From Prochlorococcus sp. MIT 0801 (GTDB lineage Bacteria; Cyanobacteriota; Cyanobacteriia; PCC-6307; Cyanobiaceae), in assembly GCF_000757865.1 (NCBI RefSeq), contig NZ_CP007754.1, positions 1,290,001 to 1,322,000 of the forward strand: DNA of 32,000 nucleotides, in the 5' to 3' direction. Position numbers and translations under genes: made by a program. The notes under the pieces were generated by a model that saw only the letters and a program-made list of their open reading frames with translations, did no database searches and was not told the DNA's origin. Of this stretch, positions 1 through 32,000 are shown piece by piece (the stretch's first letter is position 1; the number at the start of each line of letters is the position of its first letter).

Positions 1-1
1 T

Positions 2-340
2 AATGTTAGTTCTAGAGATATTTTCAGAGAAATAATGCGCAAATCAAAAACAAATACATTAATACCCTCAGGAATCTTAAGAGGTCTTGGGAAAGAATCT
101 AAAGACACAGACTATCATCTTTCATTAAAAGGTTATCTAGTTCACAACAAAACTGGTGATATTGGTATCTCATATTCAGATACTGCTCTAATTCAAACTC
201 CTAATAATTCAAGAGCCTTCGCAAGTTTTATAGTTGAAGGTCCATTTAATGATCCGAGATCAACTGAGTTGATAAGAAATTTATCGGCAGAGTTAGTTCC
301 TTTTCTAAGCCTAGATCAGAAATCAAGTAATCCAAATTAG
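2..340 (+). CDS. C-terminal part of a serine hydrolase (class A beta-lactamase / PBP-like); 5' end lies outside the window
   Basis: The reading frame is open from the window edge (nt 2) into the listed ORF 35..340. It contains a KTG motif (HNKTGDIG) typical of serine beta-lactamase-fold enzymes. Confidence 0.5.
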   Translation, partial: NVSSRDIFREIMRKSKTNTLIPSGILRGLGKESKDTDYHLSLKGYLVHNKTGDIGISYSDTALIQTPNNSRAFASFIVEGPFNDPRSTELIRNLSAELVPFLSLDQKSSNPN

Positions 341-453
341 ATTTTTTACCGACTTAAAAAAAACTTTTGCAATTCATTATCATTTTTTTTTTTGAACTTT
401 ATCAATCTAAAGAGGCCTGTTTATGAAACAATCTTCTTACCAGTAATAAGAAA

Positions 454-1542
454 GTGAGTTCAACTAGAAAACGCAGAGTTTTTCCATTCACTTCAGTGAT
501 TGGACAAGAAGAAATGAAGCTAGCGCTTCTTTTAAATGTTATTGACCCGAGAATTGGCGGAGTAATGATAATGGGTGATAGAGGTACGGGAAAGTCCACA
601 ACCATAAGAGCACTTGCAGATCTATTACCTGCGATTGAAGTCGTTGAAGGAGATCCCTACAACAGCTCTCTTGAGGATCCAGACCTTCAAAGCAATGATG
701 TCAGGGAGCGAATAGACAGTGGTAGTGACATTCAAAAAGGTGAAAAACAAGTTCCGATGATTGATCTACCCTTAGGTGCCACTGAGGATAGACTTTGCGG
801 AACTATTGATATTGAAAAGGCCCTTAGTGAGGGGGTTAGAGCTTTTGAACCAGGACTGCTAGCCAAAGCAAACAGAGGGTTGCTTTATGTTGATGAAGTC
901 AACTTGCTAGATGATCACCTTGTTGACGTACTTTTAGACTCTGCCGCATCAGGGTGGAATACAGTTGAACGAGAAGGTATTTCGGTTCGACATCCTGCAA
1001 GGTTTGTACTTATTGGTTCAGGCAACCCTGAGGAAGGAGAATTAAGGCCTCAGTTACTTGATCGTTTTGGGATGAGTGTAGAAGTAAGAACAGTAAGGGA
1101 GGCAAAACTTCGAGTTCAAGTAGTTGATCAACGTACAGCCTTTGATAATGATCCTGAATCTTTTAGCGATTCGGTTCAGGAGAAACAAGCATCACTTCAA
1201 CAAAAAGTTGTTGATGCTCAAAATATACTTAACGAGGTTTTTATCGATGAAGATCTCAGACTAAGGATTTCAGCAGTTTGTGGTGAACTTGACGTTGATG
1301 GACTTAGAGGAGATATCGTAACAAATAGAGCAGCTAGAGCCCTTGCTGCCTTTGAAGGGAGAAAAGAAGTAACTGAAGAAGATATTGCTCGTGTCGTGTC
1401 GACAGCTTTAAGACATAGGCTTCGAAAAGATCCTCTTGAACAAGTTGATTCTGGAGATAGAGTAATAAAAGCTTTTTGCAAAGTATTTGAAAGGAATGAA
1501 AGTGATGATGTATCTGAATTCGAACTAGCCACCGCTAACTAA
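454..1542 (+). CDS. chlI: Magnesium chelatase ATPase subunit I
   Basis: GTG start. N-terminus [24 protein letters not shown], Walker [10 protein letters not shown] and Walker [13 protein letters not shown] match the ChlI/BchI AAA+ family. Length is 362 aa. Confidence 0.95.
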
Positions 1543-2007
1543 GTGAGAATAATAGGAATCGATCCAGGGCTAGCAAGGGTAGGTTACGGAATTATTGACG
1601 AAATAGAAGGAAAAAAAATAATGATTGATTGCGGAATTATAGAGACAAAATCAACACAAAAAGAAGAAGAAAGACTTGTAGAAATTTCAAATGATTTGAG
1701 CTCAATAATAAAAAAATGGAATCCCAATTCTGCAGCGGTAGAAAAGTTTTTTTTCTACCGCTCTAGCACAACAATTAGTGTTGTTCAGGCTCGCGGAGTG
1801 ATAATGATGACTTTAGGAAAGTACAAGCTTTCGATTCAAGAATTCCCCCCAATGCAAATCAAACTTGCTATCACTGGTTATGGTCATTCCGACAAGAATG
1901 AGGTGTTAAATTCTGTTATGAATGAACTCAGTATCACTTCACCACCAAAGCCAGATGATGCCGCAGATGCACTAGCAATAGCTCTTACCGGAATTTATCT
2001 TAAATAA
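1543..2007 (+). CDS. ruvC: Crossover junction endodeoxyribonuclease RuvC
   Basis: GTG start directly abutting the chlI stop. Has the RIIGIDPG catalytic Asp motif and the C-terminal [11 protein letters not shown] motif. Length is 154 aa. Confidence 0.9.
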
Positions 2008-2035
2008 TTTAATTTGTAGTTAAAATATACTTTTT

Positions 2036-2632
2036 ATGAAAAATATTTATGATGAGGTTAAATCAAGAAAAAAGAATTTAAGAAAGAAATATAATTTAAT
2101 CCGTAACTCAAATCCACCTTTAGTTCATGAGGAAATAAAGTTAAATGTCAAATCAGCATTAAATATACTTTTAAATAAATATCATGTTGAAGGGAAATAT
2201 ATAGGAATTTATTGGCCATTAAAAGGTGAAGTGGATATAAGATTTATCAAAGAAATTAATAGTTTAAAAGTTGCTTTACCCTCTAGTGCTAAAAGCAGTG
2301 GTATAAGCTATCATCATTGGTCAAACAATCAACTAGAAATAGATTCAAACAGTATTCCTGCACCAACGAAAAATAATGCCATTAACCCTAATGATATGTC
2401 TATCCTATTTGTTCCCGCAATAGCGATAGATCGAGATGGTTACAGATTAGGTTATGGGGGAGGATACTTTGATCGTCTTCGACAGAAAGATTTGTGGTTT
2501 TCAATACCATCATTTCTAGTCATCAGTAATAATTGCATATCTAAAAAACCATTACCCAGAGAAAAATGGGACGTGCCATTTAATGGTTGGATTAGCGAAA
2601 AAGGTCTACATCAAATTGAAGCAACTAATTAA
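2036..2632 (+). CDS. 5-formyltetrahydrofolate cyclo-ligase family protein
   Basis: Has the GYRLGYGGGYFDR signature of the MTHFS family. Length is about 198 aa. Confidence 0.8.
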   Translation: MKNIYDEVKSRKKNLRKKYNLIRNSNPPLVHEEIKLNVKSALNILLNKYHVEGKYIGIYWPLKGEVDIRFIKEINSLKVALPSSAKSSGISYHHWSNNQLEIDSNSIPAPTKNNAINPNDMSILFVPAIAIDRDGYRLGYGGGYFDRLRQKDLWFSIPSFLVISNNCISKKPLPREKWDVPFNGWISEKGLHQIEATN

Positions 2633-2674
2633 TTAGTTAAGCTTTAGGATAAGTAAATTGATTGATCTAAAGAG

Positions 2675-3139
2675 GTGACTGAAATCAAAGAAAAATCTTT
2701 CATCAATACTTATGGGAGTGATTCATTAGACAATCTTATAGAGCGTCTACAATCAACTTCAGATGCCAAAAGACGCTACGAATATATTTTATGGCTAGGA
2801 AAAAGTTTGCCGTTACTAGATGAAGATCTTCAACTAGCATCCACTCAAGTAAAAGGATGCATTTCAGAAGTGTATGTTCTTGGAATTCTTTTAAATGGAA
2901 AAATCCAGTGGAAAGGATTTTCTGATGCCCTCATAACTAAAGGGTTGCTAGCTTTTCTGATAAAAGGTCTGAATGATCTAACACCTTTTGAAGTACTCTC
3001 TATAGATGAGAAATTTATTGAGATGACAGGATTAAATAAAAGCTTAACGCCATCGAGAGCGAATGGTTTTCTCAACATATTCCTTAAGATGAAAGCTCAA
3101 GCCAAAAAACTCTCAATACCTAGCTCTGACAATGAATAA
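2675..3139 (+). CDS. sufE: SufE-like cysteine desulfuration (sulfur acceptor) protein
   Basis: GTG start. RRYEYILWLGKSLP and the conserved Cys in VKGCISEVYV are typical of the SufE/CsdE family. Confidence 0.8.
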   Translation: MTEIKEKSFINTYGSDSLDNLIERLQSTSDAKRRYEYILWLGKSLPLLDEDLQLASTQVKGCISEVYVLGILLNGKIQWKGFSDALITKGLLAFLIKGLNDLTPFEVLSIDEKFIEMTGLNKSLTPSRANGFLNIFLKMKAQAKKLSIPSSDNE

Positions 3140-3174
3140 ATAAGATTTAAACAAAATTATCGCTCTATAAGAAC

Positions 3175-4491
3175 ATGAAAAAAGTTGGTATCGGTTTACT
3201 TGGCCTAGGAACTGTTGGCCAGGGTGTCGCAAATATCATAAGCCAACCAAAAGATAGACATCCTTTGGTTGGAGAACTTGAACTTGTAAGTGTCGCAGTA
3301 AGAAACCTCAAAAAGAAAAGAAATATATCCATCCCAGATTCAATACTTACAACAAACCCAACTGAAATAATTAATAATCCCAATATTCAAATAGTTGTTG
3401 AAGTAATGGGCGGTATAGAGCCAGCCAAATCATTAATTATCCAAGCGATAAGAGCAGGTAAATCTGTTGTTACTGCTAATAAAGCAGTAATTGCAAGACA
3501 TGGTGAAGAGATTTCAAATGAAGCAAAAGCCTCTGGGGTTTATGTCCTCATTGAAGCAGCAGTTGGAGGAGGAATTCCAATAATTGAGCCTTTAAAACAA
3601 TCTTTAGGAGGGAATCAGATAACAAAAGTAAGCGGAATAATAAATGGAACAACTAATTACATACTCACCAGAATGGATAAAGAAGGAGTTAATTATTCTG
3701 AAGTTTTAAAAGATGCCCAAGTCCTTGGATATGCAGAAAGTGATCCTGCGGCTGATGTAGAGGGATCAGACGCAGCTGACAAAATTGCAATTCTTAGTGG
3801 CCTTGCTTTTGGAGGAGCGATTAATAGAGCTAAAATACCAACAACTGGAATAAACCTACTAGAGGATATAGATGTTAGCTATGCTAGGAAGTTAGGTTAT
3901 GGAATCAAGCTTTTAGCAATATCTGAGAAAGGAGAAACTCAACCAAGCAGAGAATACAGTCAACCACTCTCCGTTTGGGTTGAGCCAACATTAGTACCTG
4001 AAGACAATCCATTAGCAGGCGTAAATGGAGTTAACAATGCAATTCTTGTAGAAGGAAATCCCATTGGCCAAGTAATGTTTTTCGGACCAGGTGCAGGTTC
4101 CGGCCCAACGGCATCAGCTGTTGTTGCAGACATACTTAACATTGCCGGTATTCAGTCTATGAGTGAAGACAAAATCTTTAGCTTAGATCCTCTTCTATCA
4201 GCAAAAGGTTGGAGAAGTTGTCACATAGCAGAAAAGGAACAAATAACTAAAAAGAATTACATACGGCTTATCGCAGAAGATAGTCCAGGTGTAATTGGAG
4301 AAATCGGGACTATTTTTGGAAAGAAGAAAATATCTATTGAATCAATTGTGCAATTTGACGCAAAAGATAAAAAAGCAGAGATAGTAGTCATTACTCACAA
4401 AATCAATCAAGGAAAACTTGAAGAGGCTCTTTTAGATATAGAAAACTTGCCACAAGTCAAGAGAATTGCAGCAAAGATGGGTTGCCTTTAG
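3175..4491 (+). CDS. hom: Homoserine dehydrogenase
   Basis: N-terminal Rossmann GLLGLGTVGQGV, then TANKA, GIINGTTNYIL and AESDPAADVEGSDAADK motifs, and a C-terminal ACT-like domain. Length is 438 aa. Confidence 0.9.
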   Translation: MKKVGIGLLGLGTVGQGVANIISQPKDRHPLVGELELVSVAVRNLKKKRNISIPDSILTTNPTEIINNPNIQIVVEVMGGIEPAKSLIIQAIRAGKSVVTANKAVIARHGEEISNEAKASGVYVLIEAAVGGGIPIIEPLKQSLGGNQITKVSGIINGTTNYILTRMDKEGVNYSEVLKDAQVLGYAESDPAADVEGSDAADKIAILSGLAFGGAINRAKIPTTGINLLEDIDVSYARKLGYGIKLLAISEKGETQPSREYSQPLSVWVEPTLVPEDNPLAGVNGVNNAILVEGNPIGQVMFFGPGAGSGPTASAVVADILNIAGIQSMSEDKIFSLDPLLSAKGWRSCHIAEKEQITKKNYIRLIAEDSPGVIGEIGTIFGKKKISIESIVQFDAKDKKAEIVVITHKINQGKLEEALLDIENLPQVKRIAAKMGCL

Positions 4492-4542
4492 CTAACGAAA
4501 GCTAGTCAAATCGAAATTAAGTTGCTAATTATATAAAAGAAC

Positions 4543-4570
4543 AAAAGAAATTTTAACTTAAATTTCTTTT
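4543..4570 (+). terminator. Possible weak intrinsic terminator after hom
   Basis: AT-only inverted repeat aaaagaaatt / aatttctttt (10 bp) lies 50 nt after the hom stop. The T-run is inside the stem. Confidence 0.25.
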
Positions 4571-4582
4571 CGAAACTAAACC

Positions 4583-4801
4583 ATGAAAACATCCAAAAAC
4601 GTAATTGAGAAAACCAGAAAAGAAACAGAAAAAAATATTAATCAAGGAGATTGTGTTTATATAAAGAATCAAGAAGAACTTTTTCAAGTATTAGGTATAG
4701 ATAATGCCTACGAAAAATGTTGGGTCAGAGAATGGCCACTTAATCCTAATGGATCCCCTGTCTTCGAGATATCAATTAAACAAGTATCTCCAAATCAATA
4801 A
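4583..4801 (+). CDS. Small hypothetical protein (72 aa)
   Basis: Clean ATG ORF in an intergenic slot with no competing ORF. No recognisable motif. Confidence 0.45.
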   Translation: MKTSKNVIEKTRKETEKNINQGDCVYIKNQEELFQVLGIDNAYEKCWVREWPLNPNGSPVFEISIKQVSPNQ

Positions 4802-4843
4802 ATATTTTACTCATGTAGAATTAATTATAAAAACTCATACTAA

Positions 4844-6421
4844 ATGTTAATGTTAAATTGTATAAAAAATATTTTAAAAATATCAAGTATTCTCCTAATA
4901 CTTTTACAGTTATCTTGTGCCCAAAACAAGAAAAGAGAAAATATTATTGTTGCAAGTGCAGGTAAAATTGAATCACTTGATCCTGCTCAAGCAAATACAC
5001 TCAGGACATTACAAATATTAAGCGCTCTTGGAGATACTCTATACAAAATAAATAAGGAAGGGAATCTATCACCAAGCTTAGCTAAAGATTTACCAAAAGT
5101 AAGTAAGAATGGTTTGCTAATAGATATTCCACTCAAAGAAAATATTTCTTTTCACGATGGAAGTATTTTCAATGCAGAAGCGATGGCATTTAGTCTTAAT
5201 CGATTCAGAAAAATTGGAACTTTAAATTACCTATTAAATGACAAAATAGAGGATATTGAAGTCAAAGGAAAATTTCTTTTAAGAATAAAATTAAAAAAAC
5301 CATCGAGTTCATTAGCAAGTCTTTTAACATCAGTAAATTTGACTCCTGTCTCTCCTGATTCATATTCAAACTATAAAGATAGTTTCAATAATAAAAAGTT
5401 TGTAGGGACAGGACCTTATTTCTTAGAAAGTTTCAACTCAAGTCAACAAATAATAAAGCCATTCAAAAATTATTGGGGAGAAAAACCCCTAAATAAAGGT
5501 ATTAACTTTATAAATTATAGTAATTCTAGTACTCTTTTTGGAGCTATAAAAACAAAGGAAGTTGACGTCCTCATCTCAAATTCTATAGATGATTTGCAAC
5601 GATTAACATTAAATAATATGGCTAAGAAAGATCAACTAAAATCCGGAGAGGGTGATCCAATAGAGATAGGATACATTACATTTAAAAGCAATAAATTACC
5701 TTTAGAAAATAAAGTAGTTAGGAAGGCTCTTTCCTACACTATTGATAGAGAATTAATTAGTCAACAAGTAAGTTTCGGAACAAGAGAACCACTAAGATCA
5801 ATTGTGCCTCCTCAACTACATAAAAAAGAATTTAAGCCATGGCCTAAATATAATCCTAATACTGCAAGATCTTTATTAAAAAAAGAAGGCTACTGTGGAA
5901 CAGAGATTCTTTCTATTCCATTAACATTTAGATCTAATGTACCTGCAGATAAATTACTTGCCCTTACTTGGAGAGATCAAATCAAAAGAGATTTATCTGA
6001 TTGTTTAGAAATAACTTTAAATGGAATTGAGTCAACCACAGTCTACAAACAACTTTCCGAAGGGGCTTTTGAAGCGGTTATATTAGATTGGACTGGGGCA
6101 TATCCTGACCCAGAAGCATATTTAACTCCCTTACTAAGTTGTAATGAACTAAATAATAATTCTTGCCTCAAGGGTGAAGCTGTATTCAGTGGTAGTTTTT
6201 GGGGTGATAAAAAATTACAAGAACTCTTGGAGAAAAGTGAAGAACTAGATGGAGAAAACAGACTAAATAATTTAATAAAAGTTGAAAAACTTGCAGCACA
6301 AGGAGGTGCCTACTTACCAATTTGGCTCGTTAATCCTAAAGCTTGGTCTCTAAAAGATATAAGCCAACCAGAATTTTCAAAAGATGGGGTAATTATCCTG
6401 AAAAACTTAGAAAGAGACTAG
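4844..6421 (+). CDS. ABC transporter substrate-binding lipoprotein, family 5 (peptide/nickel type)
   Basis: Signal peptide with lipobox LLQLSCAQ. Overall OppA/DppA/DdpA-like layout (AGKIESLDPAQA, GTGPYFLESF). Followed by a DppB-like permease. Confidence 0.85.
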   Translation: MLMLNCIKNILKISSILLILLQLSCAQNKKRENIIVASAGKIESLDPAQANTLRTLQILSALGDTLYKINKEGNLSPSLAKDLPKVSKNGLLIDIPLKENISFHDGSIFNAEAMAFSLNRFRKIGTLNYLLNDKIEDIEVKGKFLLRIKLKKPSSSLASLLTSVNLTPVSPDSYSNYKDSFNNKKFVGTGPYFLESFNSSQQIIKPFKNYWGEKPLNKGINFINYSNSSTLFGAIKTKEVDVLISNSIDDLQRLTLNNMAKKDQLKSGEGDPIEIGYITFKSNKLPLENKVVRKALSYTIDRELISQQVSFGTREPLRSIVPPQLHKKEFKPWPKYNPNTARSLLKKEGYCGTEILSIPLTFRSNVPADKLLALTWRDQIKRDLSDCLEITLNGIESTTVYKQLSEGAFEAVILDWTGAYPDPEAYLTPLLSCNELNNNSCLKGEAVFSGSFWGDKKLQELLEKSEELDGENRLNNLIKVEKLAAQGGAYLPIWLVNPKAWSLKDISQPEFSKDGVIILKNLERD

Positions 6422-6423
6422 TT

Positions 6424-7446
6424 TTGTCAACTAAAAAGTCACTTTTCAAATATATTCTTTCAAGATTAACTTTATTGCCAATAATGCTTTGGATCATTTC
6501 GAGCTTAGTTTTTATATTATTAAGAATTGCTCCAGGCGATCCGGTAGATGCAATTCTAGGCACTCGAGCGAATGAATTTGCAAGGGAAAGCCTAAGAATT
6601 AAACTTGGATTAGATAAGCCTCTAATTAATCAATATATTGAATATTTAAATCAATTAATTCATGGAAATTTAGGAATCTCATTAAACACACAAGAACCTG
6701 TAAAAGTAATTATTTCAAAGGCTCTTCCAGCAAGTTTGGAATTAGCTATATTTTCAATATTAATAGCATCATTAGTAGGTTATTTAATTGGTTTTTTAGG
6801 AGCAGTTAAGCCAGAAAGCAAAATAGATTTTTCAGGAAGGATTTTTGGCATTGGAACCTATGCTCTCCCCCCTTTCTGGGCAGCAATGTTAATTCAAATT
6901 ATCTTCGCTGTTTTTTTAGGTTGGTTACCCATTGGTGGAAGATTACCTCCTGGAGCTATTCCTCCGCCCCCAATCACTGGTTTCTTACTTTTAGATAGTA
7001 TTTTAGATAAAAACGTTGAAATCATTTTTAGTTCTATTCAACATTTAATATTACCCTCCGTCACTCTAGGGATCTTATTAAGCGGAATATTTAGTCGAGC
7101 ATTAAGATTAAATCTAGAAGAAGTTTTAAAAAAAGATTACATTGAAGCCGCCAAAAGTAGAGGTATAAATAACTCCAGAGTATTAGTTAAACATGCCTTA
7201 CCAAATACTCTTCTCCCCATATTGACAATTACTGGCTTAACAGTTTCTTCTTTAGTTGGTGGAGCACTTTTAATTGAAATAACATTCTCATGGCCTGGAA
7301 TAGCTCTTGGACTTCAAGAAGCTATAAATCAAAGAGATTATCCTGTTGTACAAGGAATAGTTGTTGTAATATCTAGCCTTGTTGTAATGATTAGTGTTTG
7401 TATAGATATCGCTATTGCATATATTGATCCAAGGGTTAGTTATTGA
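6424..7446 (+). CDS. ABC transporter permease (DppB/OppB-like)
   Basis: N-terminus FKYILSRLTLLPIMLW..LLRIAPGDPVD and the EAA loop IEAAKSRGINNSRVLVKHALPN. The tracked ORF starts at 6343 and overlaps the upstream gene by 79 nt. TTG 6424, just after the upstream stop, gives the canonical N-terminus, so the start is uncertain. Confidence 0.85.
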   Translation: MSTKKSLFKYILSRLTLLPIMLWIISSLVFILLRIAPGDPVDAILGTRANEFARESLRIKLGLDKPLINQYIEYLNQLIHGNLGISLNTQEPVKVIISKALPASLELAIFSILIASLVGYLIGFLGAVKPESKIDFSGRIFGIGTYALPPFWAAMLIQIIFAVFLGWLPIGGRLPPGAIPPPPITGFLLLDSILDKNVEIIFSSIQHLILPSVTLGILLSGIFSRALRLNLEEVLKKDYIEAAKSRGINNSRVLVKHALPNTLLPILTITGLTVSSLVGGALLIEITFSWPGIALGLQEAINQRDYPVVQGIVVVISSLVVMISVCIDIAIAYIDPRVSY

Positions 7447-9035
7447 ATATTGATAAGTTGTTCAATTATATTACTGTCTAAGATATGAAACTTAAGCTCG
7501 CCTTTAGTTAAATTCATGTTCAAAGGGACTGTTTTATTCTCTTCTAATTTTTCTAGGAAGTTGATGATCTCAAAAGCTAATAAGCTCTGAACAGAAAGTG
7601 GATGATATCCAACTATTGATTCTCCTAGATTAAATAAATCCTTACCTCTAGACTGATTCATTTGTCCCTCTACTCTAATAGGTGAAAAATGGCTAGCTCT
7701 CTCAATTAAAAGGACTCTACTTAATGGGCTTGAACTCAAAGCAAGCATTAATCCTAGTTGTTCACTAATAGAAGGAGTAACTAAATCAAAAGTTCCTCCT
7801 GTAAGGAAAAGAGGAATATTTATTTTATTTTCTAAATTTTTTGGCCACAAAAAACTCCCAAAACTATTCATACCAACAATAGCTGAAAGATTTTCTATAC
7901 CATTAGTATCTGACAAAGTAATATCTATTAGTTGACATTGTAAAAGTGAAGATAAATTAGAAAGAGAAAGATTATCAAGTACCTCCTGACATCTATTTTC
8001 AAGTTGATCATCTATTTTTACTCCTGAAGCCAAAATAGCTGTGAGGGCTCCTAACGAATGCCCCATCAAGACAACATTCTCTGCCAATAAATCAATTGTT
8101 CCTGATTTTTTTGCCTTGAGGATACTATCGATATCGTTCAAACGTTCAGGAATTGTTTCAGCACCTGGTAAAGGTAGTCTTCCTCTCACCAAGGCTTCCA
8201 ATGCTAATGAGTCACTACCTGGATGATCCAAGACAACAACAGGCCAACCATTGTGACTAAGACTTCTTGCAAGCCAATTAAAATGATTACGATCTCCTCC
8301 TAAACCAGGCATTAAAAGAACCCAATTTTTTCTATTTTTCTTCCTAAAAGATGGGTTCCAAACCTCTAAAATTAAAGGCTCTTTTCGATGAGAAACAGTT
8401 AAGGAAATTAATTCATATTCGGTTTCTTTTATTTCAAGAGGTAAAACATTCATTGTCTCTCTCTTAACTGATAAATCATTAATTGAGACTAAATCAGTTA
8501 TGAGTTTCTGTTGTTTCTTTAACTCACTTCTCCAATTATTAGCTACTTCAATCCACCCATCCAAATCAATGTGAATTGCTTTAACAGAGAGAGCATTTAA
8601 AAGATCAAAAGTTGTCACCTCATCTTTTTCATTTAAAAGTTTTTCTAGAGTATCGAGAACACTTTCGCCTGAGCTGTCTTCATCCATAAGTATTAGATCA
8701 CTTACTTCATCAAGCAATTTTCGTCCTGACCAACTTCTCAAAATTTGTCTTGCCATACTTTTATCTCTTACCAACGGTGTACTTAAAAACTTTGCCAAAC
8801 CTTTCCTTTCCTTAAAGCCAAGTAAATTAAGCCAACTAGCTAATTCAGAATTTTTTTCCTCTGCACCATTACTCCAATCAATCAATTCTTTTATCGAAAT
8901 TGGGATGGACATTCCATCGAAATGAATTTCAAATCTCTCTGCTGCTTGAAGTTTTGGATAAAAACAATAAGGAGCTAGTAAGCTTCCAACTGTTCCAAGA
9001 ACAACTAATTTTTTAATGAATGAATTTGTTCTCAA
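7440..9035 (-). CDS. Secreted alpha/beta hydrolase with N-terminal DUF1400-like domain
   Basis: TTG start and a signal-peptide-like N-terminus. Has the nucleophile elbow GHSLGA and the LLMPGLGGD oxyanion region. The N-terminal about 130 aa resemble the cyanobacterial DUF1400 module. Confidence 0.75.
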   Translation of the reverse strand: MRTNSFIKKLVVLGTVGSLLAPYCFYPKLQAAERFEIHFDGMSIPISIKELIDWSNGAEEKNSELASWLNLLGFKERKGLAKFLSTPLVRDKSMARQILRSWSGRKLLDEVSDLILMDEDSSGESVLDTLEKLLNEKDEVTTFDLLNALSVKAIHIDLDGWIEVANNWRSELKKQQKLITDLVSINDLSVKRETMNVLPLEIKETEYELISLTVSHRKEPLILEVWNPSFRKKNRKNWVLLMPGLGGDRNHFNWLARSLSHNGWPVVVLDHPGSDSLALEALVRGRLPLPGAETIPERLNDIDSILKAKKSGTIDLLAENVVLMGHSLGALTAILASGVKIDDQLENRCQEVLDNLSLSNLSSLLQCQLIDITLSDTNGIENLSAIVGMNSFGSFLWPKNLENKINIPLFLTGGTFDLVTPSISEQLGLMLALSSSPLSRVLLIERASHFSPIRVEGQMNQSRGKDLFNLGESIVGYHPLSVQSLLAFEIINFLEKLEENKTVPLNMNLTKGELKFHILDSNIIEQLINIQ

Positions 9036-10258
9036 CTTCTAGTGTTAGCAATTATTGGGAGAAATTCCCTGTATCTCTAAGACTAATCATAAAAGCTCGT
9101 TTATGGACAGCAATAGGAGCAGGAGGGGTATTGTATTTAAGTCCGATAATATTCAATAGTTTAGGTTTTTCAGCAGAGCAAATCGGAAGAGGAATAACCA
9201 CAGCTGCATTTGCTGGAATAACGACAAGATTTGGGACGGGATATTTACTTGACAAAAAATTTAGCTCTATAAAAGCAATTAAAGTTGCATGTTTATTTGC
9301 AATTTTATCGGATTTTATACTTTTTTATTCGCAAAATTTCTTAGCTTTCCTTTGTGGTCAGTTTTTCTTAGGAGCTGCAGCTGGAATATATTGGCCTTCT
9401 GCGGAATTAGCTATTCCATCAAATTGCAATACCAAAATAAAATCAAGTGAAGGTTATTCTCTTGCAAGAAGTGCTGATGCAATTGGAGTCACATTAGGGG
9501 TCTTACTTGGTACTATAGGATCTTATTTTGAATTCCCAAGAATAATATATTTAATAGATATTTTATGCATGTTATATATATTAAATATATTATTAAATAA
9601 GCTAGACACAAGTAGAAACCAAATTGCTTTCAAGATCAAAGACGATTTAAATGTTAAATATAAATCTCTTGAAAAAAAATACAATCTTAAATGGATAATA
9701 AGTTTACTACCTTTATTATTAATAACTCTATTTGTAACAGGAATAATGAGTTTATTACAAAGCATCCTTCCTATAGATTTAGCGAACGGAGGTATAATAA
9801 GGCCACCATTCACAGACCAAAAAGTGGCTACATTATTAACAATTAAACTCATTTTACTTGCTTTTTTTCAATGGCCAGTGGGTTATTTTTTAAGAAACGA
9901 AAATTCACCTTTTAAATTCAGATTATGCTTAATATCTCTACTCATAGGTTTTATTTTTTTGTCACTTTCAAATTTCTTACTTGACGGATATCTATTAATA
10001 CTTATAGCTTTCATACCACTAACAATATCTCTATGTATATTTTTACCCTCTGCTTCAGATGCAATTATAAATTCTGCTCCCATTAAATATCAAGGGTCAG
10101 CCATAGCCTTATATTCACAATGTTTTGGCATTAGTTCTTTAACAGTACGTTGGATGGCAGGAAAATTAATTGACACCTATGACACTGCCCTTCAACTATG
10201 GTTAATTGTTAGTATTCTTTGTATACTTTTAGTACCAATATCTAAAAATATTAAATAA
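9020..10258 (+). CDS. MFS-type transporter
   Basis: 412 aa with about 12 hydrophobic segments in two halves separated by a charged loop (KLDTSRNQIAFKIKDD...). Has a motif-A-like GTGYLLDKK. Confidence 0.65.
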   Translation: MNLFSTSSVSNYWEKFPVSLRLIIKARLWTAIGAGGVLYLSPIIFNSLGFSAEQIGRGITTAAFAGITTRFGTGYLLDKKFSSIKAIKVACLFAILSDFILFYSQNFLAFLCGQFFLGAAAGIYWPSAELAIPSNCNTKIKSSEGYSLARSADAIGVTLGVLLGTIGSYFEFPRIIYLIDILCMLYILNILLNKLDTSRNQIAFKIKDDLNVKYKSLEKKYNLKWIISLLPLLLITLFVTGIMSLLQSILPIDLANGGIIRPPFTDQKVATLLTIKLILLAFFQWPVGYFLRNENSPFKFRLCLISLLIGFIFLSLSNFLLDGYLLILIAFIPLTISLCIFLPSASDAIINSAPIKYQGSAIALYSQCFGISSLTVRWMAGKLIDTYDTALQLWLIVSILCILLVPISKNIK

Positions 10259-10271
10259 TAAAATATTTAAT

Positions 10272-10622
10272 TTAATTCCTATTCATCTCTTCAATTCTTA
10301 ATTCCCTTAGATATAGAAAAAGAGGAGCTGAAAAAGCAAATGCGATTGTAAATGTAGTCAATATTACAATCCATAGATTTTTCATCTCTAATCTCTTTGA
10401 TTCAGAAATTATCCAAACGAATACAGCTGATGACCCTATAAAAAGATCTCTAGATAATGACTGAGAAGCTGGATTATTATTAGCTAACTCTATAAATAAT
10501 TGAATATCAAAAGCAGGTCCATAGCTTTTTGCAAATTCAATATTTGCAAGTGTAGGCAAAACGGCTCCTAATATAGCCAAAAACAAATAAATCCATTTCA
10601 ACCATTTAATCTGTCTTACCAT
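10272..10622 (-). CDS. Small integral membrane protein (DUF2834-like)
   Basis: 116 aa with three or four hydrophobic helices. No competing ORF. Confidence 0.55.
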   Translation of the reverse strand: MVRQIKWLKWIYLFLAILGAVLPTLANIEFAKSYGPAFDIQLFIELANNNPASQSLSRDLFIGSSAVFVWIISESKRLEMKNLWIVILTTFTIAFAFSAPLFLYLRELRIEEMNRN

Positions 10623-10756
10623 AAGTAATTTTTAATTTAATAAGAAATAATATATCAGAAGAATTATAAAGTTTGTCTGTTTTATGAATAAAAAAATATC
10701 ATAGTTCTACATATGAAACTAACTTACTATATTAGAAATAATATAATATATTGCGA

Positions 10757-11599
10757 ATGAAAATTGATGCCCCTAAAGAAATACTTAGCCTTCCTAACCT
10801 TAAATTAGCGGTGATCGGTCATGTCGAATGGGTAACATTCCTAAAGGTTGATCAGCTCCCATTAGCGGGACAAATTTCGCATGCAAAAGATTGCTTTGAA
10901 GAAGCAGCAGGTGGTGCGGCAGTCGCAGCTGTTCAGATGGCAAGGCTAATAAATAACCCTGTTGACTTAATCACATCATTGGGCAAAGACAATTATGGTG
11001 AAAAATGCTACGAAAGACTTACTAAACTTGGTTTAAATTTAAAAGTAGCTTGGCGAGAGAAACCAACCAGAAAAGGTATTAGCCTAATCAGCAAAGAGGG
11101 AGAAAGAGCAATTACAGTTATTGGAGAAAGATTACAGCCAATCGGTTCTGATAATTTACCTTGGAGTGACTTGAAAAATTACGATGGTGTTTTCATTACC
11201 GCTACTGACAAAGAAGGAATAAGATTCGCTAGGAAAGCTAGATTCCTCTCTGCAACTCCCCGAACAGGTCAACAAACCCTAAAGGATTCAAAAGTAAAAC
11301 TCAATGCATTGATTGGCAGTGGTCTTGATCCTGGTGAAAAGATAAATTACGAAGAACTTGAACCTAAACCAGACATATACATTTCAACAAAAGGAGACTC
11401 AGGTGGAACAATTTTTCCTGAAAATATTAAATACAAGCCCATTACGCCTAGTTCTAAAGAAATAGACACCTATGGTTGTGGGGACAGTTTCGCGGGGGCT
11501 GTGACTACTGCTCTCTCAGCAAAGCTAAATTTAGAGCAAGCGATTAATATAGGTGCATATTGCGGTGCTGAATGCTCAACTCATTACGGGCCTTACTAA
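10757..11599 (+). CDS. PfkB-family carbohydrate/nucleoside kinase
   Basis: Ribokinase-like fold signature DTYGCGDSFAGAV near the C-terminus. ATG 10757 is preferred over the tracked TTG 10751. Confidence 0.8.
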   Translation: MKIDAPKEILSLPNLKLAVIGHVEWVTFLKVDQLPLAGQISHAKDCFEEAAGGAAVAAVQMARLINNPVDLITSLGKDNYGEKCYERLTKLGLNLKVAWREKPTRKGISLISKEGERAITVIGERLQPIGSDNLPWSDLKNYDGVFITATDKEGIRFARKARFLSATPRTGQQTLKDSKVKLNALIGSGLDPGEKINYEELEPKPDIYISTKGDSGGTIFPENIKYKPITPSSKEIDTYGCGDSFAGAVTTALSAKLNLEQAINIGAYCGAECSTHYGPY

Positions 11600-11600
11600 A

Positions 11601-11807
11601 ATGAAAAAGCGAGAGTATAAAGATTCCAAAAAAAACAATAATAATTCTATTACATATAATTTTATAATCCTAATTATTTCAACTATTTCTCTTTTTGTTG
11701 AGTCAATAATAACCATTATCAGTTTATTTAAAAAAGGTATTTTAAAAAAAGAAATACTTTCAAAGAAAACAGATCTAGGCTTCGACTTGATAATCAAGAG
11801 AAAATAA
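11601..11807 (+). CDS. Doubtful small membrane ORF (68 aa)
   Basis: ATG right after the kinase stop, with one hydrophobic segment. The sequence is extremely AT-rich and low-complexity, and an antisense ORF (11576..11815) is equally open. Confidence 0.2.
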   Translation: MKKREYKDSKKNNNNSITYNFIILIISTISLFVESIITIISLFKKGILKKEILSKKTDLGFDLIIKRK

Positions 11808-11903
11808 AGAAACAAATGAAAGAGAACTCAATTTGACAATCTTCATTTGACTGGCTTTATTCCTAGAAGTTGCTTTAATTAGATAAGATCATAATAATCA
11901 ATA

Positions 11904-12266
11904 GTGAAATTGATTCCAATATTAATAATAGTATTCTTTTTTTATATATTCTTAACTTTAAAAAAGAGAAAAAAATTGTCAAATAGAAAGACTTTAATAG
12001 AAAGATTCAAGAAAAGGTTCAAGAATATCAATGTTCGTCGAGAAAGGATATCTGAAGAATTTACAAATTCTCTTTTACTTGATCCTTACAAAAACATCCC
12101 TTTAGGTACATGGTATTCAGAGGATGAGCTAAGAGAAAAAGCCGATATTCATAGATCTAGATTAAGTAAATTTGGTAAATCAAAAATTAATGGCGAAATG
12201 CTATATGTTGGACCAAAAGGAGGGATTTACAAGATAAGTGGAGATGGAAAGAAAAAATATGTGTAA
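11904..12266 (+). CDS. Hypothetical basic protein with N-terminal TM helix and C-terminal GPKGG..Y...G.KKY motif
   Basis: GTG start and TM helix LIPILIIVFFFYIFL. The C-terminus LYVGPKGGIYKISGDGKKKYV resembles the small basic adaptor motif known from chlorella-virus/phage proteins. That match is from memory. Confidence 0.5.
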   Translation: MKLIPILIIVFFFYIFLTLKKRKKLSNRKTLIERFKKRFKNINVRRERISEEFTNSLLLDPYKNIPLGTWYSEDELREKADIHRSRLSKFGKSKINGEMLYVGPKGGIYKISGDGKKKYV

Positions 12267-12332
12267 ATCTTGAAAGACGAAAATTAATAATTAAAAAAAA
12301 TCTAATTATTGCTAAACTTAAAAAGATAAATC

Positions 12333-12488
12333 ATGAGTAAATTGAATTTTTACCTAACAGTCTCATTTGGAGAATTAGAGCTATCTAATCTAACTTTTTG
12401 GAGCCTTGTTGCTATTACAGTATTATTCGTAGTATCTTTTGTTTTATCAACAATTCCTCTTACAAAAAATATTTCTTCAAAAAAATAG
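12333..12488 (+). CDS. Possible 51-aa single-TM micro-protein (below ORF-track cutoff)
   Basis: My translation is MSKLNFYLTVSFGELELSNLTFWSLVAITVLFVVSFVLSTIPLTKNISSKK. It has a clear hydrophobic helix and competes with minus-strand ORF 12350..12577. Confidence 0.25.
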   Translation: MSKLNFYLTVSFGELELSNLTFWSLVAITVLFVVSFVLSTIPLTKNISSKK

Positions 12489-12491
12489 AGT

Positions 12492-12737
12492 TCAAGCTGC
12501 CTTCTTATATTCTGAAAAGTCTCTATTAGCCCAATGTATTTTTTTGATAGATAGATTAGCAATCGAGTTCTTTTCACATTCTTCTTTCATAGATATTAAA
12601 TTACTTTCATCAATAAGTTGATTTGAAGGCTCATTTAAAGAAACGTTGGAGCTGGAGATATTTAAACGATATTTACGAGCAAGGTTTTGAATTGAGAAGC
12701 CTTTTGCCCTAGATCGATGTGGCCAAAAATTCTTCAC
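12492..12737 (-). CDS. Doubtful hypothetical protein (81 aa)
   Basis: GTG-start ORF with no recognisable motif. Overlapping alternative ORFs exist on both strands. Confidence 0.2.
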   Translation of the reverse strand: MKNFWPHRSRAKGFSIQNLARKYRLNISSSNVSLNEPSNQLIDESNLISMKEECEKNSIANLSIKKIHWANRDFSEYKKAA

Positions 12738-12771
12738 GATAAATAAAGTCTCTTTTTTTAAGAAAACTAAG

Positions 12772-12801
12772 AAAAAGAGAATTGCAAGTAATCCTCTTTT
12801 T
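12772..12801 (-). terminator. Possible terminator downstream of the pentapeptide-repeat gene
   Basis: aaaaagag / ctcttttt 8-bp stem with a 14-nt loop, 34 nt beyond the stop. AT-rich and weak. Confidence 0.25.
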
Positions 12802-12834
12802 TATTAACAAATAATTTCGATCGATTCTTAGATT

Positions 12835-13389
12835 TTACGCTGCAGGTATAGAAGGTTTATCTCCTTTACATTCAAGACTAGCCCTAGTAGAAACTCCTGT
12901 AGTTGGATTCACACCGTCAGCTATTTTACAGAGATTTCTTTGATCTTCACTGTCAAGAATCGCAAATGTAAAATCAGCTCCTTCAATTTGAGCACCAGCA
13001 AAACTACTACCTGATGCAATCATATTTACTAAAATGGAATTTCTAAGATCGGTCTTCTGAAAATTAACCCTGTCCGAAAGTGTATCAGTAAGATCTACAC
13101 CATTAAGGTTGGAACCTTTGAGGTCTGACAAAGTTAGTGTTGTTCCATGAAGATCGACGTTACTGAAATCAGCATCTCTTGCCATTGCACCAGCGATAGA
13201 GGAAAGATGTAAGTCTTCACCATGAAAATCGAATCCTGTGATATCAGAACGAACATAACTTGGAACTTCGTCTCCTTCACCCTTAACTGCCACATTGGCA
13301 CCAGCAAATACAGGAGTCACCCCAAAAAATATGATTAAAAAGCTGAGTACATATTTGATAATTTTTGAAAAAAGAAGATCAAATTTCAT
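12835..13389 (-). CDS. Pentapeptide-repeat protein with signal peptide (thylakoid-lumen type)
   Basis: N-terminal hydrophobic signal ending VFAGA. Followed by long A(D/N)LxX-type repeats (DFSNVDLHGTTLTLSDLKGSNLNGVDLTDT...). Confidence 0.85.
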   Translation of the reverse strand: MKFDLLFSKIIKYVLSFLIIFFGVTPVFAGANVAVKGEGDEVPSYVRSDITGFDFHGEDLHLSSIAGAMARDADFSNVDLHGTTLTLSDLKGSNLNGVDLTDTLSDRVNFQKTDLRNSILVNMIASGSSFAGAQIEGADFTFAILDSEDQRNLCKIADGVNPTTGVSTRASLECKGDKPSIPAA

Positions 13390-13495
13390 GAGTAAAAATG
13401 ATAATCCACCTGATTAATGCAATTATCTCTCCTATTAAAGAATTTTAAGTACATTGATAAGACAAATTAATGTAAAAGGGATTATCAAGTGGTTA

Positions 13496-13675
13496 TTACA
13501 AAAGAGGTCTTCCAGAGATAAACTCATGCATTACTGGGTTCATCCAATATAAACCTACAAATAACATGACAAAAACATTAAAAACTATCAAAACACCACC
13601 AAGTAAAAAGGTCTGATCATTCGAAGTATTATCTTCTCTTGTGTTTTGAACAATGGCTTGAAAATTCTGGTTCAT
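13496..13675 (-). CDS. Small single-TM membrane protein (59 aa from ATG; 62 aa from TTG 13684)
   Basis: Polar N-terminus followed by TM helix LLGGVLIVFNVFVMLFVGLYW. No competing ORF. Confidence 0.45.
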   Translation of the reverse strand: MNQNFQAIVQNTREDNTSNDQTFLLGGVLIVFNVFVMLFVGLYWMNPVMHEFISGRPLL

Positions 13676-13880
13676 TTTTCGCAATAAGACCCGACCAAGT
13701 TACTAGAAAAAAAGAAATAATGAGGCTCTAACAGGAGAATTAACAGGATCTTTCTATTTGTTTAAGATTTGAAAAATATTTCTGTTGATAATTTTGGAGA
13801 AAAGAGGCTTAGATCTTTCTATCTTTTTAAAAATCAATCTCCCATTCAAGTATTAATATCTGTCAAAGACTGATTCACTT

Positions 13881-14222
13881 ATGCCATTCATTCAAATCAA
13901 CGCATCCTCAAAAAGTGTTGTAGAAAATGATGATTTGCTCCAAAAAGATATTTCAAAAATGATTGCTGTTTTAACCGGAAAACCGGAAAATTACGTAATG
14001 ACGATGATCCAAAAAGATGCCAAAATGACATTTGCTGGATCCGATGAACCATGCTGTTTCATCAAGGTTCAATCAATTGGCTCACTAAACCCATCCTCGA
14101 TGAGCAAGGCTTTGTGCGAGTTAATTGCATCTAAAACCAATATAAATACAAATAGAATTTATATTGAATTTTTCGACGTTAAAGCCTCAAATTGGGGATT
14201 CAATGGTTCAACATTTGGATAG
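13881..14222 (+). CDS. MIF / tautomerase-superfamily protein
   Basis: Starts MPFIQI (catalytic Pro-1 after Met removal). Length (113 aa) and beta-alpha-beta pattern are typical of macrophage migration inhibitory factor homologues. Confidence 0.75.
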   Translation: MPFIQINASSKSVVENDDLLQKDISKMIAVLTGKPENYVMTMIQKDAKMTFAGSDEPCCFIKVQSIGSLNPSSMSKALCELIASKTNINTNRIYIEFFDVKASNWGFNGSTFG

Positions 14223-14288
14223 GAAATTTATTATCTTTTTTAATCATTGTTGAAAATATCTTAATTGAATCAACCAACTATTCATTAA

Positions 14289-14702
14289 CTAAGAGAGTTC
14301 ACAACCCTTTTCAGTACATAATTTCTCAATAGAAGGTCGAAAAGTTAATTTTAATCTGTATTTTGCCCATATCCCATAAATAAACTCAATAAATTTATCA
14401 AAAATGGGCAATTTTGTTGGTGCATAAATCCAACCCAATCCAATCAACGTATAAGCCTCTTGAAAAACCTTAATATCCTTAATTAATGAACCATCACTTT
14501 TAAAAGCATGGATTCTCTCCATCGCTTGTTTATAGGTAATGCCATATTTAAGATCTAAATAAAAATCAGAAGTATTTATATCAATAAAACTTAGGTATCC
14601 CTTTTGATTTCTTGATTGCAAGAAATCAACCTCTCTTTTGCATAAGGGGCATCCTCCATCAAAAAAAATAGTAAGCTTCGCTGTATTCATAAAAAATTTC
14701 AA
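14289..14702 (-). CDS. Thiol-disulfide oxidoreductase DCC family (DUF393)
   Basis: N-terminal FFDGGCPLCKREVDFL with a CxxC motif. Length is 137 aa. Confidence 0.8.
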   Translation of the reverse strand: MKFFMNTAKLTIFFDGGCPLCKREVDFLQSRNQKGYLSFIDINTSDFYLDLKYGITYKQAMERIHAFKSDGSLIKDIKVFQEAYTLIGLGWIYAPTKLPIFDKFIEFIYGIWAKYRLKLTFRPSIEKLCTEKGCELS

Positions 14703-14817
14703 AATTTTTAAGAGCTTTATTTAAGACATAAAGGATATCTTCGTTGTTCAATGTAAATAAACACTTGATAGCAGCACAAATAAGAGCGATCTTAATGATA
14801 TCTAACTGATAAAAAAA

Positions 14818-15276
14818 ATGGGTGCACTATTTATTTTCATATTAATCTCAGTATCAGTAATTTCCGCCTTGCTTTTCTTCAATAAAGGGGAGAAAGCTCA
14901 AGAGATCAAAAGCACTCTCAAAAACATATATGAAAATTTTAAAGAACTCTTCTCAAATTTTAAAAAGCTTTTTTTGATAGTTAAAGAGCTAATTCAATCA
15001 AAATTAGATCAAGGACCAACTCAGCTGAAAGATGAATCAACAGAGTCGCAACCTGAGGCAACTCCTGAACCTGAGGCAACTCCTGAACCTGAGGTAATTC
15101 CTGAACCTGAGGTAATTCCTGAACCTGAGGTAATTTCTGAACCTGAGGCAACTCCTGAACCTGAGGCAACTCCTGAACCTGAGGCAACTCCTGAACCTGA
15201 GGCAACTCCTGAACCTGAGGCAACTCCTGAACCTGAGGCAACTCCTGAACCTGAGGAACTCCTGAACCTGAGGTAA
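14818..15276 (+). CDS. Membrane-anchored acidic Pro/Glu-rich tandem-repeat protein, truncated by a 1-nt deletion. The repeat frame continues in the -1 frame to a stop at 15504..15506.
   Basis: N-terminal TM helix [19 protein letters not shown], a coiled region, then ([12 protein letters not shown])n. Repeat unit 12 reads cctgagg-aactcctgaa, missing one base, which creates a TAA at 15274. Confidence 0.7.
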
Positions 15277-15464
15277 CTTCTGAACCTGAGGTAACTTCTG
15301 AACCTGAGGCAACTCCTGAACCTGAGGCAACTCCTGAACCTGAGGTAATTTCTGAACCTGAGGCAACTCCTGAACCTGAGGTAATTTCTGAACCTGAGGC
15401 AACTCCTGAACCTGAGGTAATGCCTGAACCTGAGGTAATTACTGAACCTGAGGCAACTTCTGAA
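15052..15464 (+). repeat. 23 tandem copies of an 18-nt unit cctgagg[ct]aa[ct]t[ct]ctgaa (one copy is 17 nt)
   Basis: I counted units directly. Units 6-11 are identical, and unit 12 (15250..15266) lacks one nucleotide. Variant units encode AT(P/S), VI(P/S/T), VTS and VMP. Confidence 0.95.
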
Positions 15465-15526
15465 AATTCAATTGATGACGAAAATATTGATATAAAAACG
15501 GAGTAATTTTTTTAGATTTTTTCCCA

Positions 15527-15563
15527 ATAAAAAGCCTCATCAAATTTGATGAGGCTTTTTTAT
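15527..15563. terminator. Bidirectional intrinsic terminator between the repeat gene and the first pcb gene
   Basis: 12-bp perfect stem aaaagcctcatc / gatgaggctttt, flanked by an A-run upstream and a T-run downstream. The flanking genes are convergent. Confidence 0.8.
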
Positions 15564-15584
15564 TGAAATTTAAGTTTGAATCAA

Positions 15585-16640
15585 CTAACTCTCAGTTGTT
15601 GCGAGAGAAGCTACTGATCCAACAACACGACGGAAATCAAAGCCCATGGCTCTAAGAGCATGCCAAATATGACCTTGAATAAAGAAAAATCCAAAGTAAT
15701 AATGAACATTTGACAATGCAGCTCTAGTTGTATGGCCTAAAAACGCAGTGCTATCTGAGACATCTCCCGTGTCTACCCAATAAGGAGAAATTCCAAATTT
15801 CAAAGCTAAAGGCTCTCCATACCAGTCAATTGGATAAACAGTTGTATTTTGTGCGCACCAGAATGCAGCAACAATTGCCATCCAACCAATACCAGCAAGA
15901 GACCAGGAAAGAACGGCTTCTGCTGAAAGCAATCCTTTACCTTTGAACTCAGTGTATTCGCCTAGTTGTTTTGTAGCGATGTGCCATGCACCACCACTTA
16001 TTTGAACGAATGCTAAAAATGCATGACCGCTCATTACTTCTTCAAGGCTGTCAATGGTAAGGAAGTCGAACTGATGCCCGTAAACCATTCCAAAGTCACC
16101 ATATCCAGGGAAGATTGTTCTGATTTCACCTATGGCTGGATCATAAATTCCATGCCATCTTGCCCACTCTACGAACCAAATATTTGCAACCCCAAAGAAA
16201 ATCAAGTGATGTCCAAGAATGAATGTCAAATTATCTGGGTTGTCCCATTCAAGTTTGAATTTCTTGGTGGTAGGAATTGGACCATCTTTCAAGTCCGGAT
16301 CAAATAAGAGTGAATGAGCTAATCCAGCTGTTCCATATACAGCTGAAAAAATCAAATGGAAAATAGCAATTGTTGCTACACCAGCTCCGGTCCATACTCC
16401 AGCTTCATCAAAGCCGAGGCCAAGAGATGCTAGATGAGCAAGAAAAATGGAACTTTGATGTCCCATTGGTATTTCTGGGTTGTAGCGAGCAAGCTCCCAA
16501 AGGGTACTTCCACCAGCTGCAAAGCAAATCAGGCCTGTGTGTCCGATATGTGACCCTATGAATCGACCAGCGCGATTGGTCACCACAGAATTGCCAACCC
16601 ACCACCCGTAGGTGACGTCTGGGTTTCCGTAGGTCTGCAT
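15585..16640 (-). CDS. pcb: Prochlorophyte chlorophyll a/b-binding antenna protein (Pcb, CP43/IsiA family), paralogue 1
   Basis: 351 aa. N-terminus MQTYGNPDVTYGWWVGNS and six-helix CP43-like core without the large lumenal loop. C-terminus HYYFGFFFIQGHIWHALRAMGFDF. Confidence 0.95.
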   Translation of the reverse strand: MQTYGNPDVTYGWWVGNSVVTNRAGRFIGSHIGHTGLICFAAGGSTLWELARYNPEIPMGHQSSIFLAHLASLGLGFDEAGVWTGAGVATIAIFHLIFSAVYGTAGLAHSLLFDPDLKDGPIPTTKKFKLEWDNPDNLTFILGHHLIFFGVANIWFVEWARWHGIYDPAIGEIRTIFPGYGDFGMVYGHQFDFLTIDSLEEVMSGHAFLAFVQISGGAWHIATKQLGEYTEFKGKGLLSAEAVLSWSLAGIGWMAIVAAFWCAQNTTVYPIDWYGEPLALKFGISPYWVDTGDVSDSTAFLGHTTRAALSNVHYYFGFFFIQGHIWHALRAMGFDFRRVVGSVASLATTES

Positions 16641-16670
16641 AATTAAGGAATTAAAGTCGAAATTTTGGCT

Positions 16671-16720
16671 ACCTTACACTTTTTGGAATTGTTTTTACCA
16701 GAATAGTTAGAGGTCTTTAT
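16671..16720 (-). promoter_or_regulatory. pcb paralogue 1 promoter region: -10-like TGTAAGGT plus conserved upstream box
   Basis: On the gene strand: ATAAAGACCTCTAACTATTC, 24 nt, TAAGGT, about 30-nt leader, ATG. The same geometry occurs upstream of paralogues 2, 3 and 4. Confidence 0.4.
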
Positions 16721-16818
16721 AGGTCTCTACCATTTTTTACCAAAAAAGCTCTATTTATTTAAAAATAGACAAAAAAAATACCCCCCATAATAGAGGGATA
16801 TTTTTGTTTTTTTTTAAT

Positions 16819-17931
16819 CTATCTTGGAGCTCTTCCATTGAAACCAGCGCCTTCAACCCTGACTGTTGCCCCTTCAGTATTACCAATTGCTTCGGAAACC
16901 TTCTTGAAGTCAAATCCTAACGCACGTAAAGCATGCCAGAAATGACCCTGTAAGAAGAAAAATCCAAAGTAATAATGAACATTAACTAAAGCAGCCCTAG
17001 TTGTGTGACCAAAGAAAGCTGTTATGCCAGTGCTATCTGCTGTATCAATCCAATATGGAGCAACTGAGAACTGTAACTTCAAAGGCTCACCAAACCACTC
17101 AATTGGATAAACGGTTGTATTGGTAGCAGCCCAGAATGCAGCAACAATTGCCATCCAACCTATACCTGCAAGAGACCATGAAAGGACTGCCTCTGCAGAA
17201 AGCAATTCAGCTCCTTTGTACTTACTCCATTCACCAAGTCTCTTGTTTTCCCATTGAGTTGAACCTGCAACCATATGAATAGTTGCGCCGGTTAATTCTG
17301 CAAAAGCAAGAAATGCATGACCACCCATTACATCTTCGAGACTATCAATCCCGATGAAATCAAATTGACGATTCCATATCATCGTCAAATCAAGATTGTA
17401 ATTGACCTGTCTTACCGCACCAATAGCTGGATCATATATGCCGTGGATTCTTGCCCATTCAACAAAGGCTATGCAAGCCATTCCAAAGAAGAATAAATGA
17501 TGGCCCAGGATAAACGTCTGATTATCTGGATTATTCCATTCCAATTTAAACTTTCTAGCTCTTGGAACCTCACTATCTGCAACATCAGCTTCAAAATAAA
17601 CTGCATGCAATAAAGCACCACCTCCGTAAACCATTGACAAAACCAAGTGAACAATGGCTACGGCTGCTACACCAACACCAGTCCAAGCTCCAGCCTCGTC
17701 AAAACCTACGCCAAAAGCGGCAAGATGCCCCAAGAATAAGGAGCTTTGATGCCCCATGGGGATCTCTGGATTGTAGCGAGCAAGTTCCCAAAGGGTACTT
17801 CCTCCAGCCGCGAATGCGATCAAGCCTGTATGCCCAATATGGGAGGCTATGAATCGACCAGAACGACTTGTGACCACAGAATTACCAGCCCACCACTCGT
17901 AAGTAACGTCTGGATTTCCATAGCTCTGCAT
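16819..17931 (-). CDS. pcb: Pcb/IsiA-like antenna protein, divergent paralogue 2 (370 aa)
   Basis: Same family N- and C-terminal signatures. Has an internal insertion (HMVAGSTQWENKRLGEW) and a 20+ aa C-terminal tail ending NGRAPR. Composition is visibly less AT-rich than the neighbours. Confidence 0.95.
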   Translation of the reverse strand: MQSYGNPDVTYEWWAGNSVVTSRSGRFIASHIGHTGLIAFAAGGSTLWELARYNPEIPMGHQSSLFLGHLAAFGVGFDEAGAWTGVGVAAVAIVHLVLSMVYGGGALLHAVYFEADVADSEVPRARKFKLEWNNPDNQTFILGHHLFFFGMACIAFVEWARIHGIYDPAIGAVRQVNYNLDLTMIWNRQFDFIGIDSLEDVMGGHAFLAFAELTGATIHMVAGSTQWENKRLGEWSKYKGAELLSAEAVLSWSLAGIGWMAIVAAFWAATNTTVYPIEWFGEPLKLQFSVAPYWIDTADSTGITAFFGHTTRAALVNVHYYFGFFFLQGHFWHALRALGFDFKKVSEAIGNTEGATVRVEGAGFNGRAPR

Positions 17932-17963
17932 AATGTCTAAGCGAATCAGGGAAATATGCGTGC

Positions 17964-18013
17964 AGATTACACTCTGTTCAATTGATATGTGCAGAATAGT
18001 TAAAGGTCGTTAT
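17964..18013 (-). promoter_or_regulatory. pcb paralogue 2 promoter region: TGTAATCT plus conserved box
   Basis: On the gene strand: ATAACGACCTTTAACTATTC, then TGCACA... (24 nt total), then TAATCT, 33-40 nt before the ATG. Confidence 0.4.
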
Positions 18014-18107
18014 GTTTGAAATTCTTTTTTCCGGATAATTAAGAGAGAAGCCAAGTCTTATTAGCTTTATCAAATCAATGCTTCGAAAGAATTTATTCCA
18101 CCAAGTG

Positions 18108-18144
18108 AAAAAAAACAAAAAAAAGAGAGGATTAAATCCTCTCT
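18108..18144 (-). terminator. Intrinsic terminator of pcb paralogue 3
   Basis: Stem agagaggat / atcctctct, followed on the minus strand by a long T-run. Lies 25 nt beyond the stop. Confidence 0.7.
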
Positions 18145-18168
18145 ATAAAAAAACAAGTTTTTAATTGT

Positions 18169-19218
18169 TTATTCGTAAAGCTGAGCAGGAAGAGGCTCCT
18201 TAAGAATTCTCTTAAAATCAAATCCCATAGCTCTTAAAGCATGCCATAGATGTCCTTGAAGGAAGAAAAATCCAAAGTAATAATGAACATTTGCTAGAGC
18301 CGCCCTAGTCGTATGACCAAAGAAAGCTGGACCTCCTGAAAGATCAACACTATCTATCCAATAAGGAGCAATACCAAACTTCAAGATCAATGCTTCGCCA
18401 TACCAAGCTTCTGGGTAAACGGTTGTGTTCTGTGCACACCAGAAAGCAGCAACAACAGCCATCCAACCAAGACCTGCACAAGAGAAAGAAAGAATTGCTT
18501 CTGCAGAAAGAAGACCAGCTCCTTTGAACTTGGTATATTCACCAACTTGCTTAGTAGCGATATGGAAAGCTCCACCTGTTATTTCCAAGAAAGCCAAGAA
18601 AGCATGGCCTCCCAAAACATCTTCAAGACTATCAATAGCCAAGAAATCAAACTGATGGTTCCAAATACTGGTCAAGTTAAGGTTGTACTCAACTTGTCGA
18701 ACAGCTCCTATAGCAGGATCATAAATTCCGTGGATTCTTGCCCATTCAACGAACCAAATACATGCAACACCAAAGAAAAGTAAATGGTGACCAAGTATAA
18801 AAGTCTGATTATCTGGGTTGTCCCACTCAAGTTTGAACTTTCTTGCTTGAGGGACCTCTGAATCTTGCATATCGCCAACGAATAGCACCGAGTGCAATAA
18901 GCCACCCGCTCCATAGACCATGGAAAGAACCAAATGTACGATTGCAATAGAGGCAACTCCTGCCCCTGTCCAAGCACCAGCCTCATCAAAGCCGATACCA
19001 ATTGAAGCTAAATGAGCAAGAAAGATCGAACTCTGATGTCCCATTGGAATCTCAGGGTTGTATCTCGCTAGTTCCCAAAGGGTACTTCCACCTGCTGCAA
19101 AGGCTATCAAGCCAGTATGAGCAATGTGTGCAGCAATGAATTTACCTGATTTGTTTGTAACCCCAGCATTTCCAGCCCACCAACCATAGGTGACATCCGG
19201 GTTTCCGTAGGTCTGCAT
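18169..19218 (-). CDS. pcb: Pcb antenna protein, paralogue 3 (349 aa)
   Basis: MQTYGNPDVTYGWWAGNAGV... HYYFGFFFLQGHLWHALRAMGFDF. CP43/IsiA family. Confidence 0.95.
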   Translation of the reverse strand: MQTYGNPDVTYGWWAGNAGVTNKSGKFIAAHIAHTGLIAFAAGGSTLWELARYNPEIPMGHQSSIFLAHLASIGIGFDEAGAWTGAGVASIAIVHLVLSMVYGAGGLLHSVLFVGDMQDSEVPQARKFKLEWDNPDNQTFILGHHLLFFGVACIWFVEWARIHGIYDPAIGAVRQVEYNLNLTSIWNHQFDFLAIDSLEDVLGGHAFLAFLEITGGAFHIATKQVGEYTKFKGAGLLSAEAILSFSCAGLGWMAVVAAFWCAQNTTVYPEAWYGEALILKFGIAPYWIDSVDLSGGPAFFGHTTRAALANVHYYFGFFFLQGHLWHALRAMGFDFKRILKEPLPAQLYE

Positions 19219-19251
19219 GATTTAAGTTTTTTGGCGTAATACGGTGAGCAC

Positions 19252-19300
19252 ACCTTACAGGCACCTGAATTCAAAAACTACCAATAGTCATAAGGCGTAT
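19252..19300 (-). promoter_or_regulatory. pcb paralogue 3 promoter region: TGTAAGGT plus degenerate conserved box
   Basis: On the gene strand: ATACGCCTTATGACTATTG, 24 nt, TAAGGT, 34-41 nt before the ATG. Confidence 0.35.
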
Positions 19301-19395
19301 AAAGAAGTAGTAAAGTTTTTTTTCTTCAAATTGGCTCAAACCCCAACTAAACTAGGTTTTCATGGAAATACTCAAGAAAAATTTAAATATCAAAA

Positions 19396-19590
19396 ATGAA
19401 ATCTGCTTTACAACTTGAATTACAAGATCTTCATGGACTTCCTTATATAGCAACAATAATTTGGTTTGTTTTGCTTGGAGTTTCTCTTTTAGCTGTGGTT
19501 TTTTATCTTTTTCAGAAAAATTCAGCATCCAAAAGAAAAGTTGATGAGGTTTCTCCCACTGAGAAGAAATCTCGTGCAAAAGGGTTTTAA
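19396..19590 (+). CDS. Small single-TM protein (64 aa) inside the pcb array
   Basis: TM helix LPYIATIIWFVLLGVSLLAVVFYLF followed by a Lys-rich tail. An antisense ORF of similar size also exists. Confidence 0.35.
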   Translation: MKSALQLELQDLHGLPYIATIIWFVLLGVSLLAVVFYLFQKNSASKRKVDEVSPTEKKSRAKGF

Positions 19591-19705
19591 ATGACTAAGA
19601 AAATTTTGTTTTTCAATGTTAGTTCTCAAATTAATGTAATATCCTCAAACACGGGTTTGGCATAGTGGCCACCTGGGTTAACTATAAAAACAATTTTTTT
19701 ATTCA

Positions 19706-19912
19706 ATGATTGATTTTTCTCACCTTCTTGATTTTGCCACTCAGCTTCCACACCCATCAGATATTGGTTTAATCAAACCATCCGGTGGATTTAATATAGC
19801 CGCAGCTCTTTGTGGACTTGGAGCAGTTTTTGGAGCGTCTCAATTCTTCTACTATTCTGATGATTCAAAAAGGATCGATCCTTGGGCTAAGCCTGACAAC
19901 TACAAAAACTAA
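19706..19912 (+). CDS. Small hypothetical protein (68 aa) with one Gly/Ala-rich hydrophobic segment
   Basis: ATG ORF, segment FNIAAALCGLGAVFGASQFFYY. Followed by a strong hairpin terminator. Confidence 0.4.
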   Translation: MIDFSHLLDFATQLPHPSDIGLIKPSGGFNIAAALCGLGAVFGASQFFYYSDDSKRIDPWAKPDNYKN

Positions 19913-19944
19913 AGAAAGTTAAAACCTCTTTAATTTTTTTCAAT

Positions 19945-19982
19945 AAAAAAAGAGTCTCGTCAAAAGACGAGACTCTTTTTTA
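19945..19982. terminator. Bidirectional intrinsic terminator (small ORF / pcb paralogue 4)
   Basis: 11-bp perfect stem agagtctcgtc / gacgagactct with loop aaaa, flanked by an A-run and a T-run. The flanking genes are convergent. Confidence 0.8.
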
Positions 19983-20001
19983 TGCTGAAAGACTCAGAAA
20001 A

Positions 20002-21090
20002 TCAATCAGTGAGAGTAACTCTTGCTCCATCAAGATTACTAATTGCATCAGTAACCTTTTTGAAATCAAAGCCTAGAGCACGTATTGCATGCCAAAGGTG
20101 TCCTTGAATAAAGAAGAAACCAAGATAGTAATGAACATTCGCAAGCCAAGCTCTTGAAGTATGACCACTAACGACACCAGTCATATCAGCAGTATCAATC
20201 CAATATGGAGAGATTCCAAACTTAAGAGCTAATGTTTCTCCGTACCAAGCCTCTGGATAAACAGTTGTATTGGTTGCACACCAGAAAGCGGCAATAATTG
20301 CCATCCAACCAATACCAGCAAGAGACCAGGAAAGAACGGCTTCAGCAGAAAGAATATTCTTCCCTTTGAATTCTGTGTATTCTCCTACCTGCTTAGTTGC
20401 GATATGGAAAGCACCACCTGTGATCTCAACAAATGCTAAGAATGCATGACCACCCATAACATCCTCCAGACTATCAATAGCCAAGAAATCAAACTGATGA
20501 TTCCAAATGTTGGTCAAGTTTAAGTTGTACTCAACTTGTCGAACAGCTCCTATTGCAGGATCGTAAATCCCATGTATTCGAGCCCACTCAACAAACCAAA
20601 TACATGCAACACCAAAGAAAATCAAATGGTGACCAAGAATAAAAGTCTGATTATCTGGATTATCCCATTCAAGCTTGTATCTTGCTGCCTGACGATGTTC
20701 AGGACGATCATCAGCAAACAAACCTGAACTATTTTGGGTGTCTTCGCTAAAAATCAGTGAGTGCAATAGACCTGCACCCGCATAAACCATTGAACAAATC
20801 AGATGGAATACTCCGATAAAAGCAATTGATGTTCCGTCGAATACTGTTCCAGTTGGATCAAATCCAATACCAATAGAAGCAAGGTGTGGGATGCTCACCA
20901 TTCCTTGGTGTCCCATTGGAATATCTGGGTTGTATCTAGCGAGCTCCCAAAGTGTGTTGGCACCAGCTGCGAAACAAATCAATCCTGTATGAGCAACATG
21001 CGAGCCAATAAATCGGCTTGACTTATTTGTTACGACAGAATTACCAACCCACCACCCGTAGGTGACGTCTGGGTTTCCGTAGGACTGCAT
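20002..21090 (-). CDS. pcb: Pcb antenna protein, paralogue 4 (362 aa)
   Basis: MQSYGNPDVTYGWWVGNS..., with an extra loop segment (SEDTQNSSGLFADDRPEHRQAARY) and a C-terminal tail. Confidence 0.95.
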   Translation of the reverse strand: MQSYGNPDVTYGWWVGNSVVTNKSSRFIGSHVAHTGLICFAAGANTLWELARYNPDIPMGHQGMVSIPHLASIGIGFDPTGTVFDGTSIAFIGVFHLICSMVYAGAGLLHSLIFSEDTQNSSGLFADDRPEHRQAARYKLEWDNPDNQTFILGHHLIFFGVACIWFVEWARIHGIYDPAIGAVRQVEYNLNLTNIWNHQFDFLAIDSLEDVMGGHAFLAFVEITGGAFHIATKQVGEYTEFKGKNILSAEAVLSWSLAGIGWMAIIAAFWCATNTTVYPEAWYGETLALKFGISPYWIDTADMTGVVSGHTSRAWLANVHYYLGFFFIQGHLWHAIRALGFDFKKVTDAISNLDGARVTLTD

Positions 21091-21121
21091 AATTGAGGAA
21101 ATTGAAGTCGAAATTCGACCT

Positions 21122-21171
21122 ACCTTACATTTAGTGCAATAAATTTGCTTGAAATCGTAAAAGGTCTTTAT
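21122..21171 (-). promoter_or_regulatory. pcb paralogue 4 promoter region: TGTAAGGT plus conserved box
   Basis: On the gene strand: ATAAAGACCTTTTACGATTTC, 23 nt, TAAGGT. The leader is nearly identical to that of paralogue 1 (aattRaggaa(a)ttRaagtcgaaatt). Confidence 0.4.
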
Positions 21172-21282
21172 TTAATGCACAAAAATAATCAATAGAAGAG
21201 CTTTAATTATTCATTGATTTTGCTTACAAAACTAGTATCAAAAGGGATTTGAGAATCCTAGTTAAATAGCAGTCAATATTTT

Positions 21283-21315
21283 AATAAAAAAAGCCCCGCA
21301 AAAATTACGGGGCTT
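21283..21315 (-). terminator. Intrinsic terminator of pcb paralogue 5
   Basis: GC-rich stem aagccccg / cggggctt, followed on the minus strand by a T-run. Lies 28 nt beyond the stop. Confidence 0.8.
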
Positions 21316-21342
21316 CAGAGATTATCCAATCAATTGAATTAG

Positions 21343-22407
21343 TTAGTCATTAAGAGTGATTTGCGCCCTATCTAAACCAGCTACAGCATTTGTAACTCTC
21401 CTAAAGTCAAAGCCTAATGCACGAATAGCGTGCCATAAATGACCTTGTAAGAAGAAGAATCCAAAATAATAATGGACATTTGTTAAAGCAGCTCTTGTGG
21501 TGTGACCTGCTAGTGCAGTGCTCTCACTTACCTCTACAGTATCGATCCAATAGGGAGAAATTCCAAATTTCAAAGCCAAAGGCTCTCCAAACCAAGGTTC
21601 AGGATAAACAGTTGTATTTGTTGCGCACCAGAATGCTGCGACAATCGCCATCCAACCAATACCTGCCAATGAGAAAGATAAAACAGCCTCGGCAGAGAGG
21701 ATCCCAGCTCCTTTGAATTCTGTGTATTCTCCTACCTGCTTAGTTGCGATATGGAAAGCACCACCAGTTATCTCAACAAATGCTAAAAACGCATGGCCGC
21801 CCAAAACATCTTCAAGATTATCTATAGCTAAGAAATCAAACTGATGGTTCCAAATATTGGTCAAATTAAGGTTGTACTCAACTTGTCGAACAGCTCCTAT
21901 TGCTGGGTCATAAATTCCGTGAATTCTGGCCCATTCAACAAAAGCAATACAAGCAACCCCAAAGAAAATAAGATGGTGACCCAAAATAAATGTCAAATTA
22001 TCGGGATTGTCCCATTCAAGCTTGAATTTTTGAGTAGTAGGTCCTGGCCCATCAGCCAAATCCCCATCAAAGAGCAGAGAGTGAGAAAGAGCTCCTCCTG
22101 CATAAACAAGAGAAGCAATAATATGGACAATTGCTACTGAAGCAACATTCGCTCCAGTCCAAACACCTGCATCATCAAATCCAATTCCAATAGATGCAAG
22201 ATGAGCGAGAAAGATAGAGCTTTGGTGCCCCATGGCTATAGAAGGATCAAACCTAGCTAGCTCCCAAAGAGTGCTAGCTCCTGCAGCAAATGAAATTAGG
22301 CCAGTATGACCAGCATGGGCTGCAATGAACTTTCCAGCGCGGTTAGTAACCCTTGAATTACCAGCCCACCACCCGTAGGTGACATCTGGATTTCCATAGG
22401 TCTGCAT
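21343..22407 (-). CDS. pcb: Pcb antenna protein, paralogue 5 (354 aa)
   Basis: MQTYGNPDVTYGWWAGNSRV... HYYFGFFFLQGHLWHAIRALGFDF. Confidence 0.95.
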   Translation of the reverse strand: MQTYGNPDVTYGWWAGNSRVTNRAGKFIAAHAGHTGLISFAAGASTLWELARFDPSIAMGHQSSIFLAHLASIGIGFDDAGVWTGANVASVAIVHIIASLVYAGGALSHSLLFDGDLADGPGPTTQKFKLEWDNPDNLTFILGHHLIFFGVACIAFVEWARIHGIYDPAIGAVRQVEYNLNLTNIWNHQFDFLAIDNLEDVLGGHAFLAFVEITGGAFHIATKQVGEYTEFKGAGILSAEAVLSFSLAGIGWMAIVAAFWCATNTTVYPEPWFGEPLALKFGISPYWIDTVEVSESTALAGHTTRAALTNVHYYFGFFFLQGHLWHAIRALGFDFRRVTNAVAGLDRAQITLND

Positions 22408-22859
22408 ATAAAACAGGGGGAATATATATTTTACAGACTACAAGTTAGTAGACTTTTTAACTATAAAAAACCAAAACAAACAAGCATTGATTAATAATCA
22501 AACATCATTTTATACTCGTGTATAAGTAAAACTTAACAGTAAGATTAGTGACTAATTATACAAAAAAGTCACTATAAGTTTAGTGTCTCAAAATACATAA
22601 ATAGATAAGTTCTACTTAACTATTAATACCGTTTTTACTGTTGGAAGAGCGCAAGCGCCCTTCCAATGTTGACAGAGAAACGAACTTCGACTTCAATTCC
22701 TATCAACAGAGACTGTCATAACAAAAATCAATCATGAGTGTGAGAACAAATAATTCATTTCATATATCCAAAACAAATTGATTGGCAATGGAGTTTTATA
22801 AATCAAAGAAAATTCTTAGGGATATACGTACCAATACTAATGAAAATCTCTTCTAAGGT

Positions 22860-23129
22860 TTGTCCAGTTTCTTGGCAATACAAATCGTACTTAAAAGGCT
22901 AACTTCAGCTGAGGTTGATCGCATTATCGAAATGGCCTGGGAGGACAGGACACCTTTTGATGCGATCGAATTTCAATTCAATCTCAAAGAGAAAGAAGTT
23001 ATTCATTTAATGAGGTCTAATTTAAAAACATCTTCTTTTAAAATGTGGAGAAAGAGGGTTACTGGAAGGAAACTTAAGCATGGCTTTCCTGACAAGAAGA
23101 CAAGGTTCAAGTCAACCAATCAAAAGTGA
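22860..23129 (+). CDS. DUF2805 / TIGR03643-like small protein
   Basis: Core SAEVDRIIEMAWEDRTPFDAIEFQFNLKEKEVIHLMRSNLKTSSFKMWRKRVTGRKLKH matches my memory of this family. There is no ATG, so the start (TTG 22860 or 22872) is uncertain. Confidence 0.7.
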   Translation: MSSFLAIQIVLKRLTSAEVDRIIEMAWEDRTPFDAIEFQFNLKEKEVIHLMRSNLKTSSFKMWRKRVTGRKLKHGFPDKKTRFKSTNQK

Positions 23130-23257
23130 AATTCAAATTGATAAAAAATTGTCCGATTTGCTTGAGAGATTTTCAATGGAGAAAAAAATGGGCTAAAGAG
23201 TGGGATAAAGTCATTTACTGTTCAGAAAGATGTAGAAGAAGGAAAAATCAAAATTAA
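23126..23257 (+). CDS. DUF2256-like zinc-ribbon micro-protein (43 aa), not in the supplied ORF track
   Basis: My translation is VKFKLIKNCPICLRDFQWRKKWAKEWDKVIYCSERCRRRKNQN. It has CPxC ... CSERC spacing with WRKKW. The GTG start overlaps the upstream stop as GTGA. Confidence 0.6.
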   Translation: MKFKLIKNCPICLRDFQWRKKWAKEWDKVIYCSERCRRRKNQN

Positions 23258-23357
23258 CCATGTTGAGTTTTTTCGCACTCAAAAAAGAATCCAGTTATTT
23301 TATAAAATTAACTTCTTAAATTTTTTTGAGAAGTAATAAATTTATTAATCGACTAAA

Positions 23358-24848
23358 TTGAGAAAGATTTTCCTGATTTTTCCAAATCAATTATTCAAAA
23401 TAAAAAAACAATTTAGTGACGTTAGTCATATTGCTCTGATCCAAGATAGCTTATTTTTTGGTTGTGATTCTCAATGGCAACAAAAGTTTCATTGTCAAAA
23501 AATAATTTTCCACAAAGCTACTATGGACTCTTACGAAGAAGATCTCAGATCTCAGGGGTTCAATGTAATTTATTTAAAACATCAAAGAGAAAGCAGAACA
23601 GAAGATAATCTCAATTATCTCTCAGAAAAAGGTTTTAATTATTTCATCACTTATGAAGCGTTTGATTGGTCGCTAGAAAAAAGAATTAAGGATTTCTCTT
23701 TGAAAAAGAATATAAAGTTGAAAATAAGAAAAAATGATATGTTTTTAACTTGTCAAGATATATCTGAAGAAATACTTAATCAAAAAAAAATTTATGGAAT
23801 GCAGAAATTTTATAAGATTCAAAGAAAAAGCCTAAATATACTTATCGAAAAAGATGGTTCGCCAACAGGGGGGACATGGAGTTTTGACAAAATGAATAGA
23901 AAGAAGCTTCCAAATTCAATTGAAGTTCCTAGAATAACAACTATAAAAACAAGCAGATTACTAGATAAAGCTAAGAAAGAAGTTTCTATAAATTATAAAG
24001 ATTATTACGGGAGCACAGAAAACTTTAATTATCCATTGTCTCATAAAGATGCTGAAGAATGGTTAGATAATTTTTTAATTGAAAGATTTAATTTATTTGG
24101 AGATTATGAAGATGCAATACATTCAAATCATAGGACACTTTGGCATAGTGTTCTTTCTCCATTAATTAATTCCGGATTACTTACTCCGAGACAAATAATA
24201 GATAAATCATGGGAGTTTTATCAATCAAACAATATTGGGATTAATTCCTATGAAGGATTTGTTAGACAAATTATTGGCTGGCGTGAATTTATCCTATTAA
24301 TGTATAAACGAAATAGTTTAGAACTAAGAAATGGAAATTTCTGGGATTTTGAGGACAAACCAATACCCTTAAGTTTTTACACTGGTCAAACAGGAATAAG
24401 GCCTTTAGATGACTCAATAAAAAATATTTTAGAGACAGGGTATGCTCATCATATAGAAAGACTAATGATAGTTGGAAATTTAATGCTTCTATGCAGATTT
24501 CATCCAAATAAAGTATACAAATGGTTTATGGAATTATTTATAGATTCATATGATTGGGTTATGGTTCCAAATGTTTATGGAATGAGTCAATTTTCAGATG
24601 GAGGACTATTTACAACCAAACCATATATTTCTGGCTCTAATTATATTCGAAAAATGTCTAACTATAAATCTGAAGATTGGTGCTCAACTTGGGATAGTCT
24701 TTTTTGGACATTTATAGATGATTATAAAAATAAGTTCAAGGACCAATATCGTTTGTCAATGATTTTAAGGAATTTAGAAAAAATGGACCCTAATAAAAAA
24801 ATGAACCACAGACGTAATGCTAATGAATTCTTGTCTAAACTAAATTAA
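23358..24848 (+). CDS. Cryptochrome/photolyase-family protein of the COG3046 / bacterial (6-4) photolyase (FeS-BCP-like) type
   Basis: TTG start, 496 aa. Motifs SVLSPLINSGLLTPRQI, GWREF, GYAHHIERLMIVGN, DSYDWVMVPNVYGMSQFSDGG and KPYISGSNYIRKMSNY. Confidence 0.8.
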   Translation: MRKIFLIFPNQLFKIKKQFSDVSHIALIQDSLFFGCDSQWQQKFHCQKIIFHKATMDSYEEDLRSQGFNVIYLKHQRESRTEDNLNYLSEKGFNYFITYEAFDWSLEKRIKDFSLKKNIKLKIRKNDMFLTCQDISEEILNQKKIYGMQKFYKIQRKSLNILIEKDGSPTGGTWSFDKMNRKKLPNSIEVPRITTIKTSRLLDKAKKEVSINYKDYYGSTENFNYPLSHKDAEEWLDNFLIERFNLFGDYEDAIHSNHRTLWHSVLSPLINSGLLTPRQIIDKSWEFYQSNNIGINSYEGFVRQIIGWREFILLMYKRNSLELRNGNFWDFEDKPIPLSFYTGQTGIRPLDDSIKNILETGYAHHIERLMIVGNLMLLCRFHPNKVYKWFMELFIDSYDWVMVPNVYGMSQFSDGGLFTTKPYISGSNYIRKMSNYKSEDWCSTWDSLFWTFIDDYKNKFKDQYRLSMILRNLEKMDPNKKMNHRRNANEFLSKLN

Positions 24849-24973
24849 TAATTTAAACTGAGATATTTAGAACAAAAAAATTTCTATAAACTTTGTCTAG
24901 GTGTTGTTTTTACTCCAGAAGAGCACTCTCGAGAGGAAGTGAATTGAGTATAATAGTGATTTGATTAATTAGA

Positions 24974-25423
24974 GTGAAGCTGAAAATTGGTGATCAGATT
25001 CCTTCATTTTCTCTAAAAGATCAAAAGGGGAATATCAGAACATCAAATAATTTGAAAAAGTCTCTGGTTTTGTTTTTTTACCCGAAAGACGATACACCTG
25101 GTTGCACTGTCGAAGCTTGTGGCTTCCGAGACAAATATGATCTTTTCAAAATTCTAGGTGCTGAGGTATGGGGAATAAGTAATGGTAGTCCTCAAAGTCA
25201 TCTAGGATTTGCAAATAAAAATAAACTTCAGTATCCATTACTTTGCGACCAAAACAATATTCTTAGAAATCAATTTGGAGTACCGAAAAAACTAGGATTC
25301 ATAGAAGGAAGAGTAACTTACATAATAAATTCTGAAGGAGTAATAAAACATATTTTTGAAGACCTTCTAAATGGTCCAGCTCATATAAAAGAAGCTATAA
25401 AAGCATTAAAAAAACTTCAATAA
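24974..25423 (+). CDS. bcp: Peroxiredoxin Bcp / PrxQ
   Basis: GTG start. FFYPKDDTPGCTVEAC carries the peroxidatic and resolving Cys five residues apart. A TATAAT at 24949..24954 lies upstream. Confidence 0.85.
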   Translation: MKLKIGDQIPSFSLKDQKGNIRTSNNLKKSLVLFFYPKDDTPGCTVEACGFRDKYDLFKILGAEVWGISNGSPQSHLGFANKNKLQYPLLCDQNNILRNQFGVPKKLGFIEGRVTYIINSEGVIKHIFEDLLNGPAHIKEAIKALKKLQ

Positions 25424-25439
25424 TAAATTTAATACTCTT

Positions 25440-26555
25440 GTGAATATTTTTGATGAGGCTAATGATTTATTAGATAATTTCATTTTCAATCACCTTAGTT
25501 CATACCATCAACTAAGAAATTACGATTATGGTATCGAAAACAGGACTAATGTCTCTCAAATTTCTAAATATACATCACATAGAATCCTTTACGAATTTGA
25601 CATAATTGAAAAATTAAAAAAGTATGATAAGAAACAAAAGTACACTGATGAAATCCTTTGGAGGATCTATTGGAGGGGTTACCTTGAAAATTACAAATCC
25701 ATATGGTATGAATATATAAATTTCAAAGAAAACTCAAAAAGTTCATACTTAATTAGTTCTGCTATTAATGGTAAGACAGGTATAGATTGCTTTGATAAAT
25801 GGATAGAGGAGCTTAGAGAGAATAACTATTTGCATAATCACGCAAGGATGTGGTTCGCAAGTATATGGATTTTCACTCTAGGACTTCCATGGCAATTAGG
25901 AGCGAGGCTGTTCATGAAACATCTACTAGATGGGGATGCTGCATCGAACACCCTTAGCTGGAGATGGGTGGCTGGTATGCACACAAATAAGAAGCCTTAC
26001 TTAGCATCTAAAGAAAACATCAATAAGTACACAGTTAATCGATTTAGAGATACTCCCATTAGCATTTCGAGCAAAATTAATATCATAAAAGATAGTCAAC
26101 ATCAATCAAATAAACTTCCAGTTCAAAGAAGTTTTCCTAATAGTAATATTCTAATAATATTTGATAATGATATGAATATCATGAACAGATATACGTTATT
26201 TAATTCATACTCAAAGGTTTATATATTGCATAATATAGCCACAAATAATGAATTTGATCTAAGTGAGACCGTGATTCAATTCAAACGAGGTTTAATTGAT
26301 AAAATAAATAAGTTAATCCCAAACTCAGAAGTATTAAAATCAACTGACCTAGGAATTAATTTGTCTGGTCACAGTTTTATTGATGTTATCTACCCAGGAG
26401 TTGGGCATAATCTAGATCTAATAAATAAATTTGCTAATCAAAATCAAATCATTTTTAATTATATATATAGAAAAGAGGACCTTAAATATTGGAATTATGC
26501 AAATTCAGGATTTTACAAATTTAAGACTTCATTTAATAGAATTAATAAGATCTAA
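25440..26555 (+). CDS. Photolyase-like flavoprotein with inverted domain order (FAD-binding helical domain N-terminal, extra alpha/beta-like domain C-terminal)
   Basis: GTG start, 371 aa. Residues about 40-200 carry photolyase C-terminal-domain motifs (ILWRIYWRGY, YLHNHARMWFASIW, LLDGDAASNTLSWRWVAG). No N-terminal photolyase alpha/beta domain precedes them, and about 170 aa follow. Confidence 0.7.
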   Translation: MNIFDEANDLLDNFIFNHLSSYHQLRNYDYGIENRTNVSQISKYTSHRILYEFDIIEKLKKYDKKQKYTDEILWRIYWRGYLENYKSIWYEYINFKENSKSSYLISSAINGKTGIDCFDKWIEELRENNYLHNHARMWFASIWIFTLGLPWQLGARLFMKHLLDGDAASNTLSWRWVAGMHTNKKPYLASKENINKYTVNRFRDTPISISSKINIIKDSQHQSNKLPVQRSFPNSNILIIFDNDMNIMNRYTLFNSYSKVYILHNIATNNEFDLSETVIQFKRGLIDKINKLIPNSEVLKSTDLGINLSGHSFIDVIYPGVGHNLDLINKFANQNQIIFNYIYRKEDLKYWNYANSGFYKFKTSFNRINKI

Positions 26556-26654
26556 AATCTTATTAATTTTATTAAGTCAATACAAACAGATCATCCACGT
26601 CTACCACAATTAAATTAAATCATAATTATAGTAAATAAACATTTTCAAAGGGTT

Positions 26655-27557
26655 ATGGTTAGATTAAATGAAATCAAGATGCAAGACGGAAAAGTATTCT
26701 TAATCACCGGAGCCAATAGTGGTCTTGGCTATGAAACATCAAAATTCCTTTTAGAAAGGGGGGCAACAGTAATCATGTCTTGCAGAGACATGATCAAAGG
26801 AGAGAAAGCCAAACAAGAACTTTTAAAATTTAATTTTTCTGGAAAGATCGAACTAGTTGAATTAGATTTATCCGATTTAATAAACGTTAAAAAATTTGCT
26901 GAATCTATAAAAAATAAATTTGATTACTTAGATGTTTTAATCAATAATGCTGGGATAATGGCTCCACCAAAGACTTTTAGCAAGCAAGGTTTTGAAATAC
27001 AGTTTGCAGTTAATCATCTTGCACATATGTTTTTAACGTTAGAACTATTACCCATGCTTGAAGAAAAAAATAATTCTAGAGTTGTCACAGTAACCTCAGG
27101 TGTCCAATATTTTGGAAAGATTCAGTGGGCGGATTTACAAGGAAATCTTAAATACGATCGTTGGGCTTCCTATGCGCAGAGCAAGCTTGCAAACGTAATG
27201 TTTGGCTTGGAACTTAATTCAAAACTTAAAGAAAGCAATTCAAAAACTTCTTCACTACTAGCTCATCCAGGATTTGCACGAACAAATTTGCAGCCAAAAT
27301 CTGTTGAGGCTAATCAATCATGGCAAGAAGGACTTGCTTACAAGTTGATGGATCCCATGTTTCAAAGCGCGAAAATGGGAGCATTGCCTCAAATAGCAGC
27401 CGCTACATTATCTAACGCTATTGGAGGAGAGCAATATGGACCTAGATTTAACTTTAGAGGGTTCCCAAAAATCTGTAAAAATGCTCCAGAGGCATTAAAT
27501 CAAACTTCAAGAAAAAAATTGTGGGCAATAAGCGAAACGCTAATAAAAGATGTTTGA
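26655..27557 (+). CDS. Short-chain dehydrogenase/reductase (classical SDR)
   Basis: TGANSGLGYE (TGxxxGxG), NNAG, and the catalytic YAQSK (YxxxK). Length is 300 aa. Confidence 0.85.
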   Translation: MVRLNEIKMQDGKVFLITGANSGLGYETSKFLLERGATVIMSCRDMIKGEKAKQELLKFNFSGKIELVELDLSDLINVKKFAESIKNKFDYLDVLINNAGIMAPPKTFSKQGFEIQFAVNHLAHMFLTLELLPMLEEKNNSRVVTVTSGVQYFGKIQWADLQGNLKYDRWASYAQSKLANVMFGLELNSKLKESNSKTSSLLAHPGFARTNLQPKSVEANQSWQEGLAYKLMDPMFQSAKMGALPQIAAATLSNAIGGEQYGPRFNFRGFPKICKNAPEALNQTSRKKLWAISETLIKDV

Positions 27558-27564
27558 GATCCTC

Positions 27565-28158
27565 TCAAAGCAAAGGAAGTAATTCTTCTCCTCTATCACA
27601 TATTTCTTGTTGAGAAGGACATTCTATTTTTCCAGTCCAATGAATTAAGCCTTTTCTAATTGGACAATTACATTTATTCTCACCAGTTAATTCATTGAGT
27701 TCACCACCTGTCCAAGGAGTTGCCTTACCATCAAGCATTATTTCTTTAAATCGATCAGAAAACGACTTACTTAACCTCTCATAAACTTGTACTGACTGAA
27801 GTAAATCATCAAATGCCTTGGATTTATCTTCATAATTTCTTTTTTCTAATTCTTTATCAAAAACACCTCTCATAAATTTTGTACAATTAACTGCTTCCAA
27901 ATTAGTAAATGGTTTTAGCTTTTGACTTAAGTATTCCCTATTAGAAACTATTGATTCAAGAGACAATATCCTTTCTTCTAAAGCCTTAATCTTATCAACA
28001 GAAGACAAATCGGTATTTAGAATATCATTATCAGACAATGACTTTGAAACTAAATCAGTTATGTGTTCGGTCAGACTTTTGCCTGACATAGTCGCCTGTC
28101 GCTTAACTTTAGTCAATAAGTCTTTTGAGATTTTTATATTAAACTGACTTTTAGTCAT
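27565..28158 (-). CDS. Hypothetical protein: N-terminal ribbon-helix-helix-like segment, coiled middle, Cys-rich C-terminus
   Basis: FNIKISKDLLTKVKRQATMSGKSLTEHITDLVSKSL fits the RHH (CopG/Arc) pattern. The C-terminus is NKCNCPIRKGLIHWTGKIECPSQQEICDRG. Divergent from psbA. Confidence 0.55.
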   Translation of the reverse strand: MTKSQFNIKISKDLLTKVKRQATMSGKSLTEHITDLVSKSLSDNDILNTDLSSVDKIKALEERILSLESIVSNREYLSQKLKPFTNLEAVNCTKFMRGVFDKELEKRNYEDKSKAFDDLLQSVQVYERLSKSFSDRFKEIMLDGKATPWTGGELNELTGENKCNCPIRKGLIHWTGKIECPSQQEICDRGEELLPLL

Positions 28159-28266
28159 TTTTCCTCAGTCATGACTGAGCCAATTATAGTGATTTGTTTA
28201 ATAATAGCAAAATAGGAAAAAAGAAAAAGTATTATCCCAACACGAGAATAAGAACCTACTATTTAA

Positions 28267-28308
28267 ACTATTCAAACTATTTCTACTAGTAAAAATAGTT
28301 TGAATAGT
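28267..28308. repeat. Perfect 16-bp inverted repeat with 10-nt loop in the RHH-gene / psbA divergent intergenic region
   Basis: Arm actattcaaactattt (28267..28282) and arm aaatagtttgaatagt (28293..28308). The loop ctactagtaa contains the ACTAGT palindrome. Confidence 0.85.
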
Positions 28309-28433
28309 AGAAGTAAATTGTAATTAATGCTTCTTCATTACTGATTGATTAATCGACCAGTTCGCAAAGCAACTTATGAGATAAGAACAAATTATTCATA
28401 CCAATAGATTTACTGATTGCTATTTGCCAAATC

Positions 28434-28462
28434 TTGGTGAGTTTACCCATCCTAGATATCTT
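28434..28462 (+). promoter_or_regulatory. Candidate psbA promoter (TTGGTG - 17 nt - TATCTT)
   Basis: This is the only -35/-10-like pair with 17-nt spacing that I could find within 120 nt of the psbA start. Weak match. Confidence 0.2.
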
Positions 28463-28543
28463 ATTTAGAAGCTAAATTCTGTCTGTCAGATTTTATCTGA
28501 TCTTATTTATTGCTCTTTCGAGCAAATACTTATCGCTCTTTTC

Positions 28544-29626
28544 ATGACCACTATTCAGCAGCAGCGTTCTTCGTTGCTCAAAGGTTGGCCACAATTCTGC
28601 GAGTGGGTTACTTCCACCAACAACCGTATCTATGTCGGTTGGTTCGGTGTATTGATGATCCCTTGCCTTCTTGCGGCAACAACTTGTTTCATCGTTGCAT
28701 TTATCGCTGCTCCTCCAGTTGATATCGACGGTATCCGTGAGCCAGTAGCTGGTTCATTCATGTATGGAAACAACATCATTTCTGGTGCTGTTGTTCCTTC
28801 AAGTAACGCTATCGGCCTTCACTTCTACCCAATCTGGGAAGCAGCAACTCTTGATGAGTGGCTATATAACGGCGGCCCTTACCAGCTTGTAATCTTCCAC
28901 TTCCTTATTGGTATCTCTGCATACATGGGACGTCAGTGGGAGCTTTCATACCGTTTAGGTATGCGCCCATGGATCTGTGTTGCTTACTCAGCACCTGTAT
29001 CAGCAGCTTTCGCTGTATTCCTTGTTTACCCATTCGGTCAGGGTTCATTCTCTGATGGTATGCCTCTAGGAATCTCTGGAACATTCAACTTCATGTTCGT
29101 TTTCCAGGCTGAGCACAACATCTTGATGCACCCATTCCATATGGCTGGTGTAGCAGGTATGTTCGGTGGTGCTTTGTTCTCTGCAATGCACGGTTCTTTG
29201 GTTACTTCATCACTTATCCGTGAGACCACAGGACTTGATTCACAGAACTACGGTTACAAGTTTGGACAAGAAGAAGAGACATACAACATCGTTGCAGCTC
29301 ATGGCTACTTCGGTCGTTTGATCTTCCAATATGCAAGCTTCAACAACAGCCGTAGCCTTCACTTCTTCTTGGCTTCATGGCCAGTGATTTGTGTTTGGTT
29401 GACATCTATGGGCATCTGCACCATGGCGTTCAACTTGAACGGTTTCAACTTCAACCAGTCTGTAGTTGATACTTCAGGCAAGGTTGTACCAACCTGGGGT
29501 GACGTACTTAACCGTGCAAACCTTGGTATGGAAGTAATGCACGAGCGTAATGCTCACAACTTCCCACTTGACCTAGCAGCTGCTGAGTCTACTTCTGTAG
29601 CTCTTGTTGCACCTGCAATCGGTTAA
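28544..29626 (+). CDS. psbA: Photosystem II reaction-centre protein D1
   Basis: 360 aa, unmistakable D1 sequence ([10 protein letters not shown]..., [37 protein letters not shown] plus C-terminal extension). GRQWELS gives Gln at the position-130 equivalent. Confidence 0.98.
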
Positions 29627-29645
29627 GTCTTTAACTTGATTTTTT

Positions 29646-29674
29646 AAAGCCCTCTTTTAGAGGGCTTTTTTTTT
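29646..29674 (+). terminator. psbA intrinsic terminator
   Basis: Stem aaagccctct / agagggcttt with loop ttt, followed by a 9-T run. Starts 20 nt after the stop. Confidence 0.85.
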
Positions 29675-29823
29675 GCAATTTTGGATTATTGAAAACATCT
29701 ACGAGGATTAATTATTCCTATAAAAAAATATTAACTTGATTAAGAAATAACTTAATATATGTTGCCCATCGGAAAAAGGTCAGCTAAAGAAAGTATCAAC
29801 AAATACATTTCTGGCTTCGACCC

Positions 29824-29961
29824 ATGATTAATGAGAACCTTGTAGAAATCCTTCTCGCTGCAATTCTTGTTTCAAACACCTATGACAAGGATCAGGCAAT
29901 CATTAAATGGGGAGGGATAGTAATAGCAGTAGCTGGTGTTGCTTCAGCCTTATTTAGCTAA
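29824..29961 (+). CDS. Possible 45-aa micro-protein with C-terminal TM helix (below ORF-track cutoff)
   Basis: My translation is MINENLVEILLAAILVSNTYDKDQAIIKWGGIVIAVAGVASALFS. The start overlaps (ATGA) a 22-codon ORF at 29759..29827. A terminator follows. Confidence 0.3.
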   Translation: MINENLVEILLAAILVSNTYDKDQAIIKWGGIVIAVAGVASALFS

Positions 29962-30016
29962 CTGTTGAAATCCTGTGATTTTGACAAAATTCGAATAAAT
30001 CAAACTTCTTAGTCTG

Positions 30017-30043
30017 AGCTGCAATTAATTTGCAGCTTTTTTT
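30017..30043 (+). terminator. Intrinsic terminator downstream of the micro-ORF
   Basis: Stem agctgcaa / tttgcagct (one bulge), followed by ttttttt. Confidence 0.5.
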
Positions 30044-30308
30044 GTGCGTTGAATAATAACTCATAAAAATATAGCCATACCAATGCATTAAAAGCAAAAT
30101 CTTGGTTGGAGAATAAAGTTAAAGGATAGAAAGTTTTGCGAGATTGAAGCTCTCCTAAAAGTCAAATTGTCTTCGGAGAAAATCCCATTTCATTCCTTAA
30201 TAAGCCAAAACCCCTGAATTTATCAAGCAAAATCATTAAGCAAAACCTGTTATTACAGTAAAAAGGCCTTTGTTTTCAGAGATGAATTATTTTCATTACA
30301 AAAATTGG

Positions 30309-30329
30309 TTAGGAAAGCGTTTTTCCTAG
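30309..30329 (-). terminator. Possible terminator of the transglutaminase-like gene
   Basis: Stem taggaaa / tttccta lies 39 nt beyond the stop. On the minus strand a T-run follows after 4 nt. Confidence 0.35.
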
Positions 30330-30367
30330 CACTTCAGAGTGAGTCCATCAAATAATTTCTATACAAT

Positions 30368-31216
30368 TCAGATAATTTCAATATTCCAATGTAATTCACT
30401 TTTCAAGTCAGGAGCACCAGTAAAACTTCCTCTTACTGGTGCTACAAGTTCAGACTTAGAAGAAGAGGCTAGGGTTATATATTTACTATTAATCAAACCA
30501 CAACCGCTTGGATCAAATCCTCTCCATCCAAAACCAGGTATAAAAATCTCAGTCCATGCATGAAGTTCATATTTTTCTGGGGGTTGGTCCATAAATTGAT
30601 ACCCGCTAACGAAACGACTAGGTATGCCAACGGATCGACAAGTCTCCATTAACAAAATTGCCAAATCCCTGCAAGAACCAACTCTCTCTCTAAGAGTTCT
30701 TGCTGCAGTCCATGCAGGTCCAAGATGTCTAGGTGTATATGTAACCCTATCTTTTATTAGAGCGATTAATTTATATAAAAAGTCCAATACATTATTTTCG
30801 ATCCCTACTAATGCCTCTTGAGCAATTTGAATTGCTGCTGGATCATGTTGTCCATTAAGCAACCAACCTTGAATAAATCCATTAAGTGAGCTATTTTCTG
30901 CTTCTATTTTCATAGGTAAACTTAGGTCATTATCATTTTTTAATTTATATAAATCTGGATGAATCTGCGTCTCGATTTCACTTTCTGCCTTAATAAGAAG
31001 AGAATTAGTAGGATCTTTAAAAAACACCTTAAAAATATCATCTCCATTTTCAGAGATTAAAGGAAATATTAAATGAGGGTAAGGATTAATTTCAAGACTA
31101 AAATAATTTAACTTCTGGAAACCCCCAGACCTGGGTTTCATACAAATCAAATGCTCGCGAAGAGAGACGGGTTCTTCATAAGAATAAAATAGTTTGTGAA
31201 TTATTTTCTTTTTCAT
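30368..31216 (-). CDS. Transglutaminase-like cysteine protease-fold protein (COG1305)
   Basis: Cys-His-Asp triad context: GSCRDLAILLMETCRSVGIPSRFVSGY, HAWTEIFIPGFGWRGFDPS. The start overlaps the upstream gene stop by 4 nt. Confidence 0.85.
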   Translation of the reverse strand: MKKKIIHKLFYSYEEPVSLREHLICMKPRSGGFQKLNYFSLEINPYPHLIFPLISENGDDIFKVFFKDPTNSLLIKAESEIETQIHPDLYKLKNDNDLSLPMKIEAENSSLNGFIQGWLLNGQHDPAAIQIAQEALVGIENNVLDFLYKLIALIKDRVTYTPRHLGPAWTAARTLRERVGSCRDLAILLMETCRSVGIPSRFVSGYQFMDQPPEKYELHAWTEIFIPGFGWRGFDPSGCGLINSKYITLASSSKSELVAPVRGSFTGAPDLKSELHWNIEII

Positions 31217-32000
31217 TCTTCTAAAGAATCAAAATCAAATCCCTTTTCATTTATAAAATAAAAGCTATGTATAAGATCATTTAATTTATTTAAGTCAATT
31301 TGAAGGCTATCAATAGCCTCATGTAAACCATTTTTAATTAAGTTATCTATTCTTACAAAACTCCATTTTGATAGTAATAAACCTATTAAACATTCTAGAT
31401 CATTTGGCTTCTGAGAAACAGGGGAATTTTGAATCTTACCTAAAGATTCTTTAATGCCCTCAAGACAAAATCTCACAGATCTGGGAAAAATAGGATCTAA
31501 TAGTAAAAAACTTGCAATTGCATTAGGAGTTATTGATCCTTGTTCAGATCTTCTAAACATTTGATAAGCTCCCGCTGAGCGTAATAAAGAAATCCATTGC
31601 AGTTCATCTAAGGCTCCTCCAAGCTCATTTAGATTTGGTAAAAGCAAAAAATATTTCACATCTAATATTCTAGAAGTTTTATCCGCTCTCTCAATCAACC
31701 TTCCTAATTTACTAAAATGCCATGCAATATCATGACTAAAAGTAGCATCTGTAACTCCATAAAATAACTGGCAACTTCTTCTTATTTCAAATAATTGTTC
31801 TTGAGCAGGTTGATGCCATATGACCTCACCTTCCTGAATACTCCAAAATAAACTATTTATTTGTTCCCACATCTCAGAAGTGATAACATCTCTAATTTGG
31901 CGCGCATTTTCTCTTGCCATATAAATGCAACTAACAATGCTATTTAGATTCTCTCTATCTTTAATAAGAAAACTTATTACATCACTTGAAGTTTTATTCT
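31213..32000 (-). CDS. Alpha-E domain protein (DUF403 / COG2307); 5' end outside the window
   Basis: ARENARQIRDVITSEMWEQINSLF and the conserved ER motif LGRLIERADKTSRILDVKY. The frame stays open upstream of Met 31920 to the window edge (..NKTSSDVISFLIKDRENLNSIVSCIY-MAREN). Confidence 0.8.
   Translation of the reverse strand, partial: NKTSSDVISFLIKDRENLNSIVSCIYMARENARQIRDVITSEMWEQINSLFWSIQEGEVIWHQPAQEQLFEIRRSCQLFYGVTDATFSHDIAWHFSKLGRLIERADKTSRILDVKYFLLLPNLNELGGALDELQWISLLRSAGAYQMFRRSEQGSITPNAIASFLLLDPIFPRSVRFCLEGIKESLGKIQNSPVSQKPNDLECLIGLLLSKWSFVRIDNLIKNGLHEAIDSLQIDLNKLNDLIHSFYFINEKGFDFDSLEE

Follow-up and report, generated by a model that had tools for sequence, protein, structure and literature searches.

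The window analysed here, 32,000 nucleotides of DNA from Prochlorococcus sp. MIT 0801, a member of low-light clade I (LLI), carries six co-oriented genes on the + strand between positions 22860 and 27557. They are predicted to encode a TIGR03643/DUF2805 small protein (22860-23129), a DUF2256 zinc-finger protein (23126-23257), a homologue of the prokaryotic (6-4) photolyases, of the Fe-S-free PromaPL/Phr2 type (23358-24848), a Bcp/PrxQ-type atypical 2-Cys peroxiredoxin (24974-25423), an inverted-topology photolyase of the NewPHL/SPL/Phr7 type (25440-26555) and a classical SDR oxidoreductase of the PRK06197 subfamily (26655-27557). All six open reading frames of the original prediction are present, and profile searches bore out each of its domain calls, 'inverted photolyase' included. 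The GTGA start/stop overlap that it had described between the first two genes is real (GTG 23126-23128, TGA 23127-23129) and is kept in related contigs. A search of 22300-28300 turned up no terminator-like site, and the gaps between the genes measure 16-125 nt, the 16 nt being those from the end of the peroxiredoxin gene to the inverted photolyase gene. Because of these short gaps and the lack of an internal terminator-like site, the six genes probably form one or two transcription units.

The pcb/DUF2805 intergenic region contains a conserved structured element (22640-22745, no strand assigned), in which two adjacent stem-loops (22640-22667 and 22668-22707) are followed by an invariant tract. 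In eight LLI lineages the columns of the element average 86% identity, while the proteins there are only 60-80% identical. Six stem pairs show compensatory changes, and positions that are C-A mismatches on the + strand read as G-U on the - strand; Rfam has no family matching the element. It is possibly part of the control region of the cluster.

The 23358-24848 product (496 aa) matches the DPRP family (PF04244, 6.3e-52) and the PDB entries 9hnk (5e-80), PhrB (4dja, 1.5e-68) and CryB (3zxs, 1.4e-56). Like PromaPL/Phr2, which is related to PhrB of Agrobacterium and CryB of Rhodobacter, it has a DPRP N-terminal domain and is homologous to PhrB and CryB over its full length. The His-His catalytic pair (H364/H365, corresponding to H365/H366 of PhrB) and both Mg2+-binding aspartates (D177 and D252, corresponding to D179 and D254) are intact, as in PromaPL/Phr2, and the four Fe-S cysteine positions of PhrB are lost (C350 is P349, C438 and C441 are deleted, C454 is Ser). 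The positions of W342 and Y391 of PhrB are occupied by Tyr and Phe. Its sequence places the protein in the clade of the prokaryotic (6-4) photolyases, among those of the Fe-S-free PromaPL/Phr2 type. PromaPL has been published as repairing (6-4) lesions with Mg2+, and one paper doubts the (6-4) activity of Fe-S-free Phr2. The characterised PromaPL comes from the HLI strain MED4, whereas the window protein is an LLI orthologue, set beside it by description only.

The second photolyase (25440-26555, about 370 aa) matches FAD_binding_7 at residues 71-188 only, and a profile search detected no N-terminal photolyase domain in it. In the alignment, N378, W382 and W384 of Escherichia coli photolyase correspond to N170, W174 and W176, and the protein contains one Cys only and so has no Fe-S cluster. 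Its identity is 80% with P. marinus proteins and 60-81% with the NewPHL proteins of LLI-like relatives. These features assign it to the inverted-topology class published under three names, NewPHL (Emmerich 2020), SPL subgroup C (Xu 2021) and Phr7 (Haney 2022), with the Asn and Trp signature of CPD photolyases. It has in common with that class an N-terminal FAD domain, a C-terminal extension, the length, the absence of Fe-S cysteines, CPD-type active-site residues and, as in the SPLs, an FeS-BCP-family gene close by; the SPL/FeS-BCP co-operonic linkage is already published. NewPHL has been published as repairing CPDs in ssDNA, and the NewPHL enzymes are reported to lack any antenna cofactor. 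NewPHL/SPL biochemistry derives from alphaproteobacterial subgroup A proteins, whereas the window protein is cyanobacterial and known by sequence; the window also differs in having a peroxiredoxin gene between the NewPHL and (6-4) photolyase genes.

The peroxiredoxin (24974-25423, 149 aa) matches AhpC-TSA (8.2e-33), and its best NCBIfam matches are thiol peroxidase Bcp and PrxQ, both under the equivalog cut-offs. With the motif P37-x3-T41-x2-C44 and C49 present, it looks like an active Bcp/PrxQ thiol peroxidase. The 300-aa SDR (26655-27557) matches adh_short (2.2e-29) and NF004846 (2.1e-86, 289.9 bits, the cut-off being 268), and TGxxxGxG (18-25), NNAG (97-100), S148, Y173 and K177 can be read from its sequence. 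SDR genes are common in general.

The DUF2805 protein (89 aa as listed) matches PF10985 (3.7e-33) and TIGR03643 (3.3e-34, 116.9 bits against a cut-off of 66.55). Its listed start, TTG at 22860, is the earliest start codon following a stop; database homologues are mostly called about 8 codons shorter, the Pfam match sets in at residue 20, and the true start may lie a few codons further on. The protein shares 55-74% identity with its homologues from Bacteroidota, Ignavibacteriota and other cyanobacteria. The AlphaFold model (pLDDT about 90 over residues 11-60) has helices at 16-28, 33-40, 44-54 and 57-68, forming an acidic core (pI 4.9), followed by a very basic C-terminal tail (pI 12). Each of its top fold matches is an HTH protein (sigma region 4, the DeoR DNA-binding domain, TrpR and LsrR), none of them significant. 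Weak matches to an HTH Pfam family occur in 13 of 81 family members, and a few members match Sigma70_r4 or transposase HTH families. The model suggests an HTH-like helical bundle with a lysine/arginine tail, with no significant structural match.

The DUF2256 protein (43 aa; PF10013, 3.5e-16) is 98% identical to the NCBI entry 'DUF2256 domain-containing protein [Prochlorococcus marinus]'. It has the motif CPxC-x19-YCSERC followed by RRRK (cysteines 9, 12, 32 and 36) and a pI of 10.1. Pfam places DUF2256 in the TRASH clan together with zf-FCS and DUF329, the YacG family, and the best fold match is YacG bound to gyrase (4TMA; TM 0.52-0.56, 24% identity), with a non-significant Foldseek E of 1.8. 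Modelling thus suggests a YacG-like zinc finger, no structural match being significant. YacG, a DNA gyrase inhibitor, acts on GyrB through the tail after its finger; DUF2256 is alike in its small CxxC...(F/Y)CSxRC zinc finger, but it is shorter and apparently without such a tail.

Identical gene order was found in P. marinus CP114784.1, Prochlorococcus sp. AG-402-K04 and four further LLI-like contigs, and the order was unchanged in every LLI-like relative retrieved, the cluster remaining intact while the downstream flank varies among LLI lineages. Among the contigs retrieved, those of LLI-type Prochlorococcus were the only ones with the full cluster. In HL-like contigs NewPHL occurs without the rest of the cluster, and no photolyase gene was found near three DUF2805 loci and one DUF2256 locus of marine Synechococcus; physical linkage is therefore not required for function. 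A marine Synechococcus with the same cluster, proposed originally as a knock-out host, was not found, since the sampled small genes sit away from photolyases there.

We also looked at how often the two small genes adjoin photolyase genes elsewhere. Within 80 DUF2805 loci from different species, 36 of them from Flavobacteriales so that the counts are not phylogenetically independent, a gene of the photolyase family lies at most 10 kb away in 38 and at most 700 nt away in 37. In total, there are 96 such genes in 1.35 Mb (71 per Mb), and genomes hold at most about five. DUF2256 adjoins a photolyase-family gene, co-oriented with it, in 23 of 25 of the photolyase-linked DUF2805 loci; when plasmids were sampled by DUF2256 instead, 5 of 11 genera had one within 3 kb. 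About half of the DUF2805 loci and 6 of the 11 DUF2256 plasmid loci had no photolyase gene nearby. Many DUF2805 copies lie far from photolyases, for example in Vibrio plasmid loci resembling cassette arrays, and some DUF2256 copies stand beside DNA-damage genes (excinuclease Cho, SOS-response-associated peptidase). The DUF2805-photolyase linkage takes at least seven architectures in four phyla: Prochlorococcus, Nodularia, Chitinophagales/Cytophagales (DUF2805-NewPHL), Ignavibacterium, Algoriphagus, an Acinetobacter plasmid and Flavobacteriales (about 15 genes). Hence the expected recurrence beside photolyases holds, far above chance, for DUF2805 and DUF2256, but SDRs and peroxidases recur by analogy only: the photolyase-linked SDRs of other lineages are 23-24% identical to that of the window, and their photolyase-linked peroxidase is GPx instead of Bcp, neither being orthologous.

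The Flavobacteriales cluster reads TetR, ABC1, flavin reductase, NAD/DUF2867, DUF2256, CRY-DASH, DPRP, DASH-like, DUF2805, GCH1, SDR, GPx, TspO, an unknown gene and a class I photolyase. In common with the window it has co-oriented genes for DUF2805, DUF2256, a DPRP photolyase, a peroxidase and an SDR. It is much larger, with three more photolyase/cryptochrome genes; DUF2256 precedes CRY-DASH, whereas in the window it precedes the DPRP gene; 3-5 kb separate DUF2805 from DUF2256, and the SDR and peroxidase belong to families other than those of the window. Proteobacterial clusters (the class II LitR regulon of Pseudomonas, the sigma-E/ChrR regulon of Rhodobacter and the R. capsulatus bsaA1-cryB operon) likewise combine a photolyase or CryB with a peroxidase, an SDR and hypothetical proteins. 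They respond to light or photo-oxidative stress, photolyase, peroxidase, SDR and folE clusters being light- or singlet-oxygen-induced in Rhodobacter and Pseudomonas, whereas the window cluster has no cfa/ufaM or folE genes and encodes Bcp, not GPx, and the seven open reading frames scanned in the window include no LitR/MerR, LOV or ECF-sigma/anti-sigma gene.

Taken as a whole, the locus is probably an island for the repair of light/UV damage, fixed in the NATL-like LLI clade of Prochlorococcus, with two complementary flavin photolyases at its core. Under blue/UV-A light these would repair (6-4) photoproducts and CPD lesions in single strands by direct reversal, as their characterised relatives do; Bcp would reduce peroxides with thioredoxin and the SDR would reduce a photo-oxidation product or handle a cofactor, as expected from their families. 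The gene neighbourhoods point to DUF2805 and DUF2256 as accessory or regulatory factors associated with photolyases, most likely binding nucleic acid and/or photolyase so as to target, stabilise or regulate photorepair, and translational coupling would allow DUF2256 to be made in step with the downstream photolyase. The dispersal of the genes in HL-like Prochlorococcus and marine Synechococcus, the lineage-dependent SDR and peroxidase partners, the many loci without a photolyase neighbour and the published report that LLI genomes are highly rearranged would also fit a grouping that reflects only the history of a streamlined and rearranged genome, with six independent genes and no photolyase-related role for Bcp, the SDR or the small proteins. 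We regard this as unlikely, as the linkage of the small genes to photolyases arose or persisted in so many gene orders and phyla, the cluster outlasts LLI divergence while its flanks change, the start/stop overlap and 16-nt gap point to co-translation, and light and singlet-oxygen regulons defined by experiment combine photolyases with a peroxidase and an SDR.

Within the repair island, DUF2805 could be a small transcription regulator of the cluster, perhaps the DNA-binding effector of a light sensor of the photolyase/cryptochrome family. This idea is tentative, though the likeliest of the more specific ones: the helical model, its HTH fold matches and the HTH Pfam matches agree with it, the gene comes first in the cluster, downstream of the highly conserved intergenic block, and a short LOV protein acting through class II LitR gives a precedent for a sensor with a small effector. 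However, DUF2805 lacks a sensor domain, its identity across phyla is unusually high for an operator-specific regulator, its acidic core is atypical of a DNA-reading HTH, many copies lie far from photolyases, and a palindrome before both photolyase genes is not conserved in relatives. We find it improbable that DUF2256 acts like YacG on a DNA-processing enzyme, gyrase or another, holding back supercoiling or replication during photorepair. The finger motif, clan and best structural match are those of YacG, some copies adjoin Cho and SOS-response-associated peptidase genes, and UV has been published to delay chromosome replication in Prochlorococcus. Against this, the match is non-significant, the protein is short and apparently tailless, its tight translational coupling to photolyase genes suggests a photolyase as partner instead, and the published replication delay was attributed to dnaA repression. 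Equally improbable is a supply of photolyase cofactor or antenna chromophore by the SDR, perhaps with the small proteins, through pterin, folate or flavin metabolism, for instance. FolM is itself an SDR. The light regulons of Pseudomonas and Rhodobacter include folE, folX and folM, and in Flavobacteriales the GTP cyclohydrolase I gene comes immediately after DUF2805 and is itself followed by an SDR gene, a flavin-reductase-like gene lying upstream; yet the window cluster has neither folE nor a flavin-reductase gene, its PRK06197-subfamily SDR is 24% identical to a photolyase-linked Vibrio SDR (the one compared directly) and has no phmmer link to the flavobacterial SDR family, and an antenna is what the NewPHL enzymes are reported to do without.

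The original prediction had also ranked the cluster as the window's best candidate for an under-described system. This does not apply to the two photolyases, which fall into published classes with Prochlorococcus members already named or characterised; Phr2 and Phr7 have been reported in all HL and LLI Prochlorococcus and as absent from LLII-LLV. The cluster is not categorically new, and the two small proteins are its less described part.

The cluster consists of six open reading frames on the + strand (22860-27557), encoding in order a DUF2805 protein, a DUF2256 protein, a photolyase of the DPRP family, the peroxiredoxin Bcp, an inverted-topology photolyase and an SDR; checked against Pfam and NCBIfam, all placements and family calls of the original prediction were correct. 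The GTGA start/stop overlap between DUF2805 and DUF2256 was verified in the sequence and recurs in related contigs, and the remaining gaps between the genes are 100, 125, 16 and 99 nt. A terminator scan found no terminator-like sites inside the cluster, while a promoter scan returned fewer promoter-like sites than in shuffled sequences and was uninformative; the G+C content of the window is ~35%. Directly upstream lie five tandem pcb genes for chlorophyll a/b-binding proteins of the PF00421 type (15585-22407, minus strand), and directly downstream lies psbA (28544-29626); the P. marinus sequence CP114784.1 has these genes at both flanks too. The photorepair cluster is embedded among light-harvesting and photosystem genes.

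The DPRP gene (23358-24848) encodes a 496-aa protein in which PF04244 matches residues 6-225 (6.3e-52) and which aligns end to end with the solved structures 9hnk (5e-80), PhrB 4dja (1.5e-68) and CryB 3zxs (1.4e-56). In the alignment, the catalytic PhrB His365 and His366 correspond to H364 and H365, and the Mg2+-binding Asp179 and Asp254 to D177 and D252, the roles of these residues being taken from the published PromaPL study. All four positions of the [4Fe-4S] cysteines of PhrB (C350, C438, C441 and C454) are lost: P349 stands in place of C350, a deletion has removed C438 and C441, and the position of C454 holds a Ser, with a Cys directly before it. By this loss the protein falls into an Fe-S-free subgroup known from the literature (PromaPL, named Phr2 in later papers) rather than into the strict FeS-BCP family. 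As this subgroup has already been described together with its member from Prochlorococcus, the absence of the cysteines was rejected as a novelty. PromaPL, the MED4 orthologue, exhibits weak repair of (6-4) lesions that depends on light and Mg2+, and (6-4) repair by the Fe-S-free Phr2 proteins has been questioned in one paper.

The inverted-topology gene (25440-26555) encodes a 371-aa protein whose sole Pfam domain is an N-terminal FAD_binding_7 (residues 71-188), followed by an extension of ~180 aa. It has no match to the alpha/beta photolyase domain PF00875, and NCBIfam photolyase models align to it by their C-terminal halves only. An N-terminal FAD domain, a length of ~250-400 aa and a C-terminal extension define the NewPHL class, and the protein has all three; judged by these features, it belongs to NewPHL, the same class as SPL and Phr7. 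Residues N378, W382 and W384 of E. coli photolyase align with N170, W174 and W176, there is a single cysteine, and the protein is 80% identical to a P. marinus 'FAD-binding domain-containing protein'. A Prochlorococcus member (A0A0A2A9H3) is listed in the NewPHL paper, and the SPL paper reports that SPL and FeS-BCP genes often share one predicted operon. Repair of CPD lesions specific to single-stranded DNA, without an antenna cofactor, has been demonstrated for two alphaproteobacterial members of the class only.

The Bcp product matches PF00578 (AhpC-TSA, 8.2e-33) and retains the peroxiredoxin PxxxTxxC motif (P37-T41-C44), with a second, resolving Cys (C49) five residues on. As its NCBIfam scores stay below the equivalog thresholds of E. 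coli Bcp (105 vs 140 bits) and Deinococcus PrxQ (88 vs 260), we assign it on sequence to the Bcp/PrxQ family and do not treat it as a proven equivalog. The SDR carries the classical motifs TGxxxGxG (18-25) and NNAG (97-100) and the catalytic S148, Y173 and K177, and passes the PRK06197 subfamily cut-off (NF004846, 289.9 bits vs 268).

That SDRs recur near photolyases had been part of the original prediction, and SDR genes are indeed present in other photolyase clusters: a 235-aa SDR follows the FeS-BCP gene in Vibrio, and a 228-aa SDR accompanies a glutathione peroxidase in Flavobacteriales. However, SDRs are common genes and these are non-orthologous; orthology among the photolyase-linked SDRs of Vibrio, Flavobacteriales and Prochlorococcus was rejected at 23-24% identity (23-24% for Flavobacteriales vs Vibrio, 24% for Vibrio vs the window), and NCBIfam gives them no specific function. 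With identities this low between lineages, the recurrence of SDR and peroxidase is functional analogy at best. By that analogy, the combination of photolyase, peroxidase and SDR has experimental backing in other regulons that respond to light or singlet oxygen: in R. capsulatus, singlet oxygen induces an operon for CryB, a glutathione peroxidase and two hypothetical proteins, the sigma-E regulon of R. sphaeroides includes phrA, an SDR and folE2, and the class II LitR light regulon of Pseudomonas comprises phrB, an SDR, cryB and folE. A regulon controlled by LitR or sigma-E/ChrR would be expected to have a linked regulator; no match to the LitR/MerR, LOV or ECF sigma/anti-sigma families was found in the seven ORFs scanned here (the cluster and the neighbouring 197-aa ORF). 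A search for expression data on the cluster genes found none; in the UV study of PCC9511, phrA (PMM0285) alone was measured among the photolyase genes.

The gene order pcb-DUF2805-DUF2256-DPRP-Bcp-NewPHL-SDR is also found in a complete P. marinus genome, in the single-cell genome of Prochlorococcus sp. AG-402-K04 (L001) and in four further LLI-like contigs, in which NewPHL identity to that of the window is as low as 60%. Convergent with the SDR gene across a 7-nt gap lies an ORF of 197 aa (27565-28158, minus strand), which matches no Pfam or NCBIfam family, has a Cys-rich C-terminus (C163, C165, C180 and C187) and is itself conserved in LLI relatives. In one LLI-like lineage, TPR and other genes are inserted between the SDR gene and this ORF; the six genes thus hold together while the flank changes, and because the insertion parts the two, the ORF is probably not a cluster member. 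The arrangement is stable within LLI. The original prediction had also proposed work in a marine Synechococcus carrying the same cluster, and no such carrier was found: DUF2805 in three Synechococcus species has no photolyase-family gene within 10 kb, and in one Synechococcus DUF2256 directly follows clpP, so that the sampled copies sit away from photolyases. Contigs of 29-30% G+C, which we read as HL-like, carry a lone NewPHL gene (47% identical) beside unrelated genes. Together with the unlinked Synechococcus copies, this identifies the full cluster as an LLI arrangement and not a general picocyanobacterial one.

A look-up of the exact NewPHL sequence of the window found no entry, and the source was therefore placed through homologues. 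Homologues of the cluster proteins are annotated as Prochlorococcus marinus, and the DUF2256 protein is 98% identical to a P. marinus protein. Phr7 has been reported from all HL and LLI Prochlorococcus, with the whole photolyase family absent from LLII-LLV. Since LLI alone among the low-light clades reportedly retains photolyases, we take the window to be LLI (NATL-like); this retention fits the exposure of LLI cells to light shock during mixing.

As for the two small proteins, none of the papers that a full-text search found to name DUF2805 or DUF2256 connects them with photolyases. The DUF2805 protein matches TIGR03643 (116.9 bits vs a cut-off of 66.55, model positions 1-69 of 72) and PF10985 (114.1 bits vs 22.5). 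At 50% identity the family falls into 1,718 clusters, and each of the 150 best representatives is a stand-alone protein (59-178 aa), so domain fusions, of which one rare example with NUDIX is described in the literature, were discarded as a functional clue. Neither a structure nor functional literature was found for DUF2805, and a sequence search found no solved relative for either small protein. The AlphaFold model of DUF2805 is confident at residues 11-60 and shows an acidic core of four helices (pI 4.9), after which comes a disordered, strongly basic tail (pI 12). Foldseek gave no significant PDB match, the top matches being HTH proteins, and 13 of 81 DUF2805 members show a weak match to an HTH Pfam family. 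The DUF2256 protein scores 59.5 bits against a Pfam cut-off of 25 and has four predicted zinc-ligand cysteines (C9, C12, C32 and C36) in a CPxC...YCSERC arrangement followed by RRRK; C12, C32 and C36 do not vary among homologues, and eight of nine homologues also have C9. DUF2256 belongs to the Pfam TRASH clan together with zf-FCS and DUF329, the latter presumably the YacG family, and its best Foldseek match is YacG bound to gyrase (TM 0.52-0.56, with a non-significant E of 1.8). YacG, however, has a gyrase-binding tail after the finger, whereas the window protein ends 7 residues after its last Cys. The structural resemblances of DUF2805 to HTH proteins and of DUF2256 to YacG, both drawn from models, are leads and not tests.

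To place DUF2805 in its genomic context, a search anchored on this family with one genome per GTDB species gave 581 relatives. The 80 best loci were taken further; their ORFs were called, the neighbours clustered, the main clusters named by Pfam and NCBIfam, and HMMs built from the clusters. Among these best 80 of 581, a photolyase-family gene lies within 10 kb of DUF2805 in 38 loci and within 700 nt in 37, counts that overstate independence because the sample is mostly Flavobacteriales (36 loci). The flanks contain 96 photolyase-family genes in a total of 1.35 Mb, a density of 71 per Mb; the number of such genes in a picocyanobacterial genome is at most ~5, a few per Mb, which amounts to a >10-fold excess over an inferred background rather than a computed control. 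The linkage takes at least seven distinct gene orders: DUF2805-DUF2256-DPRP in Prochlorococcus, DUF2805-DPRP in Nodularia, DUF2805-NewPHL at five loci of Chitinophagales, Cytophagales and unclassified Bacteroidota, DUF2805 convergent with DPRP in Ignavibacterium, DUF2805 divergent from DUF2256 and a DASH-like gene in Algoriphagus, DUF2805 convergent with FeS-BCP-DUF2256 on an Acinetobacter plasmid, and a large cluster in Flavobacteriales. The last, a co-oriented run of ~15 genes (L028, 3043-16099) also seen at ~20 other Flavobacteriales loci, encodes TetR, ABC1 kinase, flavin-reductase-like and NAD-binding/DUF2867 proteins, DUF2256, CRY-DASH, a DPRP photolyase, a DASH-like protein, DUF2805, GTP cyclohydrolase I, the SDR, glutathione peroxidase, TspO, a 155-aa protein and a class I photolyase; three of its recurrent members (~155, 142 and 74 aa) have no Pfam family.

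DUF2256 is present at 25 of the 80 loci and adjoins a photolyase-family gene in the same orientation at 23 of them. A second sample, chosen against the bias of anchoring on DUF2805, consisted of DUF2256 matches on plasmids from 11 genera: in five (Acinetobacter, Cupriavidus, two Sphingomonas species and Vibrio parahaemolyticus) a photolyase-family gene lies no more than 3 kb away, and six lack such a neighbour. The predicted recurrence of the two families beside photolyases is therefore real but partial, as roughly half of the DUF2805 and DUF2256 copies are linked to a photolyase (DPRP, CRY-DASH, DASH-like or NewPHL) and roughly half are not.

Taken together, the cluster combines two photolyases that look intact and whose published specificities complement each other with a thiol peroxidase, an SDR and a translationally coupled pair of small basic proteins. 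We consider it fairly probable that the whole serves as a module against light and UV damage. In such a module, the genes would be expressed together in the light, the photolyases would reverse (6-4) lesions and CPD lesions of single-stranded DNA, Bcp and the SDR may clear peroxides and an oxidation-derived or cofactor substrate, and DUF2805 and DUF2256 may work with the photolyases as accessory or regulatory factors that bind nucleic acids, proteins or both. Any specific role for the two small proteins we regard as much less secure than the module itself. The DUF2805 proteins of cyanobacteria and Bacteroidota share 55-74% identity, and such high cross-phylum conservation would fit a universal partner (DNA, the photolyase fold or the transcription machinery); a lineage-specific operator would fit it less well. 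That the two form a dedicated partner pair of photolyases and cryptochromes across phyla, binding the enzymes, damaged DNA or both, is a rather unlikely proposal; through such a pair, photorepair could be linked with transcription or with the topology and replication of DNA, gyrase being a target of DUF2256 as it is of YacG.

Both kinds of photolyase, their distribution and the SPL/FeS-BCP linkage are already published, and the theme of peroxidase and SDR is known from other light regulons. The original claim of an under-described system hence holds for the small proteins and not for the photolyase enzymes, which belong to published classes; what is under-described is the small-protein pair and the strength and breadth of its photolyase linkage. 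Photolyases are textbook single-protein repair enzymes. If the two proteins were their partners, this would give an enzyme family traditionally regarded as acting alone new subunits or regulators, and would pose a testable question on how bacterial photorepair is targeted or controlled. If they are unrelated to photorepair, the region comprises ordinary, already-annotated stress genes. The cluster is also an example of how a streamlined phototroph packs genes for DNA photorepair beside those for detoxifying peroxides and carbonyls.

Other neighbourhoods of the two families were also noted. At seven Flavobacteriales loci with no nearby photolyase (L003, L019, L020, L034, L040, L068 and L073), a 2OG-FeII_Oxy_2 gene, which we take to be of AlkB type, lies 575-1917 nt upstream of DUF2805 on the same strand, a further hint of a DNA-damage context for this family. 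DUF2256, too, has other damage-response genes as neighbours: it precedes a photolyase-family gene, the excinuclease Cho and a TIGR01777 oxidoreductase on a Cupriavidus plasmid (L104), lies 5 nt upstream of an SOS-response-associated peptidase on a Thioclava plasmid (L109), and on a V. parahaemolyticus plasmid (L107) follows MsrB and is convergent on SDR-FeS-BCP-CRY-DASH. On two large Vibrio plasmids (L100 and L091), DUF2805 sits among short unrelated genes resembling a cassette array, and on a Nostoc plasmid (L092) beside integrase genes, in each case with no adjacent photolyase. The DUF2805 gene is evidently mobile; no phage carrying it was found.

The intergenic region in front of DUF2805, bounded on its other side by the pcb gene that ends at 22407, contains a strongly conserved structured element (22640-22745). 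It begins with a GC-rich 12-bp hairpin (22640-22667) supported by six compensatory pairs, followed by a second, invariant stem-loop (22668-22707) and an invariant tract (TGTCATAACAAAAATCA...). Column identity over eight LLI lineages is 86%, exceeding that of the flanking proteins. As C-A mismatches on the + strand become G-U pairs on the minus strand, the pattern points to an RNA of the minus strand, which would be a pcb leader or an sRNA. Searches of the window and of the region upstream of DUF2805 found no Rfam family. Within the cluster, the palindrome TAATAAATTTAWTA occurs upstream of DPRP (23334-23347, 24 nt before the start), NewPHL (25421-25434, 19 nt before the start) and SDR (26561-26574, with one mismatch), with seven matches vs 0.31 expected in shuffles; it was rejected as an operator, being absent from the orthologous intergenic regions of two homologous loci (L081 and L001). 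In the spacer between DPRP and Bcp (24849-24973), a GTCTAGGTGNTGTTNTTAC block is kept in the window and in both of these loci while the rest is variable and AT-rich, and this block may represent a promoter inside the cluster or a site of processing.
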